DNA of 64,000 nt from a virus (lineage: Duplodnaviria; Caudoviricetes), in IMG/VR virus record IMGVR_UViG_3300013947_000026, positions 1 to 64,000 of that record; one strand, written 5' to 3'. Under the pieces are notes generated by a model that saw only the letters and a list, made by a program, of their open reading frames with translations, did not search any database and was not told where the DNA came from. The position numbers and the translations under genes were made by a program. Within the stretch, counting starts at the first letter, position 1; the number at the start of each line of letters is the position of its first letter. Shown here piece by piece: positions 1 to 64,000 of the stretch.

Positions 1-2670
1 CAATTACGAATATATGATAATCCTATATTTGAAGGCGCTGGTAAGTCTTTGGTAAACGTTTGGCATTGTTGTTGGAAGTCTTTTAAGAAGATCTATTATG
101 TTACCACAGCTGACGAAACTGGCCAGCCTCAGATTAATATCGTCGATGAAACATATCAACCTGTTGGTACAGAGATTAGTGTAGAACCAGACTGGATTGT
201 AGAAGTGTGGGAAGGCTATAGAGCTGGTAGTGATCTTTACTTTGGCATACAGCCTATTGAGTATCAACACGTAAGTATAGATAATCCTAATAGCTAGAAA
301 CTTCCATACTGTGGCGCTATATATAGTAACACTAATAGTAAGCCTAGATCTCTTGTAAGCATTCTTAAGCCTTTACAATATATGTATATCGTACTGTGGT
401 ATAGACTTGAGTTAGCTATCGCTAGAGATAAAGGTAAGGTTATTAATATGGATATTACTCAGATACCTAAGTCTATGAGTATTAGTCCAGCTAAGTGGAT
501 GCACTATTTATCAAGTGTAGGTGTTAACTTCATTAATCCATATGAGGAGGGTTGGTGTTTTGATCCAGAAACTCTTGTAGCCACACCTGGTGGTAATACT
601 AAGATGAAGGATATTAAGTTAGGATAGTTTGTATATACTCCTGGACATCATTTGACTTAGGTTACAAATCTTTTCCACGGAGAAGATGAGATGTATAATA
701 TAATACCATCTATAGGATCCGATATACAGAAAGTTACAGCCGATCACTTAGTCAGATACAGATATAGAATAAATGGACACTCTGATTCTGAAGTAAGAGT
801 AGATAAAGCTAAAGACCTTATGCTTAAATTTAAGCAAAACAAGTATTACGCACAGAGATGTTTCCTTGAAAGAGAGGATAATTTCTTCGATCCTAAGGAA
901 CCTAGTAAATTTGGTGGAAGAGATATGTATCTGCTTGGGCTTTGGCTTGGAGACGGCACAAAGAATACACCTGAGCTCGAATCTATGGATCCAGAAATAA
1001 TACAATATCTTGAAGATTATGCTTGCACACACGGATTAAGATGTTCTTATAGACATAGGGATGGTAGTAGATCAATAACAATTAGACTTAGTTCTGCTAA
1101 CAACAAAAAGAAAGGATAGGTTTTCTTGAATCCGTTTATAGAAGATCTTAGGTATTTCGGCGTATATGATAACAAAGAAGTGAGCGGTTTACATATAGAT
1201 AATATTGATGATGCTTTAAACTTCTTAGCAGGATTAATAGATACTGATGGAAGCGTGTTTAAAGGAAACGGAAATCATAAAGGATATGTAGAGTTTACAC
1301 AATGTGAATCACATAAAGATATATTTGATTTATTCGTTGACTTAGCGAGGAAATTAGGATATAGAGTATCTGTAAAGAGAAAAAAATCAGTTGTTAGGAA
1401 GATATATAAAAATAAGACCATAACTATTTCTGAACCTTTCTATAAAGCTAGAATATTTGACGGAAACTATGATATACCTACAAAAATAGAAAGAAAGAAA
1501 TTTCATTTTACATAGGGTAGAGTATACAATAAGAACTATTCGCATTTCAAAATAGAATATGCCGGTAGAGGAGAATATTATGGATTTGCTATTGATGATT
1601 CAAAGCATGAATTCTTACTCTCTGATATGACAATAGTTCATAACTGCATTCCTGGAAGAGAGGGCGGTAAGCCTGCTCAGTTTAACCAGATTACAGCGTT
1701 GGATCTTACAATGTCCAATGTGATTGCTGAGTATATTCAGCTTATGGATAAGATAGAAGAGCTCGCTGGTACAATTTCTGGTATTACTCAGCAACGCGAA
1801 GGTGCTGTAAGCTCATCTGAGATGGTAGGCAATGTAGAGAGATCAGTAGTACAGAGTTCTCATATTACAGAACCTTTATTCTGGGTACATAATTAGTGTA
1901 AGCGTAGAGTACTTAATATGCTGCTTAATACAGCTAAGGGAGCTTGGGAAGACACCGGTAAACAAAAGCTTCAATACATTTTCGATAATGGAGAGAGAGC
2001 GTTCCTTGATATTACACCTAAGTTCTACTATGAAGATATGGATGTATTTGTAAGCGATACTTCTAAAGATCTTGAGAACATACAGAAGCTCCAGCAGCTT
2101 ATACAACCCGCAATGCAGAATGGTGCTAGTTTACTTGAGGCGGCCGAGATTCTTACAAACGATAACTTTAATATCATTAAGCAAAAGCTTAAGGATATGT
2201 AGACCAGACAGGAGCAGATGCAACAACAGCAGCAGGAGGCAGAGGCTCAACAGCAACAGCAGTTACAGCAGATGCAGAATGAGGCTAAGCAGCAAGAGCT
2301 TATGTTACAGGAAGCTCAGATGGATCTTCAGAGATATCAGATTGATCAAGATAACCAGACTAAGATAGCCGTAGCTCAGATTAACGCTTATCGTGGTACA
2401 GAAGAGATGGATCAGGATAACAACGGAATCCCAGACCCAATTGAGATCGGTAAACAAGCTATCGAACAGCAAAAGGTTAACCAGGAAGCTTATAATAAGC
2501 GCTACGAAGCTAAGTAGAAGCGTGAGATTGAGGATTAGAAGGTACAGCTCGAGAAGGATAAGATGAAGCACGAAATGGAGCTACAGAAGCAAAAGGACGA
2601 TGCTGCATATGAGCGCGAGAAACTTAAGGCGAAGACCGCCATCCGTAATAAAGTGGTAGGAGAGCATTGA
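1..2670 (+). CDS. Portal protein (5'-truncated by the window), intein-containing, code 15
   Basis: Track ORFs 49, 382, 691, 1126, 1627, 1918 and 2218 are all in one frame, separated only by TAG; the first TGA is at 2668-2670. Crass-like portal motifs VWHCCWKS, EVWEG, KLPYCG, SGITQQREG and a Q-rich C-terminus. Confidence 0.9.
556..1644 (+). mobile_element. Intein (363 aa) with LAGLIDADG homing endonuclease, in the portal gene
   Basis: Starts CFDPETLVAT (block A). Contains VTADH (block B), LLGLWLGDG and FLAGLIDTDG, and ends HEFLLSDMTIVHN followed by Cys+1. Exteins rejoin as EEGW/CIPGREGG. Confidence 0.93.
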
Positions 2671-2672
2671 TT

Positions 2673-4697
2673 ATGAAGTACGATAACAAGGCGTTTCAAG
2701 AGAAGTATGAAGCATGGAAGAATGGTGCTGATTACTGGAAAGATATACGTGGGATTAACCTAGGAGGAGACTCTTAGGTTAAGGAACCTACACCTGAAGA
2801 ATAGCAGTAGATTGATATATAGGTTCAGTCTATACTTAATTCTTATGACGCAGGTAAAGACGTAGGCATTGCCAGTGAAATAACAAAGCCTATTCCATAC
2901 GACGCCCCACTAGATTTTGAGGTACCTAAATTTAAAGGAGGTAAAAATGATAGCAATGACTCTATCGGTTCTTTTGTTCGTAGGCTTGGTCCTATTGTAG
3001 GACAACAATTGACAAGATATGGCTATGGAGATACAGCCTATTATAATGTGATGCGCTAGTTGGCTTATGAGTCTAATTATGGTAGGTCTAATGTTGCTAG
3101 GAAACAGCACAATTATGGAGGTGTTGGATGGAATGGTAAAACATATACAAGCTACAAAACTGATGCAGATTTTGTAAAGGATTATGTTAGATTAATGCAT
3201 AATAGATACGGTTCAGCACTTAAAGCTAAGTCTACACAAGATTACGCTAAAGCTCTTAAGTAGAAAGGTTATTATCAAGATTCATTAGCAAATTATTCCA
3301 GAAATCTAAGAAATATGGATAGCTTAGTTAAAGCGGCATATGCTCACAAAAAAGCAAACCCTAATGCTTATAATTATGCTGTAAATATGGCTGATCTTGA
3401 ATAGGATTATGAAGACGCTAAAAATTATAGCCCGATAGTTATAAATAGTCCTTCTGTCAAATAGCCTGCTACGATACGAGCAGATGTGCCTACTACTTTA
3501 CTTGGCCCTTCTGAAGAGGAAATAAAAGCACAATAGAAGCAAGCTATAGATGCTTAGAGATAGAAAATGTATGATGCTATAACAACTTCTACGTTACCAA
3601 ATGTACTTAATCTATTACCTTAGAATAATTTTGGTAAAGACGCTTATGGGTAGAAGTTTTGGCAACGCAGAGGTAGAAATCTTCATTTTAAAGATGGAAA
3701 AGACGATAGAATTGCAGGTAGCAACCCATTATAGCAAGATAAGCTTAATCAAGGTATAAATTTAGAACTTGGTTTACCTAAAAATTATTTTGCATCTCAT
3801 AGCTTTAAAGATTCTGATGGATTTAATTATACGTTATATGATTTTTATGATGCAGGACAGCTTGATGACGTTGTTGCAAAACCATCTGAATACGACAAAA
3901 GATTATTTGATGTATCAAAAAAGATGTTTCCTGACAAATAGGTGAGAGATCTCATTTATTAGGATATTCTTTATAAGAACGATAATTCCGATTACTCTTT
4001 TAATGATAAGCTATTAAACATGGTATAGTTGTATAAACTTTCTGGGTCTCCATCTATAACTAATAAAAGCAAATCAAGGTATAATATAATTCGTAGTAAT
4101 TATATTCCATACTACAATCACATAAACGCGTATCCAGGATCACTTATTGCAGAATTAGCTCACGCATATTAGTATAATAATTCTATAAAAAAACCAATAA
4201 TTACATTAGATAATAAAAGTATTGGCGGATCAGATTACAAAAGGAAAGGGAGTATAGAACATTAGGCTCATGCGGTAATTGAGCCAAACCTTGAAAACTT
4301 TATAGAAACTGGCGATAAAAAGTATTTAAAGAAAGCAAAAGCAGACGCAAATAAAGAGTATGATAGATATGGCCATTTGTGGTGGGATAAAGGGAAAGAC
4401 CCATATTTGTATCCACCAACAGACTATGATTTTATACAAGCTAGAGATCTCGGATATCAACCAGGACCTGATGGACATTGGCCTAGCAGAAACTACAAGA
4501 CTGGCAGGTATTTAAAATCACCAGTACACCCTACATTATATAAAGGTATTATAGCTGATAATAGTTTAGGTTATTATCCATACTATAAAGATGGAGCTAT
4601 ATACACTAATACATGGAAGGGTAATGAACCTTACACTAATTTACTCGAAAGCTACATCTAGTATAGATCTAATAAAAAGAAAGGAGTTAAAAAATGA
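2673..4697 (+). CDS. Modular virion cargo protein: GH73/FlgJ-type glucosaminidase + zincin-like domain + C-terminal HWPS/HPT domain
   Basis: Open frame from ATG 2673 to TGA 4695-4697 with TAG=Gln. MR(Q)LAYESNYG..NYGGV..GYY resembles GH73; also AELAHAY(Q)..EH(Q)AH and GHWPSR..LKSPVHPT. ATGA overlap with the next gene. Confidence 0.75.
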
Positions 4698-6304
4698 CAC
4701 AGATAGAAAGTCCTAAGCGAAAGATGCAAAAGTAGAACGACTATCAGCGTCATAAGCTCTTTCGTAAGATTAAACGTAGAAGAAAGGCTCAAGCTGAAGC
4801 ATAGTAGGAAGTAGCCGAGAAGTAGTTGAAGAAGAAGTTGAAGTTACCAAAGTTTAACGATGGAGATGACTCAAGATTTGTATATCTTAGAGATATTGTT
4901 GGGCATGATCCGGAATCTGGCGAGGATATACTTAAAACCGGAGAACGCGTTAATAGACGCTTACCGACCGTTGAAGTTAATTAGAGAGATCTTTCTAAAA
5001 TTGATGCCGCAGAACGTAATTAGGAATTAAGAGATCTTAGACAATATATGGGTGATGACGCATTTAATGAATATATATCAAGCCTTTAGACAAAGAAAGA
5101 CATACAAAACGCCCAGTATTAGAAAACGTGGCAAGGTGAAGTAGCTGACGCCATAGATGGCGGAATGACAGCACTTGCTTTTAATCCAACAACACAGCCA
5201 GCTGCCGATGTGTATTTTGCACTAAGAGGAGCAAAGGAATTATCGGAAGGTGATCCGTATGGAGTTCTCGGTATGGTTCCAGTGATAGGAAAATCTTTGC
5301 CAGAAATAAAAAATGTTGCAAAATAGATATATTTTAGCAATAATCCTAACGCTTAGTATCTTAGATATATCGGAGGTAAATTCAAGTATGGATTTGATGC
5401 GAAAATCCCAGATTTGTATAGAAGGTATTTGACTTTGCCAGATATGAGAGGTAGATATACGATCTTATCTCCAATTGATAATAGGTTTGCATACAAAACT
5501 GGCGACGTTAGCCCACTTATAACAAATTTTACTACAGATTACCCTGTTCTTCCTAATAATGGTGGAGATTGGAGCTTAAGACCAATATTAAAGATTCCTG
5601 GGAATACGCTGCTTGGAAAAAATGTTATTTCAACTAGGCCGTCAGACACATTTGTATTCGGCGATAACATCAAGGTCCCAACGAGAAATATTTAGGTATT
5701 TGATAGAAATACAAGCTAGGAATTATACGAGGCGTTTTAGAATGCTAAAAAGAACGGAGAAAGCCGCAGAATTGGTAGATTCCTTTTTGATAAGCCAAGA
5801 GATTATGGCCGTGAATTTGAGCAGGCTTTATTGAAAGCTGCTACTAACGGCGATCGCCCAAGACTAAAAGATTATTAGTTTATGGATTATGTGCTAAGAC
5901 CAAAATATACATCTCAGGTACACGATGTAAATGTATTAAATTCAAAAAATCTTCCAGATGACATTTTGGACGCCATGAGCAACGCTTAGTCTAGAACACA
6001 ACTATTAGATGGTCATTATGAAAATGTTATTTACGATCCATCTTCGCCTGTAGAGTCTTAGTTTAGAAAAAGTTAGGGCATTGTTCTTCGTAGTAAAATC
6101 CCCGAAAATAAAAGAAATTTTAACTCTGGCAAGGATATCCGCATCAAACCATCTAAGCGTGGCACATTTACTAAGGCGGCAAAATCTCACGGTATGAGTG
6201 TACAAGGATTTGCTAATAAGGTTCTTAAAAATCCAAGTAAGTATAGTACTACTATGAGAAAGAAAGCTAATTTTGCACGTAATGCGTCGAGGTGGTCACA
6301 TTAA
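4694..6304 (+). CDS. Modular virion cargo protein with basic N-terminus, possible toxin/ART-like core and conserved crAss-type C-terminal domain
   Basis: Open frame in code 15, ending TAA 6302-6304. C-terminus IRIKPSKRGTFTKAAK..RKKANFARNASRW is a type of small basic domain I recognise from crAss-like phages. Confidence 0.7.
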
Positions 6305-6307
6305 ACA

Positions 6308-6332
6308 TTACTCGGGTTCGACTCCCGAGTAG
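6308..6332 (+). other. Isolated tRNA T-arm-like hairpin
   Basis: TACTCGGG-TTCGACT-CCCGAGTA: perfect 8-bp stem with a canonical T-loop; no rest of a tRNA found. Confidence 0.6.
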
Positions 6333-6378
6333 CGTACAATTAAATAGAAAATATTAACTTAGTTATAATATTATAATT

Positions 6379-7584
6379 ATGGCAAGAAGAAAGAAAAATC
6401 CATTAGGTGATTTTGAAGACGCTTTATCCTCTTTTGGATATGGTAGCCAGGAAGGTGGCGATAGCGTAACAAATATCGACAATCAGGATGTGATTGATCA
6501 GGTATTAGATGACCCTAATGATGATGTTGACAATTTAGATAATCCAGATGACGACAAGTCAACTGAGGATAAAGACAAAGACAATAAGAATGTAACTGGC
6601 GATCCACACGCACACGACGACGATTCGGATGTGCCAGATAATATTTTAAATAACACGTCTACAACAACCATTGATAACAACGAATAGGATAACGATGATG
6701 ACATTGACGACAACGTTGATGATTCTAACAATGATCATACAGCAGATCCTGGAGAGGCAGAACAAATTGGAGCCTTCTTTGACGCATTCGCTGAAGCAAA
6801 TGGTTGGTCTGTTGATGAAGATGACAAACCTAAATCAGTAGAAGATTTAGTAGACTATATTAAAGATGTAGTAGACGAGAATTCTACGCCACAATATGCT
6901 GATGATAGAATTGCTAAACTTGATTAGTATGTAAAGAATGGTGGCAGATTTGAAGACTTCTATCAAACTCAACAGAAATCTATGTCTCTTGATAATATTG
7001 ACATGGAAGACGAATCTAATTAGAAAGCAGTTGTTCGTGACTATTACAAATTGCAAGGTATGAGTGATGAACAAATTAGTCGCAAGATTGAGCGCTATGA
7101 AGATGCTGACATGCTCGAAGATGAAGCAACTGATGCTGTAAATTACCTTAAGGCGTATGAATAGCAACAGCAAGAGTACTTGGCTCAGCAACAGGAGGCT
7201 CAAAGACAAGCTCAAGAACAACAGGCTGCTCAGTTCATGGATGACCTTACAACAAGTATTAATAGTCTTACAAATATCAGAGGTATTGCTATTCCAAAGG
7301 AGGATAGAAAAGCCTTATATGATTACATAACTAGAACTGATGCAGATGGTTTAACACAATATCAAAAAGATTTTAATGGTAACCTTGTGAACAACCTTCT
7401 TGAGTCCGCTTACTTCACAATGAAAGGTGATGCTTTGCTGGGCGAAGCACAGCGCAATGGTCAGACATCTGCTGCAAGTAAACTTAGATAGATGCTCAAA
7501 CATCAAACTAAAAATCATACATCATATAATGTTGGGCATGAAAAACAACCTCAAGCATGGGATATCGCGTCAAAATACCTATGA
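6379..7584 (+). CDS. Acidic putative scaffolding/structural protein upstream of the major capsid gene
   Basis: Track ORFs 6379 and 7180 are in frame via TAG; TGA at 7582-7584. D/N-rich N-terminus, helical Q-rich C-terminus, and typical position. Confidence 0.7.
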
Positions 7585-7602
7585 TGAGATAATTAAATTA
7601 TT

Positions 7603-10005
7603 ATGAATAATACAAGTTCTTTATTAAATAATCTTCAGCTCTACCGTGGTAAGCGATTTGCTGATTTGGTAGATGAAAACATGATTGCTAACGCAATGCT
7701 TACAAAGCCTCATGAGGTAGCAGGCTTGTTGTCATTGGTTTTTGGTACAAAGGATGATGGTATTTCAACTACCATCGACTTGCTTACTGGTGGTCTTGGC
7801 TCAACCATGACTATCGAAAACAGAGAGTATGAGTGGTCTGTAATGATTGATGCTGACCACGCTGTTAATATCCGTTACGCTAAGTGGAACGGAAAGGAGA
7901 TCACCCCTAAGTCAATTACGGATGGTTTGACTCCAGGTATTAATCAGACTCCTATTTACCTTGGTTTGGAAGAGAAGTGGTTAGCACTAGTCTGAGCCAC
8001 GCTAACAGGCAACTGTTAGAATAATTAATTTCGTTAATTGCTGGAAACTCCTAAAGAATTTTAAACCATAGAGTTAAATTAAAAATTATAGATATATGAA
8101 TAATATAAAAAATGGACAATCAGCAGCCAAGCAAGTATTAGTAAAACCCATAAAAGGTTGGGAAGATAAATATTTGGCATACAGTGATGGAAGAATATAT
8201 TCTTTACTTAGAAATAAATTTTTAAAACCACGTATGTCTATGGATGGATATGAAAGAGTATGTTTGTTTAATGATGGTAAAAGATATGAGTATAGAGTAC
8301 ATCGTTTAATAGCAGAAACATTTATTGATAATCCAGATGATCTTCCACAGGTTAATCACAAAGACTTTAACAGAAGCAATAATTGCCTAGATAATTTAGA
8401 GTGGTGTACAAATTATGAAAACATACATTACTCTCTAGATAATGGAAGACTCCATCAATTCAGAAATAGAAAATCTGATGGAACTTACAAAATATGCAAA
8501 GCGTACACATTTACAAATGTTTACAATGGAAAATATTTTACAATAATTGGAATTAGACAAGTCGCAAAACAATTTAAATGTTCCGTTAAAAATGTTTACG
8601 CAATTTTAGCAAAGTATCAAAATACTGGCGCTTATGTTATAAATGGCTTCTTTAAAGGTCTTAGAGTTGATTCTGAATACTTGAAGGTTCAACGACTAGC
8701 CGATTGTGGCGTAGCTTCAAGCGAAGCGAAATGCGAAACATCCAGTAATGGATGAAGATATAGTCTAAACTTTACAGAGATGTAAAGCAGCTGGCATCGC
8801 AAGGGTGCTGGCGGGTGTCGATTAGCGACCGGCACCGAATTATCGGGTTTGTCGGACCTGGTGCAATCCTTGCATTTGACAATGTAAACTTCCAGGTACG
8901 TGTAAATGGTACTCCATATCAGGATGGTAGCACATGGGTATATGAGTGCTACGTAGCAGAAGGCTTCCAGGGTTCTTATATTCCTTGTGAGTATTTGCTC
9001 CCAGGCCGTCAGGTAGACCGTATCGGTTCTGCATACGAGGAGTATAGTGATGAGGCAGATATCATCAACTATCAGACTCCATTTAAGATGCGTAATAGCT
9101 TGATGACTATGCGTCTTACTTATGATATTACAGGTGATGCTTACTCTACAGTATTGGCTATTGCTTTGACTGATCCTGAGACAGGCAAGAAGTCTTATTT
9201 GTGGTCTGATTATCAGTATTGGAAGGCTCTTCGTGAGTGGAAGAAGAGAGAGGAAAAGCAGTTGCTGTTCGCTCATTCTAACCGCAATGCAGATGGTACT
9301 TATAACTTGAAGGGTACTAATGGTCGTTTCGTTCCAATCTCTGCAGGCTTGTTCGAGCAAATTGCTCCAGCTAACGTACGTTACTATACAAAGCTGACTA
9401 CAGAGTTGTTCGAGGATTACTTGTTCGATCTCTGCTACAATATCATTGGTACTAACGAGCGTAAGTTCGTTGCTTTGACCGGCGAAATGGGTATTCGTGA
9501 GTTCGACCGAATCTTAAAGGAGAAGGCAGCTAGCTTCAATATGATTGATACACACTTCATTACAGGTTCTGGTCAAAACTTAACCCTTGGTGGCCAGTTT
9601 ACTACATATCAGATGACTAACGGTATCGAATTGACAGTTAAGCGCTGTGCAATGTTTGACAACATGGAGATGTTCCGTCAGCTTCACCCATTGACAGGTA
9701 AACCATTGATGTCTTACACATTCTTGTTCGTTGATCTTGGCCGCCGTGATGGCCAGGCTAACATCGTTAAGGTATGCCGTAAGGGTCGTGAGTTTGTACA
9801 GTGGTGTACTGGTGGTTCCGTATTGCCTAATGGCTATGCAAATAACATCAATACTATGCGTTCTAATAGCCGCGATGGTTACCAGGTACACTTCCTCGGC
9901 GAGGAGGGTATCATGTTGAGAAACCCATTGTCTTGCGGTATCTTGTACTGTGACGCTGAAGACCAGGAGTCTATTGCAGTTGAGAACAGAGCAGCTGAGC
10001 TCTAA
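7603..10005 (+). CDS. Major capsid protein, spliced (exons 7603-7981 and 8852-10005; 510 aa)
   Basis: Splicing gives LEEKW-F-GPGAILAFDN in frame. EYEWSV, AYEEYS and RLTYDITGDA are crAss MCP-like; position after portal/scaffold. Confidence 0.88.
7982..8851 (+). mobile_element. Group I intron in the major capsid gene
   Basis: P AATTGCTGGAAA (8036), Q AATCAGCAGCC (8118), R GTTCAACGACTA (8687), S AAGATATAGTCT (8755). P1 GTGGT/GCCAC with U.G at the 5' splice site; P10 TCTGA/TCGGA; terminal G at 8851. Confidence 0.92.
8096..8755 (+). CDS. Intron-encoded NUMOD4-HNH homing endonuclease
   Basis: KPIKGWEDKY..SDGRIYS (NUMOD4-like); VHRLIAETF..VNHKDFNRSNNCLDNLEW (HNH). Confidence 0.9.
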   Translation: MNNIKNGQSAAKQVLVKPIKGWEDKYLAYSDGRIYSLLRNKFLKPRMSMDGYERVCLFNDGKRYEYRVHRLIAETFIDNPDDLPQVNHKDFNRSNNCLDNLEWCTNYENIHYSLDNGRLHQFRNRKSDGTYKICKAYTFTNVYNGKYFTIIGIRQVAKQFKCSVKNVYAILAKYQNTGAYVINGFFKGLRVDSEYLKVQRLADCGVASSEAKCETSSNG

Positions 10006-10024
10006 TATTATATATTAAAATTTA

Positions 10025-10066
10025 CAATGTTCAACCCCGTCCTTAATGGGCGGGAGATTGGCATTG
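10025..10066 (+). promoter_or_regulatory. Stem-loop after the capsid gene (mRNA stabiliser, processing site or weak terminator)
   Basis: CCCGTCC-TTAAT-GGGCGGG flanked by CAATG..CATTG; no U-tract. Confidence 0.4.
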
Positions 10067-10086
10067 CAACAACTAATTGAAAAATT

Positions 10087-10839
10087 ATGGTAGTTGAATT
10101 AAAGATTAGAAAGAAAAATCCCTGGGCTGGATTATTGAAGTATAAGCATTGTTTTGATTACATTGCTCCTTATTATACCAGATCCGGGTCGATATACACA
10201 GGTTTAACACCTGAGGACGAAAGAAAATTTGAAAAGGAGCTTGGTTATCCAGAAGGCCATCTCTCTAAAAATTCACCATTCTGGCTTACATTTAGTGTTA
10301 AAGTAGGAGCAAAAAGCACTATCCTTGATGATTCTTTTCCTCGTCAAGCTATGATTATTAAATTCCTTGAAGGGCATAAAAGAGTAGCTACATCACTTGA
10401 CAAGCTTAATGCTGGCAAGGATTATTTGTTAATCAATCGTCAAGCTGAAGCTATTGAGAAGAATAAGATTAACAAGCTTCGTAGAGACGCTATCATCGCG
10501 TTTGGTAAGTTGTCGCTTGAAGAGATGCGTAAATGCCTTAGATTATTTGGCGTTACAGCTGATACAATGTCTAATGAACTTGTTGAGTCTACATTATTCT
10601 CCTTGGTTGATAAACAGCCTAAGAACTTCTTCGATAAATGGGTTAATAATAAGACAAAAGAAACAGAGTTCTTGATTGAGAGTGCAATTGCTAAAGGTAT
10701 TATCCGCAAGGATAGGACGCAATATTATTATGGTTCAGAGATGCTTGCAGATTCATTACAAGACTGTATTGCATATTTGGACGCAAAGAAAAATCAAGAC
10801 TTAAAGATCTCAATCATGAACCAGGTTGAGAATAAATAA
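10087..10839 (+). CDS. Conserved crAss-like protein downstream of the capsid gene
   Basis: Intact 250-aa ORF, A/T-rich start, TAA stop. Confidence 0.8.
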   Translation: MVVELKIRKKNPWAGLLKYKHCFDYIAPYYTRSGSIYTGLTPEDERKFEKELGYPEGHLSKNSPFWLTFSVKVGAKSTILDDSFPRQAMIIKFLEGHKRVATSLDKLNAGKDYLLINRQAEAIEKNKINKLRRDAIIAFGKLSLEEMRKCLRLFGVTADTMSNELVESTLFSLVDKQPKNFFDKWVNNKTKETEFLIESAIAKGIIRKDRTQYYYGSEMLADSLQDCIAYLDAKKNQDLKISIMNQVENK

Positions 10840-10854
10840 TAAAACTAACGACGT

Positions 10855-11571
10855 ATGACGCACAGTGATATTTATACTAAGTTTATGATTGAATATGACA
10901 AGGCAAATATAACTTCGTCATATCCGTCGCTAACTGAATATGAGATTGCTACAATATTAGATAAAGCATACTTAGCTTTAATAGCTCAAAAATTAACAGG
11001 AAATAACCAACGAAGGTCAGCTTTTGAATCTGATGTTAAAGCAATTGAAGATTTAAGACCGCTAATTAAACAAGCTTCATTACACGGGGAACATAGCAGC
11101 ACTGTTACAAACGAATATATTTACAATATAAACTTATAGGATTACTTATATTATGTGTCTAGTATTATATCATTGAATGCTAATAATAGCTCAATTGATA
11201 ATTAGAAGCATATAATACAACACGTAGATCTTGTATCGCATGACAGTGCTAATAAATTTAAATCTACATCGACTAATCTACCTTGGGTTAAAAACCCTGT
11301 ATGTTATATAGATAGTAATGTTATACATGTTTTAATTGATCCGTATGACGTTAAAAGCAATGAAGGCGATATGTTACTAGATTTAACATATATAAAGGCT
11401 CCAGCGAAATTTATAAAAGGAACTAGTCTTGTTGATTTTGGGGATACAGAACTAGAAATAAACGACACAATGGCTGAAGAGCTTGTTAACTTAGCGATTA
11501 TAATGTCTACTGAGATTGTAGAATCCAGTAGATTATCTACTAAATTAAATACTAGACCACTAGAATCATGA
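10855..11571 (+). CDS. Tail ring / head-tail connector-like protein
   Basis: Track ORFs 10855 and 11371 join via TAG. EIATILDKA, FE..KAIEDLRPL and LTYIKAP..TELE motifs; ATGA overlap. Confidence 0.7.
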
Positions 11572-12332
11572 CGCAAGAACAAACTAGAAAACTTGGTATA
11601 GAGTTTGAAAGAAGAATAACAGAAATGTATCCATAGTTTGCTTTATAGGAAAAACTAGACACGGATACAATATATTCGTTTTTAAGTGAATATCAATCCT
11701 AGTACGTCAAGACTCTGTATATAACAGAAGGTCAAACACAAAGTGGTACTAGGCAAGATAATAAAATCCACGATATATTATCTAAGCTTATTAGACATGA
11801 GGACATCAAGCCTTCAAATGAAATAGATAATTGTCAGTTAGAGTTTATGCTTCCTACTGACTACTATATGTACATTACGTCGTATAGTGTCGTGGATAGA
11901 ACTTACAAAAGTAATAAAACTTTAGAAACTTCACTATATCTTGATAACGTCACAATTAAACAAGATGTAGCTGTTAGGTTTTTAGATGTAGCATATAACT
12001 AGAAAGGAATTTTACAGAAACCTTTAGTTATATTAGATTAGGCTAATCAAAGTAGCACTATTAGGCTTATACATGATACGTACACTCATATATCAAATAT
12101 AAATCTTACATATTATTGTTCACCATATGCATTTAATGTAATGAAGTTTAATGATAACGATATGTCTGCTGGAGCAGTTCATAGTTACTGCGAACTTCCT
12201 TATAGTTGTTTTGAAGATATAGTATCTGGAGCAGTAGATATGTATATAACTTAGTATAAGTTCAGGTTGTAGCTTGGAAATAAATAGCAACAATAGCAAC
12301 AACAAAGACAAGAATAGGAGGATAAACAATGA
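11568..12332 (+). CDS. Tail ring-like protein (paralogue), missed by the standard-code track
   Basis: ATG 11568 to TGA 12330 in code 15. LTYYCSP..CELP..EDIV..AV; C-terminal poly-Gln mixes CAA and TAG; ATGA overlaps at both ends. Confidence 0.75.
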
Positions 12333-13024
12333 GATATATAGATATATTGGTTGGACTTGAAAGAGAAATTAATAAATTCGACGACCCAGTGCAAAAGCCT
12401 TCTACCGACGAATCATTGTTTTGGCTTAATTAGGCTGTTGCTAAATTTGTAAAAGTTAGGTTTAACGGAGATGTTGTTCATGGCACATCGTATGAACAAA
12501 ATGAAAAGCGTAGGAATGATTTAATTAAGCTCTACAATACTATTAGTTATCAAAATGATAATATGTAGATAGATGAATCAGAGCCATCTTATACGTCATA
12601 TTATGTACAATATCCTGATGATTTCATGTTTGCTTTAAACGAAGATGTAATTATATCTGATTTGCAAAACCACAATAAGATTAATACATGTATGTTTGAG
12701 TGCACACAGGATAGTTTTATGTACAGAGTAACAAATAGTTTAACAGATTTCCATTATAGATATCACAGAGCTAGACCTTTAAGAGTTCGTGTTAATGATG
12801 GATGCAAACTATTAACAGATAAGAATTATAAGATATATAAATATTCATTAGGATATCTTCGTAAGCCTAAAGAAATAACCCTCGAAAAGCCATATGATGA
12901 GTACAATGATTTCGAGGATATTATAATGCCTGAGATAATTAAAATAGCAGCATAGATGTATCTTGAAAATAAGAAAGATGAAAGATATAGAACTATAACT
13001 CAGGAAGTTAGTACTCAAGAATAA
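12329..13024 (+). CDS. Tail ring-like protein (paralogue)
   Basis: Code 15 ORF. FWLN(Q)A, YEQNEKRRNDL, YLRKP, EIIKIAA(Q). Confidence 0.75.
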
Positions 13025-13125
13025 AAGCTACGCTACTACGTAGTTCAGAATAATTTTAACGTGGAAAGCCCGGCTGGTTAGGTCCAGTATTATTAGGTGG
13101 GGTGAGTAGAAAAAATTAATATATT

Positions 13126-14250
13126 ATGATTACATATGTAAATACCGTATTGGTATCAAATAAGGGTGGCGATAAGCTCGCTACAAAGGAAGAGCTTGCA
13201 GGTAAGCAAAAGAAAGAGGAACTTAAAGATTTGGTTGGTAAGCTCGTATTTATGAACTGCGATCCAGCCGCTCAGGATGGTTCAGCTGTTGAAGACATTT
13301 ATGCGGTTGACGAGAACTGTGATAGATTTAAGATTGGTGTTATTACAAGTGATAGTTTTCAGAAGGCCGATAAGATGGGTAATGTAACATATATTCCTGT
13401 TGTTAAGTGGTCAAATATTATCAATGCAGCTGATGTTAAGTCTATTACAAAGCTTGATTATAAGGATGATACAGAGGATACAATCTCAATTGATTTCTCT
13501 ACAATTCCTGCAGAGACATTAGATATTCTTGCAGCAGGTGGGTGTCCTGTAGTTCTTCGTCTTACTTTCAAGGATATGCCTATGCGTTATCGTAAGTGGA
13601 CAGAATCTTATAGCTATGTAACAATGCCTGGTGATGGTATTCAAAATATCATGCAGGGTCTTGTTAAGGATATCGTACGTGCTTCAAAACGCCAGCGTGT
13701 ATATGCAAAGATTAATGGTACAAAACTTGTACTTGAGGCTATGAAGTACGACGATGACGAACAGCCTGTAACGGAGAATCTTTATGCTAAGGTTCGTTTT
13801 GACGCAAATGCATATTGGATGAACCCACAGGCTCCAGGTTGGGCAGCTAATAACAAGTATGATCTTGGTGTTAAGTTTGTTAAGCAGGAAGGTGTAACCT
13901 ATCCAGCTTCTGCAAAGCTTGTACGTGATCGCGAGCGTTCAGCATTTGATTATCAGGGTGTACTTCATCGTTGCTGCTGGTTTGATCCACAGCCTAAGAT
14001 GGTTACAAATATTGATAACCACTATGGTGGTATTACCATCGAGTTCGAGAACCAGTATCGTACAGCTGACGATCTCTGGCGTAGAACAAAACAGACAGTA
14101 GAGATTTATGCTTCTAACAACGGTACTGAAATTGCTGCAGCTGAAATCGGCGAAGGTATTTTGGCTAAGTTGAGTAAGATTGTCGCTGCTCGTCAAAACA
14201 TTGCTAACCCAATTAGCAATTCAACTGCGTACGACGGTACAAAGTATTAA
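13126..14250 (+). CDS. Abundant structural protein, probably the auxiliary capsid protein
   Basis: Intact 374-aa ORF, no TAG, codon usage like the MCP, followed by a terminator. Function inferred from synteny. Confidence 0.55.
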   Translation: MITYVNTVLVSNKGGDKLATKEELAGKQKKEELKDLVGKLVFMNCDPAAQDGSAVEDIYAVDENCDRFKIGVITSDSFQKADKMGNVTYIPVVKWSNIINAADVKSITKLDYKDDTEDTISIDFSTIPAETLDILAAGGCPVVLRLTFKDMPMRYRKWTESYSYVTMPGDGIQNIMQGLVKDIVRASKRQRVYAKINGTKLVLEAMKYDDDEQPVTENLYAKVRFDANAYWMNPQAPGWAANNKYDLGVKFVKQEGVTYPASAKLVRDRERSAFDYQGVLHRCCWFDPQPKMVTNIDNHYGGITIEFENQYRTADDLWRRTKQTVEIYASNNGTEIAAAEIGEGILAKLSKIVAARQNIANPISNSTAYDGTKY

Positions 14251-14257
14251 TTTAAAT

Positions 14258-14298
14258 GCCGGGGTGAGGTTATTGCCTCATCTCGGTTTTTTGTTTTT
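14258..14298 (+). terminator. Rho-independent terminator
   Basis: GCCGGGGTGAGG-TTATTG-CCTCATCTCGGT followed by TTTTTGTTTTT. Confidence 0.85.
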
Positions 14299-14312
14299 AA
14301 ACATATTATAAT

Positions 14313-15665
14313 ATGCAGAAAATTAGAATTGGAAACGATATTAGATTAAATCTAACTCTTCGTGGTCCTAGAACGTATGATTAGGCTAGTATCAAAAAGC
14401 TAGCATGTTATTTGATTAATACATCAGTAGCAGATTTTTACACAGGTGAAACTTGCTGTAATGATCCACACATGTACGGTCATCCATGTTTTAACAGATG
14501 TGGCTGTCCTACATATCATGTGGAGCCATGGTGCGGAAGACCATATCATCATGATTGCAGATTAAGTGGTAGAGGTTGTAATCCTTGCGCAGGAGCTCCT
14601 TGTATGCCGCCGGCATATAACAAACCATTTGATAGAGTACTTGCTGGATATGATGACAAATTCTGTTATACAGCTTATTCAAAGGTATTACCTAAAGCTA
14701 ATAGTATTCAGTGTTATTTCCCAGCTACAGACCAACTCTTCTGCGGTGTATACAAATTAGTTGTTGTGGCAGAAATGTATGAGCCAGGTTGGGGTAAAAC
14801 TGACCTTCACACATATACAATGGATTATGGCGAAGTTCTTATGCTTGTAAACGACAATACAGGCGCTAGTGGTGATATTACACTTGATGTTGATAAAGAC
14901 GATATTCTTAATAAGAATATTATTGATATCAGAGTTAAGACTCACGACTTGTATTTGTACGGCGGTAATCAGATTAGACTTGGAGAGCAAGACAAGAAAG
15001 ATCATTACTATATCATAGAAGTAGAATTAGAGAATGGTTCTGTACTCGAGTATACTCCTAGTAATTGGCCTTATGAGAAACTTCAGTTCGTTGCTACTAA
15101 GTCTAGTGTTATATCAATTGAAGAGGAAACTGGTATTATCAGAGCTATTAATCAGGAGAATACGAGCAGTACTTACGTAACTGTAAAGGCTAAGAACAAC
15201 GATATTACAACCGGATTTAATGTAACTGTTGTCGGTGGAGATTACGATTACATTGGTTATCTTCCTGTTAGACCTTTTGCGACTAATGTTGAGAGTGATA
15301 CAGAAAACGGATTTGATAGGACTGATCAATCTTACGAAAATAATAGTCAAGAATATTATACAGCTACTGGCGTAGAATCTGTTAATACAGACAATCTTAA
15401 GAAGGTAGATGATCTAACAAAGCCTGTGCAAGTAGAGAATGATAAAGATGGTCAGTATCTTTGGATTGTTACACGTAGACCTATTGCATATGCCGCAAAT
15501 ATCACAGACAATGGCACAACTGATTTAAATTCAGCCATTTATGTACCACTTACAAAGTATCAGTAGAAGTTGAATGATAGCAAGTATTATTATTGCTGTC
15601 CTAACCCTATGAGCGCTAATACAAAGTCTGGTGGCGATATTTTTTATATTAAACTTGAAGCCTAA
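14313..15665 (+). CDS. Tail/fibre-associated structural protein with a Cys/His-rich insert and Ig-like region
   Basis: Starts MQKIRIGNDI; extends through TAG codons to TAA 15663-15665. Confidence 0.65.
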
Positions 15666-15670
15666 TAATT

Positions 15671-16696
15671 ATGGAAGCAAAGAAAGAAGATATTAAAATA
15701 TACGGCAAGCTTGTGAATGTCACAACAGAAAACATTGTTGCTGATGCTGAATAGATCTGGGATTCTTATTACAAAAAAGACTAGACATCTGTAAACAGAT
15801 CTATGCGTGATGATTTTACAAAGTTTGCTAAGAACCCTACTTTCGAGTCGGCAGTATTTACTGGTGATTCTACGTTCTAGGGTAACATGTCTGTAGATAA
15901 GTCTCTTTCTGTTAAAGGTTCTTCTACGTTTCAGGATTAGGCTACATTCAATGGTACTATTAGAGCTCATGGCACTCCTAATGGATTAGTTGTTGACCAT
16001 AAGATTATTACAAACGATATTGAAGTAATGGGTACATTCCAGGCGCTTAATATTGATACAAACAATCTAGTTGTTCACAACTTGTTGAAGGTAGAGAATG
16101 GCGGCTTGTTTAGAGTAGATGGTGATACCGTACTTAACAACCTATCTGTTAGTGGCAATCTTGATGTACCTAATGCTACTACAACTAAATATGGTAGTGT
16201 GAGATTAGCTACATCACCATCAGGCTAGGCTAGCACTGATGTAATCACAGTTAGTCTTGTTAAGAGCCTATTACAGTACGTATTACCTACGTCATCTGAA
16301 AATAATATTCTTATCTATAGTAATGGTAAATGGATTACTTCTGCTGTAGATTAGGTGATTAATGGTAATGAGTCTATAAACAATCACATTAAGAGTATTA
16401 CAACTAATACATCTTATACTAAGTCTGAAGTATACGCTAAGGGCGATGTGTATAATAAGTCAGAGATTGATGACAAGTTATCTTAGATAAATAACAATAC
16501 TTACACTAAGTAGGATGTGTACACAAAGAGTTAGACTTATAGCAAAGCAGAAGTTACTTAGCTATTATCAGACTTAAAGGATTCTATACTTAAGGAATAC
16601 AAGGATAGCTGCTTGTGGGAGAAAGATGGCACGGAGTATATCAAACCTAAGGATAACAAACAAGTTAAGGCTACACATGTTATTAAAATGGCTTAA
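15671..16696 (+). CDS. Tail fibre-like protein
   Basis: Code 15 ORF. Beta-repeats (FTGDSTF(Q)GNMSV..ATFNGTI), ATTTKYGSVRLA, and YTKSEV/YNKSEID/YSKAEV repeats. Confidence 0.65.
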
Positions 16697-16710
16697 TAAA
16701 GGAGGTATTT

Positions 16711-18132
16711 ATGAACGAATCAAGTTACAAGCATAATTATGAATACCTCTCTATTGAGGAAGCTAAAGCTATTATAAATGGTACGTTTGTGCAAGGTTCT
16801 ACCAATATTGGTGGAGAACTTGCTACAAAGTCTGATATAGACTCATTACTTGATGCAGCAGGCAAACATATGACATCTATTGTTGCTGGAGACGGTAGTG
16901 AATATGTGTGCTATTTTGAATGGGCTAGCAACAGAGTTGATCCGACAGGTGTGTCTATACAAGATATAACTATTAATGTTGGAGAATCAAAATAGTTGAC
17001 ATATAATATTACGCCATCAAATTCAACGATAGACTCCGTAACGTACGAAATAGTATCTGGATCAGATTTTGCGCATATAGAAAATTCTATAATTTATGCA
17101 GATAAAGAAGGCCTAGCTACTTATAAAGTGATAATAAATAATAGTGTTACAGCCACTGCAAATATTACAATATCCGATACATATACATACAAAGATGTAT
17201 ATGATGTTAAATCAGATTTAATGTCAGACACAAAAGTAGATAACTGCGGATATGTGTTTGACTACAACGAAACCGGTAGTGATAAATCAAAGTATTTTTA
17301 CATAAATGCGCATAGGGATAAAATTGGCTCCAAAGGAAACGTTGTTTCGTCAGAAAAAATTAATTACACATTCTCAGAAAATGGCAATGTTGATAATTTT
17401 GTGATAAATATTAGCAAATAGGACATTAATAATAAAGAATTTGATAAATATTAGGTATATCCAAAATCGGAAAATTCAAGTAATGATAATTACGAGTTGT
17501 CAATATCTATAAAAAACGAAAATTCTGATTATGTATTTTTATTTAATGCTATACACATTTGTAAAGGTTATGTAAAAATTGCGAATTTTACTAATGGTGT
17601 AGAGTATAGCGACTATATCTCTAATATCGATCATAATTACGTTCTTTGTAATATGAATCATATAATTTATACAAATATTAAACAAAAAGGAATTTATGAT
17701 TATTATCCTACATATAGTATCGAAAATTATTCTGGTCAAAGTAGAAAAAATACAAAAATTTTAATCACTGGAGCAAATGTAAAAACCAAGTATTTTGAAT
17801 ACCTTTTTCAAAGTAATAACGTAGCAAAAGGATATTTTACACTATATCTATGCAAGTATAACTAGTATGGTAATATTTATAATTCAAATGCAGGTTCCGA
17901 TGAAAAAACATCTAGTCATACATTAAATTTCAATTTTATTAGTCACGTTAATAATGACTATTAGATACATTAGAAAATATTTAGCATCACAAAAGATTTT
18001 ACCGCTATAGAATTAGATGGAGTTGAATATAACGGTAATGATCCTAGTGTAATACCTATAGAAAGATACACAAAGATGTATGAGCTACTATTCTTCCCAT
18101 GTGCATCTACAGTAGTTTATAAGACATATTAA
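16711..18132 (+). CDS. Ig-like (Big_2-type) domain protein, putative adhesin/receptor-binding protein
   Basis: Track ORFs 16711, 16996 and 17497 are in frame via TAG. PTGVSIQDITINVGESK(Q)LTYNITPSNST..VTY. Confidence 0.7.
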
Positions 18133-18133
18133 T

Positions 18134-18379
18134 ATGCAAGTACTTGATAAGCTAGGACTAGATACGCTCTGGTCTAAAATAAAAGGTAAATTTGCTCTAA
18201 TATCAGATCTTAATTCTTTATCAACAAGAGTATCAACTTTGGAATCTTCATTAAAGTCGTTAACTACAACAGTTAATAATCTTCCAACTGCAGTAACTAA
18301 TGATTAGAAATATCTTCGTAAAGATAAAAATGATTCCACAAGTTATACTATAACAGCAAAGGGTGTTTATAAAGCTTAA
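18134..18379 (+). CDS. Small fibre-associated coiled-coil protein
   Basis: MQVLDKLGLDTLWSKIK..; one TAG; TAA stop. Confidence 0.65.
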
Positions 18380-18384
18380 TTATT

Positions 18385-18810
18385 ATGAAGTTAACATTAA
18401 AAAGAATAGCTTTAAAACCAACTTATACAATTGGTAAGCTATATATAGATAATAAGTATTTCTGCGATACTCTTGAAGATACCGTAAGAGATCTTAATAA
18501 GAACGGTAAGTTTGATAACGGAGAGAAAAAGATTAAAGGTAAAACTGCTATTCCGTACGGTACGTACGAGATTAAGTGGACGTATTCACCTAGATTCAAG
18601 AAATATACACCATAGCTTATGAATGTTCCTTCGTTTGAAGGTATCCGTATACACAATGGGAATTCAAGTGATCACACCGAAGGTTGTTTGCTGCTTGGTG
18701 AAAATAAAAAGGTTGGAATGGTCCTTAACTCAAAAGCTACCATAGCGAAGTTTTATCCAATTATAAAGGATGCTTGCGCCAAAGGAAAGGTAACAATTGA
18801 GATTAAATGA
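18385..18810 (+). CDS. DUF5675-family protein (putative endolysin/peptidase)
   Basis: YTIGKL..FCDTLED..TAIPYGTY..P(Q)LMNVPSFEGIRIHNGN..TEGCLLLG; one TAG joins two track ORFs. Confidence 0.85.
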
Positions 18811-19106
18811 GCAAAATAACAGGAACATGGCGTGAGAAGATTTAGTATACAACCGCATGTCTCGCGTTTTTAAGCGGTTAGGCTCTTACTTGGATACAGT
18901 ATTTACAATAGGGTGAAATATCTACTGGAGTACTAGGGTTTGTTGCTCAAACCCTAGTTTATTCAGCCAGTATATATGGAGTTTCTATTTATATACAAGG
19001 CAAGTTTGGAGAAATAAAAACATATTTAAAAGAATATTTAACAAACAATGATGCAGCTGATTCAAATAATAACAAAAGTAAAGAAGAATTACAAGCTGCT
19101 GCTTAA
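18807..19106 (+). CDS. Putative holin
   Basis: Code 15 ORF with two hydrophobic segments (YTTACLAFLSG.., VLGFVAQTLVYSASIYGVSIYI), next to the lysin. Confidence 0.65.
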
Positions 19107-19707
19107 CACTATTTTAGGGCTTCTGGTAACCTTTTTGTTAGCTTCTGGTATAATTTACCACAATAAAGCTAATAGGCTCTCAGAAGAGCTTAAAATAGCA
19201 AATAACAACATTGAAGCCTATTAGGACGCATTAGCAGTGTCTTAGTAGGCTTCTAGTGTTTTAAAACTAGACATAAATAAACTATCAAATTACAATGATA
19301 AACTTGTATAGTAGTTAGATTCTGTACGTAAAGAATAGAATATTAAAAGTAAGGAAGTCTAGGTGGCAGCAACTCATAAGTAGCTCTTAAACGTTAATAA
19401 GAGTAAGGGGGTAGGGGGTGATATGATAACTATTATTAAAAACTCTACTTATAAAGATAGTCTACAATATAATCCCTTGACTAAAGTATACTATACAATA
19501 GGCAATGATAGTGTTAATATAAAGCTAGACGTATAGAATACTTAGTACCTATACATATATAAACATAAAGAATATAAAAACAAGAAGAGCTTCTTTAAGA
19601 GACTTATAACGTTTGATTGGAAAAAGAAGTATGTATACAAATATAAAATACATAATACAAACGATTTACTTAAAGAAGATAGTATAAAAATAATAGAATC
19701 AATATGA
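19048..19707 (+). CDS. Putative spanin-like protein (DUF6549-like)
   Basis: N-terminal TM (LLLNTILGLLVTFLLASGII), then coiled coil and a beta-rich tail with KSFFKRL..W; 10 TAG codons. Confidence 0.6.
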
Positions 19708-20393
19708 ATTACTTTTCACTTAGGACATTAATAGATGATATTCTTCTTATTGTTCGTAATAACAATATAAGTGAAAGTGAGGATCTTTCAAGAGATTAGA
19801 TAGCATCTTGGATAATGCAATATAAAGCTTATCTATAGAAGAAGAAAGAAGATCAAGATAAAGAAAACGATGAAGATGAACCGGATGATTCATTGCAAAC
19901 GACAATTGGTCCAATTGAACTTGTTATAGATAAAACAGAAAAAAATGTAGATTGCGAAGATTGCTGCTGCGATACAATTAAGAAAACAAAAGATTAGATA
20001 TATACTGTAAATAAAAGCGCTGATGATATAGTTAGCGTATGCGATAAAAACGGATGTGTAATACAGTATATGCATAAGCTTAGAAAGCATTACCATAACT
20101 TTAGGAGGTATACTTATGCAGAACCGGTATGTTGGTTTGATGATGGGTATATTTATGTAGAAGGAGGTGATATAGATTCAATAGACTATGTGTATATTAC
20201 AGGATATATAGACGAATCTAAAACTGCAGATAGCGAAGATAATATAACAATCCCAGGATGGATGATCCCTGATATAAAGAAAGCTATATTAACAAACGAG
20301 CTTTCGTTCATGGTGAAGAGACCTAGTGATGATAGTAACAATTCAACATTAGCTAGCGTAAAACCAAATGGTCCTCAAGATAAGGAAGAATAA
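19704..20393 (+). CDS. Tail ring/adaptor-like structural protein
   Basis: Code 15 ORF. SLRTLIDDIL..SESEDLSRD(Q)IASWI; C-terminal PSDDSNN; ATGA overlap. Confidence 0.7.
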
Positions 20394-20835
20394 AAAGAGT
20401 TATACGATCTTAGATATATATAGAGCGTATAATAAAATCAATGAGAATGTCCAATATTCGCGATATAAGCGCATATTGGATGAATTTAATAAAGTTGTAA
20501 AGGATGAGATTTTAGAGCGCTCACAGCTATTTAAAATGCCTTATGGGCTAGGTAGTGTGTGCATAGTAAAATATAAGCCTAAGTCGTATACTGATAAATC
20601 ATTATCTGTAGATTATAAATCTTCTAAACAGGAAGGTAAAAAGATATATCATTTAAACGAACATTCAAATGGATATAAATACAGATTATACTGGACAAAG
20701 ATACCTAGGACATTTTCTAATAGATATATGTACTAGATACAATTAGTAAGAGAAAATAAAAGACATCTAGCACAACTTATATTTAACAAACAAGATTACA
20801 TAAACATAAATGATATTCAAGTATACAAAATGTGA
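20368..20835 (+). CDS. IHF/HU-like DNA-binding protein (crAss-type)
   Basis: FKMPYGLGSVCIVK, VDYKSSK, HLNEHSNGYKYRLYW; lies before the tail tube gene. Confidence 0.7.
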
Positions 20836-21673
20836 GTCTGTCATAGCTAAGATAATGGCTGATGCAGACATGTCGGAAAAGAATATTCGAGTCACAGATA
20901 TACGTGAATGGATATTCGAGGCTGTTGAAAAGATAGGTGCTCCAGTATAGTATGTATAGAAGGAGTCTGGTGATGACGATGTTCCGGTATTTGAAATACA
21001 TGAACACCAAATTCCTATACCAGATGACTTAGAATCACTTACATCTGTAGCATACTCGTTAGATGGAACAAATTGGATGAGTGTAAGAAAAGACGAAAGT
21101 TCGTTTAAGATAAAAAGTAGCACACATAATCATCAAGAGTATGTTCCAGAACAGCCTGCTAAAGAACCTTTAATAGCGCATAGATCACAATTACTTGGAA
21201 TAAATGGATCTACAGCTGTATTAAATGTACTAAATGATAAATAGATACACGAACCTACATATTGGATAAAACCAGGCTGGATTGTATTTAACAAAGAAAA
21301 AGGTTTTGTAAAGCTTTCGTATAAAGCAATAGCTACAGATGAAAGAGGTTATCCTCTAATACCAGACTTAGCGTCATATCAAGAAGCGATATATTGGTAC
21401 GTTATGATGAAACTTAGTTTTCCAAAGTTCTTAAAAGGTAAACTTGGAGGTAGAGTTAAATTTAGTTAGAATACGTATTTCTATATACAGTAGCAATGGA
21501 ATTTTTATAGAAACCAAGCATATGCCGAAGCTATGATGCCAAATGAAAGTGAGATGTCATCAATTAAGAATGAATGGACAAAACTTATACCAGATTGGGA
21601 TTCTGATGACACACTATTCAATAACGTAGGCAAAAGATAGTTGAACTTTAATGATTACTGTTATGGCTACTGA
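20810..21673 (+). CDS. Tail tubular protein (P22 gp4-like)
   Basis: Code 15 ORF absent from the track. IREWIFEAVEKIG, LSYKAIATDERGYPLIPD..EAIYWYV, WNFYRNQA. Confidence 0.8.
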
Positions 21674-24600
21674 TAATAATACATTTATAAATAGTTTTGT
21701 AACTGGTATTGATAGTGATAGCTCATTAGACAGAGTTAAAGAAACTAGCTATCTTGAAGCAAAGAACTTAAGAGTGTTATCGTTTGATTCTGCAAATCAA
21801 CATGGATCAATTAAACCTATAAATGGGATAAAGTAGGTAGGATCTATCAAAGACGAAAAGGTTGAAAGAATCCTTGCCACAGGAGCTGTGAGAGATAGAG
21901 GTGTAATCATATATATATCAGAGAAAAGAGGTAAGCCTGAATTTTGTATATCATGCTTTGATAACAAAAATTGTTAGGATAGTGATACAGATAGTAGTGT
22001 AAACAACATTGAAACTATATCAAATATATTTAGATCAGAATTAATAGATTGGCCTACAGACCGTTCTAAATGGCCAAATAGAGTATCTATTACTTTTAAA
22101 TATGAAGGCGACGATAATATCAAATTATATGTAGCTACAGGGTTTAATCCTATAATGGTGTTCAATATAGCCAACATGTATGGATATAATAATACATCAT
22201 TTAATACTGTTCAGTCATACCCGAAGATAATATTTTAGAAGCCAAAATTTGTAAAATATGTTGATGGTACACTTAAGACATCTTATGTAAGCTATTCATA
22301 TTAGATATATAGTAACCATGGTGTCTCTACAGATATATCACCAGCATGCCAATCTATACCTGTTGTTAATATTCCATCTGATAGAAAAGATATATTAGGA
22401 ATAAAGGGAGATTAGTTTGATAAAAAAACTAATTGCGGTGTATAGTTATTAATCAAGCCAGAAACAGATTATTCGTTTTTAAACAGAATTAAAGTTTATA
22501 GAATATCTGTATAGATTAATGGATAGCTGCCAACAATAGAAGTTATATACGATTCTGCTTATGAACCAAATAGAAATGGAGATTTCTTTATAAATGATAC
22601 TGGGCAGCAATCTTTGGATACAATATCAATAGAAGAATACAATAGTATGTCTGGCGTTCATATTATACCAAAAGTAATAGAAAGCAAAGATAATATATTA
22701 TTTGCTGCAAACATAAAAGAAAGGCAAACATTCATTGATACAGAGTTGTTTAAGAAATGGGATGCTAGAGCATTTAGGGCAAATGGTCAAAAGTAGATAG
22801 TCCTACAAAATACTTCTGGAGATTAGAAAGTAACGTATAATTGGGATGAGCTTAACACGCTATCAATAAGTAATGGCTATATAGAAAAAGATTCATACAA
22901 CCCATATAATGATATAAATAAACAATACTATCTTGGTGATTCTTATTGTATATACGACAAAGATGGGTTTTATGGTGGAACAGGAGTAAATGTATCGTGG
23001 AGATTTACTGTTACTTATATACCTATTGATACTTGCGACACAGTAAATGCAGGAGAGATAGGAACGATGTGGAATGTACTAAAGGTTAAAAATACACAGG
23101 ATAGGCCTACATTGTATTTTATTAACCAGAATGGACTTTAGAAGGCGAATATAGAGATATCTACAGAGAATGGTAGAATTAATAACCCATGGGTAACAAA
23201 GTCGCTTAGACGCAACGAATTATACAGATACGGTATTATATTGTATGACTCTACAGGTAATCCTAGTCCTGTTAAATGGATAGCAGATATACGCACTCCT
23301 AACTTGTATGACAAGTATTTTAATACATTCATATCCCATTATAATAATATGTACGACTTAGCGTCAATACCTCTTGGAATTTCATTTAATGTAAAAAATC
23401 TTCCAGAAGGATGTACTGGATATGAGATTGTAAGATGTCAAAGAAGAGAGTAGGATATTGCTACAATAGCTTAGGGTGTAATTAGTAAGCCTATTGTTGG
23501 GTATAGTACTCCTGCAAGTAATAGACCAGATAGAACTACATATTTCCCTACAGGTTTACTTACGACAGCAATGGTAGCACAGGGTTCAGTATTTAAGTAT
23601 TTTACAGAGAATTATAATCCTGTAGATGATGATAAAAAAACTAATTCTGTAAACGCAGCCGGAAGAGCATGTGCTACAAATTTTGGTAATACGCAAATAT
23701 TCTAGTTTGTATCAGCTGAAACTACATATCAACCAGAATCTATAAAAGTTCTAACAAGTAACAAAGACTTTAAACTTGAGCCACTTAGGTATATATTTGG
23801 ATAGAGCGGTAAGTTCAAAAAAGAAAATCATAGTGGTAATAAGTATTTTATGAGCCCTGGTATATCAAATACTAATATATATACAAAGCCAGATGAAACA
23901 GATAATGGGAAGTCTTACGATTGGAGATATTATGAAGATAACGGTAATGGAAAATATACGGAATATCAATACAAATCGTCTCCATATATTTTAAAAATGT
24001 TATCTGCGCACATAAAAACAATGTATTATAAAACAAATATTTCTGATAATACATGGTCATGTTTAGGTCCTGGAAAGATTGATAGCTCTGCTAAATATTC
24101 TGGTTCTTTAATGAATAAAATAGATAATAAGGTATTTGCTTATATAAAATTATATGAACAAGGCTGTTCGTTAAAGAGAAGAACATGTGGCGCAAAAGAT
24201 CATTTTATAGATTATGGTGCTAGTATTACAAATGATCATATAGACAATAATACTTAGCTAGTAGATATAGACGATATACAAATAGCATCACAATTAAAGT
24301 GGAATGAAGTAATCAAAAGGTCATTCTTAGAGAAGGGAACAAATAGCGATACAAAAGATAATGGCAAATGGTGGCCTACAGTAGAATATAATAATCATAT
24401 AGATTCTGTAGGTAAATATCAATTCTGTAATGCTGTGTTCTACGGATGTGATGGTGTGTTTATGGATGCCGGCGGAAATGAGGGTGATGACAAATGGACA
24501 ATGTCTCATGACATGATTGATGGGGCAGATCAAGGTGATGTTATAAACAATGATGATCCTGGTTATAAATTAAGAATACCATTTAGCACAGGAGGAAGAT

Positions 24601-26312
24601 GTGCGCTATTATCAATGAAGAATGATTGTGCAAATATGTTATTTAATAGCATTTTAGGAGCACATTCTTACTATAAGAACGTTAATAATAGTTTATAGGA
24701 ATTTAATTCTTTATCAAGCTATTATGATGTTAATATAAATAGTATACCTGGAACAGTATTGTGTAATATAAGAAAAACAGTAACTCCATATGATGGGTGT
24801 ACAGAAAAATCAATAACTTCTAGTACTTATAGATCGGATGGGTAGTTCTTTACAAATTCTGGAGAATGGAATGCTGTATTTGATGGCGATACATATATAT
24901 CCGTATTAGACTATACTTCAATGCATAAAGCTACATGCAATTTCTTAAAAACATCAGATTCGTTAGATAGTAGAGATTATAGTGATTATAGATCTCCATC
25001 AATGATGCTTGGATACGCAATACCTGTAGAGTCTAATATTAACTGTAGATTTGCTTATGGTTACGAATTCTCTAAGAATTCATCTAACGAAGGAGCTTCG
25101 ATGATTCAGGTAGAGCCTGCCAATGTTAATAACATGTATACTCAAACATAGCCAGAGTATGTATTCAATACAGCTTACGCTGCAGAAAATACAAGTAGAA
25201 TACACTCAGCGTTTGATTCTACTAACATAGAAGACTTCAATAAAGATGTAGACTATATGTGTAGATATTCTATGCTAAAAGAAGATAACGAGCACATTGA
25301 TAGCTGGACTAAATTCTAGAGTTCAAATTATCTTGATGTTGATAGTAAGTATGGCAAAATAACAGGATTAAGAACATATAAACAATGGCTTGTATTTTGG
25401 CAATAGGTTGCTACAGGTTTGTTCTCAGTTAATGAAAGAGCTGTTACAGATAGCACAAATGGGACTTAGTTAATATTAGGCACAGGTGGAATACTTAGTA
25501 GGTATGACTATTTAGATTAGTCTACAGGAATGCATAATGATGAATTATGCGATACGTAGTCTAGTTCTACATTATATTGGTTTGATCATCATAACCAAGA
25601 ACTTAGGTCGTTCGACGGCAATGGCGTGTACCCGTTAAGTAAAGTATCAAGAGCACAGAATATCTTATATAAATATTAGGACGATAACAGTAAGCCATTA
25701 CTATTCTTTGACAATAAAAACAACGAGGTTATTTCAAAGGTTATTGGAGAAGAATCTATTGCATACAGCGAATCTTTAAAGGCGTTCCCATCTATATATA
25801 CAATTCCATTCGATGGAGTTATACAATTTAGTAACAAAATATTGTTTATTAGGAATATTAATGGGGATATAAAAATAGCATAGTGGGACGTATATAATAA
25901 ATATACCACATCATGGGAAGAATAGATATTGCCTACATATTTAAAATATGTTGTCAATAATTCTCCTGTAATTACAAAAGTGTTTGATAATTAGGAAATA
26001 ATAACTCCGCAAGATGAATTTAAATACATAGATATACAAGATGATAAAAAAGACAGAGATTCTTATTTTGGATTATCGAAACAGTATAAATGGTATACAG
26101 ATTCTGGCATGAGAGCTGAAGATAACTTACATGGCAAAATAACAATAAGAGAGCATAATTATAGGTATGCGATACCTAGAGGTAATAGGGCTAATGCATA
26201 CGGCTCAAGAATGAGGGGTAAATATCTTGTATGTGAAATGTAGGATAACAAACCTAATACAAATGTAGCCATATAGTATGTATTAACAAAATTTAGATCA
26301 TCATGGATTTAA
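21663..26312 (+). CDS. Tail stabilisation (muzzle) protein, P22 gp10-like, ~1550 aa
   Basis: Six track ORFs in one frame linked by TAG. NSFVTGIDSD, SLRRNELYRYGI, IDSWTKF, YGKITGL, RMRGKYL. Confidence 0.85.
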
Positions 26313-27175
26313 GATAGAGAAAAAGGCTAAACAATGCGCCCAAGTTTGATACCGGAAAGCAATCTTTGCAAGATGCTACAAAAAACATTGGTGGTGATAT
26401 AACTGGCATTGAGACATATAGGAATGGATTAACTAGTAGGCCGTTACCTTATGAAGTAAATAATATTAAAACTCCAGGTGCACAAGCAACAGTTAATAAT
26501 AACGCAATAGCTGGTAATGTAATAAGCTATGCAGGCAACACTATAGGAAAGGCGTTTGATTAGAGCAATAAATTTTCTAACAACGCATCCCAATAGCTTA
26601 ATTCTGTTTCTGATTTAGCTTCAAAAATACCAGGTGCATATGGGTAGTTAGCAAGCGGAGTATTTAAATTGGCGTCAAATTATTCTGATATGGCAAATTA
26701 TAGTCATAGCGGTTAGGAGATGATGAATTAGTCTGGTACAACAGAAAGGGTAATAAACGGTATTGGGTATACTGAGCAAAATGTTGTTGATACAAAATCG
26801 GCATACAATGACGTTTCTAAAACTGGAATAAATAATACTATATCAAGTGTTGGTACCGGAGCTGCAACAGGAGCTGCACTAGGATCAATAATACCTGGAC
26901 TAGGAACTGTAGCAGGTGGCATAATAGGAGGAGTAATAGGTGGTATTGGAAGTTTGTTTGGATCGTCTAAAGCTAGAAGAAGATAGAATAGAATTGGAAG
27001 AAATGCTATTCTACAAACTGATGCTATAAACTCTGCCAATATGGCTTCAGCTGATACACAAGGATTGGAAAATAACTATTACGCTAGGAACTACGACACC
27101 ACAGGTGGAGTTTTATATGCAAATAGAGGTAAAGATTTAAAATTAAGAAAACGAATTAATAGGGCTAGAAAATAA
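26303..27175 (+). CDS. Ejection/cargo protein with glycine-zipper TM hairpin
   Basis: GTGAATGAALGSIIPGLGTVAGGIIGGVIGGIGSLFG; code 15 ORF. Confidence 0.75.
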
Positions 27176-28752
27176 TGAAATAGAAAGTTTGGACACCAAA
27201 TGGCTATTAGGTTGGTCCAACTAATAGTATGGTAGGCAAAGGTGAGTCTATAATAGACTATACAAATGGAACCGGAACTCTTGTAACTAAAGGGAAGGTT
27301 GGGGTAGATAATCAACCTAGCTCTGTTAGACAAGATGATAGTAACGTTATAGCTGGGAATGATATAGATTGGACTAATGGAGTTAAGTTCTCTTAGCAAA
27401 TAGCTCCTTTAACAGCTAGATTATAGACGTATAATAATATAGAAAAGAAAATGAATAAAAAGCCAGAAATGAGCTCGTTGTCAAAGCAAACAATGCAATT
27501 GCAAAAAGCCCAATTAGAGCGCGCTAAAGCCCCTATTTTACAGGCTATGAAGAATATTACAGACAGACAAGAGAAATAGCATTAGATCGAAGACTATACA
27601 GCTTAGTTCAAAGCTAATTGTGGTAAAGATAAATTCGCTGATGGCAAGAACGCATGGGATAGCATTCAGCAGTCATTTGGTGATTGGACAAGAGCTGGCA
27701 AAGGTAAAGTGTCTAATGCGGCACTCGATATGGGATATATGGCTCCAGCTTTACTTGAAAAGCAAATGCTTAATCATTGGATGAAAGAAAATCCATTGAT
27801 GCCAAATATTTATGCCTCTAATAGATACGGGCAGTCTGCTTTATAGACTTTAAATAGATTAAGAGTAAACCCATATAATCAGTTGTAGACTATTAATCAA
27901 AATGACAGATCTGCTTATTATAGAATGTAGCAAGATGGCGGATACACTGGGGGATAGAGATAGGCTAGCAGAGTAGCGCTTGCTTTAGGTAATGCTAGAA
28001 ATGTAGCAGATGTACTAAATAATACTGATTTACAAAATAATAAATATAGGCAAGATTGGGCTACTGCTGCATTAGCTGAAGGTAATCAAGATGCTACTAG
28101 GAGACAAGCGGCTAACCAATATGCATGGGAAGCTTACAACAGAGCTCATGGTGCTAAGATTAAAGGTATTGAAACACACTTGGCTAATCTTGGACTTATA
28201 GGTCAAAAATGGCTGTCTCAGCGTATTAAGAACAAGCAATATGGAGACATCCTCGATATGTATCAATAGGATATAGATAATAAGAATGCTGCATTGAAAG
28301 CTATTTATGGTATCGGTATAGATAAAGATGGTAATATAGGAAGCGCAGTCAGCTAGAGATAGCCTAAAACTGGTATGAACCCAGACGCTATACCTGGTAC
28401 AAGATCAGTAAACAAAACAACATTAAGTGATTCAGTTAGTAGTATCGCACCAGGCTGGACTCCTGGAGGATACAGATTTGTATCACCAAACTAGCAATAT
28501 GCCATGAATAAAGCTGTTCAAAATAACCAAAAAACATTAGCTGCTGCAAGAAATAAAGAGGCATTTGATAGATTAATGTATGGAGACTATGGGTCTGGTA
28601 GAATTAATTTTAATAACACATTAAAAGGTTCTTTATATACAAATAAGTCGTATTTAAATAGCTTACTTCCATTTGAGTTGTGGGCAGGACCTGATGGGGA
28701 ATTTGCTCCTATGTAGCAATATCCTTTAACTTGGGGAGATTATGTGTCATGA
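27175..28752 (+). CDS. Ejection/cargo protein
   Basis: TAATG overlap, code 15 ORF, Q/N/A-rich helical composition, TGA 28750-28752. Confidence 0.7.
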
Positions 28753-30554
28753 TAGGAATGTATGATGAACCAGTGGCGGTCCCTATAATAGACCTACTGG
28801 ATAGCAATATGATGTCGTAGTACATCAGTGCCGCAAGAGAACAATACAATTAGGCTGTATAGGAATAGAAAGACTTTGCTAAAGAGTTTGGAGAACTATA
28901 CGGACCTAACGCAAATGTAAATAAAGCATATTATGATGCTACTATAGGTGCAGTTAATCAAGGTTTAAATTATCTGTACTAGAATGGTATTGACCCTCTT
29001 AGATCAGCTGAAGGTAGAGCGTATATAGCCAAGATTATCAGAGAGCGACCTTATGATTAGATCGCAAATCTAAAGGCTTAGAATGACGCTATGAAGACAT
29101 ATTAGAGATATAGAGCTGAAGCAATGCGTAATGGTACGTATGATCCAGATTATGAGAAGTTTTCTCTAGGTGGTAAGACGCTTGAAACATGGGATCCATC
29201 TAAAGATGGCATGTGGACAAGGGAGGCTCCATCTAAGTATTCTAGCCTAAAAGATTGGACTAGCAATTTGTTTGATAATATGTAGCTTGAATACGATCCA
29301 GAACTTACAAAACAAGTTGGTGGTATGTATCAAGTGTATTCTAAATCTCCAAAAAAGATGCAATAGATTCTCGATGCTAACATGAAGGATATGGTCAAAT
29401 CAGACCTTGGTAGATATTATCTTAATATGTATGGAGGTGACCTAAATGCTCTAAAAGCTGATATCATTAACCGTAATAGAGAATATACACTGATTGATAG
29501 GCGGCCGGATCAGGTGCAAATACATCTCAACGATCAGCAATTCCAGGCTGCAGAGAATGCTAAGAACAGAGCTTTCTAGAAAGAGCAGGCCGAACGGGAG
29601 CATGAGTGGAGAATGGAAGAAAATGAGGCTAAGGAATTGTATAAATCGGAATATGGTGCTGGTGGATCTGGAAGATCCGAAGGAAGTAAAGGAGGAGAAT
29701 ATAGTCTTGTTGGTGATGTTTTAAATCAAGCTTAGTCTACAATGTAGAACTATTTTGCTACGCATACTTTTGGCGAAAAAAATTATGGAAACAATCTTGG
29801 GTATTTAACAAGGGCTCAAGGTAAAGCTTTCTCTAATAAGAGCTTTAATTTAAATGATGTATCATTTGATTTACCTAGAGGCGGATATTCTGCATGGACA
29901 GGAGTACAAAAGAGTAAGCTTAACCCAACATTTGGATATGCATACAATGCTAATGAAATTAAAGGTAAGATTCTTACAGAAGGCGAGTTAAGAACCAAAG
30001 CTTCTTCTATTACAACCGGAAAGACAATATACAAAACATACACCGATAAGCTATACAAGAAAAATAATATACTTGGTGTGACTCCAGATGAATCTTCTAG
30101 AAATGGCATAGCTGTTGTTGGTAGAGACGGAAGAATGCATGTATATCAAAAGGTTACAGTATATACTACAGATGGTACATCAAGAGATACAAGCGGGAAT
30201 AAATATAAATTATTAAATGGTAAGTGGACAAATATTTCTACAGGAAAAGAAATTGATAGTACATCTGATGATGGAAAGGCATTAATAAAATCTTTAAAAC
30301 AACAAAGAGGCCATTACTCTGCTTATCAAGAACTACCAGCTGGAGATGTATCGTTTTCTAAGAAAAATATACTTATTTCAAAAGATAAAAATGGCAAGAC
30401 AGTAAGAAAGGTATTAAATCCTGGCAAAAATATACCTGGAACAGAGTGGTATGATAATGGAGGAAACGTTACGATAGATAATTATGATGTTTCTACACAT
30501 TCATCAAAGTGGACAAATATAAATAAGAGTTATAATTAGTATTATAAAAACTAA
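28749..30554 (+). CDS. Ejection/cargo protein
   Basis: ATGA overlap; track ORFs 29382 and 30078 are in the same frame; TAA 30552-30554. Confidence 0.7.
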
Positions 30555-30559
30555 TAATT

Positions 30560-33500
30560 ATGGCAAATAAAACAAAGAACGTAAGTCCTAATATAATCCC
30601 TTGGGGATCAGAAGGCAGTACTTATGACCCTATTAGATACATAAGACGTGATAACAGCACGCCGTACAGTAGGGTAACAAATAAATTTAGAAGCAATTTA
30701 GCTAGATATCAGAGTACTTCTCCAACATAGCATATTGTTAACAAAGGATACAAAGATTATGTGAATGTATCTAAATCGCTTAACAGAGAAGATTAGGAAA
30801 CTAGAAACTTGTCAGATACATATGACAAGATGAAGAGTGCAAAAGCTGTAAATGATGAGCTTGCTATGAAGCAACCTTTATTTAGACCGCAAAATCCAGG
30901 ATTTGATTTTACAGCTATTGGAAAAGAGACTCTTGGAGATTTGTTTAGCTCTACAGATTAGGTAAGAGCTAGCAATGCTTCTGGTAAGGTAATGCTAAAC
31001 AAGGAAACGTCAGCGACTGTTGATTTAGCTAAAAAGAACAAAGAGTTAAAGTTATAGAGATTACAACTTTAGCAACAATTGCAAGATTATTCTAATAATA
31101 GAAATAGTTTATCTAATCAAGACAAGTAGAATATTGTTAGAATAAATAATTAGATCAAACAACTTGATTGGCAGATTAAAAACGGCGAGGTGTATGAGCA
31201 AAGAGCTGAATAGCTCCGAGCTCAACACGATATGGATAATGTATGGGATTCAGTAAAGGAGGGATTGGCTGGAGCAGGAGGATTCCTTTTAGATGTACTT
31301 GGAAAAGCTGGAGCTTATCTTAATACATCTAGTGCAAATGGCGTACATAGTAGCCAAGACTATAAAACGCTTAAGATGAATGATAAAGAAAAATTTGCTT
31401 AGGCTGCACATTAGTATATTTATGACAAGAATATAGATAACAATAAAAAGAAATTTTAGGGGTTACCTTTAAAGGATTCTCTTACAGCACAAATTGATGA
31501 CTATACAGACTTCTAGAACCAACTTAACGCTGAAATAAAAGGCGCACAGGATGACTACGAGAAATATGTAAGATATAGGCAAGCCGACGAGAAGTGGTTC
31601 CCATTAAGCGATGATTATAATAAAAAGAAACAAAGGTATGCTAATGCTAGTATATTTTCTCCTGAATATTGGTAGTATGAGATGCCTTCCCAAATAGCAG
31701 CATCAAATGCTTCTACGGCCGGTAGAATAGCTATGGCTATAAATACAGGAGCTGCTATTGGTGGTGCATTTTTAGGTCCAAAAGGGTAGGCTATTTTAAA
31801 CGTTGGCTCGTAGATTGCTACAACAGCAACTGGTCTTGACATAGAAAACATGAAGTTTGAAAATAGAGGAGAGGTTAGTGATGCTAATGTAGATAAACTC
31901 AAATCAAATCTTATGTCTGGTGGAAAGAAATAGTATCAAGATATAATAAAAGATTTAAGAGAAAAAGCTAAACAGGTATATCCAAAACTAAATATAAATC
32001 CAGATACAGAAAGTGACGACGAAATACTTCGTAGTGCATTGGCTGGTATTATAACATCAAATCATCCAGAATATAGAAAAGCAGAACTTAGAGCCCTTGC
32101 TGGAAGTAATGCGTTGTTTTAGAAGGATAATATAACAACTGGCTCTGATCTCATGGTATAGAAAGGACTTTAGGTTGGTATATTTGGAAGAGAATTATAT
32201 AGAGCAGGAAAGGGAACAGTAAACTGGATTGCTAATAACACAGTAAAGCGTACAGTTAATTCTGCAACCGGATCTATAGAACATACAGTTGAAGGAGCTG
32301 CTACAAATGCTACAGCAGAAGCTGCTAGAGATGCTGTAAACGGAAGTAAATACGCTACACTTAGAAAAGAATTTACAGATAGTTTTAAGAGTGGATTTGG
32401 ATTTGGTGAAGAAACAGCTACGGTGCTCGGTCATGGAATGGCAGGACAATATGTTTATGGAACCATGACTGGTATTGGAAAAGCTGTGTTAGACCAAGCT
32501 AAAAAAGCATTACCAACTAGAGGCTAGGCATTTATCAGATTAGCTATGCATAGAGCTGGACAATATTATCAAGATATTCTAGATAAGATCCCTCTTACTG
32601 CAAGACGGCTATCTGCGTATGGCTTAAAAATGGGTAAAGTATGGTCTATTTCTTCAGCATCAGAGGCCGCTGAGGAAGCTAGACAATACGTTAATGCAGA
32701 ATAGGCTAAAAGATAGTAGATGGGACTTGGAGAACTCCCTAGTCTTGGTAGTCTGTTTGCTAATGAATATAGCGCAGGATCTAGAACATAGGCTGCCATA
32801 TTAGCTGAACTAGGTATTGGTAATAGCGATCTTCTTGATAATGAAGAGTTCTGGCAAAATTATAAAGGAGGATTTGCCCTTGGTGGTGGTCATACCGTTG
32901 TAATGAGAGCTGCCTCAGAAATACCTGGTCTTGTGCGTTAGATATCAGCAGATTAGGCAATACTTAATGCTGGTATTACTAATCGAGTAATGATGCAGAA
33001 CGAACGTGCTTAGGGCTAGCTATTTGCTAGAGAAGCTATGAAGGGGAGATCTAACATGGAGTAGATCTTGAATACTATGCAATAGCTTAAACATGAAGAT
33101 GCTAGAAGAAAAGAGCATACATACTCTAGTGATGAATGGGACGCATCAATAAAGGCAGCTCAAGATATCATGCGAATGACGTTAAGCCCTACTACTAGAG
33201 CAATAATGGAGAAGCATGGAATACAGTATGGTACTGATAAGTATGCAGCCGCTGTAGCATCAGTGTATCAAACTGGTTAGAATTCTGACGAGAATAGAGA
33301 ATAGAGACAGAAAGCGATAGATGAATATAACCAGATAATCCATTCTGTACAGTTTAACCAGGCAATTGATGAAGAGCTGAGAAGAAGATAGAGTGGATCA
33401 TCTATAGAAAGTCTTGCGCAACAAAGAGCTGACAAAGCTAGAAAAGAAGCTGAACAAAACGCTCAATCCCTAGAAGAGCTTGGACAGGAAGTTGATCTTA

Positions 33501-36500
33501 TATCTGCCCAATCTGAATAGGATAAACTTAATAGAATGGCTGGCCCAACAGGAATTAGTAATGTTGAAGACTTAAGGCAGAGAACTATTCTTGTTGGTCA
33601 ACTTAGAGGTTTACTTAAGCTTAGGGCAGATTGTAAGACATCTGATGGGTTCTTTAATATGCTTAGAGATAAATTTGGTTTGCATACAATAAGAGAAGAC
33701 GCTGCTAAAATTCATAAGTCGATTGATAGTGATATAAAGATTATTTCTCAAAGATTGTCTGAACTGTCAGGTATAAACTTAGAAGGACTTAACGATGCTC
33801 AAGTTATGGATAAACTTGACGCTATGGGTGCATTAGAACAATTCTCAGATGACATAGAGGAAAATACGAGGGTAAGAGCATTACTTAATGCTGACGCAAA
33901 GCTTATAGCAGATAGATAGAAAATGTTCTCAGATGGGCTTAAAAATGAAGGCAAAGAAAAGACTAAGTTTAGTAAATTCATTGATGATGTTATGGCTACA
34001 ACTGAGCGCAATAAAGCAATCGACTGGGCTTTGGCTGATGCAATCAATGACCCTTATGGAGAAAAATGGAATTCAGATAATACTTCTACAGCTGAAATAA
34101 ATACAGAACATAAAGACACTTCGTCTCACGTAGAATCTCTTATAAAGCAAGAAAATAAAGTATATACACCAGATAATAGTTACTAGGTAGAAAATAATGT
34201 TTTTGAAAACTCAGATAGACCTTATGTTCATGACGATCTTTAGCTTAATATAAAAGAAGACAAACTTGGTTCTGTAAGTAAATTAAAGAACAAAATAGAC
34301 GATATGATTCTTAGAGGTAAAGGCTATGATAAAATAAATAGATGGCTACAATCTTCTAAGAGATATAAGAATATTGTGTCTAGAGATGATAATAATGCTA
34401 GGATTATCGAGAATTATATTAATGATTAGCTTTTAAATGCCGGCCTTGAACCAAATAGAGCCCTTGTAGAACAGTCTAAATCAGAAAACGAATTAACTGA
34501 TTCTTTTGAAAGACTTAATAATCTTTATTTACAAAAGCACGAGAAGAATGAGAGAAGAGCTAAGATCGAGGCTAAAAAGAGACTCCTTAAATCAAAAATG
34601 AAAGCTGCTATTAAAGAATGGGCTAGATCTGGTGAAGCTTATTCTGGTATAAGCCCTAAGTTTTTAACAACTCTTGCTAAACTTGTGGCATACGGTACAC
34701 AGCAAGGATATTATTCATTTAAAACATTCCTTGATGACATAAAAGATATGCCATTAGATACTATGAATATTCCAGATTTAAGTGGAATGCTATCATATGT
34801 ATATCTTAGTAAATCTAAAGAATAGGTTGGTACTATTTCCGAAAATCTTGATTCTGAAGAGAATGTTCTTAATATTGGTAGTGTTCAAGATTATCTTAAA
34901 AATAATTCAAAGGACGAATTAGGCGAGCTAAGATAGAATGTAAACAATCTTATTGCACAAGTAAAATAGAATCTTTCAAATATAGATAATATAGAGTCTG
35001 CTATACAGAAAATCGCAAACCAATCTTTAACACCGTTCGATAAAACTAATATAACAGAATATATATCAAATATAGACTAGATTACTAGTGAAGATTAGTT
35101 AAGAAGTGCTATAAACGAACTTGGGAATATAATTCAGAATACAAATTAGGTATACAACGATCTTACGGATTAGCTGAATAATATAAATAATGAAAAAGAA
35201 ACTACTAAAGATCCGCTTGTCTCCGACTATAACGATCTGCCAAAAACGGTTGCTTAGTTAGTTCTTGAGCTAGAGGATGCATGCCGTACACTTGATGCGA
35301 TTGCAAGTACTATAGCTGATGTAAAACCAACAACACAGCCAGAAAGAGATTCTATAAACGATTTATCAATATAGTTAATGAGGGCAGAAATAGCTCTTGA
35401 TAATTTATTGCAAGACAATGAAGCTTCTGCTATAAACGTTTCATAGGAAAGAGATTTAATAGATAATGTTATTATGAAATTTAATAACAATAAATCTATC
35501 TGGAGTGATTCAAGCGAGGAAATTCTTGATTGGTGGTTTACTAAATATGCGAAAGATAATGTAATCCTGCCAAGGGATAGTAGAAATACTATTACGAATG
35601 GAAGCAATAACCTTACTCTTGATTATAATTAGAAGATAACCGATTATATGAGATTGTATGGAAATAAATTCTAGTAGAACCTTGGTGAAGTTGAATCTGA
35701 TTGGTATTGGAGATTGCTTAAAAACTATTTTGGAACGCTTCTTAATAATGCACAAGATTACATTGAATAGAATCCAGAGAACCCTATGAATCCAGTTCTT
35801 TAGGATAATATTAATAGAGGTAGATTACTTATATCTGGATTTGCTAACAAATACGGCAAACAGCTAGACGACTCTTATATGGACACTGATTCTTCTATAA
35901 TTAGAGAAGCCGAAGAACTTAATAAACAAGAGTTTTTATGGTACGAGTCAGGTGGAGATAACTATATTTCTGGGCAAGGTGTTGGCACAATATTGCATAG
36001 ACCTGGCGTAAAAGCTATGCAGGAAAACAAAACATATGTAGAATGGAGCAATTAGCCAGATTTTATTACTAACGGTAAATTTGAAATTATTTTCAAAAAT
36101 GCTACGGAGTATAGCAATAGACCATATTTAAGAATTACGTACAAAGGCTAGTCTATAGAACTTCATATATATGAAGGAGGAGACGAAAGTAGGTTATCTT
36201 ATCAGTAGCATCTTGTAAATCTATGGAAATTCTGCCAGAAGCATAAAAACTATTCATTAAGAGTTATTCCTACAAGAACAAACGGATCTCTTATTTATGA
36301 TCCAGCTTTTGTTGGGTATGATGAAAACTCGGCAAATATAGAAGGATTACATTCTGTCGTAGACAATATAATGAGCCTTGATGATACTTATTCAATTGAC
36401 CTTAAAAACAAGTAGATTGGTATTGTAAAACAAGATAATGCTGGGTAGATGAATGTAATGAGCCTTGATGGATTGAATAGCCCAATACATACGTTAAATA

Positions 36501-39500
36501 GTGCAAGAGTTGGTACATAGAATACAATGGTTGGGTCTACAGTTTATTTATGGCATACAAACTTTGATGAGAAGAAGGGTAATCAAACAACTATACCTGT
36601 AATATTATATTAGTCTAAACTGTCACAAACTCAAGCAGATTCGCTTGTAGATTTATTAAGAGCGTATGCTTAGGGGCAAACAAATTATAATGGGTATAAT
36701 ACATACGATCTTATCAAAATGCTTGTGCATGTTAACGAAAATAATAAGCCAAACTACAAATCAAATCAAACTAGAACTATTACATTCTCGTCTAACAAGC
36801 AAATAATTATAGGATTACCATAGTATGATGACAATGGACATCATATAGACGGAACTGGTGAAGTTTACGATCTTACTAGCGAACACGATCTAGAAAGACT
36901 TAAAGATGATTTAAGAACTGTAGGTGTAGCTTTTGAAAAAACAATGCTTAGTCAGCAGCTAAACTTTACAAATAATTCTGTAATTAATAATGTAAAGCAC
37001 TACTTTGAAGATAATTCTAATGTTAATACATTTGTTGCACCTAATGGGCTTGAGTTTAATAGAGACGATTTCTTTGACGAAAATGGCAACGAAAGAAAAA
37101 ATAGCACATATGCCGGCTACTTAATGCGCCATCAATATACACAAACATCCGTAATAGGACAGAATTATACAGCTACTTATTTCAGTGGGCCATATTTGGT
37201 TCCTAACACAAATCAACAGGATCATATAGATAACACAATTACCGAGTAGCAAAAAGAAGAATCTATTTCAATGCCAAGATTAAACTCTCTAAAAGAACTT
37301 TTAAGACGCTCTAGAGGTCTTAGATTATAGGTTGAATCTAATAAACTTAGAGATATAACAGAAGGCGATAGAGAGCAAATGGATGCGTATTTAAAGCGTG
37401 TTATAGGTGATAATAATTACGAGATAGGAAAGCAGCTTAATGATGACGTGCCAGCAAATATGGCTCTCGCTGGTAAATGTATGACAGATATGGTATATAT
37501 CGGTAACAGAGTTGTAGATGGCGTACAATATCACGAAGCATTTCATAGGGTGTTAGAGTTATTATTAAGACCGTATGAGAGACAAAAGATTTACGATTGG
37601 TACAAGAAAAGAGAAGGTAACGATAATATGTCTGATACAGAAATCGCAGAAGGTTTAGCTAATCTGTATATGGATGCACAAAACAACTACGATGATAATG
37701 AGTTTTCCGACAATAAAGTAATAGCTCTTTTCCAAAAGATAAAAGCCGGAGTTCAATTTGCTAGAGATCTTGGAAATATTAGACTTACTCTTTTATCTGC
37801 CGTAATGGCTACAGGGTGGTATAAAACTAAAGCTGGAAGCAAGATTCGTAAAGAAAACCTTGAACGTTTTAAAGCAAAGTTTGGAGATTCACTTCATTAC
37901 GATGTCTATAATCAAAAGACAGGAATGAAACATAGTTTTGAGAATATCGTAAATAATGAGTAGCTTAATGACTGTGTTGAAACTATTGCTTTTTACATAG
38001 TTGAAAAAGCACTTGAAGAGGGCAGAGTTGATGCTGTTGGAAACAATATTAGCGAATTAACTATTACTGGTACAAATATTAAAAAGCTTATTGGTGGAGA
38101 CGTAATGAAGTAGCTTATGGGTGAAGATCCTGATATTCCTGTACCAGAAGCTCAAGCTAAAGCATTTTAGGAAATCTTTAAGCAAGGCAAAGAAGAGCTT
38201 ATAACGGATAAAAATGGCGTAGCTGTTGGTAAAAAGATATATTACCCCAACTTTGCAGTTATAGCGGATAGAGTGTATGCTAAGATTGCTAACATAAGTA
38301 AAGAGGGTGTTGTTAGAAATACAAATGACGAAGATATGTAGGAGCAGCTTGAAGCTGGATCTGCTGGCGCTTATATGGATTATGTTGGCAAAGAATCTTA
38401 CGAAATGAGTAAGCTTCAAAGTATATCTCAAAAAGCTAAATTCTTCTTTGGCACTGTACCTTACGTCAAGTGGGCTAATACAAGTAACCATGACGAAGGT
38501 GTTGTTCTAGATACATCTCATAGTTTGTTTGGAGACCCTAGATTTATGCCTTAGACTGAAGTATTTAGTAAGATGTTTGAGCAGTTACATAATGTAAAAA
38601 CAGCACAAGAGCTCCATGATGAATTAGCTAGATTATCTTCTCAGGATCCAATGTTCTTCTACGTTTATTCTACATTCAATGAGTACTTTTAGGCTCAATA
38701 TAAAAATTATGATAAAACTACTGGTAAAGGCATAAATTACGACGCCGAAGCCATTGTCACATAGGTATTTCAAGCTCTAGTCGGATAGAAATATAACTTT
38801 ATGATGACAAGATCATCTACAGATAGAGATGGTAGAGTTAGTATAAGAATGTCTAACTTATCCGTTGATAGAGATACACTTAAATTCTCATAGGATTGGT
38901 CTAAGAGATTAGCTAATGGCGTTACAGGTGTAGTATCAACAGTGAGAGATCAACAAGGAAGGATATTGTTTAATAGAGATAAAAGAGGTGTTGTTTACAA
39001 TGCTCCTGGAAACGATATTTTTAAACGCACTTCTAACTGGATTAAAGACATTTGGACGCAAGCTAATGCTGGTAACGATATAAAAATAGGTAATAATACT
39101 TATGATATTACAAGCCCTGCTTAGTTATCAGAAGTTATAGACAAGCTTACTATTACGCTTAATAAAATAGGTATACAAATTGATAGCGATACTATTAATT
39201 ACATGCTAATTAATAAGTATGGGGAGTTTAGTGCTGATTCATTCAGATAGATGCTAAACGAAACAACGCTTGTAAGTTTAAGTAAGTTTTTAACACTCCT
39301 TGATTCTGTAATAGGAAATGCCGGATAGATAAATGTAGATCTTGGTACTCTATATAACAAAGATTCCTTTGTGAACGAACTTGCCAAATATCAATCAATG
39401 AATAATAAGGTTAAGAATGAAATGATGAATCTCTTAACCAATAATAATAAAGCTTACACTTAGGGCGAGAACAATACAGTGTCAGATATATTAGCTGATA

Positions 39501-42500
39501 TATAGGACGAAAATCCAGATAATACAGCTAAATAGAGAATACAAAACTTCTGTTATAATAAACATTCTATTGTACTTAGAAGAATTGCTTAGAACGAAGG
39601 TAATAAGATGGCTAAGATTCTTATGAATAACTATGCCGGCTTTAAGACTGATTAGAATGACGATTATGGATCAGATTACAATCAAGTGTCAGAGGTAGAA
39701 GATTATATGTCTAAGGTTACAATGCTTATAAGTGGAGGACTCATTTATCCTACAATGTCTGATAAGAAGACATATATGTATTTATAGGCTTCCGATCAAG
39801 CTATTAATGGATTTTTAATCCCTGGTATAGACTATAGACTTGTAAGTAAATTAATATCAAGCTCTGATAACGATCAAAAGGCAGCAATTAGAAAAGAACT
39901 TCTTGGAGCGCTTCCTAGAATTGTAACAGATACTACTGGCAAGACTATAGTCCGCCCATCAGATCAAGTACTTGATATCTTTATTGATTATGCAAAAGAC
40001 GAAAAGGCGGCTATACTTGAATGTATGCATTAGCTTGGTTATTTTGAAGGTGATACGGAAATAGATGATACTGTAAAAATAAAGAATTACCATACATCTA
40101 ATAAGTACGAAAACAGTAAAGGGGAAACAGTTAAAGTAGAACCTAATGGTACTAGATTCTCTTCCCTTACATCTATACTTGACGATAATGGAAAGAGAAT
40201 TAAATTCAATGATCCTAAAAAGAGTAGTAAAGAATGTTTAAAGATTGCTGATGAAGAATTCTTTAACAAGAGTAGAGAGCAACAGAGAAACATTATGGCT
40301 AGAGTTCTTGATATCTAGTTTAAAGAAGAGCTTAAAAAAGCAATAAAACTTGGACTTGTTAAAGGTGATATAAATAACTATTATTCTTTATAGAACGTAG
40401 GACTTAGTTGGAACGAGTTTAATTCTATTAGACAATCTTTTGCTGGAACAGAAGGCATTACAACTCTTGAATAGATGAACGCAGCGGCAGTAGTAGCAAT
40501 GATGTCTGACATATCTACTAGATCAATTATTTCTGTACAAGAGGTAGAAAGGTTGTTTGGTGGTCACCCTGCATTCTATAAATGGAAATATAGTGAAAAC
40601 GAACTTGAAGATAGACAGACTGACCAATTAAAACGTCTTGGCGGTCTTATTTCTACAGGAGCTAACCCTAGAATAGATTTCTAGGATGATTCTGAATCCT
40701 AGTATACTTGTGCTTAGGTGGATGATTTTATCGTGTCTTCTGAAGCCGATAAAATGCATGATGGCACTATTGATGATATATATCAAAATAGCGTAGAAAA
40801 AATGTTTGTACAGGCTAATACAAAAGAGGCTGTGTACAACAAGCTTGTTCGTAGTGGTAAAAGTAAAGACGAAGCTGCAAAAATAGCTTACGCTGACCAT
40901 AAAACTCAAAAAGAATTTGAAGAGTTTAGAGATAAATACTTAGATGAAAACGATAAAGCTAGAGTCGATAAAAAGTACAAATCAGAATACAAGGCATATG
41001 CAGAAAAGGGTATAAACGTAGCCGATGGTTCTGCATTTATTACTGATAAGATGTGCGAAAAGCTTTTAAGATCACTTGGACTATACAATAACAAAGCTAA
41101 ACAATTATTTGCAATGCTTAGAGATCCTAAGAGCCAATATACATTTAGATAGAAAGCTGATGCGTTTAAAGAACTTTAGGAATTTATTGTTGGTGCTCAG
41201 AAGTATAGTGCGTTTGGTCATAGGAATGATGACTAGCTTGGAAGTCTACTTATACCTTACTATAACAAGATGGCTTTATTCCCGATATTCCCATCTATCG
41301 CAATGGGAGATATGGGTAAGGTGTATAATAAGATGATAAGCGAAGGCGTAGATATGCTTTTGTTTGATTCTGCTGTAAAGATTGGCAATAAACATAACTC
41401 CGAATTTAAACAAGGTAAAGGTATAGAAGAGCCATTTACAACATTTAAACAAGATCTTAGGTACCTTAGAAAGTAGCTCAATACAGATCCTAATGGTAAA
41501 GTTGAAATGAATCTTGGTACATAGACTGCCAAGGTAGCTCTTGCTAGTTTGATTTTAGATAGAACTAATTATACAGATTCTCTTACTGGGGAAACGATTT
41601 CTGGTACACAGATTCTAGATAATATTATGAGCTCTATAAACACTCTTTCCGATATGGGTGTTAAAGAGGTAGATGATCTTTTCTTTACCGATAACGAGTT
41701 TGATATATAGAAATTTGCTAAGTTCTTAAATAATGAGCTTACATCAAGAAATGCCAACAAGAACACTATAGATGCTATTACTATTAAAGTTGAAGCAGAT
41801 GGTAGTAAACATTTAAATGTTCCGCTTGCCGCGCAATCAGATCCACATTGGATAGAAAGTATTCTTACATCAGCATTAAATAAGAGAATTGTAGATGTAA
41901 AGACTCCTGGAAATGCGTTTTATCAGAGATCCGTATTCGCAATGGAGGGTCACGTTATATCTGATAATGAATATAACAAGCTACCAGCAGCAGCCAGAAA
42001 ACTTATTAACTGGCAAACTCTTAATGAAGGTAAACAGCTCTAGTTTATAAACAACGATGGTAGTATGGATGCTGTTATATCTATAGATTATTTTGAACAC
42101 ATAATACCAGAAGGAATGTCGTTTGATGAGGCTAGAAAGTGGCTATTTGACAATAAGATTATTGGCAATAGAAGCGATGTAAAAGCTAATACTATTGGTT
42201 ATCGTATTCCTACACAAGCCCAATCTTCTATACATGCTTTAAGATTTGTAGATGTACTTCCTGTTGTAAAGGATACTATTATTCTTCCTAGAGAGTTTAC
42301 TAAAGTAACTGGTTCGGATAAACAATATCAATGTTCAAACCAGTATAATATAAAAAATTCCTTTAATTGCTGGGAACTCCACATAAAGTGGACAATCAGC
42401 AGCCAAGTCTCTATTTAATACGTTTATAGAGAAAGGTTCAACGACTAAAATTAAATCATAAATAAACATACGTATATCGTTATGAAAACAAAAATTACAA

Positions 42501-45500
42501 AAGAAAGTAGAAATCTACTAATAGCATTGTTACTTGGAGATGGAACAATATGCAGTAACAATGTATTTAAACTTGCTCACGCAGAACAACAAAAAGATTA
42601 CTTAGAATGGAAAATTAAATAGCTGAATTATGCAGGTATAAGAAACAACGGATTGAAATCATATGTAAAAAAACGTGGATATAATACTGGTGTGAATGTA
42701 TATTATACTTAGCTTAATATAATTCCTTTTATTAAAGTTCTTAGAAGAGTTTTCTACAATCCAACTAAGGTTTTGGGAAACAGAAAGCTATTAAACCGAT
42801 TAGATGCAAAAGGAATAGCTATTTGGTACATGGACGATGGCCATATAAATATTCGTAAAAACAAAGATGGTAGGCCAATGGGATTCTATATAAAAATAGC
42901 CACATGCTTGCCAAAAGCTGAACTTTAGACAATAATAGATTATTTTAAGGAAATTTGGAATATAAATTTTTATATGTTTCACGAAGGTAAAAAAGAAGAT
43001 AGCTTTTCTTTATGCTGCGGTACAAAAGAGGGTTTGAAATTTATAAATATAGTTAAAAAATATGTACTACAAGTTCCATCTATGGTACATAAAATACAAT
43101 ATGATTTAAGCTAGAGGAGACGTCCTCTAGATGTACCCGAATAGGGGAAATTGGGAACACCGAAAGGTGAAGATATAGTCTGATCTACATAGTAATATGT
43201 AGTTAACATAAATGTTTGATATTGATAAGTTGTATTTGGCATCTTTAGCTTATGATGTTGAAGATGGTAAAGCTAGTAGAGAGTTTACTCAAGATAAGAA
43301 ACAATATTATTAGAATAAGCTTCTTGAGAACTATATGACACTTCTCAAAGATAATGATAATTCTATACAGATAGCCATGAGATCTATTGATAATGATACA
43401 GAGCTTGTAAAGAGTATCGCTAATCAATTTGAGAGTGCTGGATCTACAAAGACGCTACCATACAACTTTTATACGCTTCACGAACAAACAGATAGACGTA
43501 GAGATTATATCACTGGTAAGCTTGGTATTGCGCCATTCGCTCTTAATGTAACTAATTAGGCTCTTACAATGGCTTATGGAGTTAAATTAAAAGAGTCCGA
43601 ATTTACTAAGCAAACTCCATTCAAGCGTATAGACTTACGTGATGATAAGAATGGCAACGCTGTTATGTCTTGGTTGTCTGCATTTATTAATGCGCACTGT
43701 GATATTGTAAAAGACCCATATGTATCAAAGATAAATGTAAATAGCTTTACATACAATATGCTTAACTTCTTGGTAAGAACAGGTTAGGCAGATAACTCTG
43801 TATGGTTTATCACGTAGCCTATTATAAAGGATATGGCGTTTGCCGCAGAGTCTGCTAGTGGTCATTACGGAAGAGACTTAACTAAGAGTAAGTATAGAGC
43901 TCAAAAAGACGCAACAGAAAAAGCATTAAGACAGTATATAGCTGGGTATCTTGGTATTAATATTACAAATGATTCAGAATTGTATAATAATCCTGATATA
44001 CGCAGAGAACTTAATTATATTAACGCCGATATCAATGCTTCTAATACTAACGAGGTTAATCACGACCAGAGAAGAATTGATATAATTAATAGTATGTTTA
44101 AGAGTGATATGTATCTTAAGAATTACGCTCTTAAATACACAAGTAAAGAAGATATGCTTAAAGATCCAGATTTCTGTAAAGCTTAGATTTAGGTTTATAA
44201 GGCGTGGAATATATTACAACCATTTGTAAATGACATTTCAAAGCTTGTACAACTTACTAAGATTGATACAAAGAAACAAGGCAATACACTTGCTAAGCAG
44301 CTTCTTTACAAAGCTAAATACAATTAGTTCTTAAAGGATATTCAAGAAGGAAATACGTCGTTTGATCCAGAAGGAGTTACGAGAATGATGACTCATTCTT
44401 GGATTGATAAGAAGACTAATAGTTTTATGAAAGCTATGAAGAGTATCCTTGCTGGTCAAGTATTTGAAGCTACAACATCTTATACATCTTTAGTTGGGTA
44501 GCTCGGACAGTTTATGAACAATTATTCTTAGACTGAAGATATTGCAAATAAGCTTGATAGAAACATATCTCAATGTATTAAATCTTTATTTATCAGAGCT
44601 TATGCTAGGGATAACAATATTGATGTAAATAGGCTGTTCTTTGGAAATAATACAATAGCTGATAGACTTGCAAATATAAAGCGCAGAATAAATAACCCTG
44701 ACGATAAGTTGTTCTATCTTAGAAATAACAGGTTGCTTACATCTCTTGTTGAGTCAGACCAAGTTAAAGATGAAACAACTATTGGAAATAATGGTTAGAT
44801 TTATCCAGCACCTAAGTTTGTTAGCACATTCCATAGTATCTCTGAATCTTCATTTAATCAAGATGATCTTACTGATGCATGGGATGAATTATTAGACTAT
44901 CCTAACGATCAAGAGCTTAAAGATTTTGCTAGAGATCTCGTTGTTTATGCTTGGCTTACATCTGGCGAAAAGTCTGGATTTAACAGATTCTTTAAGTATG
45001 TTCCTAACACATGGAAATTAAATAGCGGATTTATTGGACACGTAGAGTTTTGGTTAAATAAGTTTAACACTAATCTCGAAAGCGACGTAAGAAATGCTAT
45101 CATAGATGATATACTTAGAAATAACTGGAACGATACAGACTTTGTTCCTCAGTATGATTATATTCGTAAAAACCAAAGAAATTTTACAGATTCCGGTATA
45201 TATGATCCTCAATTAATGAAACCATTTGCATTGTGTGGTTATACATAGAATGGTAAAGGTGAATGGGTTACAACTATTAATAGACTTGATAATGGTGAAT
45301 ATCCTAGATATATTACTGTAAAAGACGAATTGGCTACAAAGGACAATAATAACTCAAATAGAGCTCTTTATAGATTGGTTGGCGTTAGTAAGTTTGATGG
45401 GGTTAAAGACAAAGATACTAATAGTACAAGATTGACTGAAGTCCCAATATATGCATTATGCAAGAAGAGAGGTTTACATTTTAAAGGTAATGATATCTTT

Positions 45501-48338
45501 GAGTTTGGTAATAGCGATTTTAATTTTGGTATGAACTATATTGGTTATCAAGAAAATGATGTTCAATATGCTAAACTTATCGAAGAAGTCAAATAGAAGT
45601 TCTATATTGACGCAAAGAAACTTGAATCAAAAGAAACAAAGACCGAATCTTCTGTAAGAAACACTGGTGTAACAACAATTAGTTCTACTGGTAAGTCTGA
45701 TGGCATTACTTATAATAAAGAACAATAGAGTGCTATTATAAATGCAGTATCTTTCTTAAAAACTAATACAGATCCAACATAGTATTATGTAATAGAAGGC
45801 AAGGCTGGTACAGGTAAAACTACTATAGCTAAAGAAATTCTTAAAGAATTCGATGATGAGTAGATATATGTTGCAGCTGTATCACACAAAGCTAAGGGTG
45901 TTATAAAGAATAGTTTTGGAGAAGATGTTAAAGGTAAGAAGTTTTTTAGCATCGCTAGCTTACTTGGTATGAAGGGTATCAATGATAATAATACGTAGAC
46001 AACTAAATTCTAGGTTGGCGAAAAGATACCTTTGTTAGACAATCCCCCAGCATTGCTTGTTATAGACGAAGCCTCAATGATAACAGAAGATGTCCTTAAG
46101 AAGATTATTGACATAAACTCTGCTCTTTCTAGACCGTTTTAGATGCTATTTTTAGGCGATATAGGCCAAATACAACCAATTAGAGACGATTAGAGTGAAT
46201 TTTATAGAACTCACAAAGATCTTCTAAACAAGAAGTCCGACATATTTAATAGTAAGCATAAATCAAAGCTTATTACTAGAGTAAGACAGGGCGAAGCTAA
46301 CCCTATATTACCGTACGCTGATTATTTCTGGGAAAATTCTCAAAAAGAAAATCCGGAACTTAACCCTACTTAGCATATCGTTAGAAATAACTAGATAACA
46401 GATAAAGGCTCTTTGCTGTTCTCTAATAGCGAAGGCGAGGTTTTAAATTCTGTAATTAAAGCTGTAAAGAACGCTGTTGAAAAAGGGCTTACAAACCACG
46501 TAAAGATTGTAACGTATCACGTAAACGAAAAGACAGAATTAAACAAGAAAATCCACGAAGCTTTATTTGGTAAAGGTTCTGACTATTCTAAAGGTGATAT
46601 GCTTATTCTTAATGCTCCTTACGATTTACCAGAAGTTAAGGCTACTATGGAGAATTCGTCCGAGATACAGATAAAAGGTATTTAGGATACAGATGTTGAC
46701 GAGTTTGGTGTACATACATTATATCTCGAAACAAACGGTGTAGCTTATACAAGAACTGGTAATGAGTAGAAAGATTGTGTTATACAAGTTGTTTCTAGGA
46801 ACGATATTGACATGTATAATAAAAAACTACAAGAACTTGCTTCTAAGGCTAAAATGTAGACCAACAGAATATTGAAGAGGCAAGCTTGGTAGGAATTCTG
46901 GGAGTACAAAGGTCGTTATGCTGATATTGATTTTGGATACGCTATTACAGCTCATAAATCTTAGGGTTCTACATACGACATCGTTGTGGTAGACGAAAAG
47001 GATATTATGGGTACATCAGCTACATCAAATCAAGAAAAGTCAGAACTTATATATACAGCGTTAACTAGACCTAGAAAGACAGCCATTGTTATATCTAGTG
47101 TGCCTGTATCTAATCCTTATACAGGAGATATAGAGAATCCTTCTCTTCCTAAACAGACTGAGAAAAAGATTGAATATCATCCAGGAAACTGGACTAAACA
47201 AGAGGTTGACGGTAATCCTGACATATTGTATATAACAAATGCAGATTATGAGAATGTTAATTCTAGTAATATGTTATCCGTATCTACTAGAAATCAATCC
47301 AAAACCTCTAATGGTATTATTGATAACGGCAACTGGAACGATTTAAACATAGAAGAGTTCAAGAATGTTATAGATGCTGAATTCTAGGCTATTAAAGACG
47401 AATGGGATACAGGAAAGTACAGAAAGATATATTTGCCTTCTACTGGTCTATCTAATGGCAAGATTTCGCAGATTACAGAACAACGTACACCTAAATTGTT
47501 TAAATATTTGTATGATAAGACTGTTGATTTGGCTAAGTATGTAAGCACGTAGCATAATAATACTCACAATGTTGCGTCTGAATAGGCTTAGAAAACAGTA
47601 TCTTTGTACAACAAATAGTAGAATAATCCACAGGATTATACAATGAACTCTGGCGGAGCTTATGGTGGCGATACATATTGGGATGTTATAGGTAGACAAT
47701 TTGGGCTAACAAAAATAAATCATTTTAAGCCTATTGATAATCAAAGTATGCCTAAGACGCTTAGAGATAGAAATGTTAAGCCTATTCCAATTACTCACGA
47801 ACAATCTAACTATGCAAGAGAATAGATAAAATAGTTAACTGGGAGAGAATTACCTATGACTCTTGCTGGAGAGCTACTTGCTAGAGATTTTTATTAGGTA
47901 GATAAATCTGATGGTGTTTTCGCTGTAGCAAATATAACTAGTTCTTTAAATGCGGTAGAAGGTGGAACCAATATGGCCGTACAAGTTGGTATAAAACAAG
48001 GAAAGCCTGTACATGTGTATGATCTTAATACTGAAAGCTGGTATAAATATAATCAATCTACCGGCAAATTTGAAGTTGAGGACACTCCTATGCTAACAAA
48101 ATCATTTGCTGGAGTTGGAACTAGAAATATTCAAAATTATAAAGTTAATAAGAATGGCTAGTGGGTTGATAGAGAAGGTTATGTAGGATATGATAAAGCT
48201 CTAAAAGCTGCAAATGCAATAAAAGCTGTATATTAGAAGACGTTCTCTAAAGACGATTATAAAGTAAAGAATGAGCAAGAAATAAAAGACGACCTTAAAG
48301 AACTCGGAAAGAGAAGATAGGACGACTGTAATAAATAA
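30560..48338 (+). CDS. Giant virion RNA polymerase polyprotein (~5627 aa; exons 30560-42319 and 43215-48338)
   Basis: The main track ORFs share one frame before the intron and another after it (frame spot-checked, not every codon read). Motifs HEAFH, KRLGG, NVADG, YRIPTQ, TGSD/FDIDK, then helicase motifs. Confidence 0.85.
42320..43214 (+). mobile_element. Group I intron within the RNAP catalytic motif
   Basis: P 42365, Q 42394, R 42436, S 43170. P1 GGTTCGGAT/GTTCAAACC with U.G; P10 AATATCAA/TTGATATT; terminal G. Splicing restores GSDFDIDKL. Confidence 0.93.
42482..43183 (+). CDS. Intron-encoded LAGLIDADG homing endonuclease (code 15)
   Basis: LLIALLLGDG and LDAKGIAIWYMDDG; five in-frame TAG; TGA 43181-43183. 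Confidence 0.88.
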
Positions 48339-48343
48339 TTATT

Positions 48344-51300
48344 ATGACGTGTTTGTTAAGAAATAAAGAAAACGAAGCGTTGTTAAATGAATATGAAGGT
48401 ATTTTAGGTAGCCGATAGGCTGCCTATTATGCTTTATCATAGAACAACGGATATCCTTTAGATAAGGATTTAAATGGTAAAGACTCCGCACTGTATAAGG
48501 ATTTATTACAGCGTAATGGAGGTAGTAAAGAAAAAGCTATATTGGAGAAGGCTACTATATTTACATCTAAGTTTATAGAAGATCACTATGACTGGACGCA
48601 AGATAGAGTAGAACCTACAATAGATGACTTAGATAACTATAATGGAGTATTGTAGTTTGACGCTAAACCATTTAGCTCTATGGCTCAAAATTATGGCTCT
48701 AGAAAGGATAATTTCATCCTTGCTTAGTAGTATGAAGGTAAGACTGTTAGAGAGGCTAGAGAGGCCTGGAATTAGGCAGAATACGAACGTTTGCACACTA
48801 CTTTGGCAGATAGATTGGAGAAATCATTTGGTCTTACAAAATCTGTTGACAAAGAAGGTAATATTCTCTTGTCGTCTAAAGATTTGTAGATATAGTTTGT
48901 AGATTACATACGTGGCACATCGTTAAAAGATATTACAAAAGCTTCTGGTTAGTATATATCTAATAAGCTTAGTGCTATAGGTAACGTTATTAAGGTAGCA
49001 TTTGGTAGAAGCTCTGCAAAACTTAACACTGAGTCTCACGAGATTTGTCATCATTATCTTGATATGTTTCAAAAATCTTAGATGGTGCAAAAAGCTCTAT
49101 CTGACATTATGGAACAGTATAAGATAAAAAATGTAACATAGGCTGAAGAAAAGCTTGTAGATATACTTGTTAGTAGGGCTAACGATATAGCAGAACGTAC
49201 AAAAGCGTCTGATATATGGGAATAGTTTAACTCGTAGGTCAGAGAAGCTTTTAAAGATCTCGTGATAGATGATTCTAATAAAGAAATGCTGCATGAGTAT
49301 TTAGCACAATCATTTTTACTTAATCTAGATATAAATCAAGTTAAAGTATCATCAGAATTTAACAAAGTAAGGCTTGAAAATAAAGCTAAATTCTAGCTAA
49401 TGGCTGACAACACTCTTAGTAAGGATGAGGCTATATAGAGATTACAAGACTTATTTGATACATATGATCACATTGTATCAAAAACTCCTTCTTAGATAAA
49501 GATTTAGGATAAACTATTCTAGACAATGTAGAAGATGCAAAGATAGTCTGACGATGATGCTATATGTACATTTGTAAATTATGTTGTAGACCGTATTGGT
49601 TTTATGGACTAGAATGGTAATATAACTGATGGATCTATATACAAATTCTTAGAGAATGCTAGAAAGAACAATTTTAAAGGCATTACAGCACAACAGCTTA
49701 TAGATATAGATAGAAATTCTATAGGATTCTTTAAGGAGATTTTAAACCAGATAAACTCTGCTAAAGTGTTTGGTAATTTTCCTTCTATATTAAAGACTCA
49801 TATAGATTAGATAAATGCATCTATGTAGGATATTTCAGTATTATATAGAAACGCCTTGCACACATTGACTACAGATATAGTTGATCAATACATAGATGAT
49901 AATATGAAGCTTGGTAACATAGATAATGCAAAGATTGTTGCAGAAGATTGGCTTTTAAGACAGGCTATGTATGGTGATATAAACTGGCTTGAAATGTGGG
50001 CTGGCATGTACGGTAGATCTAGTTCTCCAATACTTAGAATACTCTATAACAAAGTTAATGATATCGACTATGATAGACAGGTATACGTAAATAAAATTGG
50101 TCATCAAATAGACGCTCTTAGGAGAAAAGCGTGGAAAACCATGAGTAAATTTGTGCCAGGAAATCCAGAAATGGTTTTAATGGAGTTTGATAAAGATGGT
50201 AAGGCTACTGGTAATTTTAGAACCGAGTACAATCAAGGTTAGTACGAATAGGATAGGCGCAAAGAACAAGAGCGTCTTATGGAAAAGTATGGATACGAAT
50301 AGGATGGAGATACAGGCGAGTTGATTGATAAACAAACAGGATGTAGTGTATATGATGAAAAGTGGCAATATACACCGTCTGGATGGAAGCGCCCAAAGTA
50401 TTATGACTATCTTGACGAGATGGACGCATTTGATGATGGTAGAAGAATAAAACAATATACCAGAAAATATTATCAAGAAATGCGTTCTGTACCAATATAT
50501 GAACCAAAAACGAAGATTGACCCAATACCAGCAAATCCTCATGGTCATGGGTTGTCTCCTGATACGATTAGAGAAAAGTAGAGAATAGACGAAGATCTAA
50601 GATATTATGCTAAGCAAGCTACAAGAAAAGATGGCACTGTACATTATGAAGATCTTTCACCAGAACAGCAGAAAGCTTATTTACTTGCAAAAGATGAGGC
50701 CGAGTAGCTATCTAACCCATTTTATCCTAACGGAGAGAAGAAGGAAGATGATAAATATAGAATGGCTATAGAGCTAAGATCATTCAATCAATGGGTGTCT
50801 GATCAGACAAATTATGACTAGGATAACGCTGCGTTTATTCAAGAGCTCAATGCTATTACAGATCCAGTAAAGAGAGATCAATTTATAAGATTAAATTCCA
50901 CTGTATCTATAAACCCATTATTATATAAGCTAGCAGGAATGAGTGGGTCGCAGTATAATGATCCAATACTAAAATATTTGCAGAGTGGTCTTCTTACTTT
51001 AACAAAAGATAACAGAAGTATTTCTAAAGATTTTTCTAGACTACCACATGATTCTGAAGCATTCTTTGCAAATATGTAGTAGATAGAGCAAGACATAGAA
51101 GACTCTGGTAAATCTGGAGTTAAATCTAATTTTAAAAAGTATTTTACATACAAACTTGCTATGTAGCCTGGCTTAAATAAAAGTAAGCTTGATTTTTTCA
51201 GAGATAAATATTTAGATAGAGCTAAAAATGGGGAACTTAATCAGTTTTTTGGGCAGGATATCACAACTCTATCTGATACCGATCTTAGATTTCTTATAGA

Positions 51301-53827
51301 TAATAGATTCTTCTTTAAGAATACAAAGAAAGGTCCATAGCCACTTGATTGCTTTTATGAAATAACTCCAAAGGCTAACACTTTTATATACAATGGTTAG
51401 ACTTATAATTCTATTATATTAAAACCTACTGGAAGATTTTCTAAAAGAAGTAATGCGTCGCAAAGTAAAATATATGATGATAGATATAATTTTCAAAGAA
51501 AAGATCCAGGATATTAGCTTACAGATAAATATAAAGACAAATATTTTGATTAGGAGATAAACGGAAATTCAGACATTCGTGCTTTGTATGATATGCTTGT
51601 AAATACTATGAAAGAAATGTATAGCAAGATTCCAGCTATTAAGTCAGGATATAATAACTCACTTCCTTAGATAGAAGGCACTACAGCTATGCTTCTTTCA
51701 AGAGTGTTTAGAGGCCCAAATTCAGCAAAAGACACATTTGGATATCTTGGTAAATCTATGGTTAGCATAATGCCTAGTGATACAGATCTTGAGGTAAAGG
51801 GATCAAAACCAAGGATAACTCCTAGCGGTGAAGACGAAAGCACGGTTCCTATTAGGTTTGTCAAGCGATTAGATCATCCAGAATACATAAGTTCGTCTAT
51901 ATGTAGCAATGTTATACAATTTGTAGACATGGCTAAGAACTATGAGGGTAAAATGGAACTTTTACCAGAGATACTTGCTATACAAAAATAGCTTAATCCA
52001 GAATATAGAGAAGATAAATATAAAAGTTCTAGATCAGGAAATGCTTATAAGCATTTTAGAAAGATGGATAAATATAGCAGTCAACGAAGCGAAGAAGCAA
52101 TAAATACACTTCTTGAAACTTAGTTCTACGGCAAAAATGTTGTATCTGGTCTTACTAAAAATAACGAGAAAGGAGATGCTGCTAGAGTTTTGATATCAAG
52201 AGCAAAGAGGTACGGGTCTATACATATGCTTGGTCTTAATACCGCTTCTATGGCTGTTGGTGCAATGGATGCAAATATGTAGATATTTAAAGATTCTCTT
52301 GTAGGCAAATATCTTACAATGAAAGACTTTAGGTGGGCTATTGGTAAACTCCTTAATCCTAGAACTATATTAAACAATTTTAGAGGATTAGGTAAAGCGT
52401 AGGCTACAACTAAAGAGGGAGCTTTGATGTAGATGAACTAGATAAGTAAGAACAACTCTGAAATATTTGAAGGTTTACACAAAGGGTGGTTCAGAAGATT
52501 TTGTCTTAAATATTTAATGATGGGAGGTTATACGTTAGGTGACTATATGAATAATTCTATTGTTATGTTATCTTTCTATCATCATACAAGGCTTTTTGAA
52601 GATACATCATATGCTGGTGTTAAACCTGGATTTTATACTCGTAATTAGCTTATAAAAGCGTTTACTGATGCCGGATATACAAAGAAGTAGGCCAAATCAG
52701 TATATTCTGGTTTGCACATAACTTTGTATGATGCATACGATTGGCATCCAGGAGATTATCTTCCAACTGTTAATTAGGCATTCTAGAAATATTTGAATAG
52801 CAAGATAGCAAAGAATGTAAGAAATAAAATTATTTAGAGATCTGCTTACTATAACGGAGTTATGCCTGCTACAGAAGTGTCTAAAGCTAGATAGAATTTG
52901 TATACAGCTATGATGTTTATGATGCGTAATTTCATTGTTGGCAACGTATACGAAAGAATGTAGAATGCAAATGATTACATTGTAAAGGAGCTGGATGAAA
53001 ACGGAGTCCCTGTAAAAAATCCAAAAACAACAGAAGAGGCTCAAAGTTATGGTTATTACAACTATGAAACTGGAGAAATAGAACGAGGTCATTATACATC
53101 TATAGCAAATTTGTCTAGAAGATATATAACTAATTGGATATATGGCATACGTTCATTTTTATCTCATGATCCAGCAAAAAAGCAAGAATATTCTGATAAA
53201 AGAGAAAAGTTAAAAGGTATAACATAGCTTGAAATAGAAGGAGTCAAAGCTGTTTCTGCAGATGTAGCTATTTGTGCGGCAGTAACGTTAGCTTCTGTAT
53301 TCTTAAAAATGAAAGCTGATGACGATAAATCTTGGTGGATACAATATTTATATTTAATATCACTTCGTCTTGCAGAAGCTAGAGGAACAAATCTTGATCC
53401 TACTACAGTTATGGATTTCATCGGATCTATTACAACATTACAGTCTGTATGGAATGATTTTGGTACAGGTTTTACATACATACTTGATGCTATGGGGTTA
53501 ACTGGACATAATCCAACAGATACAGTAAAGTCTGGCGCGTATAAAGGGTCTAGCAGATGGTTCCGTGATGTTATGAAAATGGTTCCATTTAGTAATCTAT
53601 ATGAAGATATGAATTACAATACACTGCGAGCTAAACAAAACTACTATAGAAATAAATATTGGTATCTGCATCTATTTGGAAATGATTCTACAGGTAATTC
53701 GTCTGGAGAACCAGTTATGCCAGATGATTATAATAATACAGATAATTCATTAGGAAGTGGATAGTTTGATCCGAACCAAGATTTTGGTGGAGGCTCATTT
53801 GATGCTGGAGGAAGTTTTAATCCATAA
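48344..53827 (+). CDS. Large ejection / RNAP-associated cargo protein (~1827 aa)
   Basis: Track ORFs 49856, 50321, 51689 and 53309 are in one frame via TAG. HEICHH, VPIRFVKRL, YNYETGEIERGHY. Confidence 0.8.
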
Positions 53828-53851
53828 TGACTCTATCTGAAATTCATTGAA

Positions 53852-54382
53852 TTATCGACAAGTACTTTTAAAAAAAATAAAAGGGGAGGGACTGCTAAAT
53901 TGCAATCCTTCCCCTTCTTTTGTTTTACCAGTAAATATATCATCAATTGTATATTGGAAATCTTCTAACGGCATTTCTTTATTCACCATTAATATACAAG
54001 GCATATGATTGATAACGTTTACAATATTATCATTATATCCCCAAAAAGATGCTATTTTTAAGCAATCTTTCAAGTCTAAATTACAATTTCCTGTAATAAG
54101 ACTTTTATATTTTCCCGTTAGAATAAATCCATAAGCTACGCAATTTACATTATCGATCATTTTGTATCTAGTAGTATGTAAATTTTTACATTTCTCGATA
54201 TGATTGATACGATTAATAGAATTTTGTGTAACTTTATCACATTTAAATAACATATAAATAACTGGCATATCTGTTGGATGGTCTAAATCTTCTGTAAAAC
54301 ATCCAACAAACTGCTCATCAATATCTGATGGCAGTATATTACTGTCAAGTAGTGGAATTACTACTTTGTCGAAATCTGTCAT
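53852..54382 (-). CDS. Hypothetical protein
   Basis: 176-aa ORF with ATGA overlap to the upstream nuclease gene. Confidence 0.75.
   Translation of the reverse strand: MTDFDKVVIPLLDSNILPSDIDEQFVGCFTEDLDHPTDMPVIYMLFKCDKVTQNSINRINHIEKCKNLHTTRYKMIDNVNCVAYGFILTGKYKSLITGNCNLDLKDCLKIASFWGYNDNIVNVINHMPCILMVNKEMPLEDFQYTIDDIFTGKTKEGEGLQFSSPSPFIFFKSTCR
53870..53926. terminator. Bidirectional terminator at the convergence of the late and replication modules
   Basis: A-tract, AAGGGGAGGGA..TCCTTCCCCTT stem, T-tract. Confidence 0.75.
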
Positions 54383-55392
54383 AGGTTTAAGTCTTCGCTA
54401 CCATCTCCGTCATAGTATTCTCTACTATGATCCCACTTATTATTAGCCATATGCCAATATATATTATTACATGCTAAATGTATATCAAAAGAACTTTTAG
54501 CAAGTTGGCTATATTCTAGCTTGAATACTCTTATTTCATTACTACCTGTTGTGTCAATAGCTATTATGTAACATGTAAATTTCCATTCAATTGGATTTTC
54601 GTTTAGAATATTTTTAAGATACCATTCTACTGCGTATTCATAGAAATGTAGTTGCCGGCAGTAATCAAATTCATTCATACTGTCTTCAAAATGCCATAAT
54701 TTGCCAGTAGTTTTTATATCCATAATTATGCATTCTTTATTACCCCAATCAAATGTGCAGCTATCCAATAACGATTTACACGGAATATATTTATTATCAT
54801 CTACATACATCTCCCAATTTATTTGGAATTCATGATATGTATGTTTGCCGACATATTCTCCTGCTGAAATAAGAAGTTTATTAGCTAATTTATGATTTTT
54901 AATATTATCCAAAATAGCGTTAAGCTGATCTAAATCATGCCAGGATATAAGTATTTTGTTAGTTTTTAAAGCTTCAATATAATCTTTGTATTCTGTGCTT
55001 ATTTTAAGCGCTTCTGAGAGGATTTTATCTTCACTTTTACCAACTATACTATAAGACTTACGATAAGCTTCTGAGAGCTGTTTATTTAGCTCTATTTCGA
55101 CGGTATTTATTAAGTTTTCGCAGAATTTTTGCGCTTGTATGCTTTTGGGTTTTTCTCCGTTAAATACTACGTAATCGTCCCAGAATTTGTCTGGTTGAAG
55201 AAGAAACTCGTGTATCATAGTTCCTTTACGTAGTTGAGGAAGATCTAATCCTTTTTCTTTACCATCTAGCATCCTACGAAAATAGGCTGGACCCTTATTT
55301 AGAAACCAGCCTATAGCACTATTACTTATACGTGTATTATCTTCGTAGTATGGAATTTCATATTTAGGTATTTTATATTCCGGACAATCCAT
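54379..55392 (-). CDS. PD-(D/E)XK exonuclease (RecE/DUF3799-like)
   Basis: ISNS, GTMIHEFLL, KSLLD, DIKTT, YCRQLHFY; start at the TAATG overlap 55392. Confidence 0.85.
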   Translation of the reverse strand: MDCPEYKIPKYEIPYYEDNTRISNSAIGWFLNKGPAYFRRMLDGKEKGLDLPQLRKGTMIHEFLLQPDKFWDDYVVFNGEKPKSIQAQKFCENLINTVEIELNKQLSEAYRKSYSIVGKSEDKILSEALKISTEYKDYIEALKTNKILISWHDLDQLNAILDNIKNHKLANKLLISAGEYVGKHTYHEFQINWEMYVDDNKYIPCKSLLDSCTFDWGNKECIIMDIKTTGKLWHFEDSMNEFDYCRQLHFYEYAVEWYLKNILNENPIEWKFTCYIIAIDTTGSNEIRVFKLEYSQLAKSSFDIHLACNNIYWHMANNKWDHSREYYDGDGSEDLNL

Positions 55393-56267
55393 TAGCAGCC
55401 ACAATCATAACATTGATTAATACTCTTTAGCTTTAAGTTCTTTTGTTTATTATTTGGACGTATATGAGGTTTAATTACACCTTCTTTTGGAGAGAGATTC
55501 ATATCCTCAAACAACTCTTCAAATGTAACATTTGGATAATCATTAGCTTCTTTTACAAAAGAAATAATATTATCAAAACTGCATACCTGAAAATTATCCT
55601 TTATAAAATCTGTCAAGAACTTTGCTTCATTTTTATTATCTAAACGATCTTCTAACACCTCCATAATCAATGATGGAGACATTTCTTCAAACTCACGCCA
55701 ATAACGGATACGAGAGCAACGGTCAATCAGATATTCAGATATTTCGTCTGTATCATTACAGGTAAACAAAATCATATGTTTTCCTTTTGTATCTGTACCA
55801 TCAAGTATCTGTAATAGCGCAGAATCATCATAATCATCAAGGAGTTTATCAAGTTCATCAAATAAAAAGCATACACTTGTATCACCAAGTTTTTCTACAA
55901 GATTCTTAAGAATCCAAGGACGAATATTCTTGTCAATGTTAATAATTGGAAGACCGCTCTTATTGGCTATAACTTTCATCATAACTGTCTTGCCAGAACC
56001 TTTTAATCCTGCAAGCATTACACCAGTAAAGCCACTATCAGCTAAATTATAGCTATTAATAACCTTGTTTACGAATCTATTGTCACGATCTGTACAATAT
56101 ACCTTAGAAGGTAAAGAAAGAGCTTCTGTTTCCTCAAGTGTAATTTGATCTGTATAACGATCTACTTTAATATTGTAAACCACTCCTGGGGTTAAATTAC
56201 ACTCAAGACCTTCTGTATTAAACTTAAAACTTACACTCTTACCTACTTTCAAAAATTTCTTTTCCAT
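55392..56267 (-). CDS. AAA+ ATPase
   Basis: Walker A GLKGSGKT, Walker B LFDELDK, DRCSRI. Confidence 0.88.
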   Translation of the reverse strand: MEKKFLKVGKSVSFKFNTEGLECNLTPGVVYNIKVDRYTDQITLEETEALSLPSKVYCTDRDNRFVNKVINSYNLADSGFTGVMLAGLKGSGKTVMMKVIANKSGLPIINIDKNIRPWILKNLVEKLGDTSVCFLFDELDKLLDDYDDSALLQILDGTDTKGKHMILFTCNDTDEISEYLIDRCSRIRYWREFEEMSPSLIMEVLEDRLDNKNEAKFLTDFIKDNFQVCSFDNIISFVKEANDYPNVTFEELFEDMNLSPKEGVIKPHIRPNNKQKNLKLKSINQCYDCGC

Positions 56268-56287
56268 ATTTACTGATATTAAAATAC

Positions 56288-56686
56288 TCAAATATTGGCT
56301 TTAATCTCTTCAATCATCTCATCTACTTGTTTGTGGTTTCTAACAAGATAACACTTCATTTTACTTCTGTGTCGTTTGAGATAATATTTAAAGAGTTTCC
56401 ACCGAAGTGGAAAGGAGTCTCCAATAAGACCTTTGCATTCTACTACGAACGATTGACTTTTGTATTTGCCAATAAAATCAGGTAGATATGTAATTGGTCT
56501 TATTTTTTCTCCAAATAGCTCGAATTTGTTTAATAAAGTAAAATGCTTTGGCTCATATTTAACAGGTATTCCTGCTTTCATAAAAGCTTCATAAGTATAG
56601 CATTCGAGCTTGCTCCTAAAATGGATACCATACTTATCGACTGCTGTCGCATTCCTTACCTTACTTTTACCACTCTTGCCTATCAT
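56288..56686 (-). CDS. PD-(D/E)XK endonuclease (DUF1064 / T7 endonuclease I-like)
   Basis: FRSKLE, YLPDF, VECKG. Confidence 0.8.
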   Translation of the reverse strand: MIGKSGKSKVRNATAVDKYGIHFRSKLECYTYEAFMKAGIPVKYEPKHFTLLNKFELFGEKIRPITYLPDFIGKYKSQSFVVECKGLIGDSFPLRWKLFKYYLKRHRSKMKCYLVRNHKQVDEMIEEIKANI

Positions 56687-56981
56687 AAGAAAACTTCTTA
56701 CCCCTTATCTTAGAGACAATATTTCCTTCAAAATAGACAATATCACCATCTGTTACTTTAGTAGAATCACCATGATGAACACATGCGCATATATTACCTT
56801 CATCACTATAACTATCCCAGATAGTCATATGCATTTTGTTTGGCAAATAAATACGCAAGAATCCACCCTTCTGTAAGGAGATTCGTTTAGTCAGCTTCTT
56901 TGCCAACCACTTGTGCAATAGAGGAGACATTACTGCACCTCCCAGCACACCAAGCAGGCATCCTATTACTACATCAATCAT
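56667..56981 (-). CDS. Hypothetical membrane-anchored protein
   Basis: Hydrophobic N-terminus VVIGCLLGVLGGAVM; overlaps both neighbours. Confidence 0.65.
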   Translation of the reverse strand: MIDVVIGCLLGVLGGAVMSPLLHKWLAKKLTKRISLQKGGFLRIYLPNKMHMTIWDSYSDEGNICACVHHGDSTKVTDGDIVYFEGNIVSKIRGKKFSYDRQEW

Positions 56982-57945
56982 ATTTCTGTAACGTTTTTGT
57001 TAACCAGTCTTTCATGGTGCTAAATCCGTTGTCACGAACAGCATCTGATAGATCTTTGGCTTTGAATTTCTTGTTAATGAAAAATGCATCTAATTTGTAC
57101 TGTTTGCTATACATCCTTGACTTATGAACACCCGTAATATCTCTATCGTATAATATAACAATATGTTTCCATTTTGAACGTAAAGATTTAAGTATATCAT
57201 CAGGAATGAATACTGTTTCGCTGGCTGCAGCTATAGCATTAAAACCCATTTCGTAACATACCATAACATCTTTCAATGATTTGGTTATTATGAGTAAATT
57301 GCCACCCTCTTTAGGTAATTCGGCTAATCCCTGTACATGCCTATTTGTCAGATTGGTACGCCATTTAGTATACTTAGAGGCAAGCGGCCGATAAATTTTA
57401 AATTTATCATACACTTTATATGCATACATAGGACTAGTTTCTTTATAGATACTTCGGACGATACTATTACAAAGAAAGTACTTAATGCTAAATACATTGA
57501 ATTTCTTCAATGTATCTATATGAATACCGAACTGTTTCCAGTATTGTTTATCTACATCTGTAAACGGTTGTCGAACTATCCCGATATCAGTTTCTCCTTT
57601 CGGTTTATCATACGTATTTGTCCTAACAGTTAAATTAGGATTTATTCTGCGTACAATTCTCAATAATTCTCGTTCTAATTCTTCTCTTGTCGTTATTCCT
57701 TTATATTCTTTTAGGAACTTTATTGCGTTTCCATAATCACCAGTTCCAAGATCTTTCCATAACAATCCGCCTGTTTTAGATTGGAATATTCCAAATGATG
57801 GATTCTTATCTCCAGATCTTAATGGGCTATTTATAAGTTTTCCAACTTTGAATTGCCCTAAACAATACGTATAGATGTCTAAATCAGTCAACTTGTCCAA
57901 TATGTCTCTTAACGAAACTGTTATTGCTGTCTTAGTACTATACAT
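56974..57945 (-). CDS. dnaG: DNA primase (crAss-type, TOPRIM)
   Basis: SPLRSGDKNPSF..WKDLG, IITKSLKDVM, LYDRD, KDLSD. Confidence 0.85.
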   Translation of the reverse strand: MYSTKTAITVSLRDILDKLTDLDIYTYCLGQFKVGKLINSPLRSGDKNPSFGIFQSKTGGLLWKDLGTGDYGNAIKFLKEYKGITTREELERELLRIVRRINPNLTVRTNTYDKPKGETDIGIVRQPFTDVDKQYWKQFGIHIDTLKKFNVFSIKYFLCNSIVRSIYKETSPMYAYKVYDKFKIYRPLASKYTKWRTNLTNRHVQGLAELPKEGGNLLIITKSLKDVMVCYEMGFNAIAAASETVFIPDDILKSLRSKWKHIVILYDRDITGVHKSRMYSKQYKLDAFFINKKFKAKDLSDAVRDNGFSTMKDWLTKTLQKYD

Positions 57946-57959
57946 AACTTATAAGTTAG

Positions 57960-58036
57960 AGTGAGAGGAAGGAGTCGGACCTTCGTATACATATAATGTA
58001 TAAAACTGCCAAGTGTTACTTTCAGACTTCTCTCAC
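57960..58036 (-). ncRNA. tRNA-like RNA with non-canonical D/anticodon region
   Basis: Acceptor GTGAGAG/CTCTCAC, T-arm GAAGG-TCCGACT-CCTTC, hairpin TATAC-ATTATAT-GTATA. Confidence 0.6.
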
Positions 58037-58044
58037 ATATAAAA

Positions 58045-58104
58045 GAGCAGTTTAATGACATGCTCAGGTCAAACGGGCAGACAGTTTACGGGCTTGTCTA
58101 GGCC
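58045..58104 (-). ncRNA. Two tandem H-type pseudoknots
   Basis: GGC-CT-AGACA-A-GCC-CGTAAAC-TGTCT and TGAC-CT-GAGCA-T-GTCA-TTAAAC-TGCTC. Confidence 0.6.
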
Positions 58105-58249
58105 GGGGACTTCATTTATACATCCCAGATCCAACTTAAGTATGGTTCACCATGAAATCTGATTGCTCTAAGTGAATAGAGCGTGTTACTAAGTGAGACC
58201 TATCCTCACGGACCGGAGTTTTCTACATATAAATGATAAACAAAAACAG

Positions 58250-58352
58250 TGGCTATGCTAGGAATCGAACCTAGCAGAATGGGAAAAATGTACGAAAATA
58301 ACAAAAGATAAAAACCATTCTTGTCTTATGCCTCACGACACCCTGACTAGCC
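58250..58352 (-). ncRNA. tRNA-like cloverleaf with a 32-nt U-rich loop
   Basis: GGCTA/TAGCC closing stem, GUGA-capped arm, AGAATGG/CCATTCT arm, T-arm GCTAGG-TTCGATT-CCTAGC. Confidence 0.65.
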
Positions 58353-58550
58353 TTGTTGGAGGCATTTCACCTCCAAAGGGTAACTGAATTACCTAGCTCC
58401 ACCAACGTCAGTTTATGGCGGTATTACCCTCCCTGACGTAACCACTTGTCATACAGTTTGACACTCCTGCTATGTAAATGATATAAAAACCATTTACCGG
58501 ATTTCATACAATCAAGTAGTATTTCTTTCTCTTTAGATGTATATTCTCCC

Positions 58551-59153
58551 TTAAAACGGAAGCTCTGATACACCTGAATTATTCCCAGTTTCCGGAGTAA
58601 TGGTTGGTGGTACCTTAAGCGGGTCGTTGTGCTCTACATCAGCTACAACTGGACGCTCCATAAGATCTTTCTTAAAGAGTTTAATCTGGGAATCTTTATT
58701 AGACATATCTTCAACGAAGATACCATAAGAACTTACACGAGTGTAACCTTTCTTATCGTAATTAACTTTCAAACGAAGTTTCTTCTTAGTAGCGATCATA
58801 GGATCAAGCATCTGCTTAACCCAATTAATCATTTCTTTAAATGTTTGCAGTTCTGCTTCTGGACGTTGTGGATAATAACAATCAATAATCTGGCATATAC
58901 GTCCAAACTGATTATTATCTGCTCGTTGTAAATCTTCATCAGTTTTAATATATTGACCTTTATTATTCTTCCACTCTGTCATAGTAGCAGTTTGACCTTG
59001 CTCGTTCTCAAATGTAATTTCAAGCTTATCAAAACCTTGTGGTGATACACTGCATATCACTTCCTTGAGAGTTACATTTTCGTTAATACCTACTGGCATA
59101 TAATTGCCAGAAAATTCTTCGTTATTTGTTACGGCTGTCTTTGTACTAAACAT
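58551..59153 (-). CDS. Putative single-stranded DNA-binding protein
   Basis: Beta-rich 200-aa protein ending ELPF; directly follows the Sak4-like ATPase. Confidence 0.7.
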   Translation of the reverse strand: MFSTKTAVTNNEEFSGNYMPVGINENVTLKEVICSVSPQGFDKLEITFENEQGQTATMTEWKNNKGQYIKTDEDLQRADNNQFGRICQIIDCYYPQRPEAELQTFKEMINWVKQMLDPMIATKKKLRLKVNYDKKGYTRVSSYGIFVEDMSNKDSQIKLFKKDLMERPVVADVEHNDPLKVPPTITPETGNNSGVSELPF

Positions 59154-59242
59154 AATTTCTTTATTTTAATATACGTAATGCTAATATATCCATTTTATTC
59201 TCGGCATAATATGCTGTGGATCGAATGAATCTATATAACAGT

Positions 59243-59983
59243 TTACTTAAATATTTTATCCCAATGTGTTGTAATCGTTCCATCTTCGTTGCCTTCTGCA
59301 ATAATTATATCTTTTCCTGCTATATGTCTAGCACGAGCTTCCATAATTGTGTCAGACGTTCCACCTTTAAAAGATATATGTGTTTCATTACCTTTACGAT
59401 ATACATATCCTACCGCATCGGCTAAACCACATACAATTTTACTTAGTTTTCCAACTAAATCTAGTTCTTTTGCAGATATTTCAACACCATCCTTTTCAGT
59501 TATGGTATCTTTAACGTGACCAACAAGAATAAATTCGTCACACAAATCTCGGAACATATCAATTACCTTCTTTACTGCATCTCTTAGATATTTGTACCCC
59601 GCTCCATTTGGCAGCGTTGTAACATCTGTACCCTCCCATTTCTTGCCCATTGGAGTTTGACGATAGAGTGTACAAGCATAGCTCATACAGATATCTTCGA
59701 GTCGTGTAGCATTATCAATAGTGATATGTCTATAGAAATTATGACCTACTTCTTTATTCTTGGCACGAATGGCACTTGCAGCTTCTCCTAAATCGTTGAT
59801 TGTACGACACTGGATGGCCATAGCATCAACGAAGACAGAGCCTCCTTCAAGGTCTATGATAAGATTATTATCCAGCTGGGCAAGACAAGATGTTTTTCCA
59901 GCTTTTGGAAGACCATACAAAATTAGATATCTAGGATTTTCAGAAACTGCAGGAATTTTACTTGTAGGTAATGTTAAACTCAT
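59243..59983 (-). CDS. AAA_24 / Sak4-like ATPase
   Basis: YGLPKAGKTS, IIDLEGG, ITIDNAT, GAGY, ILVGH. Confidence 0.85.
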   Translation of the reverse strand: MSLTLPTSKIPAVSENPRYLILYGLPKAGKTSCLAQLDNNLIIDLEGGSVFVDAMAIQCRTINDLGEAASAIRAKNKEVGHNFYRHITIDNATRLEDICMSYACTLYRQTPMGKKWEGTDVTTLPNGAGYKYLRDAVKKVIDMFRDLCDEFILVGHVKDTITEKDGVEISAKELDLVGKLSKIVCGLADAVGYVYRKGNETHISFKGGTSDTIMEARARHIAGKDIIIAEGNEDGTITTHWDKIFK

Positions 59984-60011
59984 GATACTATGATACTTAA
60001 GTTATTTTAAA

Positions 60012-60461
60012 TTAAAGCTTAATGTTAATATCAATGATAATTTTCTTCTTCTCAGGTGTTAAACTTGAAATAAAGTCAAAATTACCGAAATCTGTATAGC
60101 TGTATATATCTGTTCCAATTTGAATCTCATCATCATAAAATATAATTGGAGTACCATTAGAAAAACGATATATCTTTCCTAATATGATATTCTCAGCCTT
60201 TTTCTTGTTGTAATCAGCAAGAATTTTGCAAGCCTTAGTGAATACATCACTATCCTTCAGAGACTTACAAATATAAGTGTGATCAATACTGTCAAACATT
60301 GCATCAATCAAATCTGCATCTTTATCCTTCTTCAACTTAAACAAATAATCATTGTTTTTCTTTACAGTATCAAGAATAATATCATCAAGCATCTTTGAAT
60401 AAATGTTACCATTATTAATGTTCTTAGTAGTATTGTTAAACTTAATATCAAATGTTGTCAT
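60012..60461 (-). CDS. Hypothetical protein
   Basis: 149-aa ORF filling the operon. Confidence 0.75.
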   Translation of the reverse strand: MTTFDIKFNNTTKNINNGNIYSKMLDDIILDTVKKNNDYLFKLKKDKDADLIDAMFDSIDHTYICKSLKDSDVFTKACKILADYNKKKAENIILGKIYRFSNGTPIIFYDDEIQIGTDIYSYTDFGNFDFISSLTPEKKKIIIDINIKL

Positions 60462-60482
60462 AATTCAGCCTATTTTAATACT

Positions 60483-61409
60483 TTAGCATTCAATCAAGTT
60501 GTTATACGCTAAATCATTCTGAAATTCAAGTATACAGGGCTTTCCTGCATCTCTATTCTTAAGCATATGTAAATATACTTTATTCTGAGTCGGCAAATGA
60601 CTGGGACCATATTCTTGTATACCAAGAATTTCTGGTCTATGAATAACTATTACGTAATCGCTTGCTTGAAATAATGCATCAGCAGATGAAATGTCGCTCC
60701 TCATCGGATAATGCGACAATGGATTATTAATTCTTTCTGGAGATTCAATATTTCTATTCATCTGTGCTAATTGTAGAATAGATGTCATAGGATACTTTTT
60801 CGCACTAATAAAAACCCTTTCAAGTTCTTGCATTGTTTCTATTACAGAACCAATTGGCTTTGTTAATAAAGCATGATCATACATGATTACAAAATGCTTA
60901 TTAGTATCTTTTACATACGAATTATAGAAATATCTAATAATATCTTCTGCTTCCTTGGGAGTTGTAGGATTATCTACAAACCATATAGGATACTCCTTTA
61001 GTTGATTAGATACTTGAATGACTTTTCTGAAGGTGTCATCATCAAGGTCCTTTTCAGAACTATACAAAGTCGAAGTTGTTTTCCTAAGCTTACTAGAAAG
61101 CGTTCTTCCAACTTGCCTAAATCCAACCATCTCTAATGAGAAAACCAGAATTACTATTTCTTCTCCTTGATTCAAATCAATAATATCAGTACTAATCTCG
61201 TTTGCAAAACTCGATTTTCCGCTACCCGAAATACCAGCTATGGTATAAACGGTATTTGGTTCAATACCTCCCATACACTGCTTATTAAACTTTTTCCATC
61301 TAGTCTTTAAAGATACTATAGAGTGATCTCTGCGACCAGATATATATGTAATAGCTTCTTGAGCTACTACAGACATTGGTCGTATAAGATTAGATAAGTT
61401 CTGTTCCAT
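60483..61409 (-). CDS. dnaB: Replicative DnaB-like helicase (C-terminal ATPase domain only)
   Basis: GISGSGKS, FSLEM, YDH, LAQMNR, SD..FQASD, LKNRD. Confidence 0.9.
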   Translation of the reverse strand: MEQNLSNLIRPMSVVAQEAITYISGRRDHSIVSLKTRWKKFNKQCMGGIEPNTVYTIAGISGSGKSSFANEISTDIIDLNQGEEIVILVFSLEMVGFRQVGRTLSSKLRKTTSTLYSSEKDLDDDTFRKVIQVSNQLKEYPIWFVDNPTTPKEAEDIIRYFYNSYVKDTNKHFVIMYDHALLTKPIGSVIETMQELERVFISAKKYPMTSILQLAQMNRNIESPERINNPLSHYPMRSDISSADALFQASDYVIVIHRPEILGIQEYGPSHLPTQNKVYLHMLKNRDAGKPCILEFQNDLAYNNLIEC

Positions 61410-61956
61410 AAGTTAATTCCTCCTGTTTAGAGTTATCTTGCATTTCTTCCTCAGATTCTTCCCATTGATGGTCTACGAGCCATCTCCACATCGTTTTCAT
61501 ATAACTCAGTTTACCTTCGTTAGTCTTTTTCTTCATTTCAAAGTCAAGGCATTGAATAAGATGCTGAGCCATTGCTTCACTTTGTCCAACATAAACGTTA
61601 AACAAATGTCTACATTTATTTACATTAGCTCTTAAATAATTTTTAGAACCATCTGGTCGTAGAACGTATACTGGGTACATCTCATAAAACAGATCAAAAT
61701 AATCCTTTTCTGGGCGGATTATATTATTAAGCTTTTCTGTCGAATGATACGTAATTGACTTACCTTTCTCTATCGAGGTAATAAGTCCCTGAGAAATTAA
61801 ACTTGATACTTCTTCGTCGCTAATTAGGCTGACAATTTTGCGGACGTCTTGATTATAAGTTTTTTGATTCTTATCCAGTACCAAGCTTAGGAATATTAAT
61901 TGATTTGAATTTATTCCTGGAATATCCAGGAGTTTTGTGTTTAGTTCAATAATCAT
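61390..61956 (-). CDS. Putative replication initiator/helicase-loader-like protein
   Basis: wHTH-like N-terminus; FDLFYEMYP and YMKTMWRWL..WE; overlaps dnaB. Confidence 0.55.
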   Translation of the reverse strand: MIIELNTKLLDIPGINSNQLIFLSLVLDKNQKTYNQDVRKIVSLISDEEVSSLISQGLITSIEKGKSITYHSTEKLNNIIRPEKDYFDLFYEMYPVYVLRPDGSKNYLRANVNKCRHLFNVYVGQSEAMAQHLIQCLDFEMKKKTNEGKLSYMKTMWRWLVDHQWEESEEEMQDNSKQEELTYGTELI

Positions 61957-61977
61957 CTTATATACGTAGATAAACGA

Positions 61978-63888
61978 TTAATCATCGAATAATTTTAATT
62001 GACGATTTACAAATTCGCTAACAATTTTACTAGCTTTACTAATATAATATTGGTAGTTTATTTGCTTGTCATCAGTATTGGTATTATCTATTTTGTTTGC
62101 AATACAAACTCCGTAATCTGTTATTCTTACTTCTTTACGTGGTTCATATATATCCTCTTTAACACGCATTAGATAATAACCGCTATTTGATGCGTAGTAT
62201 CTGTTAATCCTTTGAATAGGTTTACCTCCATATTCAACTTTAAATTCCCTGTTTACGCTTTGAGACATTAGGAAATTACGGATATCTTTATCCTCCTTAA
62301 CAAATTTGTCTATCGGTTCTTTTGTTAAAAAATAGTTTATCACAGCTTTCGGTATAATAACTGGTGTCATACTATTATTAAAACCTATTTCTGTGATAAA
62401 CCTGCCTTTCTTTTCTATCAGTTCCGGATTTCTAGATTGAGAATATCCTTTGTGAATTCCAAAGTAATTATTCACGTCGTACTGATAAAACGACTCATAG
62501 TCATCGGATTCAAAGGAAAGCTTGGCTAATTGTTCAATTTCTTTTATTGAATTATTTATTAATCCCCTATTAGAAATATCTGCAATATAAACGACACCAT
62601 CTGTATTAACTTGCACAATCTCACAATTTAACGACAGAAGCTTATCCACTAGCATTAATAGTATAAGTTGTCCGTTTATACGTATTTTATATATGTTTAG
62701 TGGATCATATGCCCAGCTACCTTCTTGTTGCATCTTTCCTGTAAGAGCATTGAGAGCCTGTTTAAACGCCTTAGACTTCAATTTCTCTCCACTATGTTTG
62801 GCAGTAACCCTCTCCTTGTATAAAGATTTGTACACATTCCAAAATTCTTCTCCCAAGTGGACTGGCAACCATTTGTATATAAGCGCTAATGACGGATACA
62901 TTGAAGTTACATCTGAATGCCCTATAAATTGTCCATCTTTGGGTTTGTAGATCCTAGGTTCATTTATGGTATGTATTCCACCTTCACCTATAGAATAGCA
63001 AATATTCGAGAGAACAAACTTCTTCTCGTAGTTTTCTTGTTTCTTATCAGACTTACATGGATTACATGTAGCGTTTTTTACATCCAATAAGACTTCTTTC
63101 AACTTTGGATTAGAATATTGTATAAATGGAAGTATTATGTCCTTTAAATTAATTTTTCCGATTTTTCTTGCATTCGCTTTGAGTTCATCTTTTGATGATT
63201 TGTTATATTTCTTATATTCTCTTAGCAATATCTCTTCTCCAAACCGTACTCCGCTCATAGAAAGAGCATCAAACCCCCATTCAGATTCTACTGTTAATCG
63301 TAGGTCTATTTCATTCTTTACCTTTTTAAGTAAAGTTTCAGTAGCTTCTACATCGTTAACATTATATGCTATCATATCATCAATTTCGCAATCCGTAAGT
63401 CTAGAATTGAAATCACCGTCAAACTCTTGAACGTTTGGCATATTTAATAAGATTTCAATTTCTTTTAGACTTTTTTGTTGCTTAGAACTATATAGCATAG
63501 TCATAAGATCAAACGAATAAAAATTATTTGCATATTTATATTCTTTGATCCTGTCGTTTTTTTCTGTTTTTTCTGCACTTATAATTTCTCTACTCAAATA
63601 ATATATTGAACTACAAATACGAAGATACTCTAACCGCTTCATAATACCACAAAATTGTATCATGTAATTTATTATTATATCATCATAATGCTTATTGTTG
63701 TATCCACATATGATGTGTTCTACTCTTTTATAGTAAAAGAAGTCAACTAGTTCTTCTAGTTGATTTTTTCGGTTAGATATCTCGAATTTATATAATTTAT
63801 GACTCTCTGAATCTTTACAAGTACAATGAAAACAATTTGGAAAAACCTCTATGTCATATAGAACTACTGGTCTATCCTTTATTATCAT
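61978..63888 (-). CDS. polB: Family B DNA polymerase
   Basis: YDIEVF, YNNKHYDD, YNVNDV (exonuclease); DVTSMYPS, KQALNALTG, NTDG (polymerase). Start taken at MIIKDRP. Confidence 0.9.
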   Translation of the reverse strand: MIIKDRPVVLYDIEVFPNCFHCTCKDSESHKLYKFEISNRKNQLEELVDFFYYKRVEHIICGYNNKHYDDIIINYMIQFCGIMKRLEYLRICSSIYYLSREIISAEKTEKNDRIKEYKYANNFYSFDLMTMLYSSKQQKSLKEIEILLNMPNVQEFDGDFNSRLTDCEIDDMIAYNVNDVEATETLLKKVKNEIDLRLTVESEWGFDALSMSGVRFGEEILLREYKKYNKSSKDELKANARKIGKINLKDIILPFIQYSNPKLKEVLLDVKNATCNPCKSDKKQENYEKKFVLSNICYSIGEGGIHTINEPRIYKPKDGQFIGHSDVTSMYPSLALIYKWLPVHLGEEFWNVYKSLYKERVTAKHSGEKLKSKAFKQALNALTGKMQQEGSWAYDPLNIYKIRINGQLILLMLVDKLLSLNCEIVQVNTDGVVYIADISNRGLINNSIKEIEQLAKLSFESDDYESFYQYDVNNYFGIHKGYSQSRNPELIEKKGRFITEIGFNNSMTPVIIPKAVINYFLTKEPIDKFVKEDKDIRNFLMSQSVNREFKVEYGGKPIQRINRYYASNSGYYLMRVKEDIYEPRKEVRITDYGVCIANKIDNTNTDDKQINYQYYISKASKIVSEFVNRQLKLFDD

Positions 63889-63890
63889 AG

Positions 63891-63943
63891 TCCCTAGTGA
63901 GGGTTTGCACCTCTCAGTCATATCCTTTCGGAGCACACTAGGG
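63891..63943 (-). ncRNA. Minimal tRNA-like element directly upstream of polB
   Basis: CCCTAGT/ACTAGGG 7-bp stem, TCC-GAAA-GGA hairpin, GAGG-TGCAAAC-CCTC T-like arm. Confidence 0.55.
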
Positions 63944-64000
63944 TGACCACTGGTGTCGTGGTCAGTTTTTTACGAACATTTTACTATGCTGCTATTCTCA

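What the first reader, a model, noticed from the sequence alone, without database searches (positions are those of the whole stretch)
57946..58550. 600-nt non-coding RNA island between ssb and primase
This is the largest ORF-free gap in the window and it is packed with structure on the - strand. In transcript order: a pseudoknot (58445-58405), a T-loop-like module GTTGG..GGAGG-TGAAATG-CCTCCAAC (58406-58355), a cloverleaf (58352-58250), a TCC-GTGA-GGA hairpin, two pseudoknots (58104-58045) and a second cloverleaf (58036-57960). It reads like a polycistronic array of small RNAs released by tRNA-processing nucleases. None is a canonical tRNA. This is my best candidate for an undescribed system: RNA decoys or regulators co-expressed with the replication genes (inference).
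Basis: partly seen in the sequence, partly recalled or inferred. Interest (0 to 1): 0.85.

Follow-up and report, generated by a model that had tools for sequence, protein, structure and literature searches.

The report
Structured tRNA-like RNA island in crAss-phage
Between the ssb and primase genes of a gut crAss-like phage lies about 480 nt of conserved, folded RNA (two tRNA-like cloverleaves, pseudoknots and hairpins) that matches no described RNA family and occupies a fast-changing slot where related phages carry ordinary tRNA genes.

Summary
The stretch is real. Once TAG is read as sense, as this phage does, it is the largest ORF-free gap in the window. It is not one 600-nt RNA.

The phage is crAss-like and TAG-recoded; its nearest relative is Burzaovirus. 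The first ~125 nt (58550-58424) hold a conserved 41-45-codon frame, +1 to ssb.

The other ~480 nt are sense-strand structured RNA:
- 58439-58357: a stem enclosing the upstream stop codon, an invariant 10-nt box and two hairpins.
- 58352-58250: a tRNA-like cloverleaf. Acceptor, GNRA arm and canonical T arm covary across 27 relatives; the long arm does too, by eye.
- 58216-58106: several hairpins.
- 58104-58045: two tandem pseudoknots of identical grammar, one supported by covariation in both stems.
- 58036-57960: a second tRNA-like element in a hypervariable cassette slot. Relatives carry real tRNAs there (Val, Leu, Lys, Trp and others) or other odd tRNA-like units.

Nothing matches Rfam, ARAGORN, theta ribozymes, a promoter or a terminator.

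Best reading: a co-transcribed, tRNA-derived array of processing signals and stable RNAs, cut by RNase P/Z. That mechanism is inferred, and expression could not be checked.

The parts
58424..58573 (-). Small conserved reading frame in the +1 frame of ssb. It is 49 codons from a GTG at 58573, or 42 codons counted from the ssb stop at 58550. Its stop codon (58426-58424) lies in the loop of stem S1.
   Evidence: The frame is kept in 29 of 30 distinct relatives, and the indels are 3 nt long. Variable columns by codon position are 9/6/16. Synonymous against non-synonymous codon variants are 16:20, versus 11:26 and 7:27 in the other two frames. Only same-locus homologues of 48-55 aa are found. No start codon is conserved.
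58399..58439 (-). Stem S1 (58439-58433 with 58411-58405), which encloses the upstream stop codon. A possible second stem (58421-58417 with 58403-58399) would make it a pseudoknot.
   Evidence: S1 has four pairs with changes on both sides among the close relatives. An equivalent stem of unrelated sequence encloses the ssb stop in L065 and in the distant group. The second stem shows only a C/U change opposite an invariant G.
58379..58406 (-). Invariant box GTTGGTGGAG (58406-58397) followed by hairpin H1 (58393-58379).
   Evidence: The box is invariant in all 27 aligned relatives. H1 is 100% paired, with two compensatory pairs. A related box plus hairpin recurs once or twice in the same spacer of about 30 more distant phages. 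There is a single copy in this genome.
58357..58375 (-). Hairpin H2: a 6-bp stem with the invariant 7-nt loop TGAAATG.
   Evidence: 100% paired. Three pairs have changes on both sides, seen in L003 and L065.
58250..58352 (-). tRNA-like element 1. It has a 5-bp acceptor-like stem, a GNRA-capped arm in the D position, a 7-bp arm with a 32-nt U-rich loop, a canonical T arm, then A and C.
   Evidence: This is the MFE fold, z -3.2. Acceptor, GNRA arm and T arm are 99-100% paired with compensatory changes. The long arm also covaries, but in a shifted register. The element is conserved in L065 and is reduced to acceptor plus T arm in L092. No tRNA or tmRNA model reaches significance.
58106..58216 (-). 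Four hairpins: a GNRA-capped hairpin (58216-58199), a hairpin at 58182-58165, a hairpin with a 9-nt loop (58148-58128) and a hairpin at 58126-58106. A conserved single-stranded run lies between them.
   Evidence: Stems differ in sequence between the two variants of this segment but stay complementary. RNAalifold finds compensatory pairs in the hairpin with the 9-nt loop. Support is weaker than for the other parts.
58079..58104 (-). H-type pseudoknot PK2: a 3-bp stem interleaved with a 5-bp stem, with a loop ending in TAAAC.
   Evidence: Three variants of the short stem and four of the long stem are seen, and all are fully complementary.
58045..58070 (-). H-type pseudoknot PK3, with the same grammar as PK2. 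It ends a few nt before the cassette slot.
   Evidence: It is invariant in 55 copies, so covariation cannot be tested. This grammar with G/C-rich stems occurs only at PK2 and PK3 in the genome; shuffled genomes give about 2 AT-rich chance hits.
57960..58036 (-). tRNA-like element 2. It has a perfect 7-bp acceptor, a 5-bp T stem with an imperfect T loop, an irregular D region, and a 7-bp/3-nt hairpin (alternatively 5-bp/7-nt, showing UAU) in the anticodon position.
   Evidence: This is the MFE cloverleaf, z -2.5. The Rfam tRNA model gives 21 bits against a 29-bit cut-off and aligns only the acceptor and T arm. ARAGORN is negative. No relative is found. The position is the hypervariable cassette slot.
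57946..57959 (-). Conserved leader of the primase gene. It includes a 12-nt perfect palindrome (57957-57946) that abuts the ATG at 57945.
   Evidence: It is identical or nearly so in all close relatives. A similar string also separates successive cassettes. Distant relatives have other palindromes at the same place.

Best explanation
The island is the local state of a hypervariable tRNA/tRNA-like cassette locus between ssb and primase in a group of TAG-recoded crAss-like phages.

Inferred steps:
- It is transcribed with the replication genes on the minus strand.
- The RNA folds into modules kept by selection.
- The two tRNA-like elements keep only the part of a tRNA that RNase P, RNase Z and the CCA-adding enzyme recognise, namely the acceptor stem stacked on the T arm.
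- Host tRNA-processing enzymes therefore cut the transcript at these elements, in the manner of 'tRNA punctuation'.

Predicted products:
- an ssb message ending in a structured 3' end (stop-codon stem, box, two hairpins);
- a cloverleaf RNA of about 100 nt with a U-rich loop;
- a hairpin/pseudoknot RNA of about 210 nt;
- a second tRNA-like RNA;
- a primase message with a 15-nt leader.

Shown: the structures, their conservation and covariation, the cassette behaviour, and the lack of any known family. Not shown: transcription, cleavage, and what the released RNAs do.
For: Identity and context:
- The phage is crAss-like. Its nearest relatives, Burzaovirus cr124_1 and cr7_1, have the same gene order.
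- The ssb-primase spacer ranges from 67 to 2281 nt in 80 related loci.
- The spacer holds true tRNAs in many of them: Val, Leu, Gln, Lys, Trp, Thr, Asn, Pro.

Structure:
- 45 tested pairs are 89.6% paired, against about 42% when partners are slid. 22 pairs change on both sides, and 0 of 500 shuffles reach the observed values.
- PK2 covaries in both stems.
- G-U pairs fit only the sense strand.

tRNA top half:
- The T loop of element 1 is canonical.
- L092 keeps only the acceptor plus T arm.
- Element 2 has 12 perfect top-half pairs, while its D and anticodon parts are aberrant.
- In relatives, structured modules end a few nt before a tRNA 5' end.

Co-transcription: there is no terminator-like site and no Bacteroides-type -7 box inside the island. 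The two sigma-70-like sites found are no more than in shuffles (mean 2.4).
Against:
- Element 1 has only a 5-bp acceptor stem followed by two mismatches, so its fitness as an RNase P/Z substrate is unproven.
- The box-plus-hairpin module can sit directly before primase with no tRNA-like unit (L069, L044). At least that module therefore has a role of its own.
- Element 2 is unique to this genome, so selection on it cannot be shown.
- The phage encodes no CCA-adding enzyme or RNA ligase of its own.
Confidence: 0.5

Rival explanations
1. Cis-regulatory RNA of the flanking genes. The stem around the stop codon, together with the invariant box and hairpins, would control what happens when ribosomes finish ssb: message stability, coupling to downstream translation, or a +1 shift into the small frame. 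The last tRNA-like unit and the palindrome would control primase translation.
For: - In three lineages a stem of unrelated sequence encloses the stop codon of the upstream frame and is followed directly by the invariant box.
- The box module is the only part present in the shortest spacers (L069, 67 nt).
- It is single-copy in the genome.
- The small frame lacks a conserved start. It lies +1 of ssb behind a run of four T before TAA in all 30 variants.
Against: - TTT-TAA is simply the commonest Phe-stop pair in this AT-rich genome and is also present where no extension exists.
- This does not explain the tRNA-like modules or the cassette turnover.
- The only fused protein found comes from one contig with an earlier shift, probably a mutation or an error.
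Confidence: 0.2
2. Counter-defence decoys. The tRNA-like units would mimic the acceptor/T-arm half of tRNAs to soak up host tRNA-targeting nucleases or tRNA-binding toxins. The cassette slot would turn over quickly because of an arms race.
For: - Cassette content turns over extremely fast between near-identical phages, with canonical and aberrant units mixed.
- Selection keeps the top half while the anticodon parts are replaced.
Against: - The best-known tRNA-directed defences cut anticodon loops (from my own knowledge), and these units lack such loops.
- No defence or anti-defence gene is linked to the locus.
- There is no direct evidence of any kind.
Confidence: 0.12
3. Unusual but working tRNAs. 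Element 2 would be a decoder with anticodon UAU (Ile, AUA) if its anticodon-position hairpin opens to a 5-bp stem with a 7-nt loop.
For: - The alternative fold has U33 and a purine at position 37 (read from the sequence).
- This genome has other aberrant tRNAs that must work, such as the CUA suppressor found only at low threshold.
- Yutin et al. (PMC7886860) note that suppressors can escape detection in crAss-like phages.
Against: - The Rfam tRNA score is 21 bits, below the 29-bit cut-off, and aligns only the acceptor and T arm.
- The variable region is 1 nt, and the D region is irregular and lacks the usual conserved bases.
- The T loop departs from the consensus.
- The MFE fold closes the loop to 3 nt.
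- Element 1 has no anticodon loop at all.
Confidence: 0.08
4. Decaying remnants of tRNA genes and spacer sequence with no function of their own, or a DNA-level element such as a replication origin, a primosome loading site or a recombination hot spot.
For: - The slot clearly gains and loses tRNA genes.
- A repeated linker flanks the cassettes and could drive recombination.
- The location between ssb and primase would suit an origin.
Against: - Compensatory changes in many helices show selection on pairing.
- G-U pairs make the fold strand-specific, which argues for RNA.
- GC skew only follows the direction of transcription, turns at 53 kb and gives no origin signal here.
Confidence: 0.1

Closest known systems
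Phage tRNA gene clusters with accompanying tRNA-like stable RNAs (phage T4 species 1 and 2 RNAs; recalled from memory, not tested)
   Same: - Small stable RNAs of unknown function sit among phage tRNA genes.
- They carry a tRNA-like acceptor/T-arm end and are matured by the tRNA-processing enzymes.
   Different: - Here the phage, host phylum and sequences are different.
- The units lie between replication genes.
- They are joined to pseudoknots and to a stop-codon-anchored module.
- No processing data exist.
tRNA-like processing signals on longer transcripts (MALAT1-mascRNA; MHV68 TMER tRNA-miRNA units; mitochondrial tRNA punctuation)
   Same: A tRNA-shaped module inside a longer RNA recruits RNase P/Z. 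This defines the ends of its neighbours, and a structured element directly upstream protects the new 3' end.
   Different: - Those are eukaryotic or animal-virus systems.
- Here the resemblance is architectural only and cleavage is untested.
Theta (minimal HDV-like) ribozyme-tRNA units of gut phages (Kienbeck et al. 2024, PMC10879173)
   Same: - Small structured RNAs abut tRNA genes.
- The setting is TAG-recoded gut phages that infect Bacteroidota.
   Different: - The defining theta layout, as listed in their supplement, is absent.
- Rfam's HDV-type families do not hit.
- The modules here lie upstream of the tRNA-like 5' ends, not at tRNA 3' ends.
Upstream pseudoknot domain plus tRNA-like structure in plant-virus 3' UTRs (TMV, TYMV)
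   Same: Consecutive H-type pseudoknots are followed by a tRNA-like fold at the end of a coding region.
   Different: - Those are RNA-virus genome ends that are aminoacylated.
- Here the region is internal to a DNA-phage operon, and the Rfam plant-virus tRNA-like models do not match the window.
Highly expressed long non-coding RNAs of crAss-like phage phi14:2 (bioRxiv 10.1101/2020.03.07.982082)
   Same: - Intergenic regions of a crAss-like phage are transcribed early and strongly.
- Their function is unknown.
   Different: - The locus and the phage lineage are different.
- No sequences or structures were described that could be compared.

Membership tests
tRNA (Rfam RF00005 / ARAGORN) | Detected by the standard models at their thresholds | tested here: not met
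   ARAGORN finds no gene in the window. Element 2 scores 21 bits against a 29-bit cut-off. Element 1 gets no tRNA hit at E<=10.
tRNA (Rfam RF00005 / ARAGORN) | 7-bp acceptor stem stacked on a 5-bp T stem with the T-loop consensus | tested here: inconclusive
   Element 1 has a canonical T arm but only a 5-bp acceptor followed by two mismatches. Element 2 has 7 + 5 perfect pairs, but its T loop departs from the consensus at one position.
tRNA (Rfam RF00005 / ARAGORN) | D arm with conserved bases, and a 5-bp anticodon stem with a 7-nt loop | tested here: not met
   Element 1 has a GNRA tetraloop arm and a 7-bp arm with a loop of 24-80 nt in different relatives. In element 2 the Rfam alignment collapses both arms.
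tmRNA | tRNA-like domain made from the 5' and 3' ends, G3-U70, a tag reading frame and pseudoknots | tested here: not met
   Only a chance-level 9.6-bit match to a tmRNA model is found. The acceptor pairs are G-C, G-C, C-G. The genome's real (permuted) tmRNA is at 74087-74458.
Theta / HDV-like ribozymes | Nested double pseudoknot with the conserved core strings and the catalytic C in J4/2 | tested here: not met
   The layout in the authors' list was compared by eye with the island, and no fit was found. No Rfam HDV-type hit appears at E<=10. No descriptor search was run.
GOLLD / ROOL and other large phage-associated RNAs in Rfam | Match to the family covariance model | tested here: not met
   cmscan of the region against all 4227 families at E<=10 gives only three chance-level hits. 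The whole window gives none at gathering score.
H-type pseudoknot (structural class) | Two interleaved stems, both maintained by compensatory change | tested here: met
   PK2 has three variants of the 3-bp stem and four of the 5-bp stem, all fully complementary. PK3 has the same layout but is invariant. The second stem of the first knot is unproven.
RNase P / RNase Z substrate | Cleavage at the 5' end of the acceptor stem and after the discriminator base | not testable with these tools
   Only the recognised shape (acceptor plus T arm) can be shown.

The most novel reading that the evidence does not exclude
The island would represent an undescribed class of phage RNA system. It would be a modular, rapidly exchanging array of tRNA 'top-half' mimics, joined to a stop-codon-anchored box/pseudoknot module. 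The host's tRNA-processing machinery would release the units, and the released RNAs would act in trans during the early phase of a code-switching crAss-like phage. They might act as decoys for tRNA-directed host factors, or as regulators of translation in a host that does not use Shine-Dalgarno pairing.
Probability: 0.2. Interest if true: 0.85.

Novelty: new variant of a known kind. Interest (0 to 1): 0.62.

Why it matters
- crAss-like phages are among the most abundant viruses of the human gut. Their RNA biology is almost unknown, and long non-coding RNAs were seen in one cultured member without explanation.
- This locus gives a concrete, covariation-backed set of RNA modules, with exact coordinates and about 30 natural variants, in which tRNA genes appear to have been turned into something else.
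- If the units are cut out by RNase P/Z, this would be a bacterial-virus example of tRNA punctuation and of tRNA-derived non-coding RNAs.
- If they act as decoys or regulators, the hypervariable slot would be a new kind of arms-race locus.
- The work also shows that gene finders and tRNA finders miss features of these recoded genomes: the small frame, the aberrant tRNAs and the suppressor.

Tried and rejected
Known RNA families and tRNA finders:
- Rfam found nothing at gathering score in the window and only chance-level hits at E<=10 on the region and on each cloverleaf.
- ARAGORN found no tRNA in the window at the default threshold. At low threshold it joins the 5' part of element 1 to the 3' part of element 2 as a 'tRNA-Lys with a 293-nt intron', which I regard as spurious.

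Other identities considered:
- Theta/HDV-like ribozyme: the layout does not fit.
- Suppressor tRNA for the TAG code: rejected, because a CUA tRNA lies at 87430-87503.
- General promoter: the invariant box is single-copy in the genome, there is no Bacteroides -7 box in the island, and sigma-70-like sites are no more frequent than in shuffles.
- Intrinsic terminator: none found.
- Replication origin: GC skew only follows the direction of transcription.
- Shine-Dalgarno-like reading of hairpin H2: rejected, because L003 and L065 change the string while keeping the pairing.

Searches that led nowhere:
- Wider occurrence of the box plus H2 loop in IMG/VR: all hits outside crAss-like phages are glycine-rich coding sequence, so they are chance.
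- The element 2 pattern in IMG/VR: no match.
- An antisense target of the 32-nt U-rich loop in the phage genome: the longest complement is 13 nt, as in shuffles.
- A phage-encoded CCA-adding enzyme or RNA ligase: none.
- Pfam/PHROGs for the small frame: only a sub-threshold Myb/SANT-like hit, E 0.06.
- Literature searches found no description of this locus.

Full report
**What the window is.**
- Genes around the finding lie on the minus strand: B-family DNA polymerase, helicase, a Sak4/RecA-like protein, a 200-aa SSB-like protein ending in ELPF (58551-59153), and primase (56974-57945).
- The DNA is closest to the crAss-like phages cr124_1 and cr7_1 (Burzaovirus, Suoliviridae), which have the same gene order.
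- The genome held for this window is 102,882 bp.
- Reading TAG as sense raises the summed length of long ORFs (150 codons or more, stop to stop) from 18 kb to 68 kb, almost all on the plus strand. This is therefore a TAG-recoded phage whose replication block uses the standard code.
- ARAGORN on the whole genome finds a permuted tmRNA (74087-74458), tRNA-Lys and tRNA-Met. At low threshold it also finds a CUA tRNA at 87430-87503. The island is therefore not the suppressor.

- With TAG as sense, 57946-58423 is the largest stretch of the window without an ORF of 70 aa or more.
- ARAGORN finds no tRNA in the window.
- Rfam finds nothing at gathering score and only chance-level hits at E<=10.
- The whole spacer folds somewhat better than shuffles (z -2.5). 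The two cloverleaves are the MFE folds of their segments (z -3.2 and -2.5).
- The stronger test is comparative, as follows.

**Relatives.**
- A primase-based search of IMG/VR gave 80 loci.
- The ssb-primase spacer ranges from 67 to 2281 nt.
- In many loci it contains genuine tRNAs: Val-GAC, Leu-TAA, Gln-TTG, Lys, Trp, Thr, Asn, Pro.
- About 30 close relatives share this window's spacer positions 15-226 (58536-58325) and 481-514 (58070-58037) at 85-100% identity.
- The middle of the spacer exists in two variants.
- The last ~90 nt, which hold the second cloverleaf, match nothing.

**The 5' end looks coding.**
- From the ssb stop to 58424 a frame, +1 relative to ssb, is open in 29 of 30 distinct relatives.
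- Indels there are 3 nt long.
- Variable columns fall 9/6/16 on codon positions 1/2/3.
- Synonymous against non-synonymous codon variants are 16:20, versus 11:26 and 7:27 in the other two frames, which also contain stops.
- Database proteins of 48-55 aa from the same locus exist.
- Pfam gives only a sub-threshold Myb/SANT-like hit.
- No start codon is conserved. The window, L014 and L022 lack the ATG that most relatives have.
- All variants have four T before the TAA of ssb. A +1 shift at the stop is therefore possible, but so is an ordinary small gene.
- The one fused protein found (234 aa) comes from a single contig with an earlier shift.

**The stop-codon module (58439-58357).**
- Stem S1 covaries within the close group.
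- L065 and L099 have a stem of unrelated sequence at the same place. So do 12 of 29 contexts in the distant group.
- In every case the loop holds the stop codon of the upstream frame: the small frame here, ssb elsewhere.
- In every case the 3' strand is followed within one base by an invariant box.
- A hairpin follows the box. Its stem changes freely but stays paired.
- In the close group and in L065 a second hairpin with an invariant 7-nt loop comes next.
- The box is single-copy in this genome. In the shortest spacers it is the only element (L069).
- A second stem that would make this a pseudoknot has only a C/U change opposite an invariant G. With a one-base linker it is sterically awkward, so I leave it open.

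**tRNA-like element 1 (58352-58250).**
- I aligned 27 distinct sequences and tested eight helices.
- 89.6% of cells are paired, against 37-44% when partners are slid by 1-3 columns.
- 22 pairs change on both sides, against a shuffle mean of 9.9. No shuffle out of 500 reaches the observed values.
- The acceptor-like stem, the GNRA arm and the T arm are 99-100% paired with compensatory changes.
- The long arm also covaries (four different complementary pairs of strands), but MAFFT set its register differently in the two variants, so its count is low.
- The loop of that arm varies from 24 to about 80 nt.
- In L092 the whole middle of the element is replaced by 13 nt, leaving acceptor plus T arm.
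- The G-U pairs fit only the sense strand.
- No tRNA or tmRNA model is matched.

**The middle and the pseudoknots.**
- Between the cloverleaves lie several hairpins whose stems differ between the two variants yet remain complementary.
- At 58104-58079 a 3-bp stem and a 5-bp stem interleave.
- Across relatives there are three versions of the short stem and four of the long one, all perfectly complementary.
- At 58070-58045 the same layout recurs, with the same loop ending, and is invariant.
- A genome-wide scan for this grammar finds G/C-rich examples only at these two places. Shuffled genomes give about two AT-rich chance hits.

**The cassette slot and element 2.**
- After the second knot, relatives carry from one to four units.
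- These units include:
  - canonical tRNAs;
  - tRNAs with about 35 extra bases in the anticodon loop, which the Rfam tRNA model still recognises at 41 bits;
  - a mini tmRNA-like domain with G3-U70;
  - 55-nt minihelices.
- Units are separated by a repeated linker that also forms the primase leader.
- This window has a unit of its own at 58036-57960: 7 + 5 perfect top-half pairs with aberrant D and anticodon parts.
- It scores 21 bits against the tRNA model's 29-bit cut-off and has no relative in IMG/VR.

**How it most likely works.**
- No terminator-like site and no Bacteroides-type -7 box lie inside the island. Two sigma-70-like sites are no more than shuffles give. I therefore infer read-through transcription from ssb to primase.
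- The conserved feature of both cloverleaves, and of the minimal L092 form, is the tRNA top half. From established knowledge, that is what RNase P, RNase Z and the CCA-adding enzyme recognise.
- Structured modules end a few bases before these units, or before true tRNAs in relatives. After RNase P cleavage they would form protected 3' ends.
- I therefore favour a tRNA-punctuated array that yields an ssb message with a structured end, two tRNA-like RNAs, a hairpin/pseudoknot RNA of about 210 nt, and a short-leadered primase message.
- Confidence is about 0.5, because every step after folding is inferred.
- The stop-codon module probably has a cis role of its own.
- Decoy, unusual-tRNA, remnant and DNA-level readings are listed as rivals.

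**Comparison and novelty.**
- I found no paper describing this locus, and no Rfam family fits.
- The kind of thing is known: tRNA-derived, tRNA-like RNAs in a phage tRNA cluster, and tRNA-like processing signals.
- The modules and their combination are not known.
- I rate it a new variant of a known kind, with interest 0.62.

**Earlier notes of this scan.**
- Notes on the same genome had already flagged the pseudoknot grammar, both cloverleaves and a tmRNA.
- I tested the pseudoknot grammar and the tmRNA and confirm them. The two cloverleaves I tested only partly.

Noticed in passing
window 1-53800 (+ strand genes): The phage reads TAG as sense in its plus-strand (late) genes. The summed length of long ORFs rises from 18 kb to 68 kb, and one frame reaches 3956 codons. 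The minus-strand replication block uses the standard code.
   Followed up: partly
window 58424-58573 (-): A conserved 41-55-codon frame overlaps the ssb stop in the +1 frame. It has no conserved start codon, and four T precede the TAA. It is either a small gene or a +1 frameshift extension of SSB.
   Followed up: partly
genome 87273-87503 (+), outside the window: A cluster of three tRNAs: an aberrant one with an oversized anticodon loop, tRNA-Met, and a CUA (amber suppressor) tRNA with a non-canonical T loop. ARAGORN reports the suppressor only at low threshold.
   Followed up: partly
genome 74087-74458 (-), outside the window: ARAGORN calls a permuted (two-piece) tmRNA gene in the phage genome.
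   Followed up: no
window 6290-6340 (+): A further canonical T arm followed by an acceptor-like strand lies about 40 nt upstream of the ATG at 6379. It may be another tRNA-like module in front of a gene.
   Followed up: no
genome 67792-69213 and T arm at 69342 (-), outside the window: Two more ORF-free stretches (795 and 405 nt with TAG as sense) lie in the same minus-strand block, with a canonical T-arm motif next to them. This may be a second structured-RNA island.
   Followed up: no
window 57946-57957 (-); L069, L033, L045 just before the primase ATG: A perfect 10-12-nt palindrome abuts the primase start codon. Its sequence differs between lineages, but it is always palindromic. It could be an operator or a start-site hairpin.
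   Followed up: no
L005 2788-2891 and 2907-2989; L064 2353-2504: Relatives carry tRNAs with 35-80 extra bases in the anticodon loop, which the Rfam tRNA model still recognises. One unit is a mini tmRNA-like domain with G3-U70 and only 35 nt between its halves.
   Followed up: partly
L001-L029 cassette region: Successive tRNA/tRNA-like cassettes are separated by copies of the same ~12-nt linker that precedes primase. This could drive gain and loss of cassettes by recombination.
   Followed up: no
L031 2235-2260, L062 2245-2262, L045 2846-2866: Where the box module lies far from ssb, it is still preceded by a short copy of the last ssb codons. This suggests the ssb end plus module was duplicated as one unit.
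   Followed up: no

Follow-up and report, generated by a model that had tools for sequence, protein, structure and literature searches.

A tandem pair of predicted pseudoknots in the tRNA island of a crAss-like phage belongs to a widespread, uncatalogued phage and prophage family

Introduction

Three short elements upstream of the primase gene of a crAss-like phage were described in an earlier note, from the letters alone, as pseudoknots that share one grammar but differ in their stems, and antitoxin mimicry or nuclease blocking was suggested as their role. This raises the question of whether the three are one kind of element, whether they are found outside this phage, and what such a knot could do between two genes. 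The DNA analysed here, the window, is a stretch of 64,000 nt out of a phage record of 102,882 bases. It comes from a crAss-like phage of the genus Burzaovirus, family Suoliviridae, with approximately 83% identity to cr7_1 and cr124_1. The crAss-like phages dominate the human gut virome.

Results

Genomic context

The knots are encoded by the minus strand, within a gap of 605 nt (57946-58550) that separates a gene for an SSB-like protein of 200 aa (58551-59153, minus strand), whose relatives end in an acidic DDLPF tail, from the primase gene (56974-57945, minus strand). All relevant elements of the gap read on the minus strand. From 5' to 3' they are the hairpin called PK1, the box UGGUGGAG with two hairpins, and tRNA-like element 1, followed by an RNA of approximately 205 nt with PK2 and PK3 at its end, an 8-nt U-rich spacer, tRNA-like element 2, and the primase start. 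The corresponding gap of relatives serves as a variable slot for tRNAs, occupied by Val-GAC, Leu-UAA, Gln, Lys, Trp, and other tRNAs, or by look-alikes. ARAGORN made zero tRNA or tmRNA calls in the window. Elsewhere in the phage genome it called tRNA-Lys(UUU) and tRNA-Met, as well as a circularly permuted tmRNA in two pieces, whose acceptor has G3-U70 and whose tag is unrecognised (C1 74087-74458, minus strand, outside the window). A perfect palindrome, AACTTATAAGTT (57946-57957, minus strand), abuts the primase ATG and is kept in nearly all relatives. The same PK2-PK3 pair was also observed in a Burzaovirus-like contig of 101,041 nt (L120, JAJXAL010000002.1) binned in a Segatella copri MAG, which is a weak hint at S. 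copri as the host.

Structure and covariation of PK2 and PK3

PK2 (58104-58079, minus strand) is predicted to fold as an H-type pseudoknot, GGC-CU-AGACA-A-GCC-CGUAAAC-UGUCU. Its first stem, S1, joins GGC (58104-58102) with GCC (58093-58091), the second, S2, joins AGACA (58099-58095) with UGUCU (58083-58079), and the loops are CU (L1), A (L2), and CGUAAAC (L3, 58090-58084). PK3 (58071-58045, minus strand), with the layout (U)GAC-CU-GAGCA-U-GUC(A)-(A)UUAAAC-UGCUC, consists correspondingly of S1 (U)GAC/GUC(A), S2 GAGCA/UGCUC, L1 CU, L2 U, and L3 (A)UUAAAC. The two lie about 8 nt apart in non-coding sequence, separated by the linker GCCCGUU (58072-58078, minus strand), which is replaced by a 16-nt hairpin, UACGU-CCGUCA-ACGUA, in most relatives. 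They are identical at 18 of 26 positions and repeat with a period of 34 nt in this phage, against 33-42 nt in relatives. No conserved small ORF was found over PK2 and PK3; the mini-ORFs present there vary between variants.

The genome was searched with a strict descriptor comprising an S1 of 3-5 bp, a 2-nt loop, an S2 of 5-7 bp, 0-2 nt, S1', 0-2 nt plus TAAAC, and S2'. On both strands of the whole 102.9-kb genome it gave five matches, against a mean of 2.25 in Markov shuffles, and the shuffle mean fell to 0.39 when loop 1 had to be YT. Two of the five are PK2 and PK3, which are adjacent and non-coding. The other three matches are AT-rich; the two that were examined both lie inside ORFs, and the third is on the plus strand near genome base 101808, outside the window.

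Relatives were sampled as 80 loci upstream of primase homologues. Both knots were present in every close relative (primase identity of at least approximately 89%). The stems of PK2 occur as GGC/AGACA, GAG/UAGCA, GAC/GGAUA, and GAC/GAAUA, plus one version with a G-U pair, around CU and CGUAAAC, which are fixed throughout (CGUAAAC in seven of seven variants). All 80 cells of the ungapped alignment A4 pair, with six of the eight pairs changed on both sides; none of 500 shuffles reached this, and slid controls paired at 26-42%. Since S1 and S2 of PK2 are both supported at once, a true pseudoknot is indicated. The stems of PK3 are invariant within the Burzaovirus clade, and its L3 is (A/G)UUAAAC or AUAAAAC in orthologues. 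AAACU is invariant in the orthologues of both knots.

The PK1 hairpin

The third element, PK1 (58444-58405, minus strand), has a long stem in which ACGUCA (58439-58434) pairs with UGACGU (58410-58405) over 6-7 bp around a 23-nt interior. This stem, proposed as S2, does covary, with four of the six pairs doubly changed; the versions ACGUCA, ACGCCC, ACACCC, AUACCC, and ACACCU were found, each with a matching partner. The putative S1, UGG (58444-58442) with CCA (58418-58416), on the other hand, never varies, and the minimum-energy fold is nested (-14.1 kcal/mol, z = -0.76), so that of the proposed TGG/ACGTCA stems the longer one stands and the shorter one gains no support. Loop 1 is UU here and AU in most relatives, and UAAAC is seen only in this window, the relatives having UGAAA, UAAAA, UGAAG, UGAAC, or UGAAU. 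PK1 also departs from the layout of the wider family described below, in L1 (UU/AU), in the length of S2 (6-7 bp), and in a 15-nt insert between S2 and S1'. With loop 1 and UAAAC not conserved and S1 invariant, the "same grammar" is true of two elements, not three; stems that vary and still pair around a constant YT and TAAAC are found in PK2 and, through its family, in PK3. PK1 is a covarying hairpin ahead of the UGGUGGAG box, outside the PK2/PK3 family.

Other readings of PK1 were considered and set aside. By inspection, the stem order does not fit an HDV-like (theta) ribozyme, in which P3 would have to abut P1. A UGGUGG box-CYGCCA helix inside PK1 is possible on paper, but sterically incompatible with the covarying S2. 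As to a PK1-type knot kept in distant relatives, about one third of the boxes there have no upstream partner, and the existing partners lie in SSB C-terminal codons.

Other elements of the tRNA island

The box UGGUGGAG (58397-58404, minus strand; GGUCAGUGGUGGAGG in more distant relatives) was found once in the non-coding sequence of this genome, and the hairpins after it extend to about 58356. In all fetched phage relatives it heads the SSB-primase tRNA slot, with two hairpins downstream, one of them covarying, and it usually stands a few nucleotides ahead of a tRNA or a minihelix-like tRNA mimic. The box is complementary to CUCCACCA, the typical 3' end of tmRNA and tRNA-Ala.

tRNA-like element 1 (58250-58352, minus strand) is built from the acceptor GGCUA/UAGCC, a T arm that contains GGUUCGAUUCC, and an arm of 7 bp with a U-rich loop of 31 nt; its slot holds a genuine tRNA-Leu(UAA) in a distant relative. 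tRNA-like element 2 (57961-58036, minus strand), which likewise received no ARAGORN call, has the acceptor GUGAGAG/CUCUCAC and the T arm GAAGG-UCCGACU-CCUUC, and relatives carry real tRNAs, e.g., Val-GAC, or other look-alikes in its place. Both look-alikes combine good acceptor and T arms with aberrant middles: element 1 has the long U-rich loop, and in element 2 the D region is oversized and the variable loop is 1 nt long. The same slots in relatives also hold mimics, including acceptor-plus-T-arm minihelices. The two were not taken for parts of a tmRNA, as their acceptor and T-arm pairs make self-contained cloverleaf mimics and not two tmRNA ends, and ARAGORN found nothing in the window.

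Flanked by the two look-alikes is a putative clade-specific structured non-coding RNA of approximately 205 nt (58045-58249, minus strand), the 3' end of which is formed by PK2 and PK3. Alignment A2 and its consensus fold gave further covarying helices in this RNA. One of them changes from CCA...UGG to CGC...GCG in relatives, around a UUAA or GUAA loop; a GUGA-capped hairpin and the conserved blocks AUCAGAUUUCAU and AAGUCC were also observed. Searches with nhmmer recovered the RNA only in Burzaovirus-like loci, with none in distant relatives or elsewhere in the genome. PK3 is followed by the 8-nt U-rich spacer UUUUAUAU (58037-58044, minus strand), which leads to tRNA-like element 2. In relatives with real tRNAs the spacer after the knot is 5 nt, AUUUU, whichever tRNA follows.

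The wider pseudoknot family

The PK3 segment gave short matches of 91-97% identity to unrelated Lactobacillus phages, and public collections were therefore scanned. The first pattern, GACCTGNNNANGTCNNTAAACTNNNC, fixes S1 and AAACU and leaves S2 partly free. Stretches carrying it numbered at least 120 from bacteria or archaea and at least 117 from viruses; among the matches listed, the three free positions of S2 are complementary in 209 of 243, where the chance estimate is about 5%. Because S1 was fixed by this pattern and thus untestable with it, a second scan was run with S2 fixed and S1 free (CTGAGCA-N6-TAAACTGCTC). Here S1 was complementary in 125 of 127 unique matches, in at least 14 stem versions, against 1 of 127 in slid controls.

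The family layout is S1(3 bp)-CU-S2(5 bp)-N-S1'-NNUAAAC-S2', 26 nt in all, with the consensus NNC-CU-GRRYA-W-GNN-NN-UAAAC-URYYC. PK2 and PK3 have exactly this layout, i.e., a 3-bp S1, a 2-nt L1 (CU), a 5-bp S2, and a 1-nt L2, and PK3 is a canonical member. G-U pairs are frequent in the stems, which makes the structure specific to the gene strand. The position table showed no conserved flank around the motif among the matches listed. Record titles of the listed matches name lactic acid bacteria, clostridia, cyanobacteria, actinobacteria, Akkermansia, and Bacteroidota, and further many CPR lineages, alpha-, gamma-, delta-, and epsilon-proteobacteria, Chloroflexi, and two archaeal-labelled MAGs. 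Among these matches the motif is mostly single-copy and at gene ends; tandem copies recur in other genomes (e.g., loci L105, L137, and L320). One member (L325) comes from Lactobacillus phage phiEF-1.1 (MF041990.1, 22282-22311), where it has a small ORF on one side and the genes for the scaffolding and major capsid proteins on the other; this phage has been cultured and is a practical system for experiments on the knot.

No relevant match was returned by Rfam 15 at E values up to 10, for this region and for 16 other motif loci. RNase P RNA, SRP RNA, riboswitches, and known ribozymes were discarded as candidates, having no Rfam match, and so was the preQ1-I riboswitch, whose stems come in the same order but whose L2 and L3 differ, and for which Rfam gave no match either. 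The literature was searched by topic and by sequence string; no description of the motif was found, and the strings gave unrelated primers only. As judged from the sequences, PK2 and PK3 are tandem members of a widespread and uncatalogued pseudoknot family of phages and prophages.

Placement at gene and tRNA boundaries

The ORFs flanking the family motif are co-oriented with it. Among the matches listed, an ORF ends within 60 nt upstream in 148 of 298 unique instances, and the distance from the stop codon to the knot peaks sharply at 6 nt (47 of the 148), with 7 nt in 18 instances and 5 nt in 7. A distance under 5 nt occurred in a single case, a 2-nt overlap with the stop codon. Correspondingly, the position table has a TAA signal at -9 to -7. 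The distance from the knot to the next start codon varies widely. On its 3' side the motif is flanked by U-rich sequence, with at least 6 T out of 9 in 63 of 200 members against 5 of 200 upstream, and this flank is less structured than the 5' one. In 6 of 207 motif windows a same-strand tRNA begins 2-5 nt past the knot, the same arrangement as in the Burzaovirus relatives with the 5-nt spacer. In the pair studied here, 8 nt separate the end of PK3 from the tRNA-like element, and in relatives tRNA-Val follows after 5 nt; no ORF lies ahead of the knots in this window.

Discussion

Possible function of the knots

The fold, the conservation, the strand, and the placement of the knots can be read from the sequences compared, and from these we infer a function. 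The reading that we tentatively put first, giving it somewhat less than an even chance, is that PK2, PK3, and their family serve as protein-free boundary roadblocks or end caps. PK2 and PK3 would be transcribed from the minus strand within the replication-module transcript and would close the 3' end of the clade-specific RNA of about 205 nt, the knot acting as a mechanical boundary without protein. Host RNase P would cut where the downstream tRNA or tRNA-like element begins. The upstream RNA would then be left with the knot and a tail of 5-8 nt, judged too short for the grip of a 3' exonuclease, and in this way the knot would cap and delimit it. In the commoner context, 6 nt past a stop codon, the knot would be placed just outside the terminating ribosome, as close as allowed, and the U-rich unstructured stretch after a gene-end knot would be open to endonucleases.

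Some observations do not sit well with a cap. Coremin-type knots, the nearest likeness discussed below, are known to block from the 5' side, not from the 3' side, so by analogy the downstream RNA would be the protected one. Capping also leaves the extreme conservation of CU and UAAAC without an explanation, because an ordinary hairpin would be enough for a 3' cap. Furthermore, the argument from ribosome spacing does not apply here, since no ORF precedes the knots in the window.

The main rival, which we regard as rather unlikely, holds that the knots are directional 5' to 3' roadblocks like coremin and other exonuclease-resistant RNAs (xrRNAs). An enzyme travelling down the RNA, be it RNase J, RNase E that scans from a 5' end, a post-termination ribosome, or Rho, would be halted at the tandem knots, and the downstream tRNA-like element and primase message would be protected or insulated. 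The signature shared with coremin (a 3-bp stem, 3 nt, AAACU, and an A-U pair equivalent to A7-U19) speaks for such a role, and coremin itself blocks Xrn1 and scanning ribosomes and stimulates frameshifting. The literature also has a flaviviral xrRNA stopping the bacterial RNase J1, and tandem duplication is typical of xrRNAs. At 6 nt after stop codons, the family knots also have the placement that frameshift and readthrough knots take when they stand at the ribosome entrance. Against this, the second hairpin that coremin requires for exonuclease resistance is no commoner behind the phage knots than in shuffles (22 of 200 members against 25 of 200), the distance to the next start codon varies widely, and the 5' ends of tRNAs are made by RNase P anyway. 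The nuclease blocking suggested earlier is in this respect a live reading by analogy, as the 3-bp stem plus NNUAAACU is shared with the Xrn1-resistant coremin.

A leaky terminator or pause site, in which the S2 helix, reinforced by the knot and trailed by a U-run, would terminate or stall some transcripts at unit boundaries, is improbable and disfavoured. A U-rich tract directly follows S2' in about one third of the members, here (UUUUAUAU) as well as in relatives (AUUUUU), and a site just past stop codons is typical of terminators; many members, however, have no U-run. An intrinsic terminator would be expected to combine a U-tract with a G+C-rich stem of 5 bp or longer whose loop measures 3-8 nt. 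PK3 does have a U-run behind it, yet S2 is a weak stem of 5 bp with a loop of 11 nt, and a scan for intrinsic terminators found 0 sites in 57900-58620. The tRNAs that start 2-8 nt after the knot are too close to it for a promoter to fit in between, which requires that transcription continue past the knot.

A decoy or binding site, either a mimic of a type III antitoxin or a target that a phage or host protein (e.g., a nuclease, SSB, or primase) would hold by the constant CU and UAAAC loops, is the least probable reading and a very improbable one: the A-rich conserved loops, the free stems, and a spacing of 34-42 nt near the lengths of ToxI-type repeats would suit it, but there are only two units, 18/26 identical and variably spaced, the downstream neighbours are the tRNA-like element and the primase gene, with no toxin gene next to the knots, and the family is mostly single-copy at gene ends in hosts that include CPR, cyanobacteria, actinobacteria, and archaeal-labelled MAGs, which argues for a universal target and not for one toxin family. 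The antitoxin mimicry of the earlier note is not upheld, since a mostly single-copy motif in many phyla is unlike a decoy for one host toxin.

What this window adds is the context of a crAss-like tRNA island with tandem knots at the 3' end of a clade-specific 205-nt RNA, together with the family statistics, namely the covariation of S1, the 6-nt spacing from stop codons, the missing hp2 of coremin, and the U-rich flank. The 26-nt fold spans phages and prophages of Firmicutes, Bacteroidota, cyanobacteria, actinobacteria, CPR, proteobacteria, and more, with loops kept almost to the base and a placement precise to the single nucleotide, and it is a motif absent from Rfam and with no describing paper found. 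If the knot is truly a roadblock or end cap, it would amount to a general rule of phage RNA organisation and would offer a host-independent, ready-made part for stabilising or insulating RNA. It would also help to explain how a long crAss-like transcript of genes, tRNAs, look-alikes, and the 205-nt non-coding RNA is cut into stable pieces. The widest form of this proposal, possible but in our view rather doubtful, is that the 26-nt knot is the counterpart in the bacterial world of the viral exonuclease-resistant RNAs, of one fold shared with coremin. It would be a universal, protein-free RNA "stop sign" employed by phages across nearly all bacterial phyla, fixing the ends of RNA pieces and fencing terminating ribosomes, with the tandem pair and the tRNA look-alikes punctuating the crAss-like replication transcript.

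Comparison with known systems

The 3' ends of MALAT1 and MEN-beta consist of a triple-helix ENE followed by the tRNA-like mascRNA, which is cut by RNase P. The phage locus is alike in that a compact tertiary structure rich in A stands directly ahead of a tRNA-like element, and in both an RNase P cut would make the 3' end of the upstream non-coding RNA, a processing that for the phage we only infer. The MALAT1 and MEN-beta elements are, however, eukaryotic and nuclear, and they are built from a U-A-U triple helix with a genomic A tract, not from an H-type pseudoknot.

Type III antitoxins (ToxI, AntiQ, CptI, and TenpI) and the phage pseudo-ToxI are made of head-to-tail pseudoknot units of about 35 nt with A-rich single strands, and antitoxin repeats are near-identical, evenly spaced, and situated beside a toxin gene. 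Small head-to-tail units with A-rich single-stranded segments are common to both systems. In place of an array of near-identical repeats at a fixed 34-45 nt, however, the phage has two diverged units (18/26 identical) with a variable period of 33-42 nt and no toxin, and its family is mostly single-copy.

The H-type pseudoknots of luteovirus and MuLV type, which act in frameshifting and readthrough, are spaced 5-8 nt from the A-site codon. They share with the phage knots the compact S1 and S2, the short L1, and the A-rich L3, and their spacing matches the 6 nt after stop codons in the family. They differ in that the phage family has no slippery site and no extended frame, and that no ORF lies ahead of the knots here.

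The closest known motif, as far as sequences can be compared, is coremin (xrRNA-C) of plant RNA viruses. Coremin and its Watson-Crick variant, xrRNA-WCC, occur in beny-, cucumo-, and other RNA viruses and form a protein-independent roadblock to Xrn1 and ribosomes; coremin also stops scanning ribosomes and stimulates frameshifting (Dilweg et al., 2019, PMC6546385; Dilweg et al., 2023, PMC10520033, PMC10321173). Downstream of the coremin sequence, GUCCGAAGACGUUAAACUAC, comes a second hairpin, hp2 (Dilweg et al., 2019, PMC6546385; Dilweg et al., 2023), which is needed for Xrn1 resistance and not for frameshift stimulation (Dilweg et al., 2023). Within the coremin sequence A16-A20 (AACUA) are essential, the two preceding U's are tolerant, and the loop must be YGAD or YGNNAD (Dilweg et al.); in the Watson-Crick variant the loop pairs with spacer nucleotides 18-20 (Dilweg et al., 2023).

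When coremin, GUC-CGAA-GAC-GUUAAACUAC, is set beside the phage motif, GAC-[CUGRRYAW]-GUC-NNUAAACU, both have a 3-bp G/C-closed stem, then three variable or tolerant nucleotides, then AAACU. AAACU invariance is seen in the PK2 and PK3 orthologues, and in the wider family it is fixed by the search pattern. In both, the loop of hairpin 1 pairs with the nucleotides after AAAC, giving a small H-type pseudoknot, and the phage motif has an A-U pair equivalent to coremin A7-U19. The counterpart of the coremin spacer GUUAAACUAC, NNUAAACU, is likewise 3 nt from the stem; the bases that come next pair with the loop, whereas coremin reads AC there. Both loops begin with Y and end with A-D; seen against the coremin loop rule, the phage knot has a 3-bp stem and an 8-nt loop, CUGRRYAW, with Y first, A-D last, and G third, not second. 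The tolerance of coremin for a change of UU to AA has its parallel in the U-to-A change in some PK3 orthologues. Both motifs are tiny, and the phage one, by its sequence, would like coremin require no protein.

The differences are in the pairing as well as in the setting. The phage S2 has five Watson-Crick pairs where coremin has 0-3, and the phage loop 1 is CU where coremin has a single base. The phage knots stand after stop codons and before tRNAs, coremin stands in 3' UTRs, and the phage motif belongs to dsDNA phages of bacteria, which are not known to have Xrn1. As for hp2, a hairpin of at least 4 bp within 6 nt of the knot was present in 22 of 200 family members against 25 of 200 shuffles, and in this window there is none after PK2, where most relatives carry one. 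In a Ktedonospora genome (L146:289-317, plus strand) a canonical knot is followed by GUC-(11 nt)-GAC-GUUAAACUACCC with the exact coremin spacer GUUAAACUAC, and a tRNA-Met lies 35 nt downstream of the canonical knot. Although one defining feature, hp2, is missing, the family looks like a coremin-type knot, and its sequences suggest that it is best described as a new variant of that type.

Follow-up and report, generated by a model that had tools for sequence, protein, structure and literature searches.

Among the viruses of the human gut, crAss-like phages are the most abundant. Their host group, the Bacteroidota, translates mRNAs without reliance on Shine-Dalgarno pairing. In bacteria, the tufB operon yields a tRNA-mRNA co-transcript, and precursors lacking CCA are cleaved by RNase Z just 3′ of the discriminator. 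Ojala, Montoya and Attardi in 1981 and Forner et al. in 2007 reportedly described tRNA punctuation in mitochondria and, in those of plants, the tRNA-like t-elements. Wilusz et al. are said to have described the mascRNA of MALAT1 in 2008, and the MEN-beta tRNA-like element is likewise said to be eukaryotic and nuclear. A translational operator of the gp43 DNA polymerase of phages T4 and RB69 was reportedly characterized by Andrake et al. in 1988 and Tuerk et al. in 1990. Minimal RNase P substrates consist of an acceptor stem plus a T stem-loop (McClain, Guerrier-Takada and Altman 1987, reviewed in PMC11143913), and such acceptor/T-stem/T-loop hairpins suffice as bacterial RNase P substrates and are correctly cleaved (PMC11143913). 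RNase P also cuts tmRNA precursors, the P1/P7 phage C4 antisense RNA and polycistronic mRNAs (PMC11143913). For crAss-like phages, Yutin et al. 2021 treat suppressor tRNAs and polymerase switching only, and the literature searched on crAss-like phages and tRNA or tRNA-like elements yielded no description of the arrangement presented here, in which tRNA-shaped modules directly precede replication genes.

The window, that is, the whole stretch of DNA analysed, comprises the first 64 kb of a 102,882-bp IMG/VR virus record from a TAG-recoded crAss-like phage. The closest named phage is cr7_1 (Crassvirales, Suoliviridae, Burzaovirus), with ~80% DNA identity over polB. The + strand genes form long ORFs only with TAG as a residue, as in a 3952-codon frame with 96 TAGs. 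The late genes at window positions 1–53827 (+) require this reading, for example in frames of 3952, 1827, 1708 and 1553 codons with 30–96 in-frame TAGs. The standard code is used in the − strand block from 53.8 kb onward, which contains the genes of a recombination exonuclease, an ATPase, a primase, a DnaB-type helicase and a family B DNA polymerase (polB). In the whole genome, ARAGORN found no CUA suppressor and called only tRNA-Lys, tRNA-Met and a permuted tmRNA; none of its tRNA calls lies in the 64-kb window. The phage's own tRNAs lack an encoded CCA, and searches for a CCA-adding enzyme, an RNase Z-type or RNase Z-like protein, or a PIN nuclease encoded by the phage gave no match.

The gene upstream of polB encodes 219 amino acids and matches no Pfam or PHROG family; a search through it, aimed at PolA-bearing relatives, returned same-clade loci only. 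Its stop codon, TAG (63986–63984), is followed by an in-frame TAA (63983–63981). The TAG-plus-TAA end looks like a back-up stop, given that late genes read TAG as a residue; relatives have TAA. A 95-nt spacer separates the 219-aa gene from polB and contains a hairpin (hairpin 1) and a 52-nt element. The locus is composed of the following features.

63984–64000, − strand: 3′ end of the 219-aa upstream gene (whole ORF 63984–64643 of the genome; ORF lists, sequence)
63944–63964, − strand: hairpin 1, 7-bp stem TGACCAC/GTGGTCA and 7-nt loop GACACCA (pair covariation, near-invariant loop)
63892–63943, − strand: 52-nt mini element, CCCTAGTG...CACTAGGG (sequence, folding, comparison)
63943–63937 with 63898–63892, − strand: closing stem of the element, 7 bp, with an optional eighth pair 63936/63899 (fold)
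63932–63923, − strand: GNRA arm of the element, UCC-GAAA-GGA (fold)
63922–63914, − strand: conserved junction of the element, UAUGACUGA (conservation)
63913–63899, − strand: 4-bp arm with a 7-nt loop, GAGG-UGCAAAC-CCUC (fold)
63889–63891, − strand: A-C-U linker, with A63891 at the discriminator position and CU at 63890–63889 (comparison with relatives)
61978–63888, − strand: polB, family B DNA polymerase of 636 aa (phrog_1252, E = 4.9e-126)

On the − strand, hairpin 1 (63964–63944) runs into the element (63943–63892) with zero spacer, and the element ends three bases upstream of the polB ATG (63888–63886). Both structures had been picked out by an earlier sequence-only reading, and they are present at these positions on the − strand with the letters exactly as described. 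The pattern CCCTAGT-N20-50-ACTAGGG occurs once in the window, compared with 0.00 expected from 100 shuffles. Against shuffles, the element alone (52 nt) folds with a z-score of −2.7, which becomes −3.6 when the hairpin is included; a 96-nt stretch gives −3.2, and the + strand folds less well (z = −1.8). A three-way junction is the centroid structure and is tied with the minimum free energy (MFE) structure. RNAalifold favours an alternative in which the UGC just after the closing stem pairs with the GCA of the 7-nt loop; the two folds may coexist as a pseudoknot.

The closing stem runs straight into the 7-nt-loop arm in the manner of a tRNA-like minihelix (~12 bp), and the resulting stack of 7 + 4 bp (or 8 + 3) with zero spacer amounts to 11 bp, not 12. 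The G|UGCAAAC|C loop fits the T-loop pattern U-N-C-R-A-N-Y, and its A/G variant retains R57. The loop has a G at position 55, and C54 is found in one relative. The same seven nucleotides can also be read as a U-A-closed GCAA/GCGA GNRA tetraloop with a bulged C. The sequence-only reading had recognized an acceptor stem, a GNRA arm and a T-like arm; the overall fold stands, but its T-like arm can be read with either a T-loop or a GNRA loop. The element is best read as a stripped-down tRNA-shaped fold in which one GNRA-capped arm replaces the D and anticodon arms.

Several known RNA classes were compared with the element. Rfam gave no match to the element at the gathering score, nor at E ≤ 10 over a 301-nt stretch. 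Neither ARAGORN nor Rfam found a true tRNA or tmRNA here, and the element has only 52 nt and a single internal arm. None of the riboswitch or ribozyme classes of Rfam 15 matched in a relevant way at E ≤ 10, and inspection by eye revealed no hammerhead core (CUGANGA). The junction UAUGACU could pair with AGUCAUA in polB codons 28–30; this was attributed to chance because loci L005 and L007 have lost the target although the element is invariant. The likeness of GGATATGACTGAGAGGTG to the ExoI codons CTATATGACATAGAGGTT is a 7-mer match expected by chance (our own estimate, ~0.4).

PolB aligns from residue 1 of ATG 63888 in all 80 of the 80 viral-contig relatives. The frame from GTG 63936 is open in this genome, and coding of the stretch as an N-terminal extension of PolB from GTG 63936 or ATG 63921 was thus weighed. 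Most relatives have GGGAACTATG in place of GGGACTATG; with this 1-nt insertion, neither ATG 63921 nor GTG 63936 is in frame with polB. Moreover, ~177 nt of non-coding RNA genes intervene in eight relatives. The chance of an extension is negligible, and the alignments refute it and place the start at ATG 63888. A conserved extension from 63936 or 63921, which the sequence-only reading had named as its own refutation, was not found. ORF finders are misled by such elements and extend polB to GTG 63936. The RefSeq record of cr7_1 (NC_055895.1, L082) annotates the polymerase CDS from locus position 3530 with 487 aa. The polB-homologous frame of cr7_1 opens at 3083 (L082 3083–4993) and encodes 636 aa including the ExoI motif. 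The annotated cr7_1 polB is therefore 149 codons short, and the 52-nt element lies within the unannotated gap.

Each of 41 viral contigs contains the element once, and its place is invariably the gap that separates the 219-aa gene from polB. The element is confined to this phage clade and absent from 80 primase loci. A dispersed repeat or mobile element is ruled out by this distribution (one copy per genome, always before polB; 0/80 primase loci). Between sub-clades, the element is 94–98% identical, compared with 38–64% for the adjoining spacer and 71–77% for the polB body.

Covariation of the polB leader, which had been put forward as a check, was compared in 18 distinct sequences and was found in some stems only. 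Hairpin 1 exhibits changes on both sides at four of the seven pairs with a near-invariant loop, and the first pair of the element switches from C-G to G-C. The GNRA-arm loop varies among GAAA, AAAA and UACA, and a paired A..T insertion lengthens this arm in two lineages with different loops. Other variation in the element is limited to the junction base before the 4-bp arm and positions 1 and 4 of the 7-nt loop. The remaining element pairs are invariant, and they neither back nor contradict the fold. A metagenome scan with a 15-base anchor returned mostly chance matches and eight true copies, which contributed no new variation or covariation. The variation pattern is that expected of a structured RNA under selection, and the comparison points to strong purifying selection on the fold. 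The near-invariance of the stems and of the single-stranded UAUGACUG exceeds the needs of a shape-only signal. In the first 50 codons of polB, synonymous identity between sub-clades is 0.8–0.93, compared with 0.5–0.7 further on. This conservation points either to an additional constraint at the nucleotide level or to a recombination tract running on from the element.

The position occupied by the element, the polB slot, was inspected in relatives using a strict descriptor (4–5-bp arm, U-N-C-R-A-N-Y loop and at least six of seven closing pairs). A module ending ≤35 nt from the polB ATG is found in 52 of 61 distinct loci, compared with a background of 0.011 per scanned window elsewhere on the same strand, and most of the nine missed loci contain visible variants. 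The slot is occupied by the same element (3–6 nt before the ATG), by tRNAs or by non-canonical acceptor-plus-T-arm modules. Where ARAGORN and Rfam call a tRNA in the slot, its 3′ end lies 2 nt upstream of the polB ATG, and the Rfam model ends at the A equivalent to A63891. The slot-tRNA geometry in relatives is A-CU-AUG, as in this genome; the linker in relatives is ACU, AACU or ACUACU.

Eight relatives (L004, L006, L026, L027, L031–L033 and L036) contain both the element and a tRNA. The element is unchanged and is separated from the ATG by ~177 nt, which places it ~180 nt from the start. The ~177-nt cassette consists of a ~100-nt structured spacer closed by ATATGTG/CACATAT, a GACCC-GACG-GGGTC hairpin and an A33 tRNA. 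A GC hairpin is thus found directly 5′ of a true tRNA too in the cassette-bearing relatives, and such a hairpin therefore seems no bar to processing. The slot tRNAs of the eight relatives keep the acceptor, D and T arms. Their anticodon loops contain 7 nt (GAU or GAC, with A rather than U at position 33), 8 nt or 5 nt, and ARAGORN assigned some to Ile or Val and left others undetermined. Because these loops vary, decoding is apparently not the kept function, and it does not look like the selected function of the slot tRNAs. The presence of both RNAs in the eight relatives rules out the element as a simple decay product of the neighbouring tRNA.

In relatives with 51–56% PolB identity, the slot modules are 49–125 nt long and consist of an acceptor plus a T arm, mostly canonical GGTTCGAWTCC arms with odd middles. 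They are considered non-canonical because the Rfam tRNA model gave no match to them at E ≤ 1. A conserved leader follows these modules, and the ATG lies 17–32 nt (mostly 24–29) beyond their 3′ ends. A tRNA-Met occupies the slot in L051 and L055, compared with a tRNA-like module in L054 and L056, and the downstream leader is the same. The 49-nt module of L065 has the three-part layout of the element but a canonical T loop, and, among the primase loci, the 46-nt mini module of L127 has the same architecture, also with a canonical T loop.

The sequence-only reading had cited the primase gene as a second replication gene with a tRNA-like fold at its start. A tRNA-shaped module does lie just before the primase start, both here and in relatives.

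57961–58036, − strand: primase module of 76 nt, with a GTGAGAG/CTCTCAC stem and a GAAGG-UCCGACU-CCUUC arm (descriptor, folding)

This module ends 15 nt upstream of the start codon of the primase gene, ATG 57945. A fixed leader, either CTAACTTATAAGTT-ATG or the version particular to a clade, is found across 72 distinct primase loci. Within this slot (window 57946–58036, −; loci L124–L203), the leader CTAACTTATAAGTT has the palindromic core AACTTATAAGTT. The modules themselves differ completely between phages whose primases are at least 90% identical, and several are 46-nt minis, which indicates that the primase slot is a cassette site. The freely swapped primase-slot modules contrast with the near-invariant polB element.

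Tests of the descriptors on the whole genome gave further modules. An unconstrained minihelix descriptor is unspecific in this AT-rich genome (60 matches vs 33 in shuffles), and a T-loop constraint was then added. The strict descriptor gives 6 matches, compared with 1.5 in shuffles. Four GC-rich matches have perfect Watson-Crick stems: the tRNA-Lys, a tRNA-like module at 87273–87345, the polB element and the primase module. At the gene at 74142, the T arm and acceptor strand of ARAGORN's permuted tmRNA are located 8 nt upstream. The modules of polB, primase and the gene at 74142 lie between ORFs in the same orientation and share their slots with true tRNAs, which is the context of a processing signal. 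Beyond the window, genome positions 95104–95151 (+) contain a 48-nt mini module with an 8-bp stem of the AGCTAGGT type, an AUG-AAAG-CAU arm and a GGGG-UUCGUUG-CCCC arm; more structured sequence follows it.

The accessibility of the polB start was compared with that of the other − strand genes. Among the 34 genes, the polB start region is the most GC-rich and the most structured. The GC content of positions −20 to −1 is 0.55 for polB, compared with a mean of 0.22 and a maximum of 0.45. The MFE of positions −30 to +21 is −11.0 kcal/mol, compared with −3.4 kcal/mol on average and −7.3 kcal/mol at the lowest. The full element folds at −17.6 kcal/mol, and the AUG is located 3 nt from an 8-bp helix. 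By these predictions, the structure would either be removed or throttle the initiation of polB. A/U-rich leaders precede most other − strand genes. Six of these genes (65655, 71946, 74631, 76698, 77870 and 79224) have the leader TTATCAAAA(T)(T)ATG (or ATATCAAAAATG) in common, which may serve in translation initiation or as a promoter-proximal motif in the early/middle operon. In place of this leader, polB, primase and the gene at 74142 have tRNA-shaped modules.

From the observed structure, conservation, slot and tRNA interchange, we infer every cleavage step and the effect on translation described below. Hairpin 1 and the element are best read as an RNA module that is transcribed as part of a long − strand replication operon and acts in cis. 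The element would act as a shape-only signal for host RNase P and RNase Z and thereby free an occluded, near-leaderless polB message; we give this reading a probability somewhat short of even. Host RNase P would cut at the 5′ edge of the element (63943) and leave the upstream message ending in hairpin 1, which would shield it against 3′ exonucleases. An RNase Z-type 3′ tRNA-processing activity would cut after A63891 and release a polB mRNA with a 2-nt leader (CU-AUG), whose start codon would be uncovered from the stable helix. Host enzymes would do the processing, since no phage CCA-adding enzyme, RNase Z-type or PIN nuclease was detected. The phage tRNAs lack an encoded CCA, and therefore an endonucleolytic 3′ cut is expected in this system. 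In the literature searched, no transcript-end data were found for the predicted cuts at the element's 5′ edge or discriminator.

Processing is favoured by the slot equivalence with tRNAs (52/61 loci) and the interchange of tRNA-Met (L051, L055) with tRNA-like modules (L054, L056). The changes in the element are RNA-neutral only, compared with flanking DNA of 38–64% identity, and the polB start is predicted to be the least accessible of the 34 − strand genes. The minis of the same architecture with canonical T loops (L065, L127) and the mini module at 95104–95151 in this genome also support it. The points against processing are the non-recognition by ARAGORN and Rfam, the 11-bp stack, the possible GNRA loop and the RNAalifold alternative. 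The base-by-base conservation likewise goes beyond the needs of a shape, unlike the swapped primase-slot modules. Moreover, freeing the polB start cannot be the sole role of the element because it is unchanged in the eight relatives with a tRNA before the ATG. A broader form of the proposal is that Crassvirales operate their replication operons in the manner of organelles: a family of anticodon-less, in part miniaturized modules of ~46–115 nt would occupy fixed slots before polB, primase and other genes, and their excision by host RNase P/Z would yield mRNAs that are leaderless or have a fixed leader, with the polB mini additionally having a sequence-specific partner. We put this generalization forward tentatively and with appreciable doubt; such a partner would account for the near-invariance of the polB mini element.

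Two other RNA-level readings are not exclusive of processing and are live alternatives. In a translational operator, the structure would stay uncut, occlude the polB start and hold polymerase synthesis low, and a protein (PolB or a phage or host factor) bound to the loops and junction would set the level of translation. The start codon 3 nt from a stable helix, in the structural outlier of the operon, accords with such control. A specific ligand is suggested by the invariant single-stranded junction and loops, and the raised synonymous identity of the first 50 polB codons (0.8–0.93 vs 0.5–0.7) would fit as well. An operator is nevertheless rather unlikely: the element remains unchanged ~180 nt from the ATG with a tRNA between them in eight relatives, and modules 24–29 nt upstream in distant relatives would not occlude the start. 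The element may alternatively be a stand-alone small RNA, excised like a tRNA and acting in trans on a phage or host protein as a tRNA mimic or decoy; it would then lie before polB merely because the phage keeps its tRNA-type genes there. This would agree with its tRNA-like conservation at nearly every base, its arrangement in an array with tRNAs in some relatives, and the many other tRNA-shaped modules and the permuted tmRNA in the genome. It leaves unexplained why the last module always adjoins the start or a fixed leader at two genes in many clades, and we regard it as improbable.

A DNA-level feature, either a recombination or insertion hot spot by polB or a + strand terminator against antisense transcription, is less likely than an operator or a small RNA and has, in our estimate, only a slight chance of being correct. 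In a consensus scan of this genome, hairpin 1 does score as terminator-like on the + strand. However, an intrinsic terminator is rejected because L029, L031 and L032 have no T-run and L003 has only a weak one, yet the stem covaries. The insertion of the 177-nt cassette exactly after the element in some relatives would suit a hot spot, and the conserved element and polB 5′ end could together be a recombination tract. The changes in the element obey RNA pairing rules, though, and the poorer folding of the + strand (z = −1.8) and the true tRNAs in the slot also point to a role of RNA.

If processing is true, this locus would be the first case, to our knowledge, in which a phage follows the logic of mitochondrial tRNA punctuation, and phage replication-gene expression would be tied to the tRNA-processing capacity of the host. 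It would also account for the translation of genes without a normal initiation region in a host that does not rely on Shine-Dalgarno pairing. tRNAscan-type tools and Rfam miss these elements, and gene calls are distorted around them. The miniaturized, sequence-invariant polB variant, its coexistence with tRNAs and the accessibility outlier are the additions of this analysis.

The closest described systems each share part of this arrangement. The T4/RB69 gp43 operator is also a structured RNA immediately 5′ of a phage family B polymerase start, and only this position is shared; the T4 operator is a single hairpin by the Shine-Dalgarno site that is bound by the polymerase, whereas the structure here is a three-way junction and any binding is putative. 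Like mascRNA and the MEN-beta element, the polB element is a tRNA-like fold in a longer transcript that would serve as an RNase P/Z signal (putatively here) and not as a decoder. The two eukaryotic nuclear RNAs differ in that they set the 3′ end of a long RNA, and they have no sequence relation to the element. In the tufB and C4 cases, as putatively at this locus, tRNA-processing enzymes separate mRNAs from the tRNAs or tRNA-like folds transcribed together with them. Those cases involve true tRNAs or single special substrates and not, as here, a fixed-slot anticodon-less family before replication genes.

The fold itself resembles the minimal RNase P substrates, in which a closing stem likewise stacks on a short 7-nt-loop arm and canonical cleavage occurs without the D or anticodon arm. 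Unlike them, the element has an 11-bp stack, an extra GNRA arm and no 3′ CCA, and its loop is UGCAAAC, compared with UUCRANY; it is a candidate substrate. The logic resembles that of mitochondrial punctuation and t-elements, in which tRNA-shaped modules likewise lie between the ORFs of a polycistronic transcript in the same orientation. As in mitochondria, excision by RNase P/Z, with cleavage putative here, would set mRNA ends that are leaderless or near-leaderless. In contrast to mitochondria, the modules belong to a dsDNA phage of Bacteroidota, lack decoding arms and are in some cases reduced to ~50 nt.
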